Source: an uncultured Desulfospira sp. | Lineage (GTDB): Bacteria > Desulfobacterota > Desulfobacteria > Desulfobacterales > Desulfobacteraceae | NCBI GenBank assembly: GCA_963663165.1 | Contig: OY760175.1 | Span: forward strand, 1-64,000 | DNA: 64,000 bases | Direction of reading: 5' to 3' | Shown here: positions 1-64,000 of the stretch, piece after piece | Position numbering within the stretch: position 1 is the stretch's first letter | How the letters are laid out: each line of letters opens with the position of its first letter | The notes under the pieces: model-generated | What the model saw: the letters and a program-made list of their open reading frames with translations, nothing else | Told to the model about the DNA's origin: nothing | Databases searched by the model: none | Made by a program: the position numbers and the translations under genes

Positions 1-1
1 A

Positions 2-562
2 AGTTTTTTTTGGGATCTATACAAAATAGATCTGGCAACAGCCGAACGTTATAGACAGATGAAGTGCCCCCACTGCCAGGGACCGTTGTATTATGCCAAT
101 TATCCGCGCAAACCCAGGGGGGAGCCTGAAGGGTTGTCTGAAGAATGTTTTTTACAATTCAGTTTATGTTGCGGAAGGGAAGGCTGTCGACGTCGTTTGA
201 TCCCGCCAACCTGCCGTTTCCTTGGTAAAAACATTTACTGGTATGCGGCCATTCTGACGATTGTGTCCGACTGGCAGAACCAATCTGTAGGTATCACGAT
301 GTCCAGGTTTGCTGAAACAATCGGTATCTCCCGCAACACCCTTAGCCGCTGGGTCAGCTTATTCAAAGAAATATTTCCAACAAGCTCTCAATGGAAGAAA
401 ATCCGGGGCCGAGTACCTGCAAGCGTAAAAAATGATCGTCTTCCAGCAAGTTTGGTCAACTTCTATCTGCATCAACAGGCGTCCATCAAAAAAACGTTGA
501 TCTCCTGTTTGTCATTCTTGTCTCAAGGCAGTGAAATATCACAAAAAATAAGGGCCGGGTAA
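2..562 (+). CDS. Cys-rich Zn-binding/HTH hypothetical protein associated with the transposase (5' partial)
   Basis: Frame is open from base 2 (SFFWDLYKIDLATAERYRQMKCPHC...). CPHC and CCGREGC motifs; HTH-like ISRNTLSRWVSLF. Confidence 0.7.
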   Translation, partial: SFFWDLYKIDLATAERYRQMKCPHCQGPLYYANYPRKPRGEPEGLSEECFLQFSLCCGREGCRRRLIPPTCRFLGKNIYWYAAILTIVSDWQNQSVGITMSRFAETIGISRNTLSRWVSLFKEIFPTSSQWKKIRGRVPASVKNDRLPASLVNFYLHQQASIKKTLISCLSFLSQGSEISQKIRAG

Positions 563-677
563 TCTCACGCAGAAGATGGGCGTGGCCTTGGGCGCTCAAC
601 TGTTCTATCAAAGGGGCCGGGATTTTTATCAGCATTTCGCTGAAAATTTTAACTCAAAATTGAAAGGACCCCGGCCT

Positions 678-2123
678 ATGAACAGTAAAAACCAAAGTCC
701 GGTTGATAACTGGGCTTTGTTTCGCTTCTCAGTCGTTGGCGGTTTGCTGGCAAATCCGCCGGCCAAAGGTGAGCTGCGCAAGGAACTGGAAAAGCTTTCC
801 TATCAGATTTACACCCATCCCATCACGAACGAATCAACGGTATTTCATTTTTCAACTATTGAAAGCTGGTATTACAAGGCAAAAAATGCCCAGGACCCCA
901 TTATTGCTTTAGGGCGGAAAGTTCGTTCTGACTATGGCGGTTCAATTGTATTCACACCTGAACTGATCCGGATGCTGGGCAGACAATACCGGACTTATCC
1001 GAACTGGAGCTACAAACTGCACGCAGATAATTTCGCAGCAGAACTCCAGGAAAAGGAGGCTTCAGTATCGGTACCATCCTATGCCAGTGTCCGGCGGCGG
1101 ATGATCGAAAGGGGGTGGACCAGGAAGCCCTCAGCAAAGAAAAAACAGACAGCGGGTATGAAAATTGCCGCAAAGCGGTTCGAAAGCCATGAAATCCGAG
1201 GATACGAAGCAGAATATGTTCACAGCCTGTGGCATCTGGATTTTCATGAAGGCAGTCTGCGGGTGGTGGATAACAACGGTAACTGGTATACGCCCAAAGC
1301 CTTATGTATTCTTGACGACCATTCCCGCCTGTGCTGCCACATCCAATGGTATTCAGGAGAAACCACCCAGGATTTGATTCATGGATTGACCCAGGCATTT
1401 TTCAAAAGGGGGCTTCCCAGGGCACTGATGACGGACAACGGATCTGCCATGACCTCCCATGAGTTTTGCAACGGTCTTAAAAAAACAGGGATACTTCATG
1501 AAACGACACTGCCCTACAGCCCTTATCAAAACGGTAAGCAGGAAGCCTTTTGGGGAACCCTTGAAGGCAGATTGATGGCCATGCTGACCCGGGTGGACCC
1601 TCTGACACTGGAATATCTCAATCACAGCAGTCAGGCCTGGGTCGAGATGGAATATAACAAAACCAGGCATAGTGACATCGGCACATCTCCTGTTCAACGC
1701 ATGCTTGAAGGCAAAGATGTTTCCCGGCCGGCACCGGATGAAGAGCAACTGAGGTTCGCCTTTACAGTCTGCGAATCCAGAAATCAGCGAAAATCTGACG
1801 GTACCGTGTCCATCAACGGGGTAAGATTTGAGATCCCTTCCCGGTTTCACCATATCCCTCGGTTACATGTCTGCTTTGCCAATTGGGATAAATCCATGGC
1901 CTGGCTCATGGACCAGAGAACCGGCAAACAGATTGCGCAGATCTACCCCCAGGACAAAATCAAAAATGCTTCAGGAAAACGAAAGATCAAGTCGAGACCT
2001 GAGCATACCATTCTACCGGATGAAACATTGAAAGAATCCGAGCCTGCATTATTAAGAAAACTGATGGCCGAGTATGCCCAAAGCGGCATGCCTCCAGCCT
2101 ATCTTCCCAAAGGAGAATCATGA
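678..2123 (+). CDS. DDE integrase-core transposase with Mu-transposase-like C-terminus
   Basis: LWHLDFH, ILDDHSR, LMTDNGS, PYSPYQNGKQEAF and DGTVSINGVRFEIP motifs. ATG 678 follows AAGGA (track start 576). Confidence 0.9.
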   Translation: MNSKNQSPVDNWALFRFSVVGGLLANPPAKGELRKELEKLSYQIYTHPITNESTVFHFSTIESWYYKAKNAQDPIIALGRKVRSDYGGSIVFTPELIRMLGRQYRTYPNWSYKLHADNFAAELQEKEASVSVPSYASVRRRMIERGWTRKPSAKKKQTAGMKIAAKRFESHEIRGYEAEYVHSLWHLDFHEGSLRVVDNNGNWYTPKALCILDDHSRLCCHIQWYSGETTQDLIHGLTQAFFKRGLPRALMTDNGSAMTSHEFCNGLKKTGILHETTLPYSPYQNGKQEAFWGTLEGRLMAMLTRVDPLTLEYLNHSSQAWVEMEYNKTRHSDIGTSPVQRMLEGKDVSRPAPDEEQLRFAFTVCESRNQRKSDGTVSINGVRFEIPSRFHHIPRLHVCFANWDKSMAWLMDQRTGKQIAQIYPQDKIKNASGKRKIKSRPEHTILPDETLKESEPALLRKLMAEYAQSGMPPAYLPKGES

Positions 2124-2947
2124 ACAACAAACAGCTTCTGGCTTATTACGGCCTTAAATGGAACCCTTTTTTTCCTAATATCCCCGTGGAAGCCTTATGG
2201 CATCCGCCATTGATGAACAGTTTTATTTTTCGTCTTGAGAATATGACCCTGAACGGGGGCTTTGCTTTGATCAGCGGGGACCCCGGCCTTGGCAAATCCA
2301 AGGCGTTGCAGATGATTGCCCAAAAGTTCGGTAAACTTGACGAGGTAGTTGTCGGGGTAATGGAACGTCCCCAAAGCAGTGTCGGAGACTTTTACCGGGA
2401 AATGGGAGTTTTGTTTGGTGTCAATTTGAGCCCTGCCAACCGGTACGGCGGGTTCAAGGATCTTCGGGAGCGCTGGAAAAGTCATGTAAAAACCACCTTG
2501 TTCCGGCCCATCCTGCTCATAGATGAGGCCCAGGAGATGCTGACCGGATGCTTAAATGAACTGCGTTTGTTGAACAGCGCGGACTTTGACTCCCAAAACC
2601 TGTTGACCACCGTGATTTGCGGCGATGACCGGCTCCCGGAACGGTTCAGATCAAGATCCCTGGTATCGCTGGGAAGCCGGATGCAGTTCCGGCTGACGCT
2701 GCTTCCCTATGTCCGGGATGACCTGCTGGATTACATGGATCACAGCCTGAACCAGGCCGGCGCCCCGCACTTAATGACGAAAACTCTGATCAGGACCCTT
2801 GCAGACCATTGCGCCGGCAACCTGCGGGTTCTTAACAATATGGCCGCAGACCTGCTGACTGCGGGGATTGAAAAAGAACTCAATCAATTGGACGAAAAGC
2901 TTTTTATGGAAGTCTATTCCAGACAGCCGCCCAATAAAAAATCATAG
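2120..2947 (+). CDS. ExeA/TniB-like AAA+ ATPase (transposition helper)
   Basis: Walker A GDPGLGKS, Walker B LLIDEAQ; ATGA overlap with the transposase. Confidence 0.9.
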   Translation: MNNKQLLAYYGLKWNPFFPNIPVEALWHPPLMNSFIFRLENMTLNGGFALISGDPGLGKSKALQMIAQKFGKLDEVVVGVMERPQSSVGDFYREMGVLFGVNLSPANRYGGFKDLRERWKSHVKTTLFRPILLIDEAQEMLTGCLNELRLLNSADFDSQNLLTTVICGDDRLPERFRSRSLVSLGSRMQFRLTLLPYVRDDLLDYMDHSLNQAGAPHLMTKTLIRTLADHCAGNLRVLNNMAADLLTAGIEKELNQLDEKLFMEVYSRQPPNKKS

Positions 2948-2956
2948 GAGAACAAT

Positions 2957-3139
2957 ATGGGTATTTATGATGATCCGGACATGAAACTGGAAGAAATCAC
3001 ACAGGAATTGGAACATTTTATCCTGGATATGGTCCTTGCCGGACTTGAAAGCTTGAATATGGAATATCGGGCCTTCAGGCGATTCCAGAAACAAAGGCTC
3101 ACGGAAAAGAACCGTCATAAAGAACACGAGCCGTTTTGA
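2957..3139 (+). CDS. Small hypothetical protein (60 aa)
   Basis: AGGAG RBS; directly follows the ATPase. Confidence 0.55.
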   Translation: MGIYDDPDMKLEEITQELEHFILDMVLAGLESLNMEYRAFRRFQKQRLTEKNRHKEHEPF

Positions 3140-3176
3140 ACGTACGCCCGGACTCCAAAGGTCCGGGCCTGCCTCA

Positions 3177-3965
3177 ATGGAAAAAATACTTTGGAAAATC
3201 GGCAATTATTTTAAGCACCGCTTCAGCCTGGCAGTTCTTGATGAAATTAAGGGCCGGTGGCCCGTTCTCCCCTCTTGTAAAAACATCCCTTATCTTAAAG
3301 CTGAAAATGCCGGAGGAAGGCACATCCTGATCAGACCTGATCCTGTTATTCAGCCTTATTATTTTCTTGCCGACGATTTAAACATTGACCTGCTTATCCG
3401 GCATCATCAATCCATATCAAACCGCTTTAAACCAGGCAGGATGGTTATAGAAACATCTCCCGGCAATTATCAAATTTGGATTCACAGTGACCGTCCGTTA
3501 AGCCTTCCCGAAAAAAAGTATTGGTTGGAAAACATGCACAGTGATCCCGGCGCCGACCCGAAAAACAGGTGGGGCAGATGCCCCGGGTTCAGGAACAGAA
3601 AAGCAAAACACAGAACGCCTTCAGGACAATACCCTTTGGCAAAGCTATTATGGGTGGACTGGAAATGCCAGGCTATTGTCCCTGAAATAGAATTATCCTC
3701 CCAACCTCAAGAAGTCTTTTCCCATCAACCCCGGGGGGGAGTGTGCCATAACGGTAATATTTCCCGCTCCCTCTATGATAAGGGTGACGAATCTGCCACT
3801 GATTTTGCATATGCTCTGGCCCTCTATAGAAGAGGTTTCTCACGAATGGAAATTTACAATCGCATTATCAATGAAAGGCAGGATTGGATTAATCATGCGG
3901 GTGAACGAAAAAAAACACAGTATCTGATCAGGACATTACAGAAAGCTGAAAAAATTATCAGTTAA
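3177..3965 (+). CDS. RepB-family (AEP superfamily) DNA primase domain protein with C-terminal helical domain
   Basis: LADDL, IETSPGNYQIW, GADP...GRCPGFRNRK and C-terminal DESATDFAYALAL motifs. Confidence 0.8.
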   Translation: MEKILWKIGNYFKHRFSLAVLDEIKGRWPVLPSCKNIPYLKAENAGGRHILIRPDPVIQPYYFLADDLNIDLLIRHHQSISNRFKPGRMVIETSPGNYQIWIHSDRPLSLPEKKYWLENMHSDPGADPKNRWGRCPGFRNRKAKHRTPSGQYPLAKLLWVDWKCQAIVPEIELSSQPQEVFSHQPRGGVCHNGNISRSLYDKGDESATDFAYALALYRRGFSRMEIYNRIINERQDWINHAGERKKTQYLIRTLQKAEKIIS

Positions 3966-4042
3966 AATCGGGCTCTCTTGGCCTCCGGGAAAGCCCTTAT
4001 TTACCATGAAACGTTGTCCATGAATTATCGTGATTGCTCTCA

Positions 4043-4083
4043 TCAAAATGCTGCGGACAGGCCGCAGATTTTGGGGGTTAGAA
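4043..4083 (+). other. attC-like site, lacking its R'' box
   Basis: CAAAAT-G-CTGCGG ACAGG CCGCAG-ATTTTG GGG GTTAGAA: a stem with one extrahelical base, followed by a GTT R' box 16 bp before the next ORF. Confidence 0.6.
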
Positions 4084-4099
4084 ATAGAAAATAGAATAT

Positions 4100-4792
4100 A
4101 TGGAAAAGATAATCGAAATAATAAAATTCATAACATCCCTTAAAAAAAATCCATTTCTTTATTTTTCAGGATTGTTGGTCTCCTCCGGAACAATTCTGTT
4201 ATCGAAAGGTATATTAGAGGTTCTATTAGGTGTTTCTTTTTCATTTTTTGACGATAAAAAAAATAGTGTTTCCTACGAAAGTATTTACACAAATACATTG
4301 GCGACTTTCTTAATATTATTGGGCGTTTTATTATTCTATTACAAATTTTTAAGAAAAGAAAAAATGCCAGTTGAATATTGCAATGATACTTCTGTGATAG
4401 AATATATTTTTTCAGATATTACAAATTTGAACAAACTCGACTACTTCATAGATCAAGCACTCTATCCTTATCTTCTTGAATCATCATTATATGAGCGTGA
4501 TCATATGGAAAAATTCATATTGTCTTCAAACTACCATGTTTATGACAACAAATTAAAGGATCTTATACAATCATTCTATGAAGATTGGTCAAGGACTTGC
4601 TCTCATTGGGAAGCTTTTACACCTACGAATGTCAACGACAAATTGAGACCCAATACATGGTTAGATATAGCAAGAACTGATGATGTACAATTAGCGATTC
4701 GAGAAGTTCCAGAATTTGCTAAAGAGATGCATAGATCTCTTAAAAATTTAGTGGCATATATTAAGACAAATTATAAAGATATCGTATTGTAA
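4100..4792 (+). CDS. Hypothetical membrane protein (2-3 N-terminal hydrophobic segments), AT-rich
   Basis: 230-aa ORF; hydrophobic FLYFSGLLVSSGTILL and TLATFLILLGVLLFYY segments. Confidence 0.75.
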   Translation: MEKIIEIIKFITSLKKNPFLYFSGLLVSSGTILLSKGILEVLLGVSFSFFDDKKNSVSYESIYTNTLATFLILLGVLLFYYKFLRKEKMPVEYCNDTSVIEYIFSDITNLNKLDYFIDQALYPYLLESSLYERDHMEKFILSSNYHVYDNKLKDLIQSFYEDWSRTCSHWEAFTPTNVNDKLRPNTWLDIARTDDVQLAIREVPEFAKEMHRSLKNLVAYIKTNYKDIVL

Positions 4793-4829
4793 TTAGAACA
4801 TTTTTTCAATCATTGTTGCTGTAGCAGAT

Positions 4830-6327
4830 CAATGTCATTAACTTAACGAAGTGGTTTATAACAGCAATGGAAACGACCGCTTCGATTATTGAAATTCCTT
4901 GGAAATTTTCTGCCCGGTCTTACCGGTTCTATAGTCCTGACAATAATGTCTTGTATAGCTGATATCAACTCAACAACCTTTTCACCTGAGCGAACGAACA
5001 ATAGCGGAAGAACGTCCTTCATTTTTGATAAAGCCTGTGCAAAATTCGGCTTATATTTATACATCCGATCCTCAGTATTTTTGTCAATAATGGTCTGAGT
5101 GGGAAAAGCTAATATTGATGTCAGATTCTTTGAGAACACTCTCGCATGGAAATCCTGGTAAACGGACAGGACTGATTTTCCGGTGAAATTTTCTATTTCT
5201 ATCCATTGTTTCATAGTCTTGTAGTCTTCTTCTACAGGCCACCTCAAATGATAAAGTTCAGAAAACTGATTATGCGTAAAGGTTTGTTTGTCAATGATGG
5301 ATGTAATGAGGATTTCAGCTTCGCCTGTCTCTAACTCAATCCGAATCAATCGTAGTTTTAATGGCTTTAAATCAAGCCCCATTTCTTTGCATTGTTTTAT
5401 TGAACTGGGGAATGGCGTCAAAGATATGATTTTTTCCTTCTTGCCTGAATTATAAAATTGCCGGACTATTTTCCATCTTTTTAGCTGAATCCGGGCGCAA
5501 AAATCGGCACCTTGATTGAGAATGAGATTAAACAGCCAATATGCTGGATAGCCCCTGTCCAGAAGTATAAGGTCACCTGGTACCATTTTTAAACAATGGA
5601 AGGCGGCCAGTTCACGTTCTCCAGTTTCTTTGGGGACAATTTGAGCGTCAACAGTTATTTTGTTGAGTGGATCGAACATCTGAGAAATGCGGGCCATGGG
5701 GCATTTTTCTCCCTGGCGTGGATTCCATGCTCCAAAATTTTTTAATATTGATTCAATCCGGGGCAGTTGAGCTGTCGACCCGTCTATAGCAAGCAGATTA
5801 AAACCCTCCCATCTCAAGGGGGCAAAATTCTGATAGAAAAAATCTATCTGCTGATCATTAAGCTCGGAGAATGCCTCGTATTTTAATTTCATCCTGGCTT
5901 TGGTCAAGGCTGGCTTGGAGATAAATCGCCTTATAACATCAAACCCGAATATGGCTTTAAAGAAATGGTCGAGTTCATCCTGATATGAACCCTTGACCAA
6001 ATTCATCAGGAAAAATATAAGTATTGAAAAGGACAGTTTTCTGTTACGGGTGAAATTTTTTGGACTTTGGCGGTGTTGATTGATAAAATTTGAAGAATTG
6101 ATATTTTTTTTAAGAAAATCAATTAGTTTGGCACATATATTGGAAAGCAGGTTCCGTGCCAACCGGTGTAAAATTGTTATCAAATTTCGACATGATATGC
6201 TCCTTTTTTTATGATAATTGGCTGTTATTATTAGAATTGAGTATATCATGTCGATTTCATTTTTTCAATGATTTTATCATTAATATCAGCAAGTTAAACA
6301 CAAAATCTTCTTAAGTTAATGACATTG
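4830..6327 (-). mobile_element. Intact IS4-family element
   Basis: Perfect 17-bp TIR CAATGTCATTAACTTAA (4830-4846, 6311-6327); 10-bp TSD TGTAGCAGAT (4820-4829, 6328-6337). Confidence 0.95.
4843..6249 (-). CDS. IS4-family transposase (true start probably downstream of 6249)
   Basis: LAIDGS, LLDRGY and Y-x2-R-W-x2-E-x3-K (YHLRWPVEEDYK) motifs. Confidence 0.93.
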   Translation of the reverse strand: MIYSILIITANYHKKRSISCRNLITILHRLARNLLSNICAKLIDFLKKNINSSNFINQHRQSPKNFTRNRKLSFSILIFFLMNLVKGSYQDELDHFFKAIFGFDVIRRFISKPALTKARMKLKYEAFSELNDQQIDFFYQNFAPLRWEGFNLLAIDGSTAQLPRIESILKNFGAWNPRQGEKCPMARISQMFDPLNKITVDAQIVPKETGERELAAFHCLKMVPGDLILLDRGYPAYWLFNLILNQGADFCARIQLKRWKIVRQFYNSGKKEKIISLTPFPSSIKQCKEMGLDLKPLKLRLIRIELETGEAEILITSIIDKQTFTHNQFSELYHLRWPVEEDYKTMKQWIEIENFTGKSVLSVYQDFHARVFSKNLTSILAFPTQTIIDKNTEDRMYKYKPNFAQALSKMKDVLPLLFVRSGEKVVELISAIQDIIVRTIEPVRPGRKFPRNFNNRSGRFHCCYKPLR

Positions 6328-6392
6328 TGTAGCAGATGGCAAAAAGAACGTCGAGCTTTAACATCCCGTTAATGGATAAGGATATCCGAGCT

Positions 6393-7616
6393 ATGAGTGA
6401 AAACAAATATAATCCTGTTTATGATGATAATAAATTCCTCAACACTATCTATGTTGGTAAAAGGATGAAATGGAATGGACGTTATGTTGAATTGATCACT
6501 GAAGACGAACGGCAGTATTTTGTTGTTTCAGAAAAATTAAGCGCAACACTATACGAAACAAATGGTGGTAGACAAAAAATACAAGCAACCGTTCTTGAAG
6601 CTGAAAGTGATGTGAAGGTCCCGGTTATATATCTTTCAAGAATTAATGTCAAAACAGGAAAAATTGCCGATAGTGGAGAGCAACAAATATGCTTATACCC
6701 AGAAGTTGCTGAAAAGCTATATCATTTTATTGGTAAACTTAAATCTATTGATTATTCAAACCCAGATAGTTTCAAAATTAATGTTGAAAGCATAAAAGAT
6801 TTACAGGAAAATTCTATTGATAGCTCTGATAGTTATTTTGCAGCATTAAGAAAGCATCCTATGCGCGCAAAAATAATAGAAAAAATGATTGATGAGGGCG
6901 CAATAACTTCCAAAGATATAGTAAACACTTCCTTCAGAAAAAAAGAATTGAGTATCTTCAAGAAGCTAATTGATAACAGTGAATACTGGAAAACCTATGC
7001 ATCAGAAAATAATATTTTTGATAAGAGAGAAGAGAAGGTTTGGCAGTCTTTCTTTGAAAAAAATCAATGGATATTTGGTTATGGCCTTGACTATCGTTTT
7101 CAAACTATATTGCAACGAGAATCGCATGTTTCAGATACAGAGCTAAATGGATCCAATTCGGTAATAGCTGATTATTTACTTGGAGACAAAAAATTTACTA
7201 CATTCGTTGAGATCAAAAAACCATCAACACCGTTATTTGCGCCATTAAAAAACAGATCTAATAGTTGGAGACTTTCTAATGATGTTGTGTATTCTGTTTC
7301 ACAAATACTTGAACAGAAGGCATCAGGTCTTATAAAGTTGGACAAACAGCAATATAGCTCTTCTGGTAGCCCGATTAGTCAGAAAGCATATGATTCCAAA
7401 GTAATACTTATTATGGGACACTGGAAACAACTTGGAGAATCAAGTAATGAACTTGAATTTGAAATTAAAAAGAAAACATTTGAACTCTTTCGTAATGACA
7501 GCAGGAATATTGAAATTTTAACCTATGATGAGCTTTATGATAGAGCTAAATATATTGTAGAAGGAGAAGGAAAAGAGCTCCAATCAGATTATAAAACAGA
7601 TAATATTCCATTTTAG
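6393..7616 (+). CDS. sduA: Shedu anti-phage nuclease (DUF4263)
   Basis: EEKVWQSFFEKNQWIFG, ADYLL...FVEIKKP, SVSQI and FELFR...IEILTYDELYDRA match DUF4263. Track start 6336 overlaps the IS4 TSD. Confidence 0.85.
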   Translation: MSENKYNPVYDDNKFLNTIYVGKRMKWNGRYVELITEDERQYFVVSEKLSATLYETNGGRQKIQATVLEAESDVKVPVIYLSRINVKTGKIADSGEQQICLYPEVAEKLYHFIGKLKSIDYSNPDSFKINVESIKDLQENSIDSSDSYFAALRKHPMRAKIIEKMIDEGAITSKDIVNTSFRKKELSIFKKLIDNSEYWKTYASENNIFDKREEKVWQSFFEKNQWIFGYGLDYRFQTILQRESHVSDTELNGSNSVIADYLLGDKKFTTFVEIKKPSTPLFAPLKNRSNSWRLSNDVVYSVSQILEQKASGLIKLDKQQYSSSGSPISQKAYDSKVILIMGHWKQLGESSNELEFEIKKKTFELFRNDSRNIEILTYDELYDRAKYIVEGEGKELQSDYKTDNIPF

Positions 7617-7726
7617 CTTTGACGACAGAAATTGCTATGCAGCCAGTTATCACTGGGAACATATATAGAGTGGTGAGTTTAGTGAGGAAAAAAGGGGGAT
7701 AGTCTGCCTTTGATCCTTGTTGAAAT

Positions 7727-7777
7727 TCCCAACAATCAAAATGAACCGGACGAGCCGGTTATTTGGAATCGTTCACG
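7727..7777 (+). other. Short attC-like site
   Basis: TCCCAAC AAT CAAAAT-G-AACCGG ACGAG CCGGTT-ATTTGG AATC GTT; same architecture as the site at 4043. Confidence 0.6.
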
Positions 7778-7796
7778 GCGGCTTCGCCGCCGTGAA
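7772..7796. repeat. GC-rich hairpin
   Basis: TTCACGGCGGC TTC GCCGCCGTGAA, an 11-bp perfect stem. Confidence 0.7.
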
Positions 7797-7878
7797 TCGC
7801 AAATAAATCAAAATTTTTGAGGAATAGTAGAGCGACAGATATGTCTATTTATGTAGCGAGTTTTTTTTGTTGCGTGTT

Positions 7879-7944
7879 CTACCCCGCCCGACCCAGCTGG
7901 ACCCCGCTATACCCCGCCATATTTTGAAAAAATACTACCCCGCC
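7879..7944 (+). repeat. Phased ACCC(C/A)GCY direct repeats
   Basis: Copies at 7881, 7891, 7901 and 7911 (10-bp period) and a fifth at 7937. Confidence 0.8.
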
Positions 7945-7984
7945 ACCATCCATCCGATCATAGATCTAAGGAGGTATCAGGTCT

Positions 7985-8524
7985 ATGAAAAAACAAATCC
8001 GACAGCGCAGGTGTAAAAACTGCCAAAATTTATTCAAGCCAGATCCCCGTCATTTGAAACGGCAAAAATTTTGTAACGAACCCGAATGCAAAATTGCCAG
8101 TAAAAAACACAGCCAGCAAAAATGGCTGAATAAGCCAAAGAATCAGGATTATTTTTCAGGGCCTGAGAATGTGGTCCGTGTTCAGGAATGGCGCCAAAGC
8201 AATCCTGGTTACTGGAAGCGAACAAAGCCTCCGGGAAAGCCATCCTTAACTGAAAATACGTTACAAGAGATAAAAACTGCCAAAACCATTGCTGGTAAAG
8301 GATCTTCGATGGATTTAATTCAAATACCGTTACAAGATTTAATATCGGCCAAGACCCTTGTCTTTATTGGGTTTGACACCCTCCTTAACAAAAATGCGTT
8401 ACAAGAGATTATTGATGCCACGGACCAGGAGACGGTAAAATTGACACCAGATATTATGAAGGAACTAACCAAAAAGAAGAGGTGTCAGCATGGGCAAACG
8501 ATTTTCTTCAAAGGAACTTTATAG
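7985..8524 (+). CDS. Hypothetical Cys4 Zn-binding protein
   Basis: GGAGG RBS; CKNC...QKFCNEPEC motif. Confidence 0.8.
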   Translation: MKKQIRQRRCKNCQNLFKPDPRHLKRQKFCNEPECKIASKKHSQQKWLNKPKNQDYFSGPENVVRVQEWRQSNPGYWKRTKPPGKPSLTENTLQEIKTAKTIAGKGSSMDLIQIPLQDLISAKTLVFIGFDTLLNKNALQEIIDATDQETVKLTPDIMKELTKKKRCQHGQTIFFKGTL

Positions 8525-8798
8525 ATTACGAAATTCAATACCCATTCATGTGTTGATCGAAACGGAACTGGGTATTCCAGCCAAAATAAGTGAAGGGGTT
8601 TTCCGTTTTCTGTGTCCCTTGTGCAATGAATTTCAGACTGCAGTTAATCCTAAGACGAACCTGAGCAGGTGTTTTCGATGCGAAAAGAATTTTAATACCA
8701 TAGATCTGGTAATGGCCTGTCGGCACATTGGTTTTGTTGACAGTGTCAAATATCTTCAGATTATTTTGAATACAAGAGCACCTGATCATGACGTCTGA
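8490..8798 (+). CDS. Stand-alone primase-type (CHC2-like) zinc finger protein
   Basis: FLCPLC...TAVNPKTNLSRCFRCEKNFNTIDLVM...FVDSVKYL resembles the DnaG N-terminal Zn domain. Confidence 0.8.
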   Translation: MGKRFSSKELYRLRNSIPIHVLIETELGIPAKISEGVFRFLCPLCNEFQTAVNPKTNLSRCFRCEKNFNTIDLVMACRHIGFVDSVKYLQIILNTRAPDHDV

Positions 8799-9747
8799 TT
8801 TGGGAACAGAACTCAATATACAGTCTTATCGTCGATGTCGAGTGCCGGCAGAAATAATGCCGCCACTCGGCCTTCCGTTGCCGGAAATTTTTCATGGGTA
8901 TCTGAATTATTACAAACACCAGCTTCGTAACGAAAACAATATCGGCGCAATGAGGCAAATACTGATGAGTTTTCATTTTTTTCTTCAAACGTCAGGCATT
9001 CTTTTAAATGAAATATCCATTCATCAGGTTGATCAATTTTTAGCCCGTTACAACACCAATTATTCTGCCGGGGCAGCCAGATCTAACCGGTCACATCTTC
9101 GGCAGTTTCTCAAGCACCTCTACCGAGGCGGGTATATCAAAAAAGACATCTCTGTGCTGGTGGTGAGCCCTCCTGAGTTTGCTCGGTCAAAACCACCGAA
9201 ATTCTTGCGCCCCCATGAAGTGCAAAAAATGTTTAAGCTCATGAATTTGTCAACAGCAAAAGATCTCCGTATTTATGCGGCTATGCACCTGGCATATTTT
9301 TTGGGATTGAGGCCCGGAGAAATCAGCTCACTTACCCTGGATGACATCTCTTTCAGGCAAAAAGAGATTTTTATTCGTTCGAGAAAAAATTACAGCCCTG
9401 CTCATCTTCCTGTGCCGGACAATGTGATCAAGGCCATCACCGCTTATATTATCGGCGGGAGACCAGAAACCCAATCTCGAACCTTATTTTTACAGTTAGT
9501 GCCGCCTTATAAACCGGTTGGCAGGAGCGACATCCCCCGTCATATAAGAGAATTTATGGCTGATAGCAATCTTGAGTCAAACACATATTGGCTGAGGCAT
9601 TCTTACGCCCAGAATTTGCTGGAGTCCGGTGCTTCCATTTATGAGATAAAAGAAATGATGGGCCATAAAAGCATCGGAGCAACGCAAAAATATCTGAGCA
9701 TCCATATCAACCTGATGCGGGAGGTTATCCTCGGTGAAACGCTTTAA
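8788..9747 (+). CDS. Tyrosine recombinase RitA-like
   Basis: LGLRPGEI, YWLRHSYA and MGH...TQKY motifs. Confidence 0.92.
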   Translation: MTSDLGTELNIQSYRRCRVPAEIMPPLGLPLPEIFHGYLNYYKHQLRNENNIGAMRQILMSFHFFLQTSGILLNEISIHQVDQFLARYNTNYSAGAARSNRSHLRQFLKHLYRGGYIKKDISVLVVSPPEFARSKPPKFLRPHEVQKMFKLMNLSTAKDLRIYAAMHLAYFLGLRPGEISSLTLDDISFRQKEIFIRSRKNYSPAHLPVPDNVIKAITAYIIGGRPETQSRTLFLQLVPPYKPVGRSDIPRHIREFMADSNLESNTYWLRHSYAQNLLESGASIYEIKEMMGHKSIGATQKYLSIHINLMREVILGETL

Positions 9748-10708
9748 AAGCTTTCTTAGCGAATATATAGAGGATTTTATCGAATACCGTCTTCAATTGG
9801 GATATTCAGATAAAATGCTGCTGTGCAGCCTTCGGTTGCTGGATCGGTATGTTGCCCAAAGGGATGTGACCTGGACATCATTTGATCCGTTGTTTTTCAT
9901 CCGACTCCGTTCAGACCTCAATTGTGAAAACCGTTCCATCAATACATTTTTTCGAACGTTTCAAATGTTTTTCAAATATCTGATCCGCAGAGACCTGATT
10001 TTGACAAATCCCATACAGGAGATTGCTGAGCTGCCGGAAAATCAGATTATCCCTTTTATTTTTTCTCCGAAAGAAACGGATCTTTTATTGAAAACTGTCA
10101 TAAAACAGATGCGAAAAACAAAAAAATATTACCTCACCGATTTTAGCGGTTATATCTCTTTTCTGCTGATGGCCCGGTGCGGCTTGAGAATATCGGAGAC
10201 GTTCAATTTGCTGCAAAAGAACTACAGGTCTGAAGAAAGGACAATCTATATTGAGAAAACAAAATTTAAAAAAGACCGACTGATCCCAATACCCAAGGCC
10301 GTTTCTTGTGAAATCGACAATTTTTTGAACGTGCGACGGCTTTTACTTATTGCCGATGTGCATCCTTTATTATTGATCAAAGGAGATGGCGGAAAGTTAC
10401 CCCGCCATTTCATGGATCGAAAATTTAAAAAAGCGATTTCGGCCATTAACCTTGATCAGCACAAAAAAATTATTGGTGCTACAAATTTCAGCAACCCGAC
10501 ACGGCACTCACTTCGTCATTCCTTTGCTGTAAATACACTGAAACGAATTAAACAACAGGGCAAGTCTGCCCAAAATGCGTTGCCGGTGCTGGCCGCTTAC
10601 ATGGGACACAGCGAATACAAGTATACGACCAAATATCTGAGAGTTCTGGATGCAGAGCATCGCCGCCAAATGCTTGATTTTTCGATGTTGAGAAGTGAGG
10701 ATGTATGA
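9734..10708 (+). CDS. Tyrosine recombinase RitB-like
   Basis: CGLRISE, KTKFKKDRLIP, HSLRHSFAV and LPVLAAYMGH...TKY motifs. Confidence 0.92.
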   Translation: MKRFKSFLSEYIEDFIEYRLQLGYSDKMLLCSLRLLDRYVAQRDVTWTSFDPLFFIRLRSDLNCENRSINTFFRTFQMFFKYLIRRDLILTNPIQEIAELPENQIIPFIFSPKETDLLLKTVIKQMRKTKKYYLTDFSGYISFLLMARCGLRISETFNLLQKNYRSEERTIYIEKTKFKKDRLIPIPKAVSCEIDNFLNVRRLLLIADVHPLLLIKGDGGKLPRHFMDRKFKKAISAINLDQHKKIIGATNFSNPTRHSLRHSFAVNTLKRIKQQGKSAQNALPVLAAYMGHSEYKYTTKYLRVLDAEHRRQMLDFSMLRSEDV

Positions 10709-11724
10709 GATTATCCACCTGCCTGCATCAGTATTTTTATGAATACCTGCCCCATATAAAAGGGACCAGCGAACAAAGCATTAAAACTTACCAGCAGGCT
10801 TTTTCTTTGTTTCTGCATTTTTTGGCGGATTATCATTCGATCAAAATCAAATCCTTGAAAATTGACCATTTAACACCTGACGCTGTTCTGGGCTTCCTGA
10901 ATCATTTGGAAACAGACCGAAAAAATACCGTCCAGACCCGGAACAACCGCTTGGCCGTGATCAAGTCGCTGGCCAAGATGATCCGATTCATGCATCCGGA
11001 CAAAAAACGAGTCGCAGAAGCTCTTTTGACCATCCCTCAGAAAAGGGCTCAAAAGAAGGTGATGGGATTTTTACACCCAGAAGAAATAATGAAAATTTTC
11101 AGTGTCGTCGATTTAAAAAAGAAGGAAGGGATGAGAGATTTTACCATTCTCCATCTGCTTTACGACTCCGGTGCCAGAGCCAGCGAGATTGCCACACTGG
11201 AATTTGATTATTTTGATCCTGAAAACGAAACCATTGCGGTCCTGGGCAAGGGGAACCGATACAGGTTGATCAACCTGTGGTCCAAAACCGCATCACTGAT
11301 CTCAGACTATATCACCAATCATAGAGTAGCCCCCATCCCATTATTTGCACACCGGCTGTTCATTAATCAGCGGAGGCGGGGAATGACCCGGCATGGTATC
11401 AACAAAATTTGCCGAAGATATCTGACAAAAGCATTGCCGGAAAAACGGTTGAAAGGTCTGAGTCCGGCCCATTGCTTCAGACATTCTTGTGCGGTTAATA
11501 TGGTGACTTCAGGGGCCCCCGTATCGGATATCAAAAATCGCCTGGGCCATCAAAGCGTTGAATCAACAATGGCTTATTTGCAGCTGGACTTGTCAAAAAA
11601 ACGGGAAATCCAGGATAAGCTCATTGAATATATGCAATCGAAAATAAATCAAGACAAGAAGATTGATGAGCTGATCGACTGGAAAAATAATGCTGAAATC
11701 CTTGCCTGGCTTGACAGTTTATGA
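10705..11724 (+). CDS. Tyrosine recombinase RitC-like
   Basis: TRNNRLAVIKS, SGARASE, LGKGNRYR, HCFRHSCA and LGH...TMAY motifs. Confidence 0.92.
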   Translation: MRLSTCLHQYFYEYLPHIKGTSEQSIKTYQQAFSLFLHFLADYHSIKIKSLKIDHLTPDAVLGFLNHLETDRKNTVQTRNNRLAVIKSLAKMIRFMHPDKKRVAEALLTIPQKRAQKKVMGFLHPEEIMKIFSVVDLKKKEGMRDFTILHLLYDSGARASEIATLEFDYFDPENETIAVLGKGNRYRLINLWSKTASLISDYITNHRVAPIPLFAHRLFINQRRRGMTRHGINKICRRYLTKALPEKRLKGLSPAHCFRHSCAVNMVTSGAPVSDIKNRLGHQSVESTMAYLQLDLSKKREIQDKLIEYMQSKINQDKKIDELIDWKNNAEILAWLDSL

Positions 11725-12049
11725 TCCATTGAGGTAGCCTTTTGCTATCTTTAAAGCGGTATGTAGTAAAACAAAAAATTATGTTGCCAGTGATTATGAA
11801 AAATTTTATAATCCACTGTAACTCATTGAATTTAAAAGTCGATATTGATTTGCACAGCGGGTGTTTGAATTTATCATAAAAATCAATGAGTTATGACCAC
11901 TCGCAACATAAGTCTATCATCTGTCGCCCAGACCTCTTGGAAAATAGTATTGAATAACAGAAGCATTGTGGGGTGGAAGCCGTTTTAAACTCACATTCCG
12001 CACCCTAATTTGTGATAAATCCGTATTTTTTTTGTGCGTGCAACGTCAA

Positions 12050-12488
12050 TTACCCTCCAGGTACTGTGAAAATTTTGGAGTTTAACCCCAAGGCCATCAA
12101 ATACTCCCGTTGATTATTGTTTAGCGGCCTGGCCAGTTTTCGGTGCTTTCCAATTTTAAGAACCAACTGATATTGGAAACTACTCATCACCATGAAAGAT
12201 GTCGGTTTATCTGTCCTTCTTTTTTTCCAGCCGGGAAGGTCTCTATTTTCCTCTTTTGTATATCGTCTCATATTGTACTCAATAAGCCGCCAAATCAAAA
12301 GAGACAATAGCAAGACAAGGGCAAGCACCTCTATTCGTTCTGCTTTTTTGAGAAATACGCAATTTACAAGGGGGGTGTTTTTCAGAAATCCAAAGTTCTG
12401 TTCAATCCCGTACTGATCCTTGTAGGCCCGAAGGACATCGTAGGAACTATATTTGTCAGCCCCGGCCGAAGGCACATTGCATATCAGA
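12050..12488 (-). pseudogene. IS1634 transposase, C-terminal fragment
   Basis: YKDQYGIEQNFGFLK...FLKKAERIE. Rejoins the 17029-18279 part in frame (GCFVLICNVPS) once the insert and one TSD copy are removed. Confidence 0.9.
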
Positions 12489-12750
12489 TGTTATCGCCGG
12501 TGATCAAGGTCACCACCTTTGCCGGCAACGAACCGTCCCCACCTGTGATATATTGACTTGTCAGGGCTTTTCGCAGGTGTAATATTTGAGGGAAGATACC
12601 ATTCTCATTTGTATCGATAATTTGCAACACAATCAGCTAAAACAAGATATATTAATGGAATAGCGCCATAGCAATCAATTTGGTTGCAGTAAAGCACCTG
12701 CGGTTGGAAGAACACGCTCACCAACAGGCGTCAATCCCGATTTTGGAAGT

Positions 12751-12790
12751 AAAAAAGCCGGGTTTTATACGAGGACGTATAAAACCCGGC
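12751..12790 (-). terminator. Rho-independent terminator after istB
   Basis: 15-bp perfect stem GCCGGGTTTTATACG/CGTATAAAACCCGGC followed by T6 on the minus strand. Confidence 0.85.
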
Positions 12791-12806
12791 AGATGTGAAG
12801 AGATGG

Positions 12807-13595
12807 TTATTGGGGTATGGACTGGGGATTAGTAGTGTTCGTTGTGTTGGGACCTTCCGTTCGATAACTGAGTCCGTCCCGGATATTAATGATGTGAACA
12901 TTGTGCATCAATCGATCGATAATGGCATGAGTTACAACCGGATCTCCCAGAGTCGTCCCCCAATCCTCAAGACTGATTGAAGATGTGGCAATAAAGGCGG
13001 TATCGTCCTGGCAGACGCTGATCAAATCCAGCAGCAGGCTGGGATATTCCGGCTTTGTGCGGATACCGCCCACATTATCTATGATCAGAAGATCAAAACG
13101 GCTTAAGCCGGCGACCACCTCATCGGTGGATTCGTCAGCCAATGACGTATACAGCATGGCCAGAAGTTTTTGCAGGGAAAAAAATCGAACCTTATAACCC
13201 GCACGGCAGGCCTGGTCGCCAAGGGCTGAGGCAATATGAGTTTTGCCCGTGCCGGTTTTCCCAAAAATAAGCAGCGGCTGCTTTCGATCCACAAAGGATA
13301 GCTCCATCAGATCTTTGAGGTGCTCTACATTCAGGCTTGGCTGGAAGTTAAAATCAAAGTTATCAAAGGTCATGTTTCTGGGGAAATCCGCTGTTTTTAG
13401 CCGCTTTTCAAGGGATCGGTGCTTTCTTGCCTTCATCTGTACGTCCACGATGTCGGCCAGGAACGCCAAATGACCGGATTGATTTTTCTGCGCCTTGGCA
13501 AGGGCCTGCTCCAGATATTGGGCCATATCCTTGAGATAAAGCTTGCGCAGTTTCTTTTTAACCTGGTCGCTTAAGTTTTCATTCATCCTTGCCAT
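12807..13595 (-). CDS. istB: IS21 helper ATPase IstB
   Basis: TFDNFDFNFQP, GKTGTGKTH, LLIIDN and AIIDRLMH motifs. Confidence 0.92.
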   Translation of the reverse strand: MARMNENLSDQVKKKLRKLYLKDMAQYLEQALAKAQKNQSGHLAFLADIVDVQMKARKHRSLEKRLKTADFPRNMTFDNFDFNFQPSLNVEHLKDLMELSFVDRKQPLLIFGKTGTGKTHIASALGDQACRAGYKVRFFSLQKLLAMLYTSLADESTDEVVAGLSRFDLLIIDNVGGIRTKPEYPSLLLDLISVCQDDTAFIATSSISLEDWGTTLGDPVVTHAIIDRLMHNVHIINIRDGLSYRTEGPNTTNTTNPQSIPQ

Positions 13596-15081
13596 CCATT
13601 GTTTTTCTGTTAATCAGGTGGTCATACCTTTGTGGGTTATCCTGCTCCACTGAACAGGATTTCAAATAGCTCCGGGTGTTGTTGGGCAGACCTTTTCCGG
13701 CTTTTGTTTTGTTTGAAGCTTTAATGTTTTTCCCCTGGATGATACGCAGGACGGCATCAGCACTAAATGAGTCAAACCGCGTGGCATGAGCTAATGCCCC
13801 TGAGACCACATCCGCACCATAGCGGTCGGCATATTTGAGGATACGGCCCATATGGTACCCGGCAGCGCTTTTCCGGGTTTCTTTCAATCCGTTATAATAG
13901 ACCTGCGCCACCTCACCCAATCTCAAAAAGGCATCTTTGAGCAATTGACTCTGGCCTGTCATCTTCCTGTACAGGGCTTCATGTTCAGGCAACACCTGCC
14001 TGTCTTCTTGAGTGTAAACATGCCGGCAATCCATCGTTTCATCACACCATATTTCAATGTGATCACGGAACAAACGGACCTGGACATAACGGCCTATCAG
14101 TTCAGGATTGGCAGAGTATCGTTTTTTGTCGATGGTGACACAAAAATCAACGTTAACAAGTCGACGTACTTCCTTAAAAAATTGATCCGTTTTATTCCAT
14201 GGCACAGGCTTTAACAGACTTTTTTCCCTTGCCAGGCGATCCACAGGCCTTTCCCGGGTGGTACCGTGGATACGGACATTGGCTGTGTTCGCCCGCCAGG
14301 CATCGGCCTTGTTATTGAGATCCTCAAGATCAATAAATTCTTTGCCTCTAAGGAAATTGTCTTCAATATACCGGAACGGCCGCTCTACCTTGCCGTGTCG
14401 TTCCTTTTTGCCGGGTAGAAGGATGACGATCTCAAAGTCATACTCCTGGGCAAACCGTTTAAATACCGGATTGATCCAAACGGTTCCGGGGCCCGTGTGC
14501 CTGCCCACCGTGGTCATATTGTCATAGGTGATTTTGTGGGGAACCGCCCCGATCTCGTCAAACGCCTCTTCATGCAACCGGATCACTGATTCTATAGTTT
14601 CATCAAAAAAGTGACGTATAAATATCCAACGACTGAAGCACAATACAAAAGATCCGGTATGCACCACCACGCGTTGTCCACCCATGTACACACTATGAGG
14701 ACTCCAGTCCATCTGCCCCTCATCTCCAGGGGCATGATCAATTGGAGGCCTGGGCACCTTCAAGCCTTTGGGCCGGATTATTCTGATATACTCCTTGAGG
14801 ATGGAGTATCCGCCCGTGTACCCCAACAACGTGATCTCTTCCAACACCCGAACCCCGCTGAGATGTTTTTCTTTTACAAGGTAACCGATTTTGGCCTTGT
14901 AAGGATCAAGTTTGCTTTTGCGGGGACTGGTTTGAGGCGCATTAATAACATTGTTGCAGCCCAATGCCCTGCGCACTGCCTTGCGGCTGTGCCCGGTCTG
15001 TTTTGCTGTCTGACGGATGGATGCTGTGCGCCCAAAGACTTTACGAATACGTTCCTGTTCCTTTTCACTCAACCGGCTCAT
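13579..15081 (-). CDS. istA: IS21 transposase IstA
   Basis: SKLDPYK, GYTGGYSIL, PGDEGQMDW, YDNM, GKVERP and RIHGTT motifs. Confidence 0.93.
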   Translation of the reverse strand: MSRLSEKEQERIRKVFGRTASIRQTAKQTGHSRKAVRRALGCNNVINAPQTSPRKSKLDPYKAKIGYLVKEKHLSGVRVLEEITLLGYTGGYSILKEYIRIIRPKGLKVPRPPIDHAPGDEGQMDWSPHSVYMGGQRVVVHTGSFVLCFSRWIFIRHFFDETIESVIRLHEEAFDEIGAVPHKITYDNMTTVGRHTGPGTVWINPVFKRFAQEYDFEIVILLPGKKERHGKVERPFRYIEDNFLRGKEFIDLEDLNNKADAWRANTANVRIHGTTRERPVDRLAREKSLLKPVPWNKTDQFFKEVRRLVNVDFCVTIDKKRYSANPELIGRYVQVRLFRDHIEIWCDETMDCRHVYTQEDRQVLPEHEALYRKMTGQSQLLKDAFLRLGEVAQVYYNGLKETRKSAAGYHMGRILKYADRYGADVVSGALAHATRFDSFSADAVLRIIQGKNIKASNKTKAGKGLPNNTRSYLKSCSVEQDNPQRYDHLINRKTMDGKDE

Positions 15082-15901
15082 GGTGCCCTCCTATCAACTC
15101 ATTGAGCCGTTTCATCCGGGCACCGGCCCGCCCTATAAAGTCTTTAAGGGCGCAGACCTTGGAACCATTGATCGTGCCGCTGCCAATGCAGTTGTTCAGC
15201 TTGGACATTTTTGAAAGAATGGCATCAATAATCAAATAATAATTTTCCTTGTCCCGGCTTACGGACTCCAGCGCTTGCCTGGGAGATTCAAGCAGGTGGC
15301 GCCTGGCTCCGGGATCACTGGTCTTGCACCACAGGTCCACCAGACGGTTCACCTCCCGGGTTTTAAGGTTGTGTTTTTGAATACAAAGAGAAAAATCGGC
15401 CTGGGTTGCAGGCTGCAACCGCGCCAGTGACGGACCGACCCCGGCAGGGAGCAGCCCAAGTTTGATATCGTGGACAATTTCCGGGGTCAGGCTGCGGATC
15501 ATGGAAAGCCGTCGGCAAACCCAGCTTTTATGCCGCTCAAGGAGTATCGCCGCTTCAACCTGATTGAGCCCTTCTATTTCTACAAGTTCCCAGACCACCA
15601 GGGCCTCCATGATCGTGGAAAACCCATCCGGGCGGTTCAGAAGGTAGAGCAATGCCTTGGCTTCTGCAGCACTTTTTTTCAACACAGCCACTTTAAGCGT
15701 CTTCATGCCAAGAAGGCCTGCACAGCGATGCCGCTTGAAACCGTCTATTAAAATATGGCAACCTCCTTGCTCAACCGCAACAACAGCCGTTAATTGGCCA
15801 TGCTTGACTAATGAAGCCGCCATCTTTTCCTGGGCACCGGCGTGGACCGGCCGCAGGAATCCCAGACGTAAATCCAATTGGTCCGGACGCAGGTTAATCA
15901 T
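15065..15901 (-). CDS. ParB/RepB/Spo0J-like protein with HTH
   Basis: SLVKHGQLTAV...LIDGFKR; HTH NQVEAAILLERHKSWVCRRL. Confidence 0.85.
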   Translation of the reverse strand: MINLRPDQLDLRLGFLRPVHAGAQEKMAASLVKHGQLTAVVAVEQGGCHILIDGFKRHRCAGLLGMKTLKVAVLKKSAAEAKALLYLLNRPDGFSTIMEALVVWELVEIEGLNQVEAAILLERHKSWVCRRLSMIRSLTPEIVHDIKLGLLPAGVGPSLARLQPATQADFSLCIQKHNLKTREVNRLVDLWCKTSDPGARRHLLESPRQALESVSRDKENYYLIIDAILSKMSKLNNCIGSGTINGSKVCALKDFIGRAGARMKRLNELIGGHHEPVE

Positions 15902-16316
15902 TTGGACCTCCGGCTATATTGAGGCTTTTTTGAAAAATCTCCCCGATTGAGATAAGGCCACTGCCGCCGGTGGGTTGCTTAGGCGCCTTGGACGTCGGTG
16001 CTGCAACATTTTTTTTGGGAAGGGAAAGCACTTGAAACAGTCGGCCGTCAAAGGCTATGAGATCTTTATCAATGAGCCCGTTCCTGGCCTGGATATATTC
16101 GTCCAGGCGGATGGCCGTCAATGAACAGATTTTATCATAGCCGTAATAAGACATTCCCTGACGATCTGCCACCATCACCAGAAAAAGGTACAGCACAAGC
16201 TCCTGGTGGTTCAGGCTGCCCCAATACCCCTGGCGGATAAACCGGTGGCTTATCCATGCGAAACTGCCGTTAATTTTTCTAATTCGATGGTCCTTCAACG
16301 GTTCCTTGGTAATCAT
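15894..16316 (-). CDS. Winged-HTH-like hypothetical protein
   Basis: GGAGG RBS; LYLFLVMVADRQGMSYYGYDKICSL...ARNGLIDKDLI. Confidence 0.75.
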   Translation of the reverse strand: MITKEPLKDHRIRKINGSFAWISHRFIRQGYWGSLNHQELVLYLFLVMVADRQGMSYYGYDKICSLTAIRLDEYIQARNGLIDKDLIAFDGRLFQVLSLPKKNVAAPTSKAPKQPTGGSGLISIGEIFQKSLNIAGGPND

Positions 16317-16749
16317 TTTTACCCTCCTTGGAAATATAATGATGAAAATTGTCGCCTGAATACCGTCTGCCATATCCCCGCCGGGGGAATTGATCTACAA
16401 TCAGACCTTTTCTTCCGCAAAAACAGCAGCATGGATGGGAAGACGGAGGCGTTACCCGAAGACTATCATTGGATTTGGAGGGTGTTGAAGTGTCATCATC
16501 CACGGTTTTTTGAGAATTTCTTAATCTCCGCTCTTTTTCCTGCCGACGATGGGCTAACTTACCTTTTTCAGTTTGTCGATATTTCTTCTGGGCGTTACGG
16601 TGAGCTTCTCTTTGAGCAGTTTCCCGACAGGATTCACAGCAATAAATCTGTCCACGCCAGCAACTGTGGCAGATATAAAAAATGCTGCCGCATCGTTTAC
16701 ACTGGATTTCTTTTAATAAAACGATCTCCACATTTTCCGTTCTTGCCAT
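16279..16749 (-). CDS. Cys-rich Zn-binding hypothetical protein
   Basis: CKRC, CHSC, YCCESC and CCCFCG motifs; first gene of the element. Confidence 0.75.
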   Translation of the reverse strand: MARTENVEIVLLKEIQCKRCGSIFYICHSCWRGQIYCCESCRETAQREAHRNAQKKYRQTEKGKLAHRRQEKERRLRNSQKTVDDDTSTPSKSNDSLRVTPPSSHPCCCFCGRKGLIVDQFPRRGYGRRYSGDNFHHYISKEGKNDYQGTVEGPSN

Positions 16750-17028
16750 AAAACGGAAGCCGTGATTATATGAAGATGTTGGGTAGCTTCCGTATTTTAT
16801 ATGGATGTCTGCTTTTTGAAGGCTCGAAGCGGCCTACTTCGAGCCTTCCTTATTTTTCAAATCCATCCAAGAAACAAAACCAAATTCAAAGAAAAAAAGG
16901 AAGAAAATATATTTTTAAAATATGGGATGAAGAAGAGACAAAGTAAAAAGGATGGAGGCTTTGTTACCGGCTAAAGGGGTGGCCTGCTTCATCGCCATAG
17001 GTGGGGACGGTTACGACCGGCGGTAACA

Positions 17029-18279
17029 TATCAGAACAAAGCATCCTGCTTCTTTTCGCAGATCTGTTGCAGCCTCGGTCTCTTCTAGTTCAGATGTAAC
17101 AGCATACATCATTTTGTCCAATGAACGGGAACCATCCTTTTTAGGTCTGCCTCGTTTGTATTTTGGGCGCTCAGAGATTTTTGTTGTCGGGGCATAATAT
17201 TTATGTTTACCATTTTTCAGGTCAACGGCGGCCTTTTCTGCATCTTCCTGGCAGAAGAACTCTTGTTTTGCCAGAGCGTTTGCTTTTTTTGAAAGATCCG
17301 CATGCTCATTCTCCAGCTCACGGTCAATCCGTTTTTGTCTCCTTTTGTCATGGGCACTGGAGTGCACTACGATTACCCGGTAGGATCTGCCATGAAGGGT
17401 GGTTTCGGTTTCCCATGACTTGTACACTGCTGCAGGACGATTTTGAGTTTCTGTTGTCTCGGATAACTTGCCAAGAGTTGTCCAATCGTCTTTGGTTACG
17501 GCCTCTTTGATCAATTGAGAACACGCTTTATAGTTTGCGGGAAGCCTGCTGATAAATTGAATTTTGTCTCCTATTTCTTCAAGGTTCTTTTTAGTCACCA
17601 TGGCTGAGTCTGCAATGTAGATGAATCCATCTTTATGGATTCCGTTGTTCGCCATATATTTTGATATTGATGACAGGACTTCGTTATTGACCGTTTTATC
17701 AGATGCGTTTCCATCCTCAGTTTGACCGAATACCGGGATTGTTCGGTCCACACATAACATCTTTACCAGAAACTGTTTGAGATCCGGACGGTGGTCCTTG
17801 CTGTGGCCGTGTACAATATTCATCGTATCGTCAGGCCCTTTTTCTTTCGAGTATAGAAGGTAGTCGCCTTGGACAGTTACTGAAGTTGTGTCGAAACTCA
17901 GATGCTTGTGGCTGATATTGAAATAATTCAATGCTCGCATAGTAATCTCTGAGAATGTCTTCATGGCCCCATAGTCGTGAATTCTATCCAGAACTCGGCC
18001 AACAGTATAATCTGAAAAGCTTAATGGATCGACCACTTTGCCCAGAAGAAGTTCGGTGTCCTGATGTTCAAAAAATTTATCCAGTTTATAAAGGGGACTT
18101 CTCCCGGTCAGGGTGTCAAGAACCATTCCAAGAATCACTGTGCCGGCATCAATAGCCATCTGTGTTGGAATAAGCGTGTTGATAATATCAACTATCCCTA
18201 TTTTTTGGGCATACGCTGTAATAATCGGAAGATGTTCAACGGTAAATCCATCAACTGCGGGAAAATCTTTCATGCTCAC
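17029..18279 (-). pseudogene. IS1634 transposase, N-terminal part
   Basis: FDTTS, HGHSKDHRPDLKQF, GNASDK and IADSA motifs. Confidence 0.92.
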
Positions 18280-18685
18280 CTCAATGGCTGTTTTTTCATT
18301 GAGGACTGATCATAATAGAACTTGCTAGAAAAATCTAGGCTAAATACGATTCAGTGTGTGAATTCTATTCAAGGTAGTCAGAAATCTTAACCAACTGAAC
18401 AAACAGATAAAGATCTTATTTCAAAATTCCAGATATATCCCTGTTAGGGGTGTGGAATGTGAGTTAAATTTCAAAATCCTTATCGTTCCTGACTGAGGGA
18501 AAGTCCGGGGAAGTCCGACTGAAAAACGGCGCCTGGCCGAAAGGTAGTCTTTACCTCGGACCATTGATTTGATTTTTCATATTTTCGACATGGAATTATG
18601 GAAACACGATAGATTATGATTCATTTCATACAGAAAGGAGGGATCGTGCCCCTCATAATTTTTGAATCTAAAGCAAAGACATCGT

Positions 18686-19114
18686 TTATACAGGGTCGGC
18701 TTTTTCCCAGACCAACACTGCCGTGTTAAAATCAGTAGTGATGGTGACTTTATTGCCTTGAATTTTAAAGTAACGCGCCTGTTTCTGTCCAAGCCATGTT
18801 GGATTCATGCTGACGGCCATCTGATGGATCAGGGTCATTTCTTTTTCGTTAACTTCAAACTTTCCGGCATAGGCCATATACCCTTCAGCCGCAGCCGCCA
18901 TTTCGTCCCGGGTTCCATGGTGGAGGTCTCCGCTGCTGTAAGCAGGCCGTTTTGAAGCCATCAGCTGGGCTGACACATGCCCGTCTGGCGCGTAGATCAA
19001 AAAGCCGGTACAGTCCTCCCCCATGGGATAAAATTCTTTCCCGTTTTCATCTTTTAATGTGTACTTCACAAGTTTCCAGGTTCCAATGAGCTGTTCTCGT
19101 AATGATTTAGCCAT
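18686..19114 (-). CDS. Lipocalin-like domain protein
   Basis: LIGTWKLV, GFLIYAPDGHVSAQL and YMAYAGKF motifs. Confidence 0.85.
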   Translation of the reverse strand: MAKSLREQLIGTWKLVKYTLKDENGKEFYPMGEDCTGFLIYAPDGHVSAQLMASKRPAYSSGDLHHGTRDEMAAAAEGYMAYAGKFEVNEKEMTLIHQMAVSMNPTWLGQKQARYFKIQGNKVTITTDFNTAVLVWEKADPV

Positions 19115-19153
19115 TTTTTGCCTTTCTTGCTTCGTGTATTTTAATGTCAGTGC

Positions 19154-19252
19154 TTTATAACGGCCACGGGCCGCCTTGGTTATCCAACCAAGAACCGCCC
19201 ACAACGAATAATGAAAGTCTTATCAGGATGTTAATGAGACTTTCATATAAAA
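19154..19252 (+). repeat. Structured ~100-bp repeat, family A, copy 1
   Basis: Near-identical to 30284-30383; hairpins CTTGGTT/AACCAAG and ATGAAAGTCT/AGACTTTCAT. Confidence 0.85.
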
Positions 19253-19351
19253 TATTTACACCGTAAAGGACAAATCAATCGTATCCTGGGCAGCAGGCCA
19301 GGATGCAACGGTCTCGATCATCACATTTTGCCCCATCTATGTCCGCTTCCC

Positions 19352-20434
19352 TCAGGAATGTTCAAGAACGGCCGTGGCCGCCCGTGCGGCACTGACCAGG
19401 GCCCCTTCAAGATATCCGCCGAACTGGCCGGCGGTTTCGGTTCCGGCAAAGTGCAGGCGGTTGTTCCAGATACTGGTTTGGTTGCCCGGGGGGTAAAATT
19501 CCGGGTGGTTGTGGCAGGATCTCAGGTCATATTCCGTGGCCGTGAAATCCTCTTTTGCCCAGTCCCTGTAAAACAGGGCTAAGGGCTGTCCGGCCTCCGG
19601 GCCGAAAAGCCGTTCGAGCTGGGAGACAATGGCCGGGGACATGGTTTTTTCATCTTTCCGGTGCAGGGCGGGGATGCCGGCAAACCCGGTAAGCCCGTAA
19701 ACCGTTCCCCTTGGGCCGGACCCGTCATGAATCTCCCCTAAAGGTCCCCGCTGGCTGAACCCCTGCCCGGATAGCCCCATACCCCGCCAGGGGGCTTTGG
19801 CATACACGGCAAAGAATTTGGCATGGCCGGCCATCCAGGTGCTGGCCCTGAGCATGGCCTGGGTCAGGTCATAAGACAGGTCCGGTGTAAACAGAATGGA
19901 TCTGGCCGCAAGCCTTGGCGGCAACGCCAGGATCACGTGGGAGGCCTCGATCTCATACTGGGGGGGCTGGTCCAGGTGCCCCACCGTGACCCGGCATCCA
20001 TTGTCCTGCCGGGCAATCTCGCAGACCGGGTGATTCAGGCGGACCACGGTTTTGGCAATTTTCGCATAAAGTCCGCTGACAAGGGCCATCATGCCGCCTT
20101 CAAGCCGGTACCCCGGCGGCTCCATGGGGCAGCCGGACACGGGCTGGGTCTGGCCGTCCTTGGTTTCGAACAGGGCAAATCCCTGTTCGAACTGGGGATA
20201 GGATTTTAGCTGAAGGCTGTCTGCCAGGGAACAGACATTGGGATTGATCATGGGCCAGTACCATGACGGGCCAAGATCGGTAAAAAAACCCTGGAACTCA
20301 GTACTCATGATCCGGCCCCCGATGCGGGACCGGGCTTCGAGGACAACAATAGATTTTTGACGGGCAGAAAGCTTGACAGCCGCTGATAAGCCGCTCAGGC
20401 CTGCCCCGATAATAAGGGTATCAACTTTTTCCAT
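19352..20434 (-). CDS. Flavin monoamine oxidase family oxidoreductase
   Basis: IIGAGLSGL, LEARSRIGGR and FAGTETA...GGYLEGAL motifs. Confidence 0.9.
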   Translation of the reverse strand: MEKVDTLIIGAGLSGLSAAVKLSARQKSIVVLEARSRIGGRIMSTEFQGFFTDLGPSWYWPMINPNVCSLADSLQLKSYPQFEQGFALFETKDGQTQPVSGCPMEPPGYRLEGGMMALVSGLYAKIAKTVVRLNHPVCEIARQDNGCRVTVGHLDQPPQYEIEASHVILALPPRLAARSILFTPDLSYDLTQAMLRASTWMAGHAKFFAVYAKAPWRGMGLSGQGFSQRGPLGEIHDGSGPRGTVYGLTGFAGIPALHRKDEKTMSPAIVSQLERLFGPEAGQPLALFYRDWAKEDFTATEYDLRSCHNHPEFYPPGNQTSIWNNRLHFAGTETAGQFGGYLEGALVSAARAATAVLEHS

Positions 20435-20545
20435 GATCAGATTTCATATGCACTTTCATGGTCAACGGTTCATATGAAACGCCTTATATCACAAATGACA
20501 TGAAAATTCTTTGGGAATAATGCAGCCGGTCAGGATCGGCGCATT

Positions 20546-22801
20546 TTAAGACCGCCCCTGGCCCAACCCCTGGACAAATTTGGAAAATTCATTGGTGGCC
20601 ATGGGTTTGGCATATAAAAATCCCTGGCACATGGTGCTGTGTTCGGATTCAAGGAACTGATGCTGGTCTTCGTTTTCAACTCCTTCGGCAATGACCTCAA
20701 GGCCCAAGGTCTCCCCAAGCTTGAGGATGGCCCGGGCAATGGCTGCGTCATTGCAGCCGGTACTCAGGTTCTGGAGAAAGGAACGGTCCAGCTTGAGTTT
20801 GGTGACCGGCAGATGCTTGAGATAGGCCAGGGATGAATATCCTGTGCCAAAATCGTCTATGGCCAGGCCAAACCCCATGGCCCGCAGTTCATTGAGCTGG
20901 GCAATGGCCCCCCGGCTGTCTTCCATGATAAAGCTTTCGGTCAGCTCCAGGGTGATTCGTTGTGCCGGGCATCCGGTCACACCGAGAATTCGTTTGGCTG
21001 CCTTGACAAAATCACCCTGGACAATCTGCTTGCCCGAAACATTGACGGAAATGAATTTTAAATGGAGGCCCGAATCAATCCATTCTTTCATCTGGCGGCA
21101 GGCCGTAAAAAGAACCCATTCTCCCAGGGTATGGATCAGATCGTTTTCTTCGGCTATGGGAATGAATTTTTCAGGGGGGACATACCCCTTTTCCTGATGC
21201 TGCCACCGGATCAGGGCCTCGGCACCGATACACTCCCTGGTTGCGGAATTCACCACAGGCTGATAATGCAGTTCCAGCCCCTCTTTTTCAAGGTATTGGC
21301 GAAGTTCGGTTTGCAGGGCCATTCGTTCCTGGACCAGGTTGGACATTTCCTCTTTGTAAAAATGAAACTGGTTCCGGCCGGAATCTTTGGAGCGGTACAA
21401 GGCCATGTCGGCATTTCTGACCAGGGTATCGATATCGGTGCCGTCGTTGGGGTAAAGGGAGATCCCGATGCTTGCGGATAAAAACAGCTCCACTTCACCC
21501 AGAACCACCGGTTCCGCCAGAATCCCGATGATTTTTTCAGCTGCTGTTTTAACAGCATAGACATTTTTTATATTTTCGGCCAGGAGCATGAATTCGTCTC
21601 CGCCCAGCCGTGCAAGGGTATCGCTTTTCCGGACAGTGGCCTGTAATCTTTTGGCCACCTCGCACAACAGCTCGTCTCCAACCGGATGGCCGTAGGTGTC
21701 ATTGATATGCTTAAAATTGTCCAGGTCAATAAACAGTACGGCCAGCATGGTCTTCTGACGCTCGGCAAGCCTTAAGGCATGGGCCAGCCGCTCCTTGAGC
21801 ATGGCCCGGTTGGGAAGCCCGGTCAGGATGTCATAGTGGGCCAGGTAGTTGATCTGGTCCTGGGATTTTTTCTGGTCGGTCAGGTCATACAGGATAGCGA
21901 TATACCGGGTGACTTCGCCCTTTTCATTGTACAGGCAGTCCAGGCTGTACCAGATGGGGATGATCCGTCCGTTTTTATGGCGTTCCAGGACCTCCCCCTG
22001 CCAGCTGCCGCTTTGATCGACGGTCTGCCAGATCTCTGCATAAAATTTCGGGTCATGGCTGCCGGATTTGAGAATGGTCCGGCCCCTGCCGGATATTTCC
22101 TGCTGTGAATATCCCAAAATTTCTTCAAAGGCATGGTTGGCCTTGATGATGGTCCTATCCGGGGACAAGATAAGAATCCCGTCCTGGGTATTGGAAAATA
22201 CACTGGCCGCCATTCGCAGGTCTTCTTCATTGTCGATCCACTGGCTGTCCGGGACAACAACTTGTCCGGTTTCGGGTTCAATTCCGATCCCGGCGTATGC
22301 GGCAACGGTCTGAAGTTCGCCATCCCGTTCATTGAGGTCTGATTTGGGATTGTCCAGGGACCGGTCCTCGGTAACAGACCCGGTTATGGACATGACCTTG
22401 CCCTGCTGGTCCCGGACGGCATGCCCCTTTGCCAGCACCCACGCATACTCCCCGGATTCTTTTTTTATCCGGCATTTTATCGTACAGGGGGCCGTGTCCA
22501 TGAGGCAGGCATGCCATAATGCCTTAAGGTTTTTCCGGTCATCGGGATGAAAGCAGTCGAGACTGTCTTTGAGCATGGCCTCAATTTGCTGATTCTTATA
22601 ACCGAGAACGGTTTTGAACCGGGGGACCAGAACCGTGCCATCAACGGCGAAATCCCACCGGATTAATGGGAATCCTGGCGATTCTTCCCGGCCGGGAAGG
22701 GCGGCTGATGTTTCTATTGTTTTGGCGGTTTTCTGTGACGCTTTGTCCAAAAGGCCCTTGTCGTTTGTTCCATTATTTTTCAGTGCCATTCCCATAACCA
22801 A
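20546..22801 (-). CDS. PAS-PAS-GGDEF-EAL c-di-GMP signalling protein
   Basis: HPDD PAS, RLGGDEF, EALIRW, DDFGTGYSSL and AEGVE motifs. Confidence 0.95.
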   Translation of the reverse strand: MVMGMALKNNGTNDKGLLDKASQKTAKTIETSAALPGREESPGFPLIRWDFAVDGTVLVPRFKTVLGYKNQQIEAMLKDSLDCFHPDDRKNLKALWHACLMDTAPCTIKCRIKKESGEYAWVLAKGHAVRDQQGKVMSITGSVTEDRSLDNPKSDLNERDGELQTVAAYAGIGIEPETGQVVVPDSQWIDNEEDLRMAASVFSNTQDGILILSPDRTIIKANHAFEEILGYSQQEISGRGRTILKSGSHDPKFYAEIWQTVDQSGSWQGEVLERHKNGRIIPIWYSLDCLYNEKGEVTRYIAILYDLTDQKKSQDQINYLAHYDILTGLPNRAMLKERLAHALRLAERQKTMLAVLFIDLDNFKHINDTYGHPVGDELLCEVAKRLQATVRKSDTLARLGGDEFMLLAENIKNVYAVKTAAEKIIGILAEPVVLGEVELFLSASIGISLYPNDGTDIDTLVRNADMALYRSKDSGRNQFHFYKEEMSNLVQERMALQTELRQYLEKEGLELHYQPVVNSATRECIGAEALIRWQHQEKGYVPPEKFIPIAEENDLIHTLGEWVLFTACRQMKEWIDSGLHLKFISVNVSGKQIVQGDFVKAAKRILGVTGCPAQRITLELTESFIMEDSRGAIAQLNELRAMGFGLAIDDFGTGYSSLAYLKHLPVTKLKLDRSFLQNLSTGCNDAAIARAILKLGETLGLEVIAEGVENEDQHQFLESEHSTMCQGFLYAKPMATNEFSKFVQGLGQGRS

Positions 22802-23143
22802 TAGTTAAGAAATTATCATAGGGCGACGATCAAGGCAGTAAGGAAAATCGGTTTAATAGAAAAATTTAATCTGTTCGTCTGTCGCCAGTTTTGTTTAATT
22901 TAACCGATGAAATTAACAGGGGGTAATCTCATCGGCGAAAATGGATAAACGGTGATGATGAATGCTCTATTAGAAATTAAAAATCGCGGTTTTGTCAACC
23001 AAAATATATAAAATTTAACGAGGAATGGAAACGGAAGGCTGGAAAACGGATAGAGTAAACTTTAAAAATTTGCAAGATCCGGTCTCCCTGCTTCCGGTCT
23101 CCGTTTTTTTGGTCTCCCTCTTTTTGGCCTCCTTTTTTGAAAA

Positions 23144-23551
23144 TTACGGGTACAAAATAAACTGGGTACACCGGAAAAGGGCAATGGTTTTGCCGGTGTC
23201 CTTATGAATCACTTTGGCGTCCCAGATCTGGGTCTGCCGGCCCATGTGGACCCCTGTGGCCGTACAGGTAACAACCCCTTCCCGGGCCGTGCCAAGGAAG
23301 TTGGATTTTAATTCAATGGTGGTGAATCCGGCGGCGTTTTCCGGCAGGTTGGCCGTGGCCCCGTATCCGGCACAGGTGTCAGCCAGGGTTACAACGCTTC
23401 CGGCATGCAAAAATCCATTGGGCGCGATCAGCTGTTTGGCTACGGTCAGTTCGGCGGTCACCTGTGCATCCTCAACCTTGGTGACCCGAATGCCCAGGTG
23501 TCCGGGCAGATAGGGTCTTCCTTTTTCGTTAAACAGATCCGGTGAAATCAT
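23144..23551 (-). CDS. PaaI-family thioesterase
   Basis: PNGFLHAGSVVTLADT and TTIELKSNFL motifs. Confidence 0.9.
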   Translation of the reverse strand: MISPDLFNEKGRPYLPGHLGIRVTKVEDAQVTAELTVAKQLIAPNGFLHAGSVVTLADTCAGYGATANLPENAAGFTTIELKSNFLGTAREGVVTCTATGVHMGRQTQIWDAKVIHKDTGKTIALFRCTQFILYP

Positions 23552-24543
23552 TTGTCTTCCTTTGTTTCTGAACTGAGCATGGCAGAAAGCCTGCCTTGGA
23601 TAATGTCCCGGGCCTGAGCCATGATCCGGTCAATGAGCTGCCGGCAGGTGGGAATATCATGGATCAGACCCGCCACCATGCCGCAGGACCAGACGCCGGT
23701 GTCCACCAGGCCTTCGGTCATTACCCGGGGGTAGACCCCGGCCACTTCTTCGATCACGTCTTCAAATTTGATATTCTTTCCCAGCCGGGCCTCTTTTTCG
23801 AGCAGTTTTTCCACGGCCTTGTTGTTCAACACCCGCTCGGTGTTGCCTAAAGGACGCAGGACCAGCCGGGTATCGGTTTCGCTGGCGGCCAGGATGGCCT
23901 GTTTGACATTGTCGTGGACCGGGGCCTCTTTGGTGGCCAGAAAGCGGGTCCCCATATTGATGCCCTCGGCCCCGAGGGCCAGGGAGGCCACAAGGCTTCG
24001 GGCGTCGGCCATCCCCCCTGAGGCCACAAAGGGGATGCTAAGTTCCTCAGCCGCCCGTGGCAGCAAAATCATGTTGGGGACATCGTCTTCCCCGGGGTGG
24101 CCGCCGCATTCAAATCCATCCACGGAAACTGCGTCACACCCGATTTTCTGTGCTTTCAGGGCATGGCGGACAGCGGTACACTTGTGAATCACTTTGACCC
24201 CGGCATCCTTGAGGGCCGGCAGAACCGATTCCGGGTTCCGCCCGGCGGTTTCCACCACGGTGACCCCGTTGTCGATAATGGCTTTGACATACCCGGGGTA
24301 ATCCGGGGTGGAGATGGCCGGTAAAAAGGTCAGGTTGACCCCGAAGGGTTTATCCGTCATCTGTTTGCACCGGGCAATCTCGTTGGCCAGGGCTTGAGGG
24401 GTTTTCTGGGTCAGGCCCGTGATGATCCCAAGCCCGCCGGCATTGGAGACCGCTGCGGCGAGTTCCGCAAGCCCCACATAGTGCATGCCGCCCTGGATAA
24501 TGGGGTGTTCAATATTGAAAAGTTCCGTGATTTTCGTTTTCAT
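23548..24543 (-). CDS. Nitronate monooxygenase / FabK-family flavin oxidoreductase
   Basis: PIIQGGM, VSNAGGLG, ECGGHPG and ASGGMAD motifs. Confidence 0.9.
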   Translation of the reverse strand: MKTKITELFNIEHPIIQGGMHYVGLAELAAAVSNAGGLGIITGLTQKTPQALANEIARCKQMTDKPFGVNLTFLPAISTPDYPGYVKAIIDNGVTVVETAGRNPESVLPALKDAGVKVIHKCTAVRHALKAQKIGCDAVSVDGFECGGHPGEDDVPNMILLPRAAEELSIPFVASGGMADARSLVASLALGAEGINMGTRFLATKEAPVHDNVKQAILAASETDTRLVLRPLGNTERVLNNKAVEKLLEKEARLGKNIKFEDVIEEVAGVYPRVMTEGLVDTGVWSCGMVAGLIHDIPTCRQLIDRIMAQARDIIQGRLSAMLSSETKEDK

Positions 24544-24722
24544 GGTGCCTCCTGTTTAACGGCCGGCCCTGGTGGGCTGCACCGGAATGGGTTGATACGG
24601 TCAACTGAATTTTTATGCAAAGACCGGACCTAAAACCCTTTAATACGAAAAAGCCTTGAAAAAAGAAAGGCCGTGGCCGGTAAAAAAACAGGCATTTATG
24701 GACAAACCGGTCTTGATTCATT

Positions 24723-25682
24723 ATGGTTGGGCCCATGAAAATGTTTGATACGTGCTTAATCCGAACCAGTGCATTGAGAACCAGACCCTGGATAGTGGTT
24801 TTATTCATAGCCCTTATGCTGTCCCCCATCCGTCAGGCAGTCCCCGCCGTCGATGCCAGAGAGACCATCACGGTGGCCTACCCGGACCAGGCGGGCATGG
24901 GCCAGCCGTTTCTTGTCCGGCTGACATCATCCCAGGCGTTTGAGACGCTTTCGGTTCACTGGATGGGACGAAAGGTGGTGCCGTCTGTCTCACAATGGAA
25001 CAACCGTTATGTGGCCATTGCCATGCTCGGGACCGATGTCCTTACCATCAAACCGGGACCTCAGCCCCTTGATGTGATGGCGGTCACAGGGGGAAAACAG
25101 ACCCTCCGCCATGGGTCGATACAGATCGTTTCCCGGACCTACCCACGCCAGGAACTTGCCCTGCCGCCCCAAATGGTCACCCCGCCGGCCGCTGAACTGA
25201 AACGGATAAAGGCGGAAAGGATACGGACTCAAAAAGCCAAGGACACCTGGTCAGACCAGCGGCTGTGGCACCTGCCCCTTCACCGGCCGGTAAAGGGAAA
25301 GCTCACCAGTGTTTACGGCCTTAGGCGGGTTTTAAATGGCGCGCCTAAAAATCCCCACCGGGGCATCGATTTCAGGGCATCTGAAGGAACCGCCATAGAG
25401 GCCGTAGCCGACGGCAGGGTCATCCTGGCCGAGGCCCACTATTATGCGGGAAACTCCGTATACATCGACCATGGCAACGGGGTCCTGTCACTTTACTTTC
25501 ATTTAAGCAAATTCGAGGTGGTGGCGGGGGACAGTATAAAAAGGGGGCAGGTTATCGGGCGGGCCGGCAGTACCGGGCGGTCAACCGCGCCCCATCTTCA
25601 TTTGTCTGTCTGTGTACAGGGACAGTTGGTGGATCCTTCGCCCTTGTTCAAGGAGACAACCGACGATCTGCTGTGCCAGTAA
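24723..25682 (+). CDS. M23-family metallopeptidase
   Basis: HRGIDF, DHGNG, HLS and TGRSTAPHLH motifs. Confidence 0.9.
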   Translation: MVGPMKMFDTCLIRTSALRTRPWIVVLFIALMLSPIRQAVPAVDARETITVAYPDQAGMGQPFLVRLTSSQAFETLSVHWMGRKVVPSVSQWNNRYVAIAMLGTDVLTIKPGPQPLDVMAVTGGKQTLRHGSIQIVSRTYPRQELALPPQMVTPPAAELKRIKAERIRTQKAKDTWSDQRLWHLPLHRPVKGKLTSVYGLRRVLNGAPKNPHRGIDFRASEGTAIEAVADGRVILAEAHYYAGNSVYIDHGNGVLSLYFHLSKFEVVAGDSIKRGQVIGRAGSTGRSTAPHLHLSVCVQGQLVDPSPLFKETTDDLLCQ

Positions 25683-25697
25683 GATGAATCTTTTTTT

Positions 25698-25849
25698 GTA
25701 ACTGTTCATCAGTGCCCCATCTTCGCTCATTCAGGCCTTCTCACATAGCAAAAGTATGCTACGAAGTCCTGACTAAACAAATATGAAGCACTGATGAACA
25801 GTTACGGACCCTGGTTTTGCTTAGTTTTCAACATTAGCTGAATAGTTAC
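25698..25849. mobile_element. 152-bp MITE (family B)
   Basis: TIR GTAACTGTTCA/TGAATAGTTAC; flanking 8-bp direct repeat CTTTTTTT; partial copies near 50533-50582 and 56091-56163. Confidence 0.75.
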
Positions 25850-25859
25850 CTTTTTTTTA

Positions 25860-26531
25860 TCACCGCACCGTTAGGCGGGTGTCGATATCCTTCTTGGAAT
25901 GGCACAGGTGGTCTTCAAGGGCATTTTTAAGGCCTTTTTCATCTTTGTTTTTCAGGGCGTCATAAATGGCGATATGCCCCTTTAATGCACCGGTTACGGC
26001 GTCGTTGTCCGTGATACTGTCAATTCTGTATCGGAGCATGAGGCGGCCAAGCTGCCGGCATATGCCGGCCAGGTGCTGGCTTCCGCTGGCCTGCACCAGA
26101 ATGGAATGAAATTCCTGATCAAGGTCCAGGAACAATTCCGGCTCATTGTTATTGAGCGCGGTCTGGGTCATCTTGATATTTTTTTCAAGGGATGTAAGGG
26201 ATTTGGGAGTGGCTTTCTTTGCCGCCCAGGTGCAGGCCAAAAGCTCGTTGGCCTTTCGGATTTCAAAGATTTCTTCCAACTCTTCCATGATGAGTTTTCT
26301 GACCCGGTACCCCACCCGTGGAATGGACTCAATAAAACCGTCCCTTTCCAGCAGGTGAACGGCTTCCCGGACCGGGGTTCTGGATACGCCGAGGGTTTTG
26401 GCAATCTGCGCCTCCACCAGACGGCCGCCCGGTTGGATTTCATTGCTTAAGATTTGATCTCTTAAGTGCTTGTACACCTGTTTTCGCATGGGGGATGGTT
26501 GTTCAATAACGAATTTACCGGCCTTATTCAT
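25860..26531 (-). CDS. GntR/FadR-family regulator
   Basis: LGVSRTPVREA HTH plus FCD domain. Confidence 0.92.
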   Translation of the reverse strand: MNKAGKFVIEQPSPMRKQVYKHLRDQILSNEIQPGGRLVEAQIAKTLGVSRTPVREAVHLLERDGFIESIPRVGYRVRKLIMEELEEIFEIRKANELLACTWAAKKATPKSLTSLEKNIKMTQTALNNNEPELFLDLDQEFHSILVQASGSQHLAGICRQLGRLMLRYRIDSITDNDAVTGALKGHIAIYDALKNKDEKGLKNALEDHLCHSKKDIDTRLTVR

Positions 26532-26560
26532 ATCTTTTTTCCTCTTCGCAGTGACTTTGC

Positions 26561-26658
26561 ATGAAAGTCTCACTAACAAACTGATAATACTTTCATTTCT
26601 CGTTGCGGACCGGATGCCTGGTTGGCTAACCAAAGACGGTCCATGACCGTCATTTAAA
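26561..26658 (-). repeat. Family A repeat, copy 2
   Basis: Reverse-oriented diverged copy just upstream of the gntR RBS. Confidence 0.75.
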
Positions 26659-26889
26659 GCATATCCCCCGGTTTGGGCTGGCAACATCAATGTTGTCTTA
26701 TCTATACAGACAATATCCTTTTTTAGCAAATTTCCTTCCCTGCCGGAACCCCTGCTTTATCCTATGAACCGGAAAGATATTTATCCGGTCCATAGACAGG
26801 GGTGCCCTGGCGTGTAATGCCCGGTTTACCGGCAATGGGGCGGTCGTCCTGGTCAATTTAGGGCAATTAGGGCAAAGTCCTCTCTGTGG

Positions 26890-28803
26890 CTACATTCCCA
26901 GCAGATTCGGCAACAAGAGTGCGATTTGGGGTATGGATATGAGCAGCGCAAGATGAATCACGTCCATGGCCAGAAAGGGCATGATCCCTTTAAATATTTC
27001 GTGCATGGGCACATCCTGGGCCACGCCTTTGATAATGAACACATTGATGCCTACCGGCGGCGTGATCATGCCGATTTCCACAACCCGGACCATGATGATG
27101 CCAAACCAGATGGGGTCAAATCCCATGGCCTGAACAACCGGAAAGAAAATCGGTACGGTGATCAGGACAATGGATAGCGAATCCATCACACACCCTAAAA
27201 GAAGATAAACCACCAGGATCATCAACAAGATGACGTACCGGTTCAAAGGAAGGTTTGATACGGTTTCGGACAGCAGCGTGGGCAGCTGGGTGACCGTTAA
27301 AAAGTATCCTAAAAACATGGCGCCCATGAGGACAATAAAGCTCATGGCCGTGGTTTTAACCGAGTCCTTTAAACTTTCCGACACATTCTTTACAGTTAAT
27401 TTCCGGCGCATAATGATAAATATAAGCGCGCCGAAAGCACCGATGCCGCCGGCTTCGGTGGGGGTGAAAACGCCGATATAAAGTCCGCCGATCACCACGA
27501 TAAAAAGAAAAATAACCCCCCATGTGTTTTTAAGGGAGAGCATGCGTTGGTGCATGTTTGACCTCAGGCCCGGAGGACCCATTGCCGGATTTTTTTTGCA
27601 GATCATATATACCGCGGCCATGTAAAGAAGAATCTGCAGCAGGCCCGGTAAGAATCCCGCCATAAAAAGGGTTGAAATCGGCTGGGTGGTCAAAAATCCA
27701 TAAATAATCAGTACAACGCTGGGGGGAATGAGGATTCCCAAGGTGCCGCCGGCGGCAATACTTCCTGTGGCCAGGGCAGGGCTGTATTGGCGCTGTTTCA
27801 TTTCCGGAAGCGCCACCATCCCCATGGTGGCGGCGGTTGCCAGGCTTGATCCGCTGACGGCGGCAAAGCCGCCGCAGGCGCCGATGGTGGCGATGGCCAG
27901 GCCGCCGGGAAGGTGGCCAAGCCATCGGTAAACCATGGTATAAAGATCCTGACTGATGCCGGACCGGAATGCAATGGCGCCCATCAGAATAAACAAAGGC
28001 ACCACGGTCAGGTCATAGCTGAAGGTGGTGTCAAAGGGCGTGGTCTGCAACAGGGTAAGTCCGGCACTGGTATTGATGACATACATCATTCCGGCGGTCC
28101 CCACGGCAGACATGCAAAAGCCGATGGGAACGCCGATAAACATCAGAACCAGCATGATCACCATGCCGGCAATGCCGACCGTGGTGGCTTCAAACGGGTT
28201 TTCAAATGAAAACCCCAGGATGGTCAAAAAGATAACCGCGCATATGCCGAATCCCAGAAAAACCATGGACCTGCTTTTCCACTGGCCGTCTGCAAACTCA
28301 CGAAGGCTTTCGACCAGGTCCTGAATGACCACCACGCAAAGGAGCATGGCGCCCAGGGCCAGCAGGAGGGCAAAGGGCCACAACGGCATTTTCAGCAAGG
28401 TTGTCGTTACAAAACGCTCTTTTTGGGTCCCCATTTGAACAATGCCCTGATAGGCAATGCCGAAAACCAGGATAAGGGAGATCAAATTGGAAAAAACATC
28501 CAGGGCCTGCCTTACCCTAGGCTTCAGATACATCAGCAGAAGTTCAATACGGACATGTTCTTTTTCCTTGGCCGTATAGGCAACGCCCAGGAACACAACC
28601 AGGACAAGCATCACCGCAGACAATTCCTGGGCGCCTTTGATGGGATGTCCGAAGGCAAAACGGCCGATAACGTCAAATGCTGTTATAAACATCATAACAG
28701 CCAGCATAATACCACCAAGATAGTGCGAGGATAATACGACTCGGTCAAATCCCGCATTAAAGTGTTGTCCAATGGACTTCTGAGATGAAAACATGGGGGG
28801 CAT
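26890..28803 (-). CDS. TRAP transporter fused DctQ-DctM permease
   Basis: HVRIEL DctQ part; VSGSSLAT, GGTLGILIPPS and ITPPVG motifs. Confidence 0.93.
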   Translation of the reverse strand: MPPMFSSQKSIGQHFNAGFDRVVLSSHYLGGIMLAVMMFITAFDVIGRFAFGHPIKGAQELSAVMLVLVVFLGVAYTAKEKEHVRIELLLMYLKPRVRQALDVFSNLISLILVFGIAYQGIVQMGTQKERFVTTTLLKMPLWPFALLLALGAMLLCVVVIQDLVESLREFADGQWKSRSMVFLGFGICAVIFLTILGFSFENPFEATTVGIAGMVIMLVLMFIGVPIGFCMSAVGTAGMMYVINTSAGLTLLQTTPFDTTFSYDLTVVPLFILMGAIAFRSGISQDLYTMVYRWLGHLPGGLAIATIGACGGFAAVSGSSLATAATMGMVALPEMKQRQYSPALATGSIAAGGTLGILIPPSVVLIIYGFLTTQPISTLFMAGFLPGLLQILLYMAAVYMICKKNPAMGPPGLRSNMHQRMLSLKNTWGVIFLFIVVIGGLYIGVFTPTEAGGIGAFGALIFIIMRRKLTVKNVSESLKDSVKTTAMSFIVLMGAMFLGYFLTVTQLPTLLSETVSNLPLNRYVILLMILVVYLLLGCVMDSLSIVLITVPIFFPVVQAMGFDPIWFGIIMVRVVEIGMITPPVGINVFIIKGVAQDVPMHEIFKGIMPFLAMDVIHLALLISIPQIALLLPNLLGM

Positions 28804-28853
28804 CCTAAATCAAGGGGGTTATCATTAACAATTATGAAAGAGCCATGGCGCTT

Positions 28854-29912
28854 TTATTGCTGCCTGAGCGGATACGTGGCAACTTGTTCATACCGGGTCA
28901 GAATCTCGATCATGTCATTGTAAAATGCCCGGGCCGGAAGACCGCGTTTTTCAAGCTCGGCAATGTATTCCTCATGAATGGGCTGGGTTAAGGCTTTCCA
29001 TTTTGCCAGTTCCGCCGGGTCCAGTTTGTCATAGGTCCAGTCTTTTGCCAGTTCCCGGGCAGGGCCCTCGGCACTGTCAAACACATTGGCTTCCATCAGG
29101 GAGCCGGCCATGCCGCCGCATTTGGCCATGATCAGTTCCTGATCTTCTTTGGAAATTTTGTTCCAGGAATTGGTATTGGCCGCAATCCAGAACTGGTTGG
29201 TGTACAAGGGGACTTCGGTAATGTACTGTAACTTTTCTACCGGAATCTGGCTGAACGCTTCCCATACCGTGGTCACCCCGTCAACCACCCCTTTTTCAAT
29301 GGCCACATACAGTTCAGAAATACTGATGGAGACCGGTACTGCACCCAGACGGGTCATGGCATCGGCCGCCCTGGTGCCGGCGACTCTCAACTGGATGCCT
29401 TTGAGATCGTCCAGATTGTGGACGGGTTTTTTGTTGTTGATGACCATGGCGGGGCTGGTATTGCCGAAGTGAAGCAGTGTGGTTCCTTCATATTCCTTTT
29501 GCATCTCCGGATATTTCTCATACAGTTCCCAGAGCGTGGCGGCAGCGGCACTGGCATTGGGAAGGGGCAACAGGGGCAGGGATATCATTTCCGTTAAGGG
29601 GAACTGCCCGTTATTGTATGCGGTAACCCCTAACGCCATGTCGGCAACCCCGGTTTTGACCAGATCAAAGAAAGACGGGGCCTTGCCCAGGGTCTGGGCC
29701 GGAAAAATTTTAATTTTAACCCGTCCTTCAGTGATTTTTTCTACTTTTTCAGCCCATTTAACGTAAAACTCGGTATGATGCCATGAGGTTGGGGCGTTCA
29801 TGGTGGCATACTTGAGGGTGATCGGCTTGGCCGATGCGGTGCTGATTCCGATCAGGACTGCTGTGATGGTCAATATGCTGATAAAAAGTTTGGACCGATG
29901 AATTGTTTCCAT
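28854..29912 (-). CDS. TRAP substrate-binding protein DctP
   Basis: Signal peptide; TEGRVKIKIFP, DLKGIQLRV and IEKGVVDG motifs. Confidence 0.92.
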   Translation of the reverse strand: METIHRSKLFISILTITAVLIGISTASAKPITLKYATMNAPTSWHHTEFYVKWAEKVEKITEGRVKIKIFPAQTLGKAPSFFDLVKTGVADMALGVTAYNNGQFPLTEMISLPLLPLPNASAAAATLWELYEKYPEMQKEYEGTTLLHFGNTSPAMVINNKKPVHNLDDLKGIQLRVAGTRAADAMTRLGAVPVSISISELYVAIEKGVVDGVTTVWEAFSQIPVEKLQYITEVPLYTNQFWIAANTNSWNKISKEDQELIMAKCGGMAGSLMEANVFDSAEGPARELAKDWTYDKLDPAELAKWKALTQPIHEEYIAELEKRGLPARAFYNDMIEILTRYEQVATYPLRQQ

Positions 29913-29935
29913 TTACTGCCTCCTTGGGTGTTTAC

Positions 29936-30030
29936 ATGAAAATCTCACTAACAACCTTAAAAGACTCTCATTCTTTGTTTTGGACCGATGCCCGGTTAGA
30001 TCACCGAACTCGGACCATGACCGTTAAAAA
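29936..30030 (-). repeat. Family A repeat, copy 3
   Basis: Reverse-oriented diverged copy just upstream of the dctP RBS. Confidence 0.7.
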
Positions 30031-30283
30031 AAATTACATGATTCGTTAAACCACTATAAATTCAGCTGAACGCCGCCAGAGATGGTAAGGGGATCAGAAC
30101 GCTGTCCCTAGCGTCCTGAAAGAAACACCGTTAACATGAGAAGCGGCTTTTTTCCCGATATGTCCTCCTTGTTGTTTGTTCCCGTTTGCCAAAATGGTAC
30201 CCTGTCTGTTGCCTTTTTTGCGGCCTGTGCAGTGAATTCAATGGGTGACCCCGCTGTTGTTTCCTTTCCATTTGATACGTTTT

Positions 30284-30383
30284 TTTATAAACGGCCACGG
30301 GCCGCTTTGGTTATCCAACCAAGAGCCGCCCACAACAAATATTGAAAGTCTTCTCAGGACGTTAGTGAGACTTTCATATAAAA
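30284..30383 (+). repeat. Family A repeat, copy 4
   Basis: Near-identical to copy 1. Confidence 0.85.
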
Positions 30384-30553
30384 TGGAAAAGCTGCCGGGT
30401 TATGTCACGATTCAATCACTCAGGCACTACGGGTCTAGCAATATCTATACCGGTCCCTGATTTTTTTTATCTTCTTATAACAACCTGAAATTATGTTTAA
30501 TTTGTGTATAAAGGTCACAGCCTCCCAATGGAGAATTATGATATGTGATAATT

Positions 30554-31477
30554 TTATGATATATTATATTTTTCGGATATAATCCTGACCATCCGGTAAA
30601 CAGTTTCACACACCGGCAGGGACATCCCCAGTTCTTTGCCTGCCCGGACAGCTGCACCGTGAATGGCCTCCACTTCTGTGGGTTTTTGGGATTTGATGTC
30701 CTTGAACATGGAAGGCAGGTGCTCCCGGTGCTCCCGGAAGGCCATATTCAGGGTCGAAAGGATACGTTCCTGCTGAACCGGGATCTGCTTTTTTAACGCA
30801 ACGCCCACCACTTCCGCAACAAGGGCTTTGGATAGATCCCGTCCCATATCCGTATCTCCCAACTGGCCGACATTGATATTCAAGATGGACGTCAGGCCGT
30901 TCATGGCGGCGTTAAAGGCCAGCTTTTCCCAGATGGCCACGGAAACCTCGGGGGCAATCTCACATTCGAGCCCGCCGTCGGCAAATGCCTGACGAACATC
31001 ACCAAGCATGGGACGGTCCTTCCCGTCTGCAGTCATCATTTTGATGGTTCCCTGACCGGTGGAAGATACATGGCCGGGGCTTTCCAGATCGGCCGGATAG
31101 GTTGTAATCCCATGAATGATATTGGCAGGCTGGGTATATCCGCTGATTTTTTCCGTATGGCCGATACCGTTTTGCAGGGTCATAATGACGGTATCCGAAC
31201 CGATTAAATGAGTGACCCCCTGAAGGGCGGCCTCCGTATGGAAAGATTTCACCATGATCAGGATCAGATCCATTTTATCCTGCACGGCATCGGGGCTGCA
31301 TGCCGGTATCATGATTTGCATGGTTTTCCCGTCTTTACAGATTTCAAGTCCATGCGCATTGATGGCATCTATATGATCCTGCCAGGTATCGATCAGGGTT
31401 ACGTCGTGACCGCCCTGTTTGAGGTGTCCCCCAAAAAAACTTCCCATGGCGCCGGCGCCGACTACACCAATTTTCAT
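30554..31477 (-). CDS. Ketopantoate reductase family (PanE/ApbA) protein
   Basis: VVGAGAMGS, LQNGIG, WEKLAFN and SMFKD...TEVEAI motifs. Confidence 0.9.
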   Translation of the reverse strand: MKIGVVGAGAMGSFFGGHLKQGGHDVTLIDTWQDHIDAINAHGLEICKDGKTMQIMIPACSPDAVQDKMDLILIMVKSFHTEAALQGVTHLIGSDTVIMTLQNGIGHTEKISGYTQPANIIHGITTYPADLESPGHVSSTGQGTIKMMTADGKDRPMLGDVRQAFADGGLECEIAPEVSVAIWEKLAFNAAMNGLTSILNINVGQLGDTDMGRDLSKALVAEVVGVALKKQIPVQQERILSTLNMAFREHREHLPSMFKDIKSQKPTEVEAIHGAAVRAGKELGMSLPVCETVYRMVRIISEKYNIS

Positions 31478-31508
31478 ATCCGGTTCTCCTCTTTAAATTG
31501 ATAACGCT

Positions 31509-33629
31509 CTAAATTGATAACCCGATCTGGGCTCCTTCCCGGACGGCATCAACAATGAGCCCGGGGTTTTTGCAGCTGCCGATAACATGGATTTCACTGG
31601 CCAGTCCGGTAAACGAGTCAATGGTTTCAAAGGCAGGACTCCAGTCCTGGGTGGTAATGACATTTTTGCCCGGCAGAATAAGTTTGCGTTGATCCTTGAG
31701 GCTGATTTCAACCCCTTTGGGGTCAATGCGCTCATAATTCACCCCGGACCAGACAGAGACGCCTTTTTGTTTAAGCCAGGGCCAGAGGTTTTCCAGATCG
31801 TCAATGGTCATTTTGTCACCAAGTTCATCCGCAGCGCCATTATGGGCCATGATCACCCGGCGTCCCCGTTTGGTCAAAAATTCCGCCAGTTCACAGCCGT
31901 GAAGCGTGCCGCCAAGGACCACCACACTGCCGGCCACCGGCATCCAGAGTTTGGTTAATTTGGCAATCTGTGCCGATGACAGGAATTTAAGCATGAAACT
32001 TAAGGTATTGTGCAGTTTGGCCGTATCCACCACCATGGCACTGTCTGCCCCGGGAAGGTCAAACGGAGCGTGGGCCGCCCCGGTCGCAATGATCAGGGCA
32101 TCGGGGTGTTCCTGTTTTATGTTATCGGGGGTGATCTCGGTGCCCAAACGGACCGTTACCCCTTCCTTTTTAAGCTGTGTTGCAAGATAGCGGACAAACA
32201 AGGTCAGGTCATCGGTCTCAAGATCCTTGACAATGGCCGCTAAAGGGACAAGTCCGCCCAGATAAGTGCGCCGCTCAACCAGGGTGACCTGATGGCCGCG
32301 CCGGGCTGCCTGCCGGGCCGCTTCCATGCCGGCAGGCCCCCCGCCAATGACCATAATTCTTTTCTTTTTCTTGACGCTTTGGGGCTGATATTCCGGCAGA
32401 AGCTCTCTGCCCAAGGTGGCATTCACCCGGCATTCAAGCCGTTTGTTCTTGTTTCGCATATCAAAGCAGTGAAGGCAGCCGTTGCACCAGCGGATGTCCT
32501 CAAGGCGTCCCGCTTTGGCTTTATTGGGAAGGTCCGGATCCGCCAGCAGCCGCCGGGTCATGCCCACAAAATCAAGGCTGCCTTTTTGCAGATATTCTTC
32601 TCCCAGCACCGGATCAAGCCGGCAGGCGGTCCAGACGGGAATTTTTACCCCCCGGGCCTTGACGGCTTCCACTAAAGGAACCGATGCGCCCCGGCCGCCC
32701 CGGCTCCAGTCATAGTCTTTGGGCAGGTCGTGGGGGGGCTCGGGATAAAGGATCCGGTCCGGCTGAATCAGGCCGCCCCGGTGGCCGTAACGCTCTCCGC
32801 GCAGGTTAAGGCCGTCGGCAACCTGGGACACCAGGTATGCCATCTCCACCCCTTCTTCCAAGGTGGTGGCCAACGGATGATTGTATTCCACGGCGTTCAT
32901 GATGACATGGACGGCAAAGTCCGGGCCGCACCGCCGTTTGGCTTCTTCAATACACCGTCTCAGAAACCGTGTCCGGTTTTCAAAATTCTGGGGACCGTAT
33001 TCGTCGGTTCGTTTATTCCATATCCGGGACAGGAAGGTGTTTCCCTGGTGGGCGGTGCCATGGTTGATCTCACAGGCATCAAACCCGGCCCGACACGCCC
33101 GTTCCGCCGCGCTGGCCCACAGGTCAATCTGTTCTTCTATTTCTTCAGCGGTATATGCCTCGCATGGGTTAAAGTCCGGGCCGGGAAGTTCCTCTTTGGT
33201 TAATGTTGAGGCGGCTTTGGTCTCCCGGATGGACATATCACTGGGCAACAGCCCGGTGGGATTCCAGGGGCCGGCATGCTGGAACTGGATGGACATCTTG
33301 CAGTCGTAGCGATGGCAGGCATCGGTCAGTTTCTTAAAACCGGGAATCAGGCGGTCATCGTCAAAATGAAGCTGGACCCCTTCGTAACTGCCGTCTTCAA
33401 AATAATGGATGTGCTGAATGCCCAAGGGGTATTCCGTACCGCAGGACTCCACCACAAGAAATCCGACGCCGCCTTTGGCCAGACGTTCGTAATAGGCAAT
33501 CATCCGGTCGCCGCAGGTCTGATCATCGTCCATAAACGATGTGCCGTTGGCGGTTTTGATGATCCGGTTTTTAACCTTGACCGGACCGATCATACCCGGC
33601 TCAAAAAGTTTTTTTAAAGTGTGTGACAT
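31509..33629 (-). CDS. NADH:flavin oxidoreductase (Old Yellow Enzyme / enoate-reductase type, Fe-S + FAD)
   Basis: NKRTDEYG...ENRTRF, CNGCLHC...C and IGGGPAGMEAA motifs. Confidence 0.9.
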   Translation of the reverse strand: MSHTLKKLFEPGMIGPVKVKNRIIKTANGTSFMDDDQTCGDRMIAYYERLAKGGVGFLVVESCGTEYPLGIQHIHYFEDGSYEGVQLHFDDDRLIPGFKKLTDACHRYDCKMSIQFQHAGPWNPTGLLPSDMSIRETKAASTLTKEELPGPDFNPCEAYTAEEIEEQIDLWASAAERACRAGFDACEINHGTAHQGNTFLSRIWNKRTDEYGPQNFENRTRFLRRCIEEAKRRCGPDFAVHVIMNAVEYNHPLATTLEEGVEMAYLVSQVADGLNLRGERYGHRGGLIQPDRILYPEPPHDLPKDYDWSRGGRGASVPLVEAVKARGVKIPVWTACRLDPVLGEEYLQKGSLDFVGMTRRLLADPDLPNKAKAGRLEDIRWCNGCLHCFDMRNKNKRLECRVNATLGRELLPEYQPQSVKKKKRIMVIGGGPAGMEAARQAARRGHQVTLVERRTYLGGLVPLAAIVKDLETDDLTLFVRYLATQLKKEGVTVRLGTEITPDNIKQEHPDALIIATGAAHAPFDLPGADSAMVVDTAKLHNTLSFMLKFLSSAQIAKLTKLWMPVAGSVVVLGGTLHGCELAEFLTKRGRRVIMAHNGAADELGDKMTIDDLENLWPWLKQKGVSVWSGVNYERIDPKGVEISLKDQRKLILPGKNVITTQDWSPAFETIDSFTGLASEIHVIGSCKNPGLIVDAVREGAQIGLSI

Positions 33630-33672
33630 GCTGTTCTCCGTAGCGGGTTTGAAAATTATTTTAAATTATGGT

Positions 33673-34602
33673 TCATGTTGTCTGTAAAAACTGGTTTACA
33701 ATGGTATTGGCTTTTTGCAGGGTTTCAATGGAACGGTTGAGCATGATCTGCTCATCATCAGCCAGCGCACATTCTACAATGCCTGTTATCCCCTGGCGTG
33801 TTAATTTCACCGGCACGGACATGCTCAGGTCTTTAATTTTGTATTCGCCGTCCAGTATGGCCGAACAGGGCAGGATGGTCTCTTTGTCTGTCACAATGGC
33901 CCGGACCATCTGTTCAAGGCCCACAGCGCAGGTCCAGCCGGCGGTGCGCCCGGCCTGAAACGCTTCGTACCGGGATAGAATGGTGGGGATGGTCTTGTAG
34001 ACACAGCGTTTAATATCTTCGGATACCAAGACAGGGTCATCCTTGATCTTGACGGACGAAAACAAGGGCACCTGGGTGCTGCCGTGTTCACCAATGACCG
34101 TGCCCTCGACCTGGCTGACCGGTACATTAAAGTTTTCGGCAATGATTTCCCGAAAGCGGAAAGAATCATTAATGGAATATCCGATGAGCTGCCGGCGGTC
34201 AAACCCCGTCATCCGGAAGGTGGCATAGTTGAGCGGGTCCACCGGGTTTGTTGCCGTGATGACAATGGCATTGGGACAGTGGGCTTTGATCTGTTCTGCG
34301 ATATTGGAAATAATGGACAGGTTCTTGGGCAGCATTTCCATGCGGTCCTTAATCAGTCCCTGGGCCGCCCCGGCAGCGTTAATTACGATGTCACTGCCCG
34401 GCAGGTCGTTGTAATCACCGGCATAAATCCGGATATTTTTACAAGAGAATGCCGTAGAAAGATCCATGGCATGCTGTTTGAGAACATTCTGCCGGCTGCC
34501 GCCGATCATCAGGATTTCATCGGCCAGGCCTTGGGCCGAAAGATAAAATACGGCAGGAGCGCCCACGCTGCCGGCTGCACCAATAATGGCAATCTTCATC
34601 AT
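33673..34602 (-). CDS. Lactate/malate dehydrogenase family protein
   Basis: IIGAAGSVG, ATNPVD, DSFRF and IGEHG motifs. Confidence 0.9.
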   Translation of the reverse strand: MMKIAIIGAAGSVGAPAVFYLSAQGLADEILMIGGSRQNVLKQHAMDLSTAFSCKNIRIYAGDYNDLPGSDIVINAAGAAQGLIKDRMEMLPKNLSIISNIAEQIKAHCPNAIVITATNPVDPLNYATFRMTGFDRRQLIGYSINDSFRFREIIAENFNVPVSQVEGTVIGEHGSTQVPLFSSVKIKDDPVLVSEDIKRCVYKTIPTILSRYEAFQAGRTAGWTCAVGLEQMVRAIVTDKETILPCSAILDGEYKIKDLSMSVPVKLTRQGITGIVECALADDEQIMLNRSIETLQKANTIVNQFLQTT

Positions 34603-34760
34603 GCCTCCCTTCAAATTGTTTTAGTTGAATACTGAAGACTGTATACGGTACCCCAGATAAAAAGACAAGGAAAATTTTCTGCCGGAATTAAAAAAACAGG
34701 TGTTCCTGCAAAAGAAAAGGCGGCGGCAAATACGATCGCCGCCTTAACGGATGCGGTTAA

Positions 34761-36141
34761 GGGCCTCAGAAAAATTAATATCCACAATTCCATAGTCTGA
34801 ATTCTGATTTCTATAGACAACATGGAATCGATAGTTTATGGTCAACATGGAAGATTACATAAAAAATACAGGAGGACCATGTTTGATCATTCTAAGCACA
34901 ATTTACCCAAAACTATATCGGAATTAACGCCACCACTAAAGGATTTTCTGAATACCACTCGAAGCAAATTAAAAGGCCATGAACGGCGCCAATTCATGGC
35001 ACGCGTTGTCTCCCTTATGGGGCACGGCGGACAACTAAAGGCTGAAAGAGAACTGGGTTGGGATCGGAAAACAATAATCAAAGGGCGACGGGAAATAGAA
35101 AGCGGAGTTACCTGTGTTGATAATTTTTCCGGACGAGGCCGGAAATCGTGTTTAGAACATTTTCCGAATTTAAAAGAGGACATAACTCGTATTGTAAACC
35201 CTATATGTCAGACTGATCCTACATTCCGTACCCAGAATTTATATTCCCCAATATCTGCGAATGAAGTATTCCGTCGATTAGTTGACGACATGGGATATGA
35301 CCCTGAGAATATGCCAACAGTACGGACTCTATCCACCATAATGAATAAATTGGGTTTTAAACTGAAGAAGGTCGCCAAAGCCAAGGTAAAAAAAAAATTC
35401 CTGAAACAGACATCATTTTTGAATATGTGCATAGGACAAACCAACTAGCCGATGAAACAGATGGCGTTTTACGTATCTCAATGGACGCAAAAGCCACTAT
35501 TAAAATAGGGCCTTATTCCCGAGGCGGATATAGTCGTTGCAATCTTAAAGCGGCGGACCATGATTTTAAACCCGATTCCCTTTTGAAACTTTTCGGTATC
35601 AACATACCTGCTCTGGATGAAAATTATATGTACTTCACTGAAAGCAACATCACCTCTGATTTCATGATTGATGCGCTGGAATCACTCTGGCCTTCTTTGA
35701 ACGCAAGATTCGCCCCACATACACTGGTGATCAATCTTGATAATGGGCCGGAAAATAGTAGCCGAAGGAGCCAATTCATTAGTCGCCTCGTGGACTTTGC
35801 CAAATCAGCATTTGTAAATATTAGTTTGGTGTACTATCCCCCGTACCACAGTAAATACAACCCAATAGAGCGAGTTTGGGGTGTTTTGGAAAATCATTGG
35901 AAAGGCGAATTGCTGAACAAAATTGAAAAGGTTCTCGGTCTATGTCGAACAATGACATGGAAAGGAGAAAATCCTGTCGTCAAATTAATCAAAGGTGTTT
36001 ACCCGACAGGGGTACGTTTGGTCAAGTCCGCCGTGAATAATATAGAAAACAAAATTATTCGGATTCCAGGGATTGAAAAATGGGCTGTTGATATTCCATG
36101 CTATGAGGAATGAATTGTGGGTTTTAATTTTACCACATCCC
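34761..36141 (+). mobile_element. ISAzo13-family element
   Basis: ~30-bp imperfect TIR GGG...AAAATTAA..CCACAATTC; 3-bp TSD TAA on both sides. Confidence 0.88.
34879..36113 (+). CDS. ISAzo13 transposase, two ORFs joined by a -1 frameshift
   Basis: A10 run at 35388-35397; the -1 frame continues KKIPETDIIF...ISMDAK, LDNGPE, YPPYHSKYNPIER. Confidence 0.88.
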
Positions 36142-36177
36142 TAAGTTCACACTATAGGGGAATCAGGAGGGGAACAC

Positions 36178-36705
36178 TTAAGCGGTAAATTGTTTCATGA
36201 ATTCTTTTTCACTGATGATGTCTTTATTGGAGAATACCCGGTCCAGGTAGACTTTGCCGTTAAGGTGGTCAAATTCATGCTGGAAGATCCGGGCAATAAA
36301 CCCCTCATAGACGGTTTCCTCAAAGGTCATTTCCAGGGTCTGGAACCGGACCTTTATCTTTTTGTGCCGGGGCACCAGAGCCCGGATGCCCGGGATACTC
36401 AGGCAGCCTTCCCAGCCACTTTCCATCTCGTCGCCGGCCGATAGGATTTGGGGATTGATGACCAGCTGCCGGGGCAGATCCGGGGCATCCGGGTATCGGG
36501 CATTGGGTCTGGATGCCATGATAAACAGCCTTAAGGATTCGTAGACCTGGGGGGCGGCAATACCCACCCCGGCTGAGTCTGCCATGGTAGCGGCCATATC
36601 CTGTATCAGGGACGTTACCGCCGGTGTCCTGGGGTCTTCAATTTCCAGGGCCGTCTGCCGGAGGACCGGGTGGCCTAATTGGGCGATCTGCAATAGTCTT
36701 GGCAA
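36178..36705 (-). CDS. def: Peptide deformylase
   Basis: GVGIAAPQV, EGCLS and QHEFDHLNG motifs. Confidence 0.95.
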   Translation of the reverse strand: MPRLLQIAQLGHPVLRQTALEIEDPRTPAVTSLIQDMAATMADSAGVGIAAPQVYESLRLFIMASRPNARYPDAPDLPRQLVINPQILSAGDEMESGWEGCLSIPGIRALVPRHKKIKVRFQTLEMTFEETVYEGFIARIFQHEFDHLNGKVYLDRVFSNKDIISEKEFMKQFTA

Positions 36706-36741
36706 TGGGGATCTCCTTTAGAAATAAGGTTTACAGGCCTG

Positions 36742-37449
36742 TTATCCGCCAAGGTAGAGCCGCTTAACTTCGGGGCTTTCCAACAATTCCTGCCCTGTGC
36801 CGGTGAGCCGGTTCTGCCCTAGTTCCAGCACATATCCCCGGTGGCTGACGGACAGTCCTTTTCTGGCGTTCTGCTCTACCAGCAGCACCGATGCTCCGTT
36901 TTTGGATATATCCTTGATTTTTTCAAAGATCATATCCACCACAATGGGGGCAAGCCCCAGGGAGGGTTCATCCAGAAGAACCAGGTCCGGCTCCAGGATA
37001 ACGGCCCGGCTGATGGCCAGAAGCTGCCGTTCGCCGCCGGAAAGCTCCCGGGCAAAGGCATGCTGTTTTCTGTCCAGCAGATCAAAGGTTTCAAGGGCCC
37101 GGGCCACGGCCCGGGCAGCCCGGGACCGGTTCCGAATCAGGCCGGCGCTGATATCCAGGTTTTCCCGGACCGTCAGGTTGGGAAACACATTCAGCCCCTG
37201 GGGAATAAAGACCAGGCCCTGTTTGCCCCTTTGGGCAATGCTGTCATTGGTGATATCACGGTCTTTGAACACGACATTTCCCCGGGACGCCGGCAGCTGG
37301 CCGGCCAGGGTGCGCAGCACCGTTGATTTGCCGGCGCCGTTGGGTCCGATAATGCAGACAATTTCACCGTTATCCACCTCAATGTCCAGGCGGGACAGCA
37401 CCGGGGCATGGCCGTAGCCTGCCGTGATATCGGTCATGGTCAAGAGCAT
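36742..37449 (-). CDS. Branched-chain amino acid ABC ATPase (LivF-like)
   Basis: GPNGAGKST, LSGGERQ and DEPSLGLAP motifs. Confidence 0.92.
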   Translation of the reverse strand: MLLTMTDITAGYGHAPVLSRLDIEVDNGEIVCIIGPNGAGKSTVLRTLAGQLPASRGNVVFKDRDITNDSIAQRGKQGLVFIPQGLNVFPNLTVRENLDISAGLIRNRSRAARAVARALETFDLLDRKQHAFARELSGGERQLLAISRAVILEPDLVLLDEPSLGLAPIVVDMIFEKIKDISKNGASVLLVEQNARKGLSVSHRGYVLELGQNRLTGTGQELLESPEVKRLYLGG

Positions 37450-37450
37450 G

Positions 37451-38206
37451 TCAGGCTTCCTTTCCCAGGTAGGCCTCAATGACCTGCTCATCCTGGCGGA
37501 CCTGTTCCGGGGTGCCCGAAAAGATCAGGCTTCCTGAATCCATGACAAAGACCTCGCTGCACAGGTCAGACACCAGGGGGATGTTGTGTTCAATGATAAA
37601 AATTTTAATGTTCTGGTCCCGTAAATTTTTTAACACCGTCACCAGGCTTTTGATCAGGCTCGGGTTGATGCCGGCCGTGGGTTCATCAAGAATAATCAGC
37701 TTGGGGTCTGCCATGAGGACCCGGCCGATTTCCAGCAGTTTTTGCTGGCCGTAGCTCAGGTCCCCGGCCGGCGAACCGGCCATGCGGGTCAGGTTCAGGG
37801 TGTTTAGAACCGACAGGGCTTTTTCCTGGTTCTGTTTTTCCTGGCGCGCCACTTTGGATGGGGTGAAAAACAAAGGGAACAGGCGTTCTCCGGCCTGGCC
37901 GGGCACGGCCGCGCAAAGGTTGTCCAGAACCGAAAGAAACGGCAGGACCCGGGTTTGCTGGAAGGTGCGCACAATACCTTTCTGGCTGATGATATGGGGG
38001 GCAAGCCCGCTGATGGTTTCGTCTTTGAAGCTGATGCAGCCCTTGTCCAGTCCGTAAAATCCCGTGATCAAATGGAACAGGGTGGTTTTGCCTGAGCCGT
38101 TGGGTCCGATGAGCCCGGAAATGCCGGTTTTCCCAAGGGTAAAAGAGACATCATCCACAGCGGTGAGGCCCCCAAAGCGTTTGGTGATGCGGCTTAATGT
38201 CAGCAT
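37451..38206 (-). CDS. ABC ATPase (LivG-like)
   Basis: FGGLTAV, GPNGSGKTT, LSYGQQK and VIEAYLG motifs. Confidence 0.92.
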   Translation of the reverse strand: MLTLSRITKRFGGLTAVDDVSFTLGKTGISGLIGPNGSGKTTLFHLITGFYGLDKGCISFKDETISGLAPHIISQKGIVRTFQQTRVLPFLSVLDNLCAAVPGQAGERLFPLFFTPSKVARQEKQNQEKALSVLNTLNLTRMAGSPAGDLSYGQQKLLEIGRVLMADPKLIILDEPTAGINPSLIKSLVTVLKNLRDQNIKIFIIEHNIPLVSDLCSEVFVMDSGSLIFSGTPEQVRQDEQVIEAYLGKEA

Positions 38207-39078
38207 GGGTCTTTATACTCCGGTATCAGCCCTTCGGGGCGCTTGAGCATCATGATGATCAGGATCAGGCCGTAGGCCATGCCCTGGGTGGGGGCCACAA
38301 ACCGTGTATAGGCGGCCGGAATGGGAATAAACCGGACCACTTCGCCGAAAAAGATCACGGCAAAGCTGCCGATAATGGGGCCGATGTTGGTTCCCTTTCC
38401 CCCTAACACCACGCACAGCAGCACCAGGATGGTTTCCTGTAGCGAAAAGTCCGACGGGCTGATATAGGTGATGTAATGGGCCCACAAGGTCCCGGCAAGG
38501 CCGGCAAAAAACGAGCCTGCGGCAATGGCTTTGATTTTAAGGACAAGGGTGTTTTTGCCCAGGGCCTTTGCCACATATTCGTCTTCCCGGATCACTTTTA
38601 GTGCCCGGCCAAATGGGGATGAAGCCATTCTTTTAAGGACCGCAAACACCAGGATACCAAGGACCAGGGTCAATCCCAGAAAAAAGGGCAGGCTGTCCAC
38701 GCCCGAACCGGTAACGGCCGGCCGGGGAATGCCGGGAAGCCCCATGGGGCCGCCGGTAAGATCCCGGGTGTTTAAAAAGAACAGATGGGCCATTTCCGCA
38801 AATACAAAGGTGGCAATTCCGAAATAGTCCCCGGAAAGGCGCAGTGCCGGCAGGGCAAACAAGGCCCCGCAACCGCAGGCAAACACAGCGCCGGCAGCCA
38901 TGGCCGCGGGGACGGGCAGGCCGTTAATGCTCAACAGGGCCGATGTATAGGCCCCGATGCCGAAAAAGGCCACATGGCCGAAATTATAAAGGCCGGTGTA
39001 CCCGAGTTCCAGGTTCAAGGACAAGGCAAAGATGGAAAAGATCAGGCACAGGATCAGAATGTGCAATACATAATCCAT
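38200..39078 (-). CDS. ABC permease (LivM-like)
   Basis: FGHVAFFGIGAY, LRLSGDYF and SPFGRAL motifs. Confidence 0.92.
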   Translation of the reverse strand: MDYVLHILILCLIFSIFALSLNLELGYTGLYNFGHVAFFGIGAYTSALLSINGLPVPAAMAAGAVFACGCGALFALPALRLSGDYFGIATFVFAEMAHLFFLNTRDLTGGPMGLPGIPRPAVTGSGVDSLPFFLGLTLVLGILVFAVLKRMASSPFGRALKVIREDEYVAKALGKNTLVLKIKAIAAGSFFAGLAGTLWAHYITYISPSDFSLQETILVLLCVVLGGKGTNIGPIIGSFAVIFFGEVVRFIPIPAAYTRFVAPTQGMAYGLILIIMMLKRPEGLIPEYKDPC

Positions 39079-39081
39079 GAT

Positions 39082-39957
39082 TCAGCGCACCCCCTGGGCA
39101 ATGCCGAAAAGTCCCCTGGGTTTGAACAAAAGCACCAGAATGATCACGGCAAAGGCAATAAAATCTTTGTAATCCGGAGAGATGAAAATCAGGCTTACGT
39201 TTTCGGCAACCCCGATGAACAATCCGCCGGCCAGGGCCCCCCAGATATTTCCGGCCCCGCCCATGAGAACGGCGGCAAAGGCTTTGACCAGGCTGTTCAT
39301 TCCCATCATGGGATCCAGGCTGGTGTCAAGGCCCAGCAGAATCCCGCCGGTTCCGGCAAACACGGCCGCCAGCACCCAGATGGCAACGGTTATTTTTTTC
39401 ATGTCAATCCCCATGATGGCGGCAAGCTCCATATTATCGGACACCGCCCGCAGGGATTTGCCCAGAAGGGTTCTGGTTAATATCAGGTAAAGGATCATGA
39501 AAAAGGTAAGAGACAGCAGCAGGGTCAGCACCTGGATCCGGGTGACATAGATGCCGGAAAACACCAGGCCGTCGGACAGGGGCAGGTCAAAGGTGCGAAG
39601 ATCCGACCCCCAGCATAAGCGAACTGCATTTCTCATCAGGTAGGACAGCCCGATGGAGGCAATGAGAATGGAGATGGGGTTGCTTTGCCGAAGGGGCCGG
39701 TACACGGCATAATCCTGGGCAAGGGCAAGAAGAACGGTGATGACAAGGGCCGGAAAGCAGGCCAGATAGACCGGCAGCCCAAAGGGCGGACCTGTGAACA
39801 TCAGCGAAAGGTACGCCCCCCAGGTGATCAGCTCCCCATGGGAGAAGTTGATGAACTTGAACACGGCGTATACCATGGCCAGGCCCACGGCAAACATGGC
39901 ATACACCGATCCGGCCAGAATGCCGTTCACCAGCAGTTGTATGTAATATGTACTCAT
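39082..39957 (-). CDS. ABC permease (LivH-like)
   Basis: INFSHGE, GKSLRAVSDN and FKPRGLFG motifs. Confidence 0.92.
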   Translation of the reverse strand: MSTYYIQLLVNGILAGSVYAMFAVGLAMVYAVFKFINFSHGELITWGAYLSLMFTGPPFGLPVYLACFPALVITVLLALAQDYAVYRPLRQSNPISILIASIGLSYLMRNAVRLCWGSDLRTFDLPLSDGLVFSGIYVTRIQVLTLLLSLTFFMILYLILTRTLLGKSLRAVSDNMELAAIMGIDMKKITVAIWVLAAVFAGTGGILLGLDTSLDPMMGMNSLVKAFAAVLMGGAGNIWGALAGGLFIGVAENVSLIFISPDYKDFIAFAVIILVLLFKPRGLFGIAQGVR

Positions 39958-39960
39958 CTA

Positions 39961-41058
39961 CTATTTGTAGTCGGTAATTTTTCCGTCCTTGACCGTCCAC
40001 CGGCCATAGGTCGCACCTACATCCCCGTTTTCATCAAAGGTCTTGTCTCCGGTGGTGCCCACAAACCCCTGGCTTGCCTGCATCAGAGCCTCTCTGATGG
40101 CGTCGGCATCCGTGGACCCGGCCAGGGAAAGGGCCTTGGCTGTCAGTTTGACCATGTCATAGTTGTACTCGCCAAATACCGGGATCTTCTTTCCGGGATA
40201 TTTTTTCTCCCAGGCGGCTTTAAATGCCTGGTACTCGGGCGTATCCTGGGAAAAGGTCGGGTAGGTCCCGATAATGCCCTCACAGGACTTGCCGGCCAGT
40301 TCCACCAGTTTGGGAGATTTGGATGCGGACCCCATGAGCCACTGGGTGGTCAGTCCGGTTTCATGGGCCTGTTTGAGAATGGTGCCGCCTTCTTTAATAT
40401 AGGTCAGGTTGACCACGGCTTCGGGGTTGTACCGCTTGATCCTGAAGATTTCGCTTCTGTAATCAGTTTTGCCTTCGGCATGGGGCAGCTCTTCAATGAT
40501 GTTGCCGCCGGCCTGGGTGAATTTTTCCTTGAAAACATCGGCTAAGCCCACGCCCCAGTCATTGTTCACGTAGGTAAGGACTACCTGTTTATATCCCAAT
40601 GAAGCGGTCAGTTCCGCCACACCGATGCCCTGCAGCAGATCGGAAGGAAAAATCCGGAAAACGTAGGAACCGCATTTGGTAATGGATGCGGCCGCGCTTT
40701 CCGCGCCCAGAAGAATGGTTTTATTGTTCTGGGCAATGGGGCATACGGCCAGAAAGTTGGAGCTTGCCGCCGGCCCGAAGATCAGGGGCAGTTTGTCAAT
40801 GGTGATCAGTTTCTGGATGGCGGACACCGATCCTTTGGATGTGGAGTTGTTGTCTTCATATACAATCTCCATGGGGCTGCCGTTAATGCCGCCCTGGGCA
40901 TTGATTTCATCTAAGGCCAGCAGCATGGCCTGCTGGAAGCCTTCTCCGTAAACGGCGAGTTTGCCCGTCAACGGCGTGACCGACCCGACCTTAACCGTTC
41001 CGGCAAAGGCATATCCGGCAAACAAAAACAAGATAGCGCAAACAAAGAATTTTTTCAT
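39961..41058 (-). CDS. ABC substrate-binding protein (LivK/LivJ-like)
   Basis: Signal peptide; PLTG, INAQGGING and GTTGDKTFDENGD motifs. Confidence 0.92.
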   Translation of the reverse strand: MKKFFVCAILFLFAGYAFAGTVKVGSVTPLTGKLAVYGEGFQQAMLLALDEINAQGGINGSPMEIVYEDNNSTSKGSVSAIQKLITIDKLPLIFGPAASSNFLAVCPIAQNNKTILLGAESAAASITKCGSYVFRIFPSDLLQGIGVAELTASLGYKQVVLTYVNNDWGVGLADVFKEKFTQAGGNIIEELPHAEGKTDYRSEIFRIKRYNPEAVVNLTYIKEGGTILKQAHETGLTTQWLMGSASKSPKLVELAGKSCEGIIGTYPTFSQDTPEYQAFKAAWEKKYPGKKIPVFGEYNYDMVKLTAKALSLAGSTDADAIREALMQASQGFVGTTGDKTFDENGDVGATYGRWTVKDGKITDYK

Positions 41059-41342
41059 GGCATCCTCTTTTTAAACTATGGTCATCATAAATAAAAAAAC
41101 CGCAGCCGCTGCCCCGGTATCCGGTGCTGTTCGGCTGCCGCAATAAAGGCGTTATGGTCATGTTTTAAAAACTATTTGGTGCCTTACGCTCGATTTTCTG
41201 CTTAAAAAACAAGAAAATGAGAGTGACGCATAATGAATCACCTACACCAAATGGGTTGCGGGCAGTGCCCGCTTTAGACCATAAAAACAGCCTTTGTTTA
41301 GCAGTAATTGGGGTTCATGTAAAGAATCGATAGAATCAAAAT

Positions 41343-42965
41343 TCAGAGAATTTTGTTGATTTTGTTTTGAAGCTGATCTGCGGTGAACGGTTTTTTTATA
41401 AAATCCGTCGCCCCTGCCTTTTTTGCAAGCTGCAATTGAGACAGATCGGATTCCGTGGTGACCATGACAATGGGGATGTTATTCATTAAAGCATTTGCCC
41501 TGACTTTCCGGGTTAACTCTATACCCGTCATTACCGGCATGTTCAGGTCTGTTAAGATCAGGTCAAAGGCGTGGTCCTTTTCCAGTATGTCCAATGCCAG
41601 CCGGCCGTTTTCAGCGGCCTTGGACATCATTCCCATATCTGAAGTAACGCTGTGGTAAAACAGCAGCATGGATTTGGAATCATCCACAATGAGTATTTTC
41701 TTTTTGGCCTGATTTGAGAAACCCGATGAAATTTTAACGGCATCAGATTGGGGTCGTTCTCCTCCCATGGATTTAAGTCTGGTGGAAAATGCGCCCATAA
41801 TGCCCGTGTTGTTAGATCTGCCAATGGCATTTATCATTGCCCCGGCAATTGTTTCATCGTCGTAAAGGGCTTCGAACACGTTCAGCGCCTTGGATGCCAC
41901 CACCGCCTGGATTAACCGGGCCCCTTGGTCCCCTTTGTTTTGAATGAGCGCCTTTATTTTTTCCATCACACCCGGATTGATTTGATGATTAAGTGAAGCC
42001 ATCACGGCTATCAACAGGCCAGGGTCCTGTTCTGAAAGAGCCTCGGTAAGGCAGGCAAGGCTCTTTGGTGAGGGAATTTTACCCAAAGCTTCATATACAA
42101 CAAACCGGACATTGGGGTGATCAATGCGTCCCTTGTCAACGGCATCTGCTAAGAATTTTGCGCCGTTATGATCCCCCATATCCCCAAGAAGGCTTGCGGC
42201 CATGATCTGCAAATCCGTATCATCATTTAAGATAAACGGTGCAATAAACGGGATGGTTTCAGGGCCAAGTTTTGTCAGCGCTTCATGAATGATTCGCCTG
42301 GCGATGGGATTGCGGTGATGAATATGTGCTGCCAGAAACGATACGGCCTTGTCCGTGTCGATCACTGCCAGGGCATCAATGGCACTGGCCACGACCATAT
42401 CACATTCTTCATAGCGGTCATCGGCTTCAGATTCCTTGATGATACGGCACAGGGCGTCAATGGACTGAGCATCCTTAAAAATTCCAATGGTTTTAACCGC
42501 TAAGGATGCGATCAGAGAATCATTATGGCCTATATATTGTCGGAATAATTCAAGGGTTTCAGGGGCCTGTATCAGTGACAGCGCTGAAAGAATCTTAAAC
42601 GCTTCACTGTAACGGGGGTGCCCGGAGGTTAATTCAGGTGAAGGGTCTGAGACAAGATCAGAAAAAAGGGTTAGCAAAACCGGGGCGGCCGGCGGACACT
42701 TTTTCTGGCAGCAGACCTGTAAGCTGATGTTCTTTATGGTTATATCGTCAAACAACAGGCCTTTTACAGTTTGCTCTTCATTTTCAAGCAAAAGTGACCT
42801 GAGGCTGTTTTGGGCCACGAACACCGCCGGATCCAATGGGTCGCTCTCTTTGCATAGCTCGAAAAGGTCAGGGATCGCATCATGGACCTTTTTATTTTCA
42901 ATCTCCTGAAGAATTTTAATCTGGTCAATAAAATCCTTTGAGGAAAAATTTTTAAGCTCGTTCAT
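41343..42965 (-). CDS. HEAT-repeat protein with C-terminal receiver domain
   Basis: Helical repeats; ILIVDDS, DLNMPVMTG and KPF motifs. Confidence 0.88.
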   Translation of the reverse strand: MNELKNFSSKDFIDQIKILQEIENKKVHDAIPDLFELCKESDPLDPAVFVAQNSLRSLLLENEEQTVKGLLFDDITIKNISLQVCCQKKCPPAAPVLLTLFSDLVSDPSPELTSGHPRYSEAFKILSALSLIQAPETLELFRQYIGHNDSLIASLAVKTIGIFKDAQSIDALCRIIKESEADDRYEECDMVVASAIDALAVIDTDKAVSFLAAHIHHRNPIARRIIHEALTKLGPETIPFIAPFILNDDTDLQIMAASLLGDMGDHNGAKFLADAVDKGRIDHPNVRFVVYEALGKIPSPKSLACLTEALSEQDPGLLIAVMASLNHQINPGVMEKIKALIQNKGDQGARLIQAVVASKALNVFEALYDDETIAGAMINAIGRSNNTGIMGAFSTRLKSMGGERPQSDAVKISSGFSNQAKKKILIVDDSKSMLLFYHSVTSDMGMMSKAAENGRLALDILEKDHAFDLILTDLNMPVMTGIELTRKVRANALMNNIPIVMVTTESDLSQLQLAKKAGATDFIKKPFTADQLQNKINKIL

Positions 42966-43297
42966 CAGGATTTCCTTTCTTGTTCTTTATTTTTCCAGTG
43001 ATGTTCTGCAATATAGAGCTTGAGGCTATCCTGGCCGTTGAGTGACACTTTCCAGATTTTTTGATTATATACTTTTCTGCCGACAAATGGAAGTCAGAAC
43101 AAAAATACCACAGTGCCGCTGCCGCACCAAGTGGACGTTCCACAAAAGATCCGCCCCGTTTAATCGCCTTTTATTCCAATCATTTGTCTGGGTCAGGAGT
43201 CATGGATCATGGATCTCGGATTCGGTTTGGTCTTGACAGATCAACTCTGTTGGACTATCGGAGGGTACCCGGAGGCAAGCTAACGTAAAGGAAAGAT

Positions 43298-44500
43298 ATG
43301 ATGAAAAAAGAGTGGGATTTTGATCAGGTGGTGGACCGCAGCCATACGGCTTCCGTGAAGTGGGCGCCCAAGGTGTTGTCTGCGGTTTTCGGCAAAGGCA
43401 GGGAAAATCTGCTCCCCTTGTGGGTGGCAGACATGGACTTTAAATGCCATCCGGCCATCCGCAAGGCCATGGAAAAACGGCTTGAGCATCAGGTATATGG
43501 CTACAGCCTTATGGACCCGTCTTATCTGCCGGCCCTGGTCTCCTGGTACAAAAGACGGCACCGGTGGGAAATTGATCCCTCCTGGGTGCTGACCACCCCC
43601 GGGGTGGTCCCGGCCATCAACTATATGGTCCAGCGCTTTTCCCTTCCCGGCGACAAGGTGCTGATCCAGACACCGGTATATTATCCCTTTGCCAGGGCCA
43701 TTTTGAACAACGGCCGGCAGGTGCTTGAAAATCCCCTTCAGGTGCAGGAAGGCCGATACCTTATGAATCTTGAAGATTTAGCGCAAAAAGTGAAAGACCC
43801 AAGGGTCAAACTGGCCATCCTGTGCAGCCCCCACAACCCTGTGGGCCGGGTCTGGAAAAAGAAAGAACTGGAAGACTTTGGCCGGATATGCATTGAAAAT
43901 AATGTGCTGGTGGTTTCCGATGAGATCCACTGTGATTTGATCATGCCGGGAAACGAGCATGTCTGTTTCCCCTCCATTTCAAAATCCTTTGCCGACCATT
44001 CCATCACCTGTGTGGCTGCCAGCAAGACCTTTAACTTAGCCGGCCTCCAGCAGTCCAGTATTGTTATTCCCGATTCTTGCCTCCGGCAGGAAATGGTTTG
44101 CCAGATCGAGAATTTAGGCTGTTCCAACGGCATTGGCGGCACCCTTTTCGGGGCTGTTGCTGCGGCTGCCGCTTACAATGAAGCCGAGGCCTGGCTGGAT
44201 GATCTGATCTTATATATTTATGAAAATTATAAGATTTTAAAATCCGTTTTTGAAAAGCAACTTCCCGGGGTAACCGTGCATGACCTTGAGGGGACCTATC
44301 TTTCATGGGTGGATTTCAACGGCCTTGGCCTTGAAGACAGCGAAGTTATACAGCTTTTGGAGGAAAAGGCCGGGGTTGGCCTGGACCATGGATCCTGGTT
44401 CGGTGAAAACGGCAAGGGGTTTGAGCGGTTCAACCTTGCCTGCCCCAGGGCCATATTGGAAAAAGCGGTGAACGCCGTTGTATCCGCCTTTAAAGACTGA
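43298..44500 (+). CDS. MalY/PatB PLP-dependent C-S lyase
   Basis: PLWVADMDF, CSPHNPVGR, SDEIHCD and SKTFNLAG motifs. Confidence 0.93.
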   Translation: MMKKEWDFDQVVDRSHTASVKWAPKVLSAVFGKGRENLLPLWVADMDFKCHPAIRKAMEKRLEHQVYGYSLMDPSYLPALVSWYKRRHRWEIDPSWVLTTPGVVPAINYMVQRFSLPGDKVLIQTPVYYPFARAILNNGRQVLENPLQVQEGRYLMNLEDLAQKVKDPRVKLAILCSPHNPVGRVWKKKELEDFGRICIENNVLVVSDEIHCDLIMPGNEHVCFPSISKSFADHSITCVAASKTFNLAGLQQSSIVIPDSCLRQEMVCQIENLGCSNGIGGTLFGAVAAAAAYNEAEAWLDDLILYIYENYKILKSVFEKQLPGVTVHDLEGTYLSWVDFNGLGLEDSEVIQLLEEKAGVGLDHGSWFGENGKGFERFNLACPRAILEKAVNAVVSAFKD

Positions 44501-44578
44501 AGACCCAAACGGCTAAGGCAGGTTCCGGTCTCCAGCTGTCCGGTCTCCGGTTCCCAGTTTCCGGCCTCTCCTAATTTC

Positions 44579-45397
44579 TTATCCCTCCCAGATGGACAGC
44601 AGTTCGGGCAGAAATTTCCCCCCGGGTCCGTCCAGGACAATCCCCCGGTCATGACGGGCGGCAAACTGCCGGAACGGGTTATCTTCCAGGTTAATGTCTA
44701 TAATCACCGCTTCAGGGTTCCGGGCCACCATCATGCCGATCTGCATGGGAAGGTTGGTGGCCCCGGCCGTGCCCACCACCAGGAGAAGGTCCGTGGCCGC
44801 CGCCCATGCCATGGCCGATTCCGCCTTGAACCAGGTCTCGTTGTAACATTCGTCAAACCAGAGGACATGGGGCCGGGCAAGGCCGCCGCAGGCAGGACAG
44901 GTCAGCCGTTCCTTTTCTTCTTCCGAGACGGGCTGGTCTTTTTGCTTGTCGGCCATGCCTTCAGGAAAGGGGAAAAGCTTTGTGGTGCAGTCCCTGGCGC
45001 ACCGGATATAGTGAAGGTTCCCGTGAATCTGAAGGGTCCGCTCAAGGCTGTTGCCGGCCCGCAAATGCAGCCCGTCCACATTCTGGGTGATCAGGCGGAA
45101 CCGGTCCTTGAAAATGCCTTCCATCCGGACAACGGCGTGGTGGCCCCGGTTGGGGTTGGCATTTTTACACACGGTCCACCGGTAAAGGTACCAGGCCCAG
45201 ACCTCCCATGGGTTCCGGGTAAACATGGCATGGGTGGCCATCTGTTCGGGCCGGTACTCTTTTGAGCCCACGGTCCAGTACCCTTCCGGTCCCCGGAAGG
45301 TGGGGATTCCGCTTTCAGCCGAAATCCCGGCCCCGGTTAAAATGGTGATCCGTTTGTTATTGGTCTTAAACGGCTCCAACAGTGCTGCGGTATCCAT
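44579..45397 (-). CDS. Sir2/CobB NAD-dependent deacylase
   Basis: TGAGISAESGIPTFRG, TQNVDGLH, HG and RPHVLWF motifs. Confidence 0.93.
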   Translation of the reverse strand: MDTAALLEPFKTNNKRITILTGAGISAESGIPTFRGPEGYWTVGSKEYRPEQMATHAMFTRNPWEVWAWYLYRWTVCKNANPNRGHHAVVRMEGIFKDRFRLITQNVDGLHLRAGNSLERTLQIHGNLHYIRCARDCTTKLFPFPEGMADKQKDQPVSEEEKERLTCPACGGLARPHVLWFDECYNETWFKAESAMAWAAATDLLLVVGTAGATNLPMQIGMMVARNPEAVIIDINLEDNPFRQFAARHDRGIVLDGPGGKFLPELLSIWEG

Positions 45398-45644
45398 TTG
45401 CCGGCCCCTTTCTTTTTTTTTGTTTCAATTGGTGGTAATTGATACAATTATGTTTCTCATAGGTTGTATCGATTAAGGGTTTTCTTTGCCCTTACTCTAT
45501 GTCTATATTTTCTTTTTGAAATATAAAATCAATGGGTTGCTAAGGTTTTGAATGTGGCGGCACAAGAGTTGCTATTACAGTTTGTAATGAAGGTATATGA
45601 CATTGGGCTGCAATTGAGTAACCCATTAGAAACAGGAGAATACC

Positions 45645-45998
45645 ATGAAACTTAAAGATATAAAAACAGATTATAACCTGATTAACTCTGTGGACTGGGA
45701 CATGACCCCTGAAGAGGCCATTGCCCTTCACCTGGAATGGGGGCCTTTGCGCGGACAGTCTTATTACAATTCCAGGGACAAGGAGAATGAAACCGTTTAT
45801 TTTGTCATCAACACCTGGAAAAAACGGCCCATCCTGACCCTGGTCAGAAGAAAGGGGTTTGATTCTGAGGAACTGGGCAACTTCAATCTGCCGGAAAATC
45901 TCGAACAGGAATTCATGCAGGGCATCGGAAAATACAAAGGGGTTTATGCGGTGGAAGGCCGGGTCCGGGACTGGGTCAAAAAAGAGCTTGAGGCCTGA
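45645..45998 (+). CDS. DVU0772-family protein
   Basis: DWDMTPEEAIALHLEWG, YFVINTW and GVYAV motifs. Confidence 0.8.
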   Translation: MKLKDIKTDYNLINSVDWDMTPEEAIALHLEWGPLRGQSYYNSRDKENETVYFVINTWKKRPILTLVRRKGFDSEELGNFNLPENLEQEFMQGIGKYKGVYAVEGRVRDWVKKELEA

Positions 45999-46712
45999 TT
46001 AGGTGATCATCATGGCGCCCATGAGGATCAGAAAACCAAATACCACTTTCAAATAAAGGGTTTTTTTAAAAAACCGGTAGCAGTAGGAGCCCAAAGCTGT
46101 GCCCAATAAAATAAACGGCGCTGAAATCAGAAAGGTTTTGGCAACGGCAAGGGTGGTTAACCCGCTGATCACATGGGCCGCGACCACGAGAAAGGAGGCA
46201 AAACAGAAAAATCCCGAAAGGGTGGCCTTAATCTCGTCTTTGGTCCAGTTGTTCAAGGTGGTGTAGATGATGGCCGGCGGGCCGCCGGCACTGAAGGCCG
46301 CGCCAATAGCCCCGGTTAAAAATCCGGCCACATACCCCCACCGGCGGTGAATGGGTTTGGGGGGGATGGTAAAAAACAGATTGTACCCTCCATAGCCCAT
46401 TAAGAAGATGCCCATCAGGGTCTGGATAATGGTTGAAGGGACGGTTTTTAAAAAGATGACACCGGCTGCGATGCCGGGCAGGGCCCCCAAAAAAAGGGGC
46501 CCTGCTTTTTTGAAGTCAAAAGACTGCCTTAACTGCAATGTCAGATAGGTGGCAATAATAACCCCGCTCAAAGAGCAGAGCGGTACCGCCGTCTTGATGT
46601 CGATGATTAGGGTAAGCAGCGGGATGGCGACCAGGGCAGACCCGAACCCTGAGACCCCCTGGACCCAGCCGGCCGCAAACATGATCAAACAAATGGGTAT
46701 AATTAAGGACAT
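45999..46712 (-). CDS. TauE/SafE (TSUP) exporter
   Basis: QGVSGFGSAL and SAGGPP motifs; multiple TM segments. Confidence 0.88.
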   Translation of the reverse strand: MSLIIPICLIMFAAGWVQGVSGFGSALVAIPLLTLIIDIKTAVPLCSLSGVIIATYLTLQLRQSFDFKKAGPLFLGALPGIAAGVIFLKTVPSTIIQTLMGIFLMGYGGYNLFFTIPPKPIHRRWGYVAGFLTGAIGAAFSAGGPPAIIYTTLNNWTKDEIKATLSGFFCFASFLVVAAHVISGLTTLAVAKTFLISAPFILLGTALGSYCYRFFKKTLYLKVVFGFLILMGAMMIT

Positions 46713-46800
46713 AATTCACAATGGTTCGTTAATATCAGCAGCCTTTGCTTATACACCATGTAATGGCCGGACCATAGAAAAAAAATTAAAAAAATAAGGT

Positions 46801-46820
46801 GCCTTGACCCAGGTCAAGGC
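46801..46820. promoter_or_regulatory. Crp/Fnr-family (HcpR-like) operator upstream of hcp
   Basis: Palindrome GCCTTGACC-CA-GGTCAAGGC (TTGA-N6-TCAA) about 90 bp before the hcp start. Confidence 0.7.
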
Positions 46821-46909
46821 CCTGACACGATTTAACCGGTATACCTGTCCTTGAGGATTGAAAAAAACAAGGGAACGCTTTGATTAACCCAAAGATCAGG
46901 AGAAACATT

Positions 46910-48547
46910 ATGTTTTGTTTTCAATGTCAGGAAGCTTTGCAAAACAAGGGGTGTACGGTAAACGGTGTCTGCGGTAAAAAGGCGGGGACGGCGGGTCTGC
47001 AGGATCTTCTTATCTGGAATCTTAAGGGGATTGCCGTGTTGGCCCGCAAGGCAGGAAGAACAGATATCCCCGAAGGAACCGGTTCTTTTGTGGCCAAGGC
47101 CTTGTTCACCACCATTACCAATGTGAATTTTGACGATGACAGCCTTAAAAATTGGATCAGTCAGGCCATTAAGGTCAAAAAAGACCTTTATGACCGGGTC
47201 AGGGACGGTCTTGGATCCGGCCTTCATGAATCCGCCACCTGGTTTACCGATGACCCGGCCGGTTTTGAACAAAAGGCAAAATCCACAGGGGTCCTTGAAA
47301 CTGAAAATGAAGATGTCCGTTCCCTTCGCGAACTGCTGGTCATCGGGGTTAAGGGGATCTGTGCCTATGCCGATCATGCCGCTGTCCTGGGGGTTCAAAA
47401 AACTGAAATTTATGATTTCATTTTTGAGGCCCTGGCCTCCACGGTGGAGGATCTGCCACTTGAGGAAATGATCGGCCTGGTTCTCAAGGCCGGGCAGGTG
47501 GCCGTTACCGTCATGGCCGCTCTGGATGAGGCCAATACCACGGCATACGGTCATCCGGAGCTCAGCCGTGTCAATATCGGGGTGGGAACCAGTCCCGGGA
47601 TTCTGATTTCCGGCCATGACCTTAAGGATATGGAAGAGCTTCTGGAACAGACCAAAGACACCGGTGTGGATGTCTATACCCATGGGGAAATGCTGCCGGC
47701 CCATTATTATCCGGCGTTTAAAAAGTACCCTCATCTTAAAGGAAACTACGGCGGGTCCTGGTGGCACCAGAATGAGGAATTTGAATCCTTTAACGGCCCC
47801 ATCCTCATGACCACCAACTGTATTATACCCATGAAAAAATCCAACACCTACCGGGACCGGCTGTTTACCACGGGCCAGGTCTCCTATCCCGGGACGGTTC
47901 ATATCCCGGAAAGGCGCGAGGGGAGCGTCAAAGACTTTTCGGCTCTGGTGGCCCTGGCAAAGACCTGCAACGCCCCGGAAGAACTTGAAACCGGTGAGAT
48001 TGTGGGGGGATTTGCCCGAAACCAGGTCCTGGCCCTGGCCGACAAGGTGGTGGATGCGGTCAAATCAGGTGCCATCAAACGGTTCATTGTCATGGCCGGG
48101 TGCGACGGCCGGCAAAAAGACAGAAGTTATTTTACTACAGTGGCCCAGAAGCTTCCCCAAGATACTGTGATTCTCACGGCCGGGTGCGCCAAGTACCGGT
48201 ATAATAAGCTTGATCTTGGGGGTATTGGCGGGATCCCCCGGGTCCTGGATGCGGGCCAGTGCAATGACTGTTACTCCCTTGCCGTGATTGCCTTAAAACT
48301 TAAGGAAGTTTTCGGCCTTGACGACATCAATGAGCTGCCCTTATCTTTTGATATTGCCTGGTACGAGCAAAAGGCGGTGACGGTTCTTCTGGCCCTGCTG
48401 CATCTTGGGGTTAAGGGCATCCGTCTTGGCCCGACCCTGCCGGCGTTTTTGTCCCCGGCCGTGGTCAATGTCCTGGTGGAGAACTTTGATATCAAGGCCA
48501 TTGGCGACCCGGATGCTGACATTGCCGCCATGATGGAAGGATTATAA
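46910..48547 (+). CDS. hcp: Hybrid cluster protein (hydroxylamine/NO reductase)
   Basis: MFCFQCQE...[24 protein letters not shown] and LDAGQCND motifs. Confidence 0.97.
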
Positions 48548-48563
48548 AAAAAAGGAGAATGCC

Positions 48564-49292
48564 ATGAAATGTCCCGGACAAGATACCCAATACTGGAACC
48601 CGGACGCTATCTTTGAAACCAAGTGTCCGGAATGCGGCGGTGCCATGGAATTTTTCAAGGATGACACCACCAGAAGATGCGCCCAATGCGGCAAAAAAAT
48701 GGTGAACCCCAAAATGGATTTTGGATGCGCCTCCTATTGCCAGTTTGCCGAGCATTGCCTGGGAACCCTGCCCGAAGGGGTTTTGGCAAATCGCGACGAC
48801 CTGCTCAAGGACCGGGTGGCCGTGGAGATGAAAAAATATTTTGGCAGAGATTTTAAACGCATCGGCCATGCCGCCAAGGTGGCCGGGTTTGCCGATAAAA
48901 TCGGAAAAGCCCAAGGGGCTGACATGGCTGTGGTCCTCTGTGCGGCCTATCTTCATGATATCGGGATTAAAAATGCCGAGGAAAAATATAACTCGTCGGC
49001 GGCCAAATACCAGGAAATCGAGGGGCCGCCTGTGGCCCGGCAGATCCTTGAAAATTTAGGCGCCAACGAGGTGCTGGTGGAAACGGTCTGCGACATTATC
49101 GGCCACCACCATCACGCAGGACCCAATGAAACCCTTGAGTTCATGTGCCTGTACGATGCGGACATGATCACCAACATGCTGGAGTGCGAGGGGAAAACCC
49201 AGCTGTCCAGTGATGAGTTTACGGCCAAGCTTGACCGGATCCTCATGACCCGGGAAGGGCGCGCCCTGGCCAAAGAGATTCTATTGGCGTAA
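48564..49292 (+). CDS. HD-domain phosphohydrolase with N-terminal Zn ribbon
   Basis: KCPGQD, CPECG, CAQCG, RIGHA, LHDIG and YDAD motifs. Confidence 0.88.
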   Translation: MKCPGQDTQYWNPDAIFETKCPECGGAMEFFKDDTTRRCAQCGKKMVNPKMDFGCASYCQFAEHCLGTLPEGVLANRDDLLKDRVAVEMKKYFGRDFKRIGHAAKVAGFADKIGKAQGADMAVVLCAAYLHDIGIKNAEEKYNSSAAKYQEIEGPPVARQILENLGANEVLVETVCDIIGHHHHAGPNETLEFMCLYDADMITNMLECEGKTQLSSDEFTAKLDRILMTREGRALAKEILLA

Positions 49293-49606
49293 TCGGCCCG
49301 GGAAAAAGGGACTCATCCCCATGAAAAAAGGGGAATTCCCTTTGAACAATACGGTGGAAAATCAGAATACGGGCAATTGGCGCCGGCCTTTTTTTCGCCG
49401 GGTTGATCTTTGAAATTTTGTGGAATTTAGCATAAATCTGTGATTTACTGGACGTCATTTGGGGGGGGAGACTCAAAAAGGAATAAGCGCCTCACATACG
49501 AAGGGAAAAGGGCTTGGCATGGGGGCAGGATCAGGGTTTTGATCAAAGTTGAACACTGAAAAGTGAGATGGCCGCAGATTCCCAAAAAAACAAAAAGGAA
49601 CCATGA

Positions 49607-50236
49607 ATGGAAAAAATAACCAAAACAGCTTGCAGGGTGTTGTTCCTGATGATTTTATTCTGTGTTTCTCCCGCCTTGGCGGAATATGAAATTTTGCTTA
49701 AAAACGGCAGTGTGATCAGAACCGGCTACTACTATGAGGAAGGCGATTTTATTACCTATCAAAAATACGGCGGGTATATAAGCATTCGAAAAAGCAGTGT
49801 GCAGAATCTTTGGGAGGCTCTGCAGGCAGAGCCGTATGAAAAAGTTGTCCCTGATGCCGGCCTGTTTGAGGAATCCGGTGACCGTACCACTCCCCCCCCA
49901 AAAAAAATGGGGGAAGCGGCAGATGGGCGGTATACTGGCAGTTCATCGGAAAGCTCAACCATAAAACAAAAACAATACAAGGTTGACGACGGCTCTTCCA
50001 GTGTTCAGGGAATTCTGCGGTCCCGGAAGGATACCCAATTTGCTGATCCTAAAGCCAATACGGCCGCCAATTATCTTTATGCCGAATATCATCGATTTTT
50101 CAGCATCAAAAAGAATCATTGCGGCAAAAATGATTACAAGTCAAAAGAGCTTTGCAGCGGCGCCGAAGAAGGCCTTCAGGCGATTAAGTATCGGTTGAAG
50201 AAAATGGGGCTGGCCATTCCCCGGGACCCGGATTAA
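49607..50236 (+). CDS. Hypothetical secreted protein
   Basis: Signal peptide ending ALA; ILLKNGSVI motif. Confidence 0.7.
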   Translation: MEKITKTACRVLFLMILFCVSPALAEYEILLKNGSVIRTGYYYEEGDFITYQKYGGYISIRKSSVQNLWEALQAEPYEKVVPDAGLFEESGDRTTPPPKKMGEAADGRYTGSSSESSTIKQKQYKVDDGSSSVQGILRSRKDTQFADPKANTAANYLYAEYHRFFSIKKNHCGKNDYKSKELCSGAEEGLQAIKYRLKKMGLAIPRDPD

Positions 50237-50613
50237 GTACAAAATGGGGGGGAACCCCTTTCTGCATAATTTTCGGATGATCCTGAAATCCATGAAACCA
50301 TAGACGTCTTGATAGACGGCTGGTGAAATGTATTGAACCAGACGGTGATGTTGCACGCGGCCAACGACACGGTTTCTGCGCTGAAGGCGCTTTTCGACGG
50401 CCTGGTGGGTTCAGGGGGATAGGCAAAATCATTATAAATATTGCCAATACAGGTCACAATATGTGGTAACTGGATAATTCGCTGGAAATCGTTCGATGTA
50501 GTATCATATGGATACTTTTTGGGTGCTGAAGGATTACAGCCCCTGGGTTTTGCCTATTTTTCAGCATTAGCTGAATAGTTACTAAACTTTTTTATGAAAA
50601 ATGATCGAAATTT

Positions 50614-50647
50614 AAAAAAGCCCCTGAGTAAGAACCTACTCAGGGGC
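50614..50647 (-). terminator. Terminator of the cold-shock gene
   Basis: GCCCCTGAGTA/TACTCAGGGGC stem plus T-tract on the minus strand. Confidence 0.85.
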
Positions 50648-50674
50648 CAAAATGTCACAGGGATAAATGGGATA

Positions 50675-50878
50675 TTAAATCACGGTCACATTTGCAGCTG
50701 CCGGTCCTTTGGGACCCTGTACAATGTCGAATGAAACCTGATCACCTTCATTGAGAGATTTAAAACCAACTGCGTTGATACCTGAATGATGGACAAACAC
50801 GTCGTTGCCACCATCTGCCTGTTCAATAAATCCAAAACCTTTTGACTCGCTAAACCATTTTACAATACCATTTGCCAT
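50675..50878 (-). CDS. Cold-shock protein (CspA family)
   Basis: VKWF...KGFGFI and DVFVHHS motifs. Confidence 0.95.
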
Positions 50879-51366
50879 GTAGGCGTTCTCCTAAATAAAA
50901 AATAAAAATAAATCGCTTCTAACTTTGGGGTAATCACGGACTTTTTGAGATATACACCTTGGAAAGGAAACTTAAGCACTTCAAGAATAGTGCAATGGGT
51001 ACCCATCATACAGGGAAAAGTGAAGATGTCAAGAACAATAAATTAAATAACTTGAAATTTCTGTGTATTAGTATAAAATTAGTTCTTTATAAATGTAAAG
51101 ATACATTCCCTGACAGAATATTTTCTTTCAGGTAGTCCTCGTTGACCTCGTTGTCTGACAAACATCGTACGTTGCCGTTGAAGTTTTTACCGACACTTAA
51201 CCGTGAAAACCGTATGAAGATTTTGTTGGAAACGTTTTTAATGTCTTCTCCAATCTGGTGATCTTTTTATCACCACTTACCTTTTTCACTATATACAAAT
51301 TTATTGATACAGCCCCCGTCAGGTAGGTCCTGCGTCCGGAGGAACGATCATCAATTAGGAGTATTA

Positions 51367-51847
51367 ATGCGTTTTACCCAGTTTAATTTTCACCCTGACA
51401 TTCTCTCAGGTATTGGTGATGCCGGTTTCATCAATCCTACCCCCATTCAACAACAAAAAATCCCCTCCATTCTTCAGGACAAGGACGTTCTCGGCCTGGC
51501 CCAGACCGGTACCGGAAAGACAGCAGCCTTCGTGTTACCCATTCTCCAGCGCCTGGTCAGTCGGCCTTCAGCCAAACTCAATGCTTTGCCGAGGGCACTG
51601 ATTATGGCACCCACACGGGAACTGGCCGAGCAGATTCATGAAAATATTGAAATGATGGCAATTCATAATTAACTATGATTTGCCCGATACTGTTGAAACC
51701 TATATCCACAGAACCGGTAGAACCGGCAGAGCGGATCAGTTTGGCCAGGCCTATACTTTTGCCGCAGCAGAAGATGGTAAAATGATCGCCATGATTGAAA
51801 AGGCGTTGGGCAAAAAAATGACAGACCAGTCTTTCCTCCCGGTTTAA
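51367..51847 (+). pseudogene. DEAD-box RNA helicase (RhlE-like) with a large internal deletion
   Basis: Q-motif, AQTGTGKT and PTRELA, then an out-of-frame jump to INYDLP...[11 protein letters not shown] (motif VI). Confidence 0.9.
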
Positions 51848-51887
51848 TCGACTCGAAAAAGATTACTGCCCCAAAAAAGGAGGAAAC

Positions 51888-52034
51888 ATGGGAGTTAAAA
51901 ATAAATACACTTTTGAAAAGCGGCAAAAGGAATTGGCTAAAAAAAAGAAAAAGGAAGAGAAAAAACAACGCAGAGTGGAAAAGGAAAACCTGATTGAAGA
52001 TGATCTCCCCACTGATTTGGGCAAAACCGAGTAG
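51888..52034 (+). CDS. Small Lys/Glu-rich protein (48 aa, below ORF-track cutoff)
   Basis: AGGAGG RBS; MGVKNKYTFEKRQKELAKKKKKEEKKQRR... Confidence 0.7.
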   Translation: MGVKNKYTFEKRQKELAKKKKKEEKKQRRVEKENLIEDDLPTDLGKTE

Positions 52035-52042
52035 GAGGTCTT

Positions 52043-52696
52043 ATGTCTGATATCCGGCTCCGCTACACAACGTTGGAAATCGGGCATATGGATATTCATA
52101 TAAGGATGCTTCGGGATATACTCCAGTTTCATGATACCGACGAAGCCGCAAAAAAGCTCGGCATATCTTCTGCTGCCTGGCCAATGTTCGGCGTAGTCTG
52201 GCCTGCAGGCGAGGTGCTTGCCAACCTGATGCTTAATTACCATGTGGATGGGAAACGGGTGCTGGAAGTCGGGTGCGGCATTGCTCTTGCCAGTATCGTT
52301 CTGAGCCTGCGGTCTGCAGACATTACAGCAACTGACCACCATCCTGAAACAGAAAGGTTTCTGATTTATAATACAGGATTGAACGGTGGAAAAATGATTC
52401 CATTTGTGCGAACCGGGTGGGCTGATTTGATCAGTGATGGACTCGGCACCTTTGATCTCATCATTGGTGCTGATCTGCTTTACGAGAGTGAACACGTTGA
52501 CCTTTTGGCCGCATTTATAAATCAACATGGCCGTTGTCACTGCGATGTGATCATCGTTGATCCAGGGCGAGGATTTCATGCAAAATTTACCACGAAAATG
52601 TTAAGCCTCGGGTATTCCCACATCCATGAGAAACCCAAGAATACAAACTATTTGGATAAAAAATTCAAAGGCTGGATTATGACCTATTCCCGGTAG
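52043..52696 (+). CDS. Class I SAM-dependent methyltransferase (lysine-MTase-like)
   Basis: FGVVWPAG, VLEVGCGIAL and IIGADLLYE motifs. Confidence 0.88.
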   Translation: MSDIRLRYTTLEIGHMDIHIRMLRDILQFHDTDEAAKKLGISSAAWPMFGVVWPAGEVLANLMLNYHVDGKRVLEVGCGIALASIVLSLRSADITATDHHPETERFLIYNTGLNGGKMIPFVRTGWADLISDGLGTFDLIIGADLLYESEHVDLLAAFINQHGRCHCDVIIVDPGRGFHAKFTTKMLSLGYSHIHEKPKNTNYLDKKFKGWIMTYSR

Positions 52697-52721
52697 CCCT
52701 ATAAAACGAAAGGACGTGCGA

Positions 52722-53093
52722 ATGAATATTTATGTTGGAAATTTTACGTTCCAGATGGCTGAAAATGACCTCAGGCAAATGTTCGAAACCTTTGGCAGGG
52801 TAGAAACCGTTAAAATCATAAAAAACAGATTCAGTGGTCGGTTAAAGGGATTTGGTTTTGTGGAAATGCCAAAAAATGCGCAAGCAGATAAGGCCGTCAA
52901 AGCCTTGAATGGTGATATGATTGAAAAAAGACCCATAAAGGTTATTCCCACCGATTCTGGAGCCCCAAAAAAGAAAACCGTTTTAGAAAAAGAAGATACT
53001 GAACCTTACACAAGAACAATCAGAGAGTTAACAAACCCTATCCTTTTTTTGTCCTTTAAAGGCCTTTCTTATTACTTGAGTAGAGAATTATGA
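52722..53093 (+). CDS. RRM RNA-binding protein
   Basis: NIYVGNF (RNP2) and KGFGFVEM (RNP1). Confidence 0.9.
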   Translation: MNIYVGNFTFQMAENDLRQMFETFGRVETVKIIKNRFSGRLKGFGFVEMPKNAQADKAVKALNGDMIEKRPIKVIPTDSGAPKKKTVLEKEDTEPYTRTIRELTNPILFLSFKGLSYYLSREL

Positions 53094-53800
53094 ATATGTC
53101 GAATCAGCCCGACCAGGAAAGTGAATTCAAAGAAATTTTGTTTCAAACCATCCAGGAAAAACTATCCCAAAAAAAAGCAGATGGTTTAAAGTTCCATGAC
53201 GCTATTCTGCTTGTCTTTCAGGAGGTACTTGAGTTTTCAGACAGTATTGTACAAAATCTTGAAGAAAATGGACAAAGTCCTAAAGTAGCCTGCAGGAGCG
53301 GATGCAACTATTGCTGCCACTCTCAGGTCAATATAATCCCAATTGAGGCCCTGCTTATTTCAGCATTCATCAAAACAGATTTCACCTTCACTGAGGTCAG
53401 TGCTTTAAACGCAGAGATATCCCAGATCCATTTACTGACCGCCGGTAAAACATTGGAACAGCTCTATGCCCTAAAGGACGATCTGCCGTGCCTGTTTCTC
53501 AAGAAAGGGAAATGCAGTATATATAAGATGCGGCCCAGTATTTGCCGGTCATGGAACTCATTTGATTCAGTAGCGTGCAAAGCCGCTTATGATTCCGCTG
53601 ATTATAGATCCTCGATCATAGGCTCTCCTGCCAGAAATTTTATTTTTGGTACAACCAGAGCGTTATTTGGGCAACTTTCCGAAGCTTTCTCACTCCAGTC
53701 AGAGACCTTATTGCTTCCGAATGCGATGTCAGATTGTTTAAACAATGCTGATTCCATAAGTCAATGGGCAAAGGGTTATGACGTTTTCAGATACGAGTAA
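53090..53800 (+). CDS. YkgJ-family cysteine cluster protein
   Basis: ACRSGCNYCC and CLFL...CSIY..RP..CR motifs. Confidence 0.88.
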   Translation: MNMSNQPDQESEFKEILFQTIQEKLSQKKADGLKFHDAILLVFQEVLEFSDSIVQNLEENGQSPKVACRSGCNYCCHSQVNIIPIEALLISAFIKTDFTFTEVSALNAEISQIHLLTAGKTLEQLYALKDDLPCLFLKKGKCSIYKMRPSICRSWNSFDSVACKAAYDSADYRSSIIGSPARNFIFGTTRALFGQLSEAFSLQSETLLLPNAMSDCLNNADSISQWAKGYDVFRYE

Positions 53801-53928
53801 TCCCCCCCCCCCCTTTTTTTTTAAATCCCAAATACGTGCTCAGGGACACACATTCTGTTCGAGCGTTGAAGAAATAACGAGAAGCTATCTCCCAAATCAA
53901 AGCGATTTATTAATTTAATATTCTGTGC

Positions 53929-53945
53929 TTAAGTTAATGACATTG
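53929..53945. mobile_element. Orphan IS4 terminal inverted repeat
   Basis: TTAAGTTAATGACATTG, identical to 6311-6327. Confidence 0.85.
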
Positions 53946-54017
53946 AGTTTTCTTCTATGAAAAAGATCTTGACAATTTAATTTTACGCTGACTCCAATTA
54001 TCATGATTTATCCGTCT

Positions 54018-55367
54018 TCATTTGGATTGATTGATAATGGGTTCAAGCGGATTTCCCTGGTCTAAAAACCGTTTAAACTCATCTGAAATCCTGTCATCTT
54101 TTGCCACATTGTTCCAAAAGGTATGTGCCGATCTTTTTACCCTTTCAAGGTCATCCTGACTGACATTTGCATCCGGGGTATTCGATACATCAAAAAGAAA
54201 GGGTTGTACTTCTCCTCCGCTTTTAGGCGCAAACCCCATTGAGCACATATCATAACATGGCAACAATCGAAATGAATCCTGCTCCATGGTTAAACTCAGA
54301 TTACCTGGATGCATATCAGTATTGTTAATGAGTTGGCCAAAATAAATGCTCAGTTGTTTGTACATCCTGTTCAGTAACAAGATTCTGAGTAAAAAGTTCA
54401 TTCATAATTTTCGGCCAGCTATGGCCAAGACCTGCGAATTCATTATCAATAGATTGCAATGAGACCATTGAGGCGCGACCAAACTCTCCAAACCGGTCAA
54501 ACCTTTGTGTTTCCAGAAACAAGCGCCCATCCATTTCAAAAAGGTTGGTTTTTGCAGACAGATAGATACTCTCGCTTATAATTCGGGATGCATGATATTC
54601 GGTAACTAAAAGATCTCTCCATCTTTGAGCTACGTCATTGTTGCCTTTGGGTGAAAATTTAACAATTACATGAGACCTATTACCGCTTGTTGCAGGAGAG
54701 GCAGGTTCGCTTTTGAAAGCCGTGAATTTGGGTTGTTCCCCTCCGGCGGATGATCCAGGGAGTTCCCCTTTCATTACGTTCTCTGCGAGTATCGGGTAAT
54801 GGTGAACTGAAATCGGAATTGCTTTCCGACGGATACGTATCAACGCTTGTTCGCCAAATATAAAATGCCCAGGCAGATCATCGCCATTGGAGATTAAGTA
54901 TTTTCCAATATGCTTATTTGTCCACTGCCTTGGATCAGAAGGGAAATCATCATGCCTTTTTGCAATTTCTCGAGCAACCTGCCGACCTAAATAACCTTGT
55001 GGCCTCAGATCGTAAAGAAAATATGGAAGGTCGTCATACAGGCCGTTCCCACGTTCTCCCAATAACAGAGATGAAATTGAATTCAAGGGTTCCAAAAAAA
55101 AACCCCGTGAATCAAAGGGCGAATATAGGCAATGACCATAGCTTTTCCGGCATGGTCAATAATACCTAAAGGTATTTTATCATCAGCTCCAAATGCATTG
55201 CAGGTTGCAGCGTACCTGATTAAGCGTCCTTCTTGTATTTGAACAACACTATTCCCCATCTCCCTTAATCTACGCGCAACCGAACTTTGACTAAGACCGG
55301 TTGCGGCCTGAATTTCTTTTGATGTGGAGGGTCCTCGTTCTATATATTTTTTTATTGTAACCGTCAT
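54018..55367 (-). pseudogene. yjjJ: HipA-like kinase toxin YjjJ, two frameshifts
   Basis: N-terminal HTH; DLRPQGYLGR, GSSAGGEQPKF, RFDR, NTDMHPGN and PCYDM motifs spread over three frames. Confidence 0.85.
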
Positions 55368-55528
55368 AACGACACTCTGAATAGGTTTTTAGCTTACATA
55401 TTGACTAATAAAACATAAAGAATATATTCGGTATAAAAATATTATCAATAGGTTAATTGTTATATCTTATTAATTTTGACGTTCTTCTTGACTAAGAACA
55501 GGATAAAATTATGGTCAGCAAATTGGTT

Positions 55529-55557
55529 CGGGCGAACGACCAAAATCTGCAGCTCGT
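55529..55557 (-). other. Right half of an attC-like site
   Basis: Minus strand ACGAG CTGCAG ATTTTG GTC GTT matches the right arms of the sites at 4043 and 7727. Confidence 0.5.
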
Positions 55558-55610
55558 GCCAGGTAGCCGGGGATCGTTACCGGTCCCAAGCCCCTTAAGA
55601 ACCGGACGTG
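55558..55610 (-). ncRNA. Group II intron 3' remnant (3' half of domain V + domain VI)
   Basis: Minus strand CACGTCCGGTTCTTAAGGGGCTTGGGACCGGTAACGATCCCCGGCTACCTGGC. Confidence 0.75.
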
Positions 55611-55611
55611 T

Positions 55612-55896
55612 CACCGGCATTGGGTATTCAGCATTCCCAAACGATTACGGATTTATTTCCTTTATGACCGCAAATTACTGGCAAAATTATCACGCTGTGC
55701 CTGGAAGGTTATGACTACATATTTAGAATCTGCTGTTTCCGATCATAGTGCCGTTCCCGGAGCCAGTATGGCGGTGCAGACATATGGTGATTTTTTAAAT
55801 CCTAACCCACATCTGCATGCCATCGCTACAGACGGTTGTTTCCTTGAAGGCGGCAGTTTCAAGACGGCTCCCGGTTTTATACTGAAAGATTTGTAA
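55612..55896 (+). pseudogene. IS91-like (Y2 HUH) transposase fragment
   Basis: HRHWVFSIPKRLRIYFLYDRKLL...QTYGDFLNPNPHLHAIATDG. Confidence 0.8.
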
Positions 55897-55971
55897 GCAG
55901 CCATTCTCCGTATTCAATGACTCTTTTCTGATGGCAAGATGGGCAGAAATCTGGCGCGCAAAGATCAGATC

Positions 55972-56038
55972 AATTCGGGGAACACGATACTAAAATATTT
56001 GCAAGCCAATTTTAATTTTGTTTCGTGTCCCCCGAATT
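55972..56038. repeat. Inverted repeat, REP-like
   Basis: AATTCGGGGAACACGA ... TCGTGTCCCCCGAATT (15/16). Confidence 0.7.
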
Positions 56039-56040
56039 TA

Positions 56041-56163
56041 AACAAATAATGAAAGTCTTCTCAAGATGTTAGTGAGACTTTCATATAAAAAACAAATATG
56101 AAGCACTGATGAACAGTTACGGCCCCTGTTTTTGCTTAATTTTCAGCATTAGCTGAATAGTTA
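56041..56163 (+). repeat. Partial family A copy fused to a partial family B MITE
   Basis: 56041-56090 matches the 3' half of family A; 56091-56163 matches about 25777-25848. Confidence 0.8.
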
Positions 56164-56198
56164 TTTTAATTTTAGCTATACAATCCAATGTCATTAAC

Positions 56199-58041
56199 CC
56201 CAAAACAAGCGTGTTATAAAAAATGAATTTCTCATAAGCAATTGTCGACCCGAGCTATTATTTTGTGTCTCCAATTTCCATCAAACAGACGCACGAGTCC
56301 TGATGTTTTTTGGAATACTGCCGATTGTGTTGTGGTTCATTGCTTAAATTCCCTTTTGAAATCTACAGGTTTTAGACTCGCCATTGCAGCCCGTTTGCAA
56401 TAACTGTCCGGAGCAAAGGCATCATGTAACCCAGGCAGTCTTCAAAGAGTTAAAAAACTTGAACACGCTTGTGAGCCTGTTGTTATAACCAATGATTCGA
56501 TATTTAATGGCCCTGCTGGAACGTATGATCAAGCAAGGGATATTTATAAATGTCTGGATAAAGCGTTTGAATTCCATACGGACGATGGAGAGACCTAAAG
56601 CTCGATACGGCATCATCATTCCATACCAGGCTTTCAGATCCCATGCCAAAGATGCAACAACCATATAGGCCCAGTTGGCATTTAGGGAATCAGAAGGATT
56701 AGCCATTGCATGCACGCCATGTTTCAACTGATCAATGTCATTTTCGTGATCCGCCCGTTTCCGGTAAAAATCCACCAGGTGCCTGGCTGATTTTTTCCAA
56801 TCGTTTGTGATGTAAAAAAAGTAACGGATATCGTCAAACAATAGACGTTCGCCTTTATACTCATTTATTGTTTTGCGCAGCACGATCATCCGGTAGGGTT
56901 GCCGACATTTACCAGGTTTATATTCAAATTCGGCTATATGTTCACAGGCGGTCTCAAGACGTTTGAAATTGCGTTTTTTGACCACTTGAAGTTTGATATT
57001 TTCGGGACGTTTTCTGGGGATTGTTTTGATGGCTTGCGGCTGTTTTTCAAATATCTCCCATTCGGAATCTGAAAGACCACCGGCCAGTTTTATCAGGTTT
57101 GATCTGGCATCCATGCCAAAGACAAAGGTACAGCGTTGATCCCATTTGTCAAAATTGGAAGTAAGGCTGAAATCAGTATCACCCCGAACGTATAATTTTT
57201 TAAAAGTGCCTTCCAGCAGATCAAGGGACTTATCCACCCAACCCGCAGAGTTGAGGTGGGACGGAGCATTGCCGGATCGATTGATTATATAAAGAGGCTC
57301 CCTTGTTTTTTCCAGAGAGACTATCAGAGGGGCATATCCCCACTTACCATTATAAGAGATGTCCATACCCTGTTTGCACTCGCCGGTTGTTTCACTGATA
57401 GTGCCGTCGATATTGATGATGGCTTCTTTCTTGAAGTTTTGCGGCTGCTTTTCCCATACCTTTTTCCGGATGGTATTTTTGACGTCCTGCAGAGTTATGA
57501 TATCTTCCTTGGAAAACCGGCGCAAAAAGTCTCCGGCTGTAGTGGGATCGGGGATAATTTCTGCATCCAGAGCATTCAACCAGGCTTCATTGTTTCTGAG
57601 CAGCTCAATATCCTGAAGGCAGGTGCCACCGGCAAGAATATTATATGCCATGTTGGCGACATGATCTGATTCATGATAGGGCAAATGGCGTTTAAGCAGT
57701 TCGAGCTCCTTATCAATTTCTTTCAGAAGGCCGGTCTTTTTGGCAAGCATATGAATTAACCCTATGCCGCCGGGAGCAACCCCTTGGAGGCGACCGTCAA
57801 TCTCGTATTGAATGTTGGATGCTTTAAACATAGGGGCTGGCTGTTCATCCCAATCTCTTTTGTTGAGCTTTTTGCTTATTTTTTTCTTGCGTTTTGCCAA
57901 ATTTTTGTTGATATTTTTATTCACTCGAAACGTCCTTTCAATTTGGTATATTTCGTTGTGGTAAACTTATTATACCTTTTATTGATAGGCGTTTCGAGGA
58001 TTTTATCTCATTTTTATTACTTATCTCACGCTTGTTTTGGG
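56199..58041 (-). mobile_element. IS1380-family element
   Basis: Perfect 15-bp TIR CCCAAAACAAGCGTG; ATTAAC duplicated on both sides. Confidence 0.9.
56422..57924 (-). CDS. IS1380-family transposase
   Basis: PDPTTAGDFLRRF, IDGT, RSGN, VRGDTDF and RADHENDIDQLK motifs. Confidence 0.92.
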   Translation of the reverse strand: MNKNINKNLAKRKKKISKKLNKRDWDEQPAPMFKASNIQYEIDGRLQGVAPGGIGLIHMLAKKTGLLKEIDKELELLKRHLPYHESDHVANMAYNILAGGTCLQDIELLRNNEAWLNALDAEIIPDPTTAGDFLRRFSKEDIITLQDVKNTIRKKVWEKQPQNFKKEAIINIDGTISETTGECKQGMDISYNGKWGYAPLIVSLEKTREPLYIINRSGNAPSHLNSAGWVDKSLDLLEGTFKKLYVRGDTDFSLTSNFDKWDQRCTFVFGMDARSNLIKLAGGLSDSEWEIFEKQPQAIKTIPRKRPENIKLQVVKKRNFKRLETACEHIAEFEYKPGKCRQPYRMIVLRKTINEYKGERLLFDDIRYFFYITNDWKKSARHLVDFYRKRADHENDIDQLKHGVHAMANPSDSLNANWAYMVVASLAWDLKAWYGMMMPYRALGLSIVRMEFKRFIQTFINIPCLIIRSSRAIKYRIIGYNNRLTSVFKFFNSLKTAWVT

Positions 58042-58178
58042 ATTAACGCTTAAGTTAATGACATTGCTATACAATCTACTGGTTACGCAAGAATGAGTGG
58101 TCCGACCCTATATCATCAAAAGCCTGCGCTCCTTTATTTTCTTAAAGCCGGTTTCGATCAGAATGGTGCATTAGGAAA

Positions 58179-58880
58179 TCAGACCCCGAGAAATCGGGCC
58201 TGAAGCTTTGGGTCGGATGCCAGGGCCTTTGAGGGACCCGACCAGACAATGGCCCCTTTTTCCATTATGTAGTGCCGCTGGGCAAGTTTCAGCAGGGCTT
58301 TAAGGTTTTTATCCACAATAAGGATGGAGATGCCCCGGGCCTTTAATTTTTTAAGGCTGTTCCAGATTTCCTGCCGGATCAGGGGCGCTAAGCCCTCTGT
58401 GGCTTCGTCCAGGATCAGCAGTCTTGGGTTGATCATCAATACCCTCGCAATGGCCAGCATCTGCTGTTCTCCTCCGGAAAGCTGGTTTCCAAAGTGCTTG
58501 AGCCTCTCTTTCAGCCTGGGAAACAGGGCCAGGACATCTTCCATGGACCAGGGATTTTCCATGCCCGTGTGGTTGGCAGCCGCGGCCAGCATGTTCTCCC
58601 TTACCGTAAGGCTGGAAAAGATCTGCCGGCCTTCGGGCACCAGTCCGATGCCCTTTCTGGCAGGGATGTAGGCCGGGGCGGCATGGATTTTTTCCCCCCT
58701 GAAAATGATGCTGCCGGATGTTACTTTGGCAAGGCCGGTAATGGATTTGATGGTGGTGCTTTTTCCCATGCCGTTGCGGCCAAGAAGGGTCACCACCTCT
58801 GACGGGCCGATTTCAAGGGATACGTTGAACAGGGCCTGGCTTAGGTCATAAAAAGTATTTATATTTTCCACCTTCAGCAC
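58179..58880 (-). CDS. ABC ATPase (LivF-like)
   Basis: GRNGMGKST and LSGGEQQM motifs. Confidence 0.92.
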   Translation of the reverse strand: MLKVENINTFYDLSQALFNVSLEIGPSEVVTLLGRNGMGKSTTIKSITGLAKVTSGSIIFRGEKIHAAPAYIPARKGIGLVPEGRQIFSSLTVRENMLAAAANHTGMENPWSMEDVLALFPRLKERLKHFGNQLSGGEQQMLAIARVLMINPRLLILDEATEGLAPLIRQEIWNSLKKLKARGISILIVDKNLKALLKLAQRHYIMEKGAIVWSGPSKALASDPKLQARFLGV

Positions 58881-59632
58881 GAAAACCCCTCCTCGCCAAG
58901 ATAGGCCTCTTTGACGGCCTTATTCTCCCGGATCCGGTCCGGCGGGGCACTGGCGATATTTTCCCCGTAAACCAGAACCGTTACCATGTCGGCCAGGGAA
59001 AACACCACATCCATGTCGTGTTCAACCAGCAGGATGGTCAGGTCTGACTTGATCCTGCGGATCAGCCGGGTCATCTCCACGGTTCCGCCGGGTCCCATGC
59101 CGGCCATGGGTTCATCCATGATCAAAAGATCCGGCTTCCCGGTAAGGGCCATGCCTACTTCAAGCTGCCGCTTTTCGCCGTGGGAAAGATGGCGGGCAGG
59201 CATCATGGCCTGGGAGGTAAGGTCTACCTGTGAAAGGGCCCCGGGCAGCCGGGCCTTTACCACATCGGCATCCAGGCATTTTTCCCAGAACCTGAAATTG
59301 TGGCCGGCATGGGCGCAGATGGCAAGGGCCATGTTTTCAGAGACGGTCAGATTTTCAAAAATATGGGTAATCTGAAAAGACCGGGCCATGCCAAGCCTTG
59401 GCCGTTTGTGGGCTTTAAGAAAGGTAACGTCTTTTCCCTTGAAAAGAATCCGGCCGTTGTCCGGCAGGATATCTCCGGTGATCTGGTTGACCGCCGTGGT
59501 CTTGCCGGCACCGTTGGGACCGATCAGGGCGTGGACATGTCCTTTTTTAATGGACATGCTCAGGTTGTCGGTGGCTTTGACCGCCCCGAATGTCTTATTC
59601 AGGTTACACACTTCAAGCAAAAAATCAGTCAT
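58874..59632 (-). CDS. ABC ATPase (LivG-like)
   Basis: GPNGAGKTT, LSHGEKR and EAYLG motifs. Confidence 0.92.
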   Translation of the reverse strand: MTDFLLEVCNLNKTFGAVKATDNLSMSIKKGHVHALIGPNGAGKTTAVNQITGDILPDNGRILFKGKDVTFLKAHKRPRLGMARSFQITHIFENLTVSENMALAICAHAGHNFRFWEKCLDADVVKARLPGALSQVDLTSQAMMPARHLSHGEKRQLEVGMALTGKPDLLIMDEPMAGMGPGGTVEMTRLIRRIKSDLTILLVEHDMDVVFSLADMVTVLVYGENIASAPPDRIRENKAVKEAYLGEEGFSC

Positions 59633-60614
59633 GGTGTTTTCCCGTGAGAAGCCCGAAGATTCCCCTTCTTGCAAACACCACAATGACCAGCAGAAAGGGG
59701 CCCATATAGATCATCCAGTGTTCTGTGGCCATGGCCAGAAGTTCTTCCAGGGATAAAAAGACACAGGCGCCCAGGACCGGGCCGAAAAGGGTTCCCATTC
59801 CGCCGATGAGCACCATGACCATCAGCTCGCCTGAAAGGGTCCAGTGCATCAGTCCCGGGCTGACGTATTCGGTCTGGTTGGCCATCAGCGCTCCGGCGAG
59901 GCCGGCGCCTGCCCCGGCAATGACAAAACAGGCCAGGCGGAAGGCATAGGCATTCACCCCAAGGGCTTTAAGCCGCCTTTCATTGTCGCCGGCACCCCGG
60001 ATCATCAGCCCGAACCTTGAGTTGACCAGCCTGACACTAAAAAAGAGGAACCCGCAAAGAAGCCCGAAGCAAAGGTAATAGAACTGGGTATCATCCCCAA
60101 GATCAAGTCCCGGCAAAGCAGAGCGGGAATACAGGGATATCCCGTCATCACCGCCATAGGTGTCAAGGGAGACGAAAAAATAGTAGAGCATCTGGGCAAA
60201 TGCCAGGGTAATCATAATAAAGTGCATTCCCTTTGTTCTGAGGCTGAGCGCCCCGAAAATCAGGGCTGCAAAACCAGATACGACTGCGGCCAGGGGCAGG
60301 ACAATAAGGCCGTTTTCACTTCCCTGACAAAGAAAAGGAAGGTTAAACAACGGTTCCATCATAGAGGCGTGGTAAAAAAAGATCCCCACCACATAGGCCC
60401 CTGTTCCCACATAGGCGGCATGGCCAAGACTGACAAGGCCGGCATACCCGATCAGCAGATCAAGGCTGACGGCCGCCATGGCGTATATCAGGATCCGGCT
60501 GAAAAAAGAGATGTAATAGGCCTGGCCAAGGGCCGATGCCACCGGGGGCAAAAGGGCGAAAAACAGGGTGCCGGCCAGAATGATTCCGATAAAGTGTTTG
60601 GACAGTTTCATCAT
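59625..60614 (-). CDS. ABC permease (LivM-like)
   Basis: SLGHAAY and FIMITLAFAQM motifs; start at MMKLSK (track start 61058 is over-extended). Confidence 0.9.
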   Translation of the reverse strand: MMKLSKHFIGIILAGTLFFALLPPVASALGQAYYISFFSRILIYAMAAVSLDLLIGYAGLVSLGHAAYVGTGAYVVGIFFYHASMMEPLFNLPFLCQGSENGLIVLPLAAVVSGFAALIFGALSLRTKGMHFIMITLAFAQMLYYFFVSLDTYGGDDGISLYSRSALPGLDLGDDTQFYYLCFGLLCGFLFFSVRLVNSRFGLMIRGAGDNERRLKALGVNAYAFRLACFVIAGAGAGLAGALMANQTEYVSPGLMHWTLSGELMVMVLIGGMGTLFGPVLGACVFLSLEELLAMATEHWMIYMGPFLLVIVVFARRGIFGLLTGKHHD

Positions 60615-61525
60615 GTGTGGGCCGGGAAAAGGCCTTGGGGCTTCCATACCAGGATGGCTGCCATGAGAATGTAAATGGACATGGAGGCAAGGGATGCCGC
60701 GGCTGAATCGGCTTGGGCAGAACTTGTGAACAGGCGGAATATGTCCGGAAGAAAGGCCCGGCCAAGGGTGTCTGACATGCCCACCAGGAGTGCCCCGGCC
60801 AGGGCGCCGCGAACAGAGCCGATGCCGCCGATAACAATCACCACAAAAGTTAAGATGAGAATGCTTTCTCCCATGCCGGATTCCACGGCCAGAATAGGGC
60901 CTGCCATGACACCGGCAAGACCGGCAAGAAGGGAACCAAGCCCGAACACCAGGGTATAGAGCAGCCTGATGTTTACCCCTAAGGCCGCCACCATGCGCCG
61001 GTTGACGGCCCCGGCCCTGATCTGCATGCCAAGTCTGGTCTTTGCAAACATCAGCCATAAGAACAGGGCCACCCCAAGTCCCACGCCGATGACCGCCAGG
61101 CGGTAAACCGGGTAAACAAGACCGGGCAAAAGTTCCACCCCGCCTGAAAGAAAGGCGGGCACATCCATGAACAGGGGCTGGCGCCCCCAGATGATTCTGA
61201 CCAGCTCGTTAAAAAACATGATCAGCCCAAAGGTTGCCAGAACCTGATCCAGATGTTCCCGGTGGTAGAGCCTTCTGAAAATAAGGCTCTCCACGGCCAT
61301 GCCGGTAAGGCCTGCCGCAGGCAGCGCCGCAGCAAGCCCCAGGACAAATGACCCGGTCTTAGCGGCAACCGTGGCCCCGACATAGGCGCCGATCATATAG
61401 AAAGAACCGTGGGCCAGGTTGATCACCTGCATGATGCCAAAGACCAGGGTTAGTCCGGCAGACATTAAAAACAGGGTTACTCCGAGCTGGAGGCCGTTCA
61501 AGAGCTGTTCAGCAATCAATAGCAT
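60611..61525 (-). CDS. ABC permease (LivH-like)
   Basis: INLAHGSFYM and KPQGLF motifs. Confidence 0.92.
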   Translation of the reverse strand: MLLIAEQLLNGLQLGVTLFLMSAGLTLVFGIMQVINLAHGSFYMIGAYVGATVAAKTGSFVLGLAAALPAAGLTGMAVESLIFRRLYHREHLDQVLATFGLIMFFNELVRIIWGRQPLFMDVPAFLSGGVELLPGLVYPVYRLAVIGVGLGVALFLWLMFAKTRLGMQIRAGAVNRRMVAALGVNIRLLYTLVFGLGSLLAGLAGVMAGPILAVESGMGESILILTFVVIVIGGIGSVRGALAGALLVGMSDTLGRAFLPDIFRLFTSSAQADSAAASLASMSIYILMAAILVWKPQGLFPAHT

Positions 61526-61551
61526 GGCAACAAAATACCGGGAAGGCCCCC

Positions 61552-61953
61552 TTACATCTTGCAGTCACAGGCATAGGCATCCACATGGTCGGTAAAGACC
61601 TTCTTTATGGTTTTGTTGGTAAACCCGCCGTCATCCGTCTTGATTACCTCCCGGATATACAGGTCCTGGACCGGGTGTTGATTGGCGCCGAATTTGAATT
61701 TGCCCCGGACAGACTCGAAATCCGCTTTTTTCAGGGCCGCCTTAAAGGCTTTCAGATCGCCAAGATCGCCGTTGACGGCTTTCAGAGCGCTGCCGATGAG
61801 CCGGGCCGTGTCATACCCCTGGCTTGCGTACAGGGTGGGCATGCGGTTATAGGCTTTTTTATAGGCTTCAACAAACTGGGCATTGGCCGGATTGTCAAGG
61901 TCATGGGTCCACTGGGAACCGTTTTTTACACCAAGGGCAGCATCGCCCACCGC
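61552..61953 (-). pseudogene. ABC substrate-binding protein, C-terminal third only
   Basis: LDNPANAQFV...YASQGYD...SVRGKFKFG; in-frame stop at 61957-61959 and no signal peptide. Confidence 0.8.
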
Positions 61954-62272
61954 TAATCATGCGGTTAGTATCCCTTTGTTTCTATGGATAGAAACATATA
62001 CAGGGGATGATTTTAAAAAGCAAGGGGTTTTGCGCAAAAAATCACACGAGTCACGGGGTCACTAAAGTCGTGGCCTCGGTCCGGGCAATAACCGTTTAAT
62101 CGGCCCTGTCCACCGTGTATGTGATGGCGGCACCGTAAATAATCATAATGGTCATAATGGGCGACCCCGGACCGGTGGACCGGAGCGTTATCTGCGTATG
62201 AAGAAGGGAGTGGCCTGCAGTGATGAGTCGGGGCCGACAGGCCCCGGACGGCCGGATGATCTGATATCCGGC

Positions 62273-62788
62273 CTACTTTAAGTTGGCTGAACCGGCCTTT
62301 AATATGTTGACAACCCTGCCGCAGATCTGGGATTGTGAGATGATACCCAGTCTTGAGCTGTCCCTGCTGTTTCCTAAGTTGTCGCCCAGGATGAAAACCG
62401 TACCGGCAGGCAGAACCCAATGATAATGTTCAAGCTGGCGAATGGTGCTTTTCCATTTGTTAGCATCAATTTTAACCACAGGGTCAAGAGGCTTGTCGTT
62501 CACCCAAAGCACCCCTTGTTTTATGGCAAGCCAGTCTTTTGCGACAGCAATCACGCGCTTGACCATGGGATTTGCTCTGTTCTTTAAACAGACCGCCACC
62601 ATATCTTTTCTGGCGACGGGCTGGCCCGTTTGGTGGTTAACAACGATTTGATCACCGGGATTTAAGGTCGGGGACATGGATGTGCCGGCAACGGTGTAGA
62701 TTTTTTCCTGGGAAAAACAGGGGGCGGCCATAAAAAAAAGGAGAACCCCGGCTGTGAGGATTCTCCTTATATACTGATTATGGTTCAT
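62273..62788 (-). CDS. Signal peptidase I (S26 family)
   Basis: GTSMSPTL..GD, VKRVIA and GDN..NSRDS motifs. Confidence 0.88.
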   Translation of the reverse strand: MNHNQYIRRILTAGVLLFFMAAPCFSQEKIYTVAGTSMSPTLNPGDQIVVNHQTGQPVARKDMVAVCLKNRANPMVKRVIAVAKDWLAIKQGVLWVNDKPLDPVVKIDANKWKSTIRQLEHYHWVLPAGTVFILGDNLGNSRDSSRLGIISQSQICGRVVNILKAGSANLK

Positions 62789-62810
62789 CCTGATCTTGAA
62801 AGCCCCTGGA

Positions 62811-64000
62811 TTAATACGTGATATTCCCCCCGCCGTTTATATTTCCAGTAATAATAGACAAATCAGGGTCACATCCGGATACACGATTGTTCAGGTAAAG
62901 GTTACGCCCATCTTCCGTCCCTTCCTCTAAAATTTTTATCCCTGCGCCGGCACCGGTCCCTATCCCTGCCACATAGTTTTCTTCAATGCAGTTGCGGACA
63001 TTGTTTCCTGAATTGGCAGGGATATAGATGCCCCAGACCTTATTGTTAACAACCCGGTTTCCCTTTACCAGGCACTGGTTTGACACCCGAATCCCGGCAT
63101 ATGCACCGCTCGCTTCCTGGTTGTTTTCAACCACCGTGTTTCCAATAATATTGCAGCCGTCAGCACCGTAAATCCCATCCGTTCCGTTGTTCATAACAAC
63201 ATTGTTGGTAATGGCGGTATCAGCGCCGTAAATGCCGCGATCCAAACCATCCCCAACCACATTCTGATCAACAAGAGAGCCTCTACCGGCCATGATGCCA
63301 TGATTGCCGCTGCCCCTGACGATGTTATTTTTAACTATGCTTCTGGTACCAATAAGGATACCGTAATCGACATTGTCTGTTATCTGCATATTTTCAACCC
63401 GTCCGCCTGAAGCATACCACAAAGAGATACCACTGCTGGAAAATCCTGATATGGCACCGTTTTTGATGGTAATGTTTTCAAGCGCATAGCTTCCAGCCGA
63501 AATTCCGGCCGCTGCGCCTCCTGCAACCTGTGTAATTGTAAATCCCATAAAATCAATAGTGACGTTGCTGCTGGCAATATAAATGGCATAGACATCCTTT
63601 GTGGATGTTACCGTAAGGTTTCCGGTCAGATAATAGGACCCGGGTGATGAGATATAATATGGAAGGGAAGAGATAGGGGTGCGGACCTCGTCACTGGCCG
63701 CATCAATAATGTCTGCAGCATGCTGGCCGTCGAGCAGGTCGGCATCAAAATCCGCCACATATCCCGGGGTGATTTTTGCTGCGGTAACCGCACCGTCCTG
63801 GATCTTATCCGTGGTGACGGCATTATCATCTATTTTTGATGTCTGCACAGCACCATCCGCAAGGTTAAATACGTTAATGGTCTCTGTGGCAATGTCCCCT
63901 GTCAGGCCCCCTTTGATGGAGCCATTTGCGATATGGCTCGAAGAGACATTGCCTTCAGCGATTTTTGAAGAGGTAACTGCATATGCTGCGATATTTGAAT
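62811..64000 (-). CDS. Parallel beta-helix protein with N-terminal decapeptide repeats (5' partial)
   Basis: Frame is open to the window end; (K)IxDGAVTxx repeats, DADLLDG, PGSYYLTGNL and N...GI repeats. Confidence 0.8.
   Translation of the reverse strand, partial: SNIAAYAVTSSKIAEGNVSSSHIANGSIKGGLTGDIATETINVFNLADGAVQTSKIDDNAVTTDKIQDGAVTAAKITPGYVADFDADLLDGQHAADIIDAASDEVRTPISSLPYYISSPGSYYLTGNLTVTSTKDVYAIYIASSNVTIDFMGFTITQVAGGAAAGISAGSYALENITIKNGAISGFSSSGISLWYASGGRVENMQITDNVDYGILIGTRSIVKNNIVRGSGNHGIMAGRGSLVDQNVVGDGLDRGIYGADTAITNNVVMNNGTDGIYGADGCNIIGNTVVENNQEASGAYAGIRVSNQCLVKGNRVVNNKVWGIYIPANSGNNVRNCIEENYVAGIGTGAGAGIKILEEGTEDGRNLYLNNRVSGCDPDLSIITGNINGGGNITY

Follow-up and report, generated by a model that had tools for sequence, protein, structure and literature searches.

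The window, the whole 64,000-nucleotide stretch of DNA analysed, opens within an active transposon of 4206 bp with TG…CA ends. Positions 1..4042 hold its bases 165-4206; the contig is circular, and its opposite end carries the left 164 bp (6,740,860; 11-bp terminal overlap). As originally predicted, a Zn/HTH ORF, a DDE transposase, an AAA+ ATPase, a 60-aa ORF and a RepB primase follow one another in one orientation, and the right end, at 4042, lies 77 bp after the primase stop codon. The features are as follows.

1..4042, + strand: transposon assigned to the Tn6049 family; shared ends and target duplications in 11 copies
2..562, + strand: orfA, 195 aa, with a Cys-rich putative Zn-binding part and an HTH; start codon just upstream of the window
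678..2123, + strand: DDE transposase, 481 aa (Pfam rve); an in-frame ATG at 576 would give 515 aa
2120..2947, + strand: AAA+ ATPase (ExeA/GspA-like), 275 aa (Pfam AAA_22; Walker A and B visible)
2957..3139, + strand: 60-aa ORF, weakly constrained (dN/dS 0.46-0.75)
3146..3168, + strand: short inverted repeat, seen in the sequence, just upstream of the point beyond which relatives carry either the primase cassette or a sequence here called X
3177..3965, + strand: RepB′-type primase, 262 aa, with catalytic and helix-bundle domains (Pfam)
3715..3750, + strand: candidate ssiA-like single-strand initiation site in the primase linker codons, of putative function
4002..4042, + strand: right end, an imperfect terminal inverted repeat with terminal CA
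4043..4047, + strand: 5-bp target duplication TCAAA, equal to the flank beyond the left end

The left end, guessed beforehand to begin with TGAGAG, in fact starts TGAGAATGG, and the proposed check for a duplication succeeded, the TCAAA beyond it matching 4043-4047. The genome (G000) holds 11 copies, all on one contig: six identical intact copies, one split by two other elements, three identical 97.3% variants, and one mosaic of the intact type and the 97.3% variant. All 11 are bordered by matching flanks (3, 3, 4, 5, 5, 5, 5, 5, 6, 6, and 6 bp, the two 3-bp matches being weak alone), and the primase lies within the ends in 11/11 copies and in relatives, which bears out its predicted place inside the element. 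Few metagenome copies have target duplications (L027, L028, and L041), probably because contigs fuse different copies. A further locus, L001 of genome G795, matches G000 at 100% identity across 14,786 bp and does not count as independent. Fold assignments were based on profiles and PDB sequence matches. For orfA, Pfam gives only a sub-threshold HTH match, and its Cys residues are conserved in 29 homologues (dN/dS 0.13-0.18); kinship with the DUF6431-like first ORF of distant relatives was considered and is unsupported (probability 6%). Residues D188, D253, and E289 of the transposase are invariant in 45 sequences, with a D253-E289 spacing of 35 residues. The 60-aa ORF matches no Pfam family and occurs in primase-bearing and some primase-less relatives.

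The transposon backbone had been described as Mu-like and its gene combination as unrecognised. By sequence, it belongs to the Tn6049 family, and the Mu-like description is unsupported; Tn6049 is already known from Cupriavidus metallidurans CH34 and Pseudomonas aeruginosa pHS87a. Common to both are orfA, an IS481-like transposase, a GspA/ExeA-like ATPase, and a small ORF in this order, with identities of 34% for orfA, 47% for the transposase, and 50% for the ATPase; the small fourth ORFs occupy the same place without similarity and are not treated as family-defining. TG…CA ends, short imperfect terminal repeats, short duplications, and many copies are likewise shared: the Tn6049 duplication is 5 bp on pMOL28 and 4 bp on pHS87a (excerpt of PMC4739549), and CH34 has 12 copies (excerpt of PMC2864759). 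Tn6049 differs in its length of 3.5 kb and in lacking the primase, an ssiA-like site (best score 6.4), and X; the excerpts of the literature examined give no transposition mechanism for it. The window transposase scores 104.6 bits against the IS481 profile NF033577 (cut-off 224), the family to which RefSeq assigns the Tn6049 transposase, and 37 bits against IstA NF033546 (cut-off 160). IS21 resembles the window transposon in its DDE transposase and ATPase pair and its TG…CA ends but differs in that the window ATPase has no match to the IstB_IS21 profile PF01695 and the transposase falls far under the IS21 cut-off. The transposase profile finds retroviral integrases first and TnsB of Tn6677 at E 1.5e-5, MuA being absent from its matches; for the ATPase, the top PDB match, a weak one, is to a MuB-type chain (E 0.17). 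Mu and Tn7 are marked by a fixed 5-bp duplication, or the Mu/Tn7/Tn552 group by cointegrate products with a resolvase; here, the flanks match over 3-6 bp in 11/11 copies, and a Pfam profile search of the transposon ORFs found no resolvase gene. Neither the transposase tree (FastTree, 61 rows, without duplicated loci or sequences shorter than 380 aa) nor the primase tree (a quick version with many open forks) fixes the donor or the order of events.

The primase matches PF16793 (RepB_primase, 58 bits; cut-off 24.3), PF22448 (RepB_primase_C, 34.6 bits; cut-off 26.1), and the RSF1010 RepB′ structure 3H20 (E 8e-21). Residues D66, D67, D123, R134, and Y39, aligned with D77, D78, D134, R145, and W50 of RSF1010 RepB′ (roles in PMC8567376), are invariant in 79/79 sequences; R252 (R285) is kept in 75 of the 79, and D204 (D238) is D in 44 and N in 29. 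Judged by this alignment, the primase retains all catalytic residues and is, like RepB′ of RSF1010 and IncQ, a two-domain enzyme with the same catalytic set; its dN/dS of 0.06-0.27, near the transposase value, indicates purifying selection. The candidate site in its linker codons, with a predicted GTG start triplet at 3741-3743, shares with the RSF1010/IncQ site a pyrimidine-rich start, C-rich and G-rich arms, and the GTG. Four-fold site entropy is 0-0.38 bits at P185, G187, and V189 (3/45) and 1.35-1.98 bits at the other 42; the frozen synonymous positions indicate conservation at the DNA level, on the top strand. Across 6.74 Mb, scores of at least 42 against a profile of the site occur only in the 11 transposon copies, where in-gene matches are circular by construction, and in three copies of a 373-bp MITE; the next-best genome score is 18.9, and the shuffle maximum is 18.7. 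The MITE, in which no long ORF was seen, carries the ssiA-like site and little else, and its right end matches that of the transposon at 85% across 41 bp. In L103, the site within the gene is degraded, and a well-matching copy lies downstream of the primase stop codon, still inside the element end. On the IncQ1 plasmid L156, the top profile match fits the published ssiA numbering at 7/7 positions checked. The RSF1010-type ssiA is ranked first on an IncQ plasmid, weakly, the IncQ scores of 13.1 and 7.4 lying below the genome-wide shuffle maximum and standing out by rank only on a 6.5-kb plasmid. The window arrangement differs from RSF1010/IncQ in its single site, placed in the primase gene and with a weaker hairpin (folding no better than shuffles, z +1.35), in being borne by a transposon, and in lacking RepA and RepC. 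Among viral contigs, the site pattern has 0 matches and the primase one weak fragment.

The cassette of primase and site occurs also in IS21 (within 60-bp repeats), RIT, and IS110 elements, and 78 of 80 primase-first loci adjoin transposon or recombinase genes or ends. The primase gene is intact, conserved, and accompanied by a candidate priming site. It is optional: an ATPase-first search found 20 family genomes, 11 of them primase-bearing (G795 included) and nine without it, one of the latter with 13 matches. In all nine primase-less genomes, the slot is occupied by X, a conserved folded non-coding sequence, and the site is absent there. L190 and L191 agree through the inverted repeat corresponding to 3146..3168 and diverge after it. 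The same swap is found in IS110 elements, L078 having the primase where L250 (transposase 55% identical) and L230 have X. Full X is present at 0 of 147 primase loci, repeats included (its 3′ half at three), and neither primase nor site was found at the 38 X-first loci. X folds with z of -4.5 and -6.0, and its helices covary; its pairing comes from motif-anchored counts without a shuffle control, in which helix P3 is misregistered at one pair. A hand-written X structure was out of register, with 34% pairing, no better than controls. A GCGNAGC mini-hairpin, found in 24 of 29 X sequences, is described as having much greater stability in DNA than in RNA and as occurring at single-strand origins (excerpt of PMC13037366). 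X belongs to no Rfam family and has one plasmid match, of 44-bp. In primase-less relatives, X is probably a host-primed single-strand origin, and the exchange of the primase cassette for folded X in the same slot suggests that these elements bring their own second-strand start. Primase, site, and X are all absent from Tn6049, L136, and L155, and, given the copy number of Tn6049 in CH34, the family can do without either module.

In our view, the cassette probably serves to start second-strand synthesis on a single-stranded circle formed by copy-out. On the top strand, the transposase would join the 3′ end of the right end to a few bases beyond the left end, and host replication from the freed 3′-OH of the flank would displace this strand in the form of a single-stranded circle. 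The primase of the element would then bind the exposed site and lay a single primer at about T3742, directed leftwards, from which host polymerase may complete a double-stranded circle, to be inserted by transposase and ATPase with 3-6 bp duplications. Primase-less relatives would use X in that slot, and the MITE would borrow transposase and primase. In a relative, right end, four bases, and left end form a junction on two contigs, L033 and L034, of which L034 is circularly closed; both come from one metagenome data set, and a tandem dimer may also account for them. No circle of the window transposon was observed, and no end-to-end joint of it appeared in the contigs of four runs from at most two samples, which is uninformative as contigs drop rare forms, and of three matches to the junction pattern in viral contigs, none has element genes. 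Whether the arrangement extends to an exchangeable second-strand priming slot in many circle-forming elements (Tn6049-type, IS21, RIT, and IS110), filled by a RepB′ primase with its in-gene site or by a host-primed X, we judge evenly balanced.

The primase cassette and X might be selected passengers of unrelated functions in a permissive slot ahead of the right end, X perhaps as a regulatory RNA. The backbone does work without either module, the slot of a distant relative (L217) holds an AAA_25 helicase-like gene, and the frequent G-T pairs in P1 of X would also suit RNA; we nevertheless regard this as unlikely, as the modules exclude each other in two unrelated element families, the 373-bp MITE keeps the site, and X carries the mini-hairpin. 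It is likewise improbable that the cassette acts after conjugative transfer, priming the second strand on incoming ssDNA and serving spread between cells rather than transposition. Such post-transfer priming is the role of ssi/Frpo sites in conjugative plasmids (excerpt of PMC7690428), a Desulfosarcina plasmid has a related primase domain within a Dot/Icm-like transfer region, and optional presence suits an accessory role. However, the primase would be needed before its own gene is double-stranded, only one of the two vehicle orientations would benefit, all 11 copies lie on a single contig, and the plasmid gene L157 lacks the site (best score 8.9).

The two mechanisms offered in the original prediction fare differently, priming on a circular intermediate fitting better than Mu-type replicative transposition. 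In a Shapiro-type process, the primase would prime the displaced top strand once the left-end fork has passed the site, a reading to which the DDE and AAA+ ATPase pair, the MuB-type PDB match, even at its E value, and the position of the site, 292 bp from the right end, lend themselves. Against it stand the matching flanks of every copy, the varying duplication length, the lack of a resolvase, the end-to-end junction of the relative, and the placement of the cassette in L101 and L094, where it precedes the recombinase genes, and we hold it to be quite improbable. Self-replication of the excised circle as a mini-plasmid is highly improbable: RepB′ is a plasmid replication protein, and contig L175 has a same-clade primase, a DUF5906 helicase-like gene, and two inverted sites, but RSF1010 replication depends on RepA, RepB′, and RepC together and on two sites (PMC8567376), and full circle replication is unlikely here because each transposon has one site and no gene for a RepA-like helicase or a RepC-like initiator.

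Second-strand priming on a copy-out circle, the reading preferred here, places the transposon beside several described systems. Circular intermediates are found in the copy-out, paste-in families IS21, IS3, IS30, IS256, and IS110 (bioRxiv 2023.06.07.543989), which resemble the L033/L034 relative in an end-to-end junction with a short spacer, and in described copy-out members circle synthesis is left to host replication (PMC7780238). The IS-excision enhancer IEE is likewise an AEP-family enzyme acting on copy-out elements (excerpt of PMC9943667) but differs as an AEP-helicase fusion that promotes IS excision; the literature excerpts examined do not describe IEE within IS ends or with an ssi site. 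For the SE/GInt strand-biased circularizing elements, a top-strand bridge and single- or double-stranded circles have been proposed, the word "primase" being absent from the main text (PMC10214605), and RIT trios carry a RepB′ primase of the window type; both differ in using tyrosine recombinases, and detected SE circles are mainly double-stranded (PMC10214605). In the titles, abstracts, and passages searched, with most subscription papers outside their scope, no insertion sequence was described as containing a primase or an ssi site. The ssiA-like site hidden in the primase linker codons of a Tn6049-family transposon is likely to be new.

The copy-out step of a major route of bacterial transposition is commonly ascribed to "host replication", and the priming of the second strand is poorly defined; for IS911, DnaG is reportedly required. 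The window transposon, which itself encodes a primase and has one start site in a defined orientation, makes copy-out priming testable by point mutations, and it predicts the displaced strand, the attacking end, and the primer start. The swap with X suggests that insertion sequences possess a class of single-strand origins hitherto overlooked. If the reading of the slot is true, copy-out would proceed via a free single-stranded circle of defined strand, and insertion sequences would have single-strand origins as plasmids and ssDNA phages do. Furthermore, with its start site included, such a primase gene would make a compact priming module of <0.8 kb.

The five ORFs of the original prediction were borne out in position, and the complete transposon is 4206 bp long, with the window starting at its base 165; the contig is circular, and the left end lies beyond its origin. 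The source genome holds 11 copies. Six are identical and intact, a seventh is broken up by two other elements, three more are variants, identical to one another, that carry 112 differences, and the last is a mosaic with 38 differences. Every one of the 11 runs from TG to CA between matching flanks of 3–6 bp, the primase lies within these ends in 11/11, and the target duplication sought next to the right end of the window copy is TCAAA at window 4043–4047. Because identical copies occupy unrelated sites, the element is recently active. The low-GC stretch adjoining it contains the following features:

Window 4843–6249, minus strand, DDE_Tnp_1 transposase
Window 6336–7616, Shedu SduA defence nuclease

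Across 45 sequences, residues D188, D253, and E289 of the transposase rve core do not vary; the protein falls under the cut-off of the IS481, IS3, and IS21 profiles. The ATPase is AAA_22/ExeA-like and does not match the IstB profile. The label "Mu-like" was not sustained, as MuA is absent from 21 PDB matches, a MuB-type match reached only E 0.17, the duplication length is variable, and a resolvase is absent. In the original prediction, the combination of genes was also not recognised as a named family. However, a plasmid search recovered Cupriavidus metallidurans CH34 homologues of the transposase (47% identical), ATPase (50%), and first ORF (34%) in conserved order, and the ends of this relative are those given for Tn6049 in the portion of PMC4739549 consulted; owing to this common order and these ends, the backbone can be assigned to the known Tn6049 family. 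PMC2864759 (in part) describes Tn6049 as a 3.5-kb element that is present 12 times and encodes a gspA-like ATPase, and no mechanistic study of the family was found in the literature consulted. Tn6049, similar to loci L136 and L155, contains neither the primase, the ssiA-like site in its linker codons, nor X, a folded non-coding sequence found in the primase slot of relatives, whereas the present element carries primase and site; it is a variant of the Tn6049 family.

Both RepB′ domains of the primase exceed Pfam cut-offs, and the family profile aligns with RSF1010 RepB′ along its length. The counterparts of RSF1010 D77, D78, D134, R145, and W50 (Y39 here) are invariant in 79/79 sequences, the R285 equivalent is kept in 75/79, and the D238 equivalent is D or N in 73/79 (residue roles from the part of PMC8567376 consulted). 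Primase dN/dS is 0.06–0.27 in the 18 of 20 pairs with computable dS, near the transposase value for the same pairs. A Desulfosarcina plasmid gene in a Dot/Icm-like transfer region (L157:5695-7143) has a 44% identical primase domain and no embedded site.

The candidate single-strand initiation site occupies window 3715–3750 on the plus strand. Among 45 four-fold degenerate positions, three in the linker stretch are near-frozen (72/76, 69/71, and 76/76) and the other 42 are variable; the linker peptide SHQPxGGVC is kept because the underlying DNA is conserved. Of the 79 primase genes, 78 went into a two-block profile, and matches within those genes therefore carry no weight; four tests fall outside them, on the whole genome, L103, an IncQ1 plasmid, and contig L175. 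Throughout the source genome, scores of at least 42 occurred only at the 11 element copies and three identical copies of a 373-bp MITE, followed by 18.9 (shuffled sequence, 18.7). The MITE has 26-bp terminal repeats resembling the element right end and 5-bp duplications, and its site-bearing copies (L006-L008) are located as follows:

G000:C1:2726987-2727359, MITE, 373 bp
G000:C1:4409221-4409593, MITE, 373 bp
G000:C1:5266572-5266944, MITE, 373 bp

In locus L103, the in-gene site is decayed and a good copy lies 3′ of the primase stop codon, inside the right end. The two best matches in an IncQ1 plasmid (L156) score low (13.1 and 7.4) and are found on opposite strands, separated by 76 bp; the better fits the published ssiA numbering at C7, G27, C28, C30, and G31-T32-G33, and we infer the second to be ssiB. 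These low scores count against the site, as does the folding of the window site, which is no better than that of shuffles. Two inverted sites also adjoin a DUF5906 helicase-like gene on a 6.5-kb contig (L175:2290-5240) with an HNH ORF and a same-clade primase, which may be a true replicon and a source of the cassette (primase plus site). A 2.7-kb internally deleted derivative (L174:4196-6909) retains both ends and the site, with pieces of orfA, transposase, ATPase, and primase fused in a single 756-aa frame. The site is absent from a neighbouring RIT-like element of ~4.08 kb (window 7839–11917), which has three predicted integrase-like ORFs and begins with a Cys-rich ORF (179 aa) and a CHC2 zinc finger of the DnaG Zn-ribbon type (102 aa); one of its four near-identical copies is inserted in orfA of a Tn6049-family copy at 4,929,062.

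Among 80 metagenome loci, the best 80 of 296 profile matches and primase-bearing by construction, 61 adjoin a Tn6049-family transposase or ATPase (some fragmentary), three a different transposase-ATPase type, and 12 stand in a RIT/tyrosine-recombinase context (10 by gene, eight of them Pfam-scanned, and two by end sequence); one lies within 60-bp repeats of IS21, one 3′ of an IS110 transposase, and two are too short. The primase tree, weakly resolved, intermixes these backbones. Three loci (L038, L039, and L077) combine a 190-208-aa ORF, a 545-563-aa protein without Pfam match, and an AAA_22 ATPase, with the primase before or after them. Another IS21 (IstA, IstB; L007:4323-8265) is preceded by three additional genes, of which one is a Cys-rich ORF, one encodes an HTH_36 protein, and one is an ORF of 278 aa without Pfam match. 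Since the 80-locus sample is biased to primase presence, the search was reversed. The transposase profile matched 32 of 401 phylum genomes, many with short contigs, and the primase stood alongside in three. The ATPase matched 20 of 160 other family genomes (30 of 56 matches examined); 11 carry both primase and site, with the primase broken in one of them and another being nearly the same genome as the source, and nine, including genomes with 13, 6, and 3 matches, carry neither. The primase is therefore optional yet stable within lineages.

In 9/9 primase-less genomes, X, a conserved sequence of ~190 nt, is situated 3′ of the ATPase or small ORF and 5′ of the right end. Loci L190 and L191 agree until a few bases 5′ of the primase start and then split into primase or X; similarly, an IS110 element carries the primase (L078) where a 55% identical relative carries X (L250). 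X folds with z of -4.5 and -6.0, its helices show changes on both sides, a GCGNAGC mini-hairpin terminates 24/29 sequences, and no Rfam family matched. It is present in 39/301 class genomes; among 30 loci examined, the same kind of ATPase lies upstream in most, an IS110 transposase precedes X in two, and no element gene could be recognised in several. Full X was found in 0/147 primase loci (repeats included), three of which have the 3′ half of X downstream of the primase, and primase or site in 0/38 X-first loci. Frpo, ssi, and sso sites (PMC7690428 and PMC5714925, in part) and the mini-hairpins reported at single-strand origins (PMC13037366, in part) are the analogues from which we infer that X would be a host-primed single-strand origin. 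That cassette and X are unrelated passengers is a separate reading, and an unlikely one. A distant backbone has an AAA_25 (RepA/DnaB-like) gene directly 3′ of the ATPase, in the primase slot (L217:3209-4165), and the only X of the source genome belongs to a distant DDE and ATPase element (L010:4288-8480; G000:C1:5653288-5657480), with another transposase gene between ATPase and X.

Copy-out, paste-in transposition connects the two ends through a bridge of one strand, which replication turns into a circle (PMC7780238; bioRxiv 2023.06.07.543989), and replicating this kind of bridge can produce either single- or double-stranded circles (PMC10214605; all as described in the parts consulted). A displaced single-stranded circle would require exactly one oriented primer, which the cassette would supply; under this model, the attacking end would be the right one and the circularised strand the top one. 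In a relative (L033/L034), right end, 4 bases, and left end are joined in a self-closing contig (one data set). The cassette would probably prime the second strand of such a circle. Action in conjugative priming is unlikely. Priming of a Mu-like fork is improbable; in L101 and L094 the recombinase genes follow the cassette and elsewhere they precede it, a placement that suits a circle better than a fork. Of the two mechanisms originally proposed, priming on a circular intermediate is the better fit. Autonomous replication is very improbable. The literature searched, with incomplete coverage, contained no description of a primase or ssi site within an insertion sequence, and IEE is the nearest published idea (PMC9943667, in part). 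The element opens priming in copy-out to direct experimental test.

Follow-up and report, generated by a model that had tools for sequence, protein, structure and literature searches.

A multicopy RIT variant in an uncultured Desulfospira sp., with a fixed 6-bp core and a two-gene leader shared with DDE transposons

The window analysed here, the first 64,000 nucleotides of contig OY760175.1 (assembly GCA_963663165.1, uncultured Desulfospira sp.), carries a RIT element of 4063 bp (7849-11911) with five overlapping ORFs inside. The element has recently multiplied in its genome and inserts at a fixed six-letter word, not at a palindrome; its recombinase trio is preceded by a two-gene leader, which related RITs exchange as a unit and which DDE transposons have as well. 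Four near-identical copies occupy different sites, with a single SNP confined to one copy, and the three further copies have flanks that are unrelated or related only in part. Because these three share the ends amid differing flanks, the ends are proven, and GTCTAT stands directly outside both in 4/4 copies, as the first-pass annotation had proposed for 7849-11911. Its coordinates for element, ends and flanks were all correct on re-check, and its suggestion of a distinct, possibly active RIT subclass is supported, with mobility that is recent. The four copies with one SNP and the true empty sites show that the element moves as a unit. The left end (7849..7874, plus strand) starts with TTATGTAGCGAGT at 7849 and holds two direct recombinase-type arms, TTATGTAGC (7849) and TTTTGTTGC (7865), both on the plus strand, found by motif scan, conserved in related elements and probably bound by the recombinases. 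The right terminal arm (11899..11911, minus strand) reads TTATGTTGCGAGT inward, the element ending in ACTCGCAACATAA at 11911; the terminal inverted match between TTATGTAGCGAGT and ACTCGCAACATAA is 12/13 bp. Further inside lie a plus-strand pair (TATGTAG at 11760 and TTATGTTGCC at 11779; span 11760..11790), arm-like by sequence and motif scan and putatively so in role, and a 15-bp inverted repeat (11819..11893). The arm of this repeat at 11881-11893 matches the IHF consensus perfectly, a coincidence expected 0.01 times in 200 bp.

The crossover core, GTCTAT, lies at 7843..7848 on the left and at 11912..11917 on the right (both plus strand). One RIT copy occupies the coding sequence of a multicopy IS. 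Ten copies of this IS are intact, and each of them is a true empty site holding a single GTCTAT; such a target, in an IS gene that is RIT-occupied at another copy of the same IS, is found at 51..56 (minus strand). The proposed crossover at a 6-bp core is thus confirmed by real empty sites with a single core. Related lineages each keep a 6-bp core of their own; the two sides agree in 38/46 distinct elements and differ in 8/46. The lineage core is the left-hand one in 6/7 single-mismatch cases, a tendency that is not significant (consensus judged by eye; one-sided p about 0.06) and in which a corresponding empty site was identified for just one target-side variant. The left flank of one family-3 copy, which is unlike the core, had been read as a coupling sequence; it is the end of an IS abutting the RIT. 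When a target matrix built from targets in other genomes was applied to the 1920 genomic GTCTAT contexts, 0, 4, 63 and 549 of them scored as high as the element's own four targets, which thus outrank most such sites. No clear match to a chromosomal dif was obtained.

The trio consists of three adjacent tyrosine recombinase genes on the plus strand, ritA (8788..9747, 319 aa), ritB (9734..10708, 324 aa) and ritC (10705..11724, 339 aa), which overlap by 14 and 4 nt and all match PF00589. In blastp against three plasmid RITs the best matches were A-A, B-B and C-C, and the catalytic R...H-x-x-R...H...Y motif was seen in all three proteins by inspection. The ritA-ritB-ritC order, the short overlaps, the nearest relationship of each gene to its canonical counterpart, the identical copies within one genome and a palindromic sequence after ritC are shared with the RIT elements of Van Houdt 2012 (PMC3414803). 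Canonical RITs, however, are about 3.5 kb long with three genes and a 28-34-bp terminal inverted repeat, whereas the leader-bearing elements measure 4.0-4.8 kb, with the leader inside the left end, and have lineage-specific 6-bp cores; in the window element the terminal repeat is 13 bp. With 4063 bp, five genes and 12/13 terminal matches, against 26-30 of 30 in canonical controls, the element is therefore classed as a RIT variant. Its RitA is also ~85-90 aa shorter than the canonical protein (403-410 aa); the latter has two core-binding domains (PMC8138268), whereas one N-terminal SAM-like match was seen here, and other leader-bearing members have longer ritA open frames. A phylum-wide scan at E 1e-40 detected ritA in at least 2 genomes out of 401, but it scored no more than 5 candidates in each and so says little about the spread of the gene. 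Like the present element, SE elements, GInts and Tn554 (PMC10214605) combine several tyrosine recombinase genes with small helpers and a 6-bp spacer, lack transfer genes, and would further resemble RITs if the latter also move in a strand-biased way. The proteins differ: in place of an IntA-Tfp-large IntB-Srap (GinA-D) set, the window element encodes three recombinases, 319-339 aa long and all matching RitA/B/C. In SEs the carried 6-mer ends up at the right-hand junction, whatever the target sequence, and no empty donor site is left; in the RITs examined here the sides mostly agree, with a tendency for the lineage core to be on the left.

Inside the ends, ahead of the trio and overlapping it, the first-pass annotation had placed a Cys4 zinc protein and a stand-alone primase-type zinc finger; ORF coordinates and a PF01807 match agree. 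The slot-1 protein, ZnB (7985..8524, plus strand, 179 aa), has no Pfam, NCBIfam or PHROG match, falls into unnamed Atlas clusters only, and its predicted fold (pLDDT 60, pTM 0.32, best Z 2.9) gave no usable structural match; its cysteines C10, C13, C30 and C35 are conserved in 95-97% of 150 alignment rows. The slot-2 finger (8490..8798, plus strand, 102 aa) matches PF01807 above cut-off (E 1.3e-7), and 86% of the 1810 members of its Atlas cluster carry this domain. It is a Cys4 variant of CHC2, with ligands C42, C45, C61 and C64. A model made without alignment reached pLDDT 43 and was discarded, and a single-sequence query found no finger in viral contigs. By profile match it belongs to the fold family of the DnaG zinc-binding domain (PF01807; 1d0q, E 0.06); unlike DnaG, it is stand-alone, Cys4-liganded, encoded on a mobile element and without a polymerase domain, and its 102 aa cover, far below cut-off, only positions 6-91 of 414 in TIGR01391, with no TOPRIM fusion. 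A weak hairpin (7958..7988, plus strand; 95.7% of cells paired, z -1.6) encloses the translation start of the first ORF (Shine-Dalgarno sequence plus start codon) and has almost no covariation; an Rfam search returned one match only, judged to be chance.

The order ZnB-finger-ritA recurs at 46/62 loci with room, and some slot-2 gene precedes ritA at 57/59 loci with room in a clade that is mostly Desulfobacterota. This slot is filled by unrelated proteins, either the primase-type finger or a winged-helix protein, and closely related RITs bear a different leader pair. The RitA+RitB tree forces at least 4 changes for each of the two leader types, and in one pair, 90.8% alike, the swap boundaries run from nt ~32 to ritA codon ~50. 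The same kinds of leader gene head two other sorts of transposon in this genome, the IS21 family and Mu-like TG...CA elements. These share the CCCCGC or pyrimidine repeats just inside an end but, unlike RITs, encode a DDE transposase and an ATPase and make variable target duplications without a fixed core. The earlier proposal of an accessory module thus stands in that both zinc ORFs are conserved within the element; it fails in taking the module to be the RIT's own, because the same genes head DDE transposons and near relatives carry another pair. Nor is a leader universally needed, since canonical RITs multiply without any. No description of the leader was found in the papers searched.

Just inside the left end, four ACCCCGC repeats and one ACCCAGC repeat surround an A/T tract (7881..7943, plus strand). 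These are proposed finger sites, on the strength of their sequence and their co-occurrence with the finger gene. A CCCCGC cluster, a motif picked after viewing the RIT data, lies just inside the end in 41/41 RIT and 2/2 Mu-like finger elements (43/43), in 8/8 further Mu-like elements with room and in 0/39 elements with the alternative winged-helix gene; the background frequency of such clusters is 21/112350 windows. The winged-helix sister elements carry pyrimidine repeats in their leader. Where an IS21 has a finger gene after istB, the cluster lies inside the right end, facing inward, in 4/7 distinct cases; of the others two have no cluster and one a degenerate one. The finger genes of each element type group together, so that this co-occurrence represents about three lineages. 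New here is that the CCCCGC repeats track the finger gene, down to the inward-facing repeats at IS21 right ends. The finger is best read as a predicted end-acting helper with cognate CCCCGC sites, and the leader as a helper cassette that can be swapped; in three unrelated kinds of mobile element the finger is accompanied by short repeats of its own just inside the ends.

On balance we lean towards a model in which core-matched RIT movement would be combined with a swappable leader whose finger acts on the end through the CCCCGC repeats. RitABC would join both ends into a circle with an arm-core-arm junction like a Xer site, perhaps assisted by IHF bending of the right end. The circle would then recombine into the chromosome wherever the same core is accompanied by a short degenerate arm; with specificity resting on a core match plus weak arms, the possible sites would number from tens to hundreds. 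Of its two cores the element seems to keep the left one, which points to single-strand, replicative copy-out/copy-in. The finger would bind the CCCCGC repeats and act on the adjoining end: it might shape the synaptic complex, set direction as an excisionase does or license a replication step. Winged-helix protein and pyrimidine repeats may do the same job in sister elements, and ZnB is a putative partner regulator. No circle joint was present in the Logan contigs of 4 runs, but such contigs lose rare forms and cannot show absence; a tandem junction was found in 0/5 other genomes, a count that cannot show absence either, and the best match of a junction-pattern search in G000 is a RIT copy whose target resembles a left end.

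A smaller but appreciable chance must be given to a purely transcriptional cassette, in which finger or winged-helix protein would repress or activate the operon through promoter repeats at the left end or at a circle junction. Small DNA-binding genes do lead an overlapping operon, which the repeats immediately precede in RIT and Mu-like elements, and a regulator needs no contact with the recombinase, which is compatible with free swapping; one IS21 with clusters at both ends also fits promoter control. There is a precedent in Arc of IS605 elements (bioRxiv 10.64898/2026.09.24.754181), which is likewise a small accessory DNA-binding protein with a cognate site (predicted in our case) and a demonstrated promoter repressor, albeit of ribbon-helix-helix fold and with a different site position. 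Against such a role, the main IS21 cluster lies downstream of all genes and on the opposite strand relative to the gene, one IS21 with this right-end cluster has none at its left end, and, more weakly, no forward sigma-70 match lies over the repeats. A promoter at the circle junction could nonetheless reconcile these points with transcriptional control. Our preferred reading, the end-acting helper, can also be extended: finger and CCCCGC/A-tract repeats might form an end module that is portable and independent of the recombinase and that brings in or licenses host priming during replicative copy-out, interchangeable with the winged-helix and pyrimidine-repeat module and used by RITs, IS21 and Mu-like elements alike, an idea we regard as speculative and rather unlikely. 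A helper that travels with its own repeats across three unrelated transposition chemistries would be a control layer absent from the papers searched. According to a 2023 paper, tests were lacking of how RITs move, which targets they choose and what their empty site is, and no RIT transposition had been reproduced (PMC10214605). Now that the window element offers precise ends, a core and natural targets, both occupied and empty, alongside sister elements with other cores, these questions become directly testable; core swapping may retarget a RIT element, and, if the extension is true, end module and changeable 6-bp core could provide the first workable RIT transposition system.

That the two ORFs are passengers on a captured DDE transposon end, with no role in the RIT, would agree with the same genes and repeats in DDE elements and with canonical RITs lacking them. 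We consider it very unlikely, as both genes evolve under purifying selection inside RITs (dN/dS 0.18 for ZnB, 0.06 for the finger), RIT fingers form a group of their own (25 rows, support 91), and the slot is almost always filled, albeit by unrelated proteins.

Still less can be said for the initial model of a site-specific system for a 9-bp palindrome with RIT-specific accessory proteins. The palindrome is real, with arms GCGACAGAT (7832-7840) and ATCTGTCGC (11919-11927), and rarer than chance would explain: at least 9 complementary pairs occur in 1/1920 genomic GTCTAT contexts. It is a property of this one site, as the four copies have 9, 3, 1 and 2 complementary pairs beside the core. As a palindrome is lacking at 3/4 copies, one of them inside IS coding sequence, and at 45/46 related elements, it is not the target rule, and its role as a requirement for integration is refuted; the supposedly specific leader genes, too, head unrelated transposons. 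Target repeats or palindromes may already have been described in Ricker 2013, the main RIT paper. That a staggered cut produced the two GTCTAT copies, as in an ordinary target-site duplication, is scarcely credible: one GTCTAT does become two upon insertion, yet the 6-mer is fixed per lineage while the sides can differ, and the only recombinases encoded are of the tyrosine kind.

The palindrome belongs to a dispersed host repeat. The long profile of this repeat matches 0/53 right and 2/73 left RIT flanks in other genomes, so that it is not a general RIT target. An orthologous empty locus was found neither for the window copy among 40 relatives nor for the three-mismatch family-2 copy among 30; relatives do contain half-sites, which share solely the left or solely the right half of the window target. 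The left half (7800..7842, plus strand), which holds GCGACAGAT, resembles left halves without a RIT in G000, G002 and G022. The right half (11918..11985, plus strand), which holds ATCTGTCGC, gave a profile with 18 matches in G000, seeds included, and 0 in a shuffle, and is matched across all 74 bases in G001, where no RIT is present. Near-palindromic empty members of the family, which would suit the initial model, do occur in relatives.

The recombinase-in-trio (RIT) element spans 7849-11911 of the window (4063 bp) with GTCTAT abutting both ends, and a check of the window sequence recovered every feature reported by the first-pass annotation in its place. PF00589 was found on all three large ORFs, the catalytic motif is present in the three recombinases, and these correspond, in the same order, to the canonical RitA, RitB and RitC. 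The element differs from canonical RITs in size, in its short terminal repeat (12/13 bp) and in its RitA of 319 aa: canonical RITs measure about 3.5 kb with inverted repeats of 28-29 bp according to PMC3414803, and our three canonical plasmid controls have a RitA of 403-410 aa and lack leader genes. The host genome (6.74 Mb, one contig) holds three further copies, identical to the window copy apart from one SNP in one of them; GTCTAT flanks all four on both sides, extended to TGTCTAT at the left in each. The window RIT is genuine and recently active. Named relatives belong mainly to the Desulfobacterota, and at L077 and L078 a distantly related RIT trio lies in reverse orientation inside ritB of a five-gene RIT.

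RIT target specificity and movement are listed as untested in PMC10214605. One of the four copies lies within a multicopy IS, in the first of its genes, and ten intact copies of this IS (one of them with its empty site at window 51-56) show both RIT flanks joined around a single GTCTAT, seven at 100% and three at 96-99%. The five-gene RIT with a 6-bp core, as originally annotated, is borne out. The 9-bp palindrome proposed as its target is not the rule: the complementary pairs flanking the core number 9, 3, 1 and 2 in the four copies, at least nine occur in only 1 of 46 distinct two-ended relatives, and the IS target has no palindrome. The window palindrome is part of a dispersed host repeat with 18 profile matches in the host genome, seeds included, and none in a shuffle. 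RIT-free members of this repeat in relatives have either the left or the right half in common with the window site; an orthologous empty locus for the window copy was not found in the relatives' genomes searched. At L054:1270-1530 a member of the palindromic host site precedes ca. 250 bp that close with the right end of a RIT, and a complete RIT comes next; the short stretch is probably a deleted RIT that served as target.

Two other RIT families in the host genome (4 and 8 copies) have the cores TGGTAT and CTCCAA. Among the 16 host copies of the three families the cores are equal on both sides in 13, off by one base in one, by three in another and IS-masked in the last; in other genomes and metagenomes they are identical in 38/46 distinct elements, with six off by one base and two by three. 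Related elements use at least nine different cores, each fixed within its lineage. A weak consensus for an arm is seen in the host flanks. When scored with a matrix derived from flanks in other genomes, 0, 4, 63 and 549 of 1920 GTCTAT contexts reached at least the values of the four real targets, respectively. The lineage core lies at the left in 6/7 single-mismatch cases (not significant), and for this reason the sequences hint at strand-biased, replicative movement. In the right end, two arm-like sites form an internal pair, and a perfect match to the IHF consensus lies at 11881. A 15-bp inverted match to the internal site 11780-11794 occurs at 7642-7663. In the CTCCAA family (G000:C1 6121009, 2834292 and six more; L038), 6/8 copies lie at the edge of a GGACTTGGGA-type repeat, of which there are ca. 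140 copies, RIT-free versions among them.

Ahead of ritA stands a two-gene leader, with ZnB, ZnA or ZnC in slot 1 and a primase-type finger or a winged-helix gene in slot 2. ZnB (179 aa) has no family match in Pfam, NCBIfam or PHROGs; it has 171 close relatives, a profile search gave 1618 clusters at 50% identity, and four Cys are shared by 95-97% of 150 aligned rows. The 102-aa ORF encodes a stand-alone finger of the primase type whose ligands are four Cys. Purifying selection acts on both genes (median dN/dS 0.18 for ZnB, n=51, and 0.06 for the finger, n=30). Among 80 ZnB-bearing metagenome loci, 62 had at least 700 bp downstream, where we counted finger-ritA in 46, winged-helix-istA in 13, a finger alone in one and nothing in two. 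Upstream of ritA, 57 of the 59 genome loci with 1300 bp upstream (from 80 found by a RitA-alignment search, which samples this clade only and includes several copies per genome) carry a slot-2 gene, 12 finger and 45 winged-helix; in the other two ritA is truncated at its 5' end. In a quickly built tree of RitA+RitB with 46 rows, the ZnB-finger leaders are interleaved with the ZnC-winged-helix ones, at least four changes being forced for each, and in a RIT pair 90.8% alike the swap extends from nt 32 to roughly codon 50 of ritA. The accessory module had been considered particular to the RIT; the same gene types, however, head a six-copy TG...CA transposon and the neighbouring five-gene IS21 (12807-16749, minus strand: Cys-rich, winged-helix and ParB-like proteins, istA, istB), whose leader types are those of the CTCCAA family. 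No description of the leader was found in the literature searched, where most subscription journals were absent. Slot-1 genes are seemingly accompanied by their own upstream hairpins (L038, L167-L190, window ca. 16750-16850, minus strand), possibly cis-regulatory RNAs; ZnA has a two-hairpin motif ahead of it in RIT, IS21 and Mu-like elements; the motif ahead of ZnC is another one.

As a new result, the repeats just inside the left end track the slot-2 gene rather than either the slot-1 gene or the recombinase. At least two CCCCGC-type motifs occur in 41/41 finger RITs, in both Mu-like finger elements of the host genome and in none of 39 winged-helix elements (30 RIT, 9 IS21), where TTCTT/ATTCC-rich repeats take their place, a pattern tuned after inspection of the data. 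The background of CCCCGC clusters is 21/112350 windows. A later check in other genomes found clusters of 4-7 such motifs in all eight Mu-like elements with room for them. Where an IS21 carries the finger gene after istB, the cluster with its A-tract sits just within the right end and points inward in 4/7 distinct cases; the cluster is degenerate in one, and none was seen in two whose ends could not be placed. A Desulforapulum plasmid IS21 copy carries clusters at each end; no cluster occurs in a Caballeronia IS21 with ZnB and winged-helix genes. Because the fingers fall into a single group for each element type, the co-occurrence of gene and repeat amounts to about three independent lineages, not fifty.

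The sequences establish the element as a mobile unit, its ends and core, the empty sites, the modular make-up of the leader and the link between slot-2 gene and repeats. Beyond this, we infer that RitABC would generate a circle with an arm-core-arm junction, that this would integrate, probably by a replicative route, at core-matched sites with weak conservation, and that the finger would bind the CCCCGC repeats and act on the element end; on balance we lean towards this joint reading. Its main rival, that the leader serves transcriptional control by analogy with Arc in IS605 elements (a precedent in bioRxiv 10.64898/2026.09.24.754181), is conceivable but doubtful. That the finger recruits host priming, an idea drawn only from its fold family and an iteron-like arrangement, seems improbable.

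The dispersed host repeat (ca. 100 bp) has a GTCTAT/TGGTAT-like centre and exchangeable halves, which in the window member (7800-7848 and 11912-11985) are separated by the RIT; other members lie on the host contig at, e.g., G000:C1 302423, 2026942, 2029164, 2313421, 2888958 and 5649024. It could be a dif-module-like cassette system. By inspection, further tyrosine recombinases of the host are two XerC/D-like proteins in tandem and an integron-integrase-like one of 469 aa (G000:C1 1807147-1809049 and 4194198-4195607), candidates to act on the repeat. Members lie just 3' of genes for defence or toxin-antitoxin systems (Shedu, AbiEii, AAA_21-DUF4276, SIR2-kinase, GmrSD and TacA-GNAT), the TacA-GNAT pair being bracketed by two inverted members across 2.2 kb. 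In the window, a Shedu (SduA_C) gene at 6336-7616 is immediately upstream of the RIT target, and an IS4-type element (4843-6249) is inserted ahead of it.
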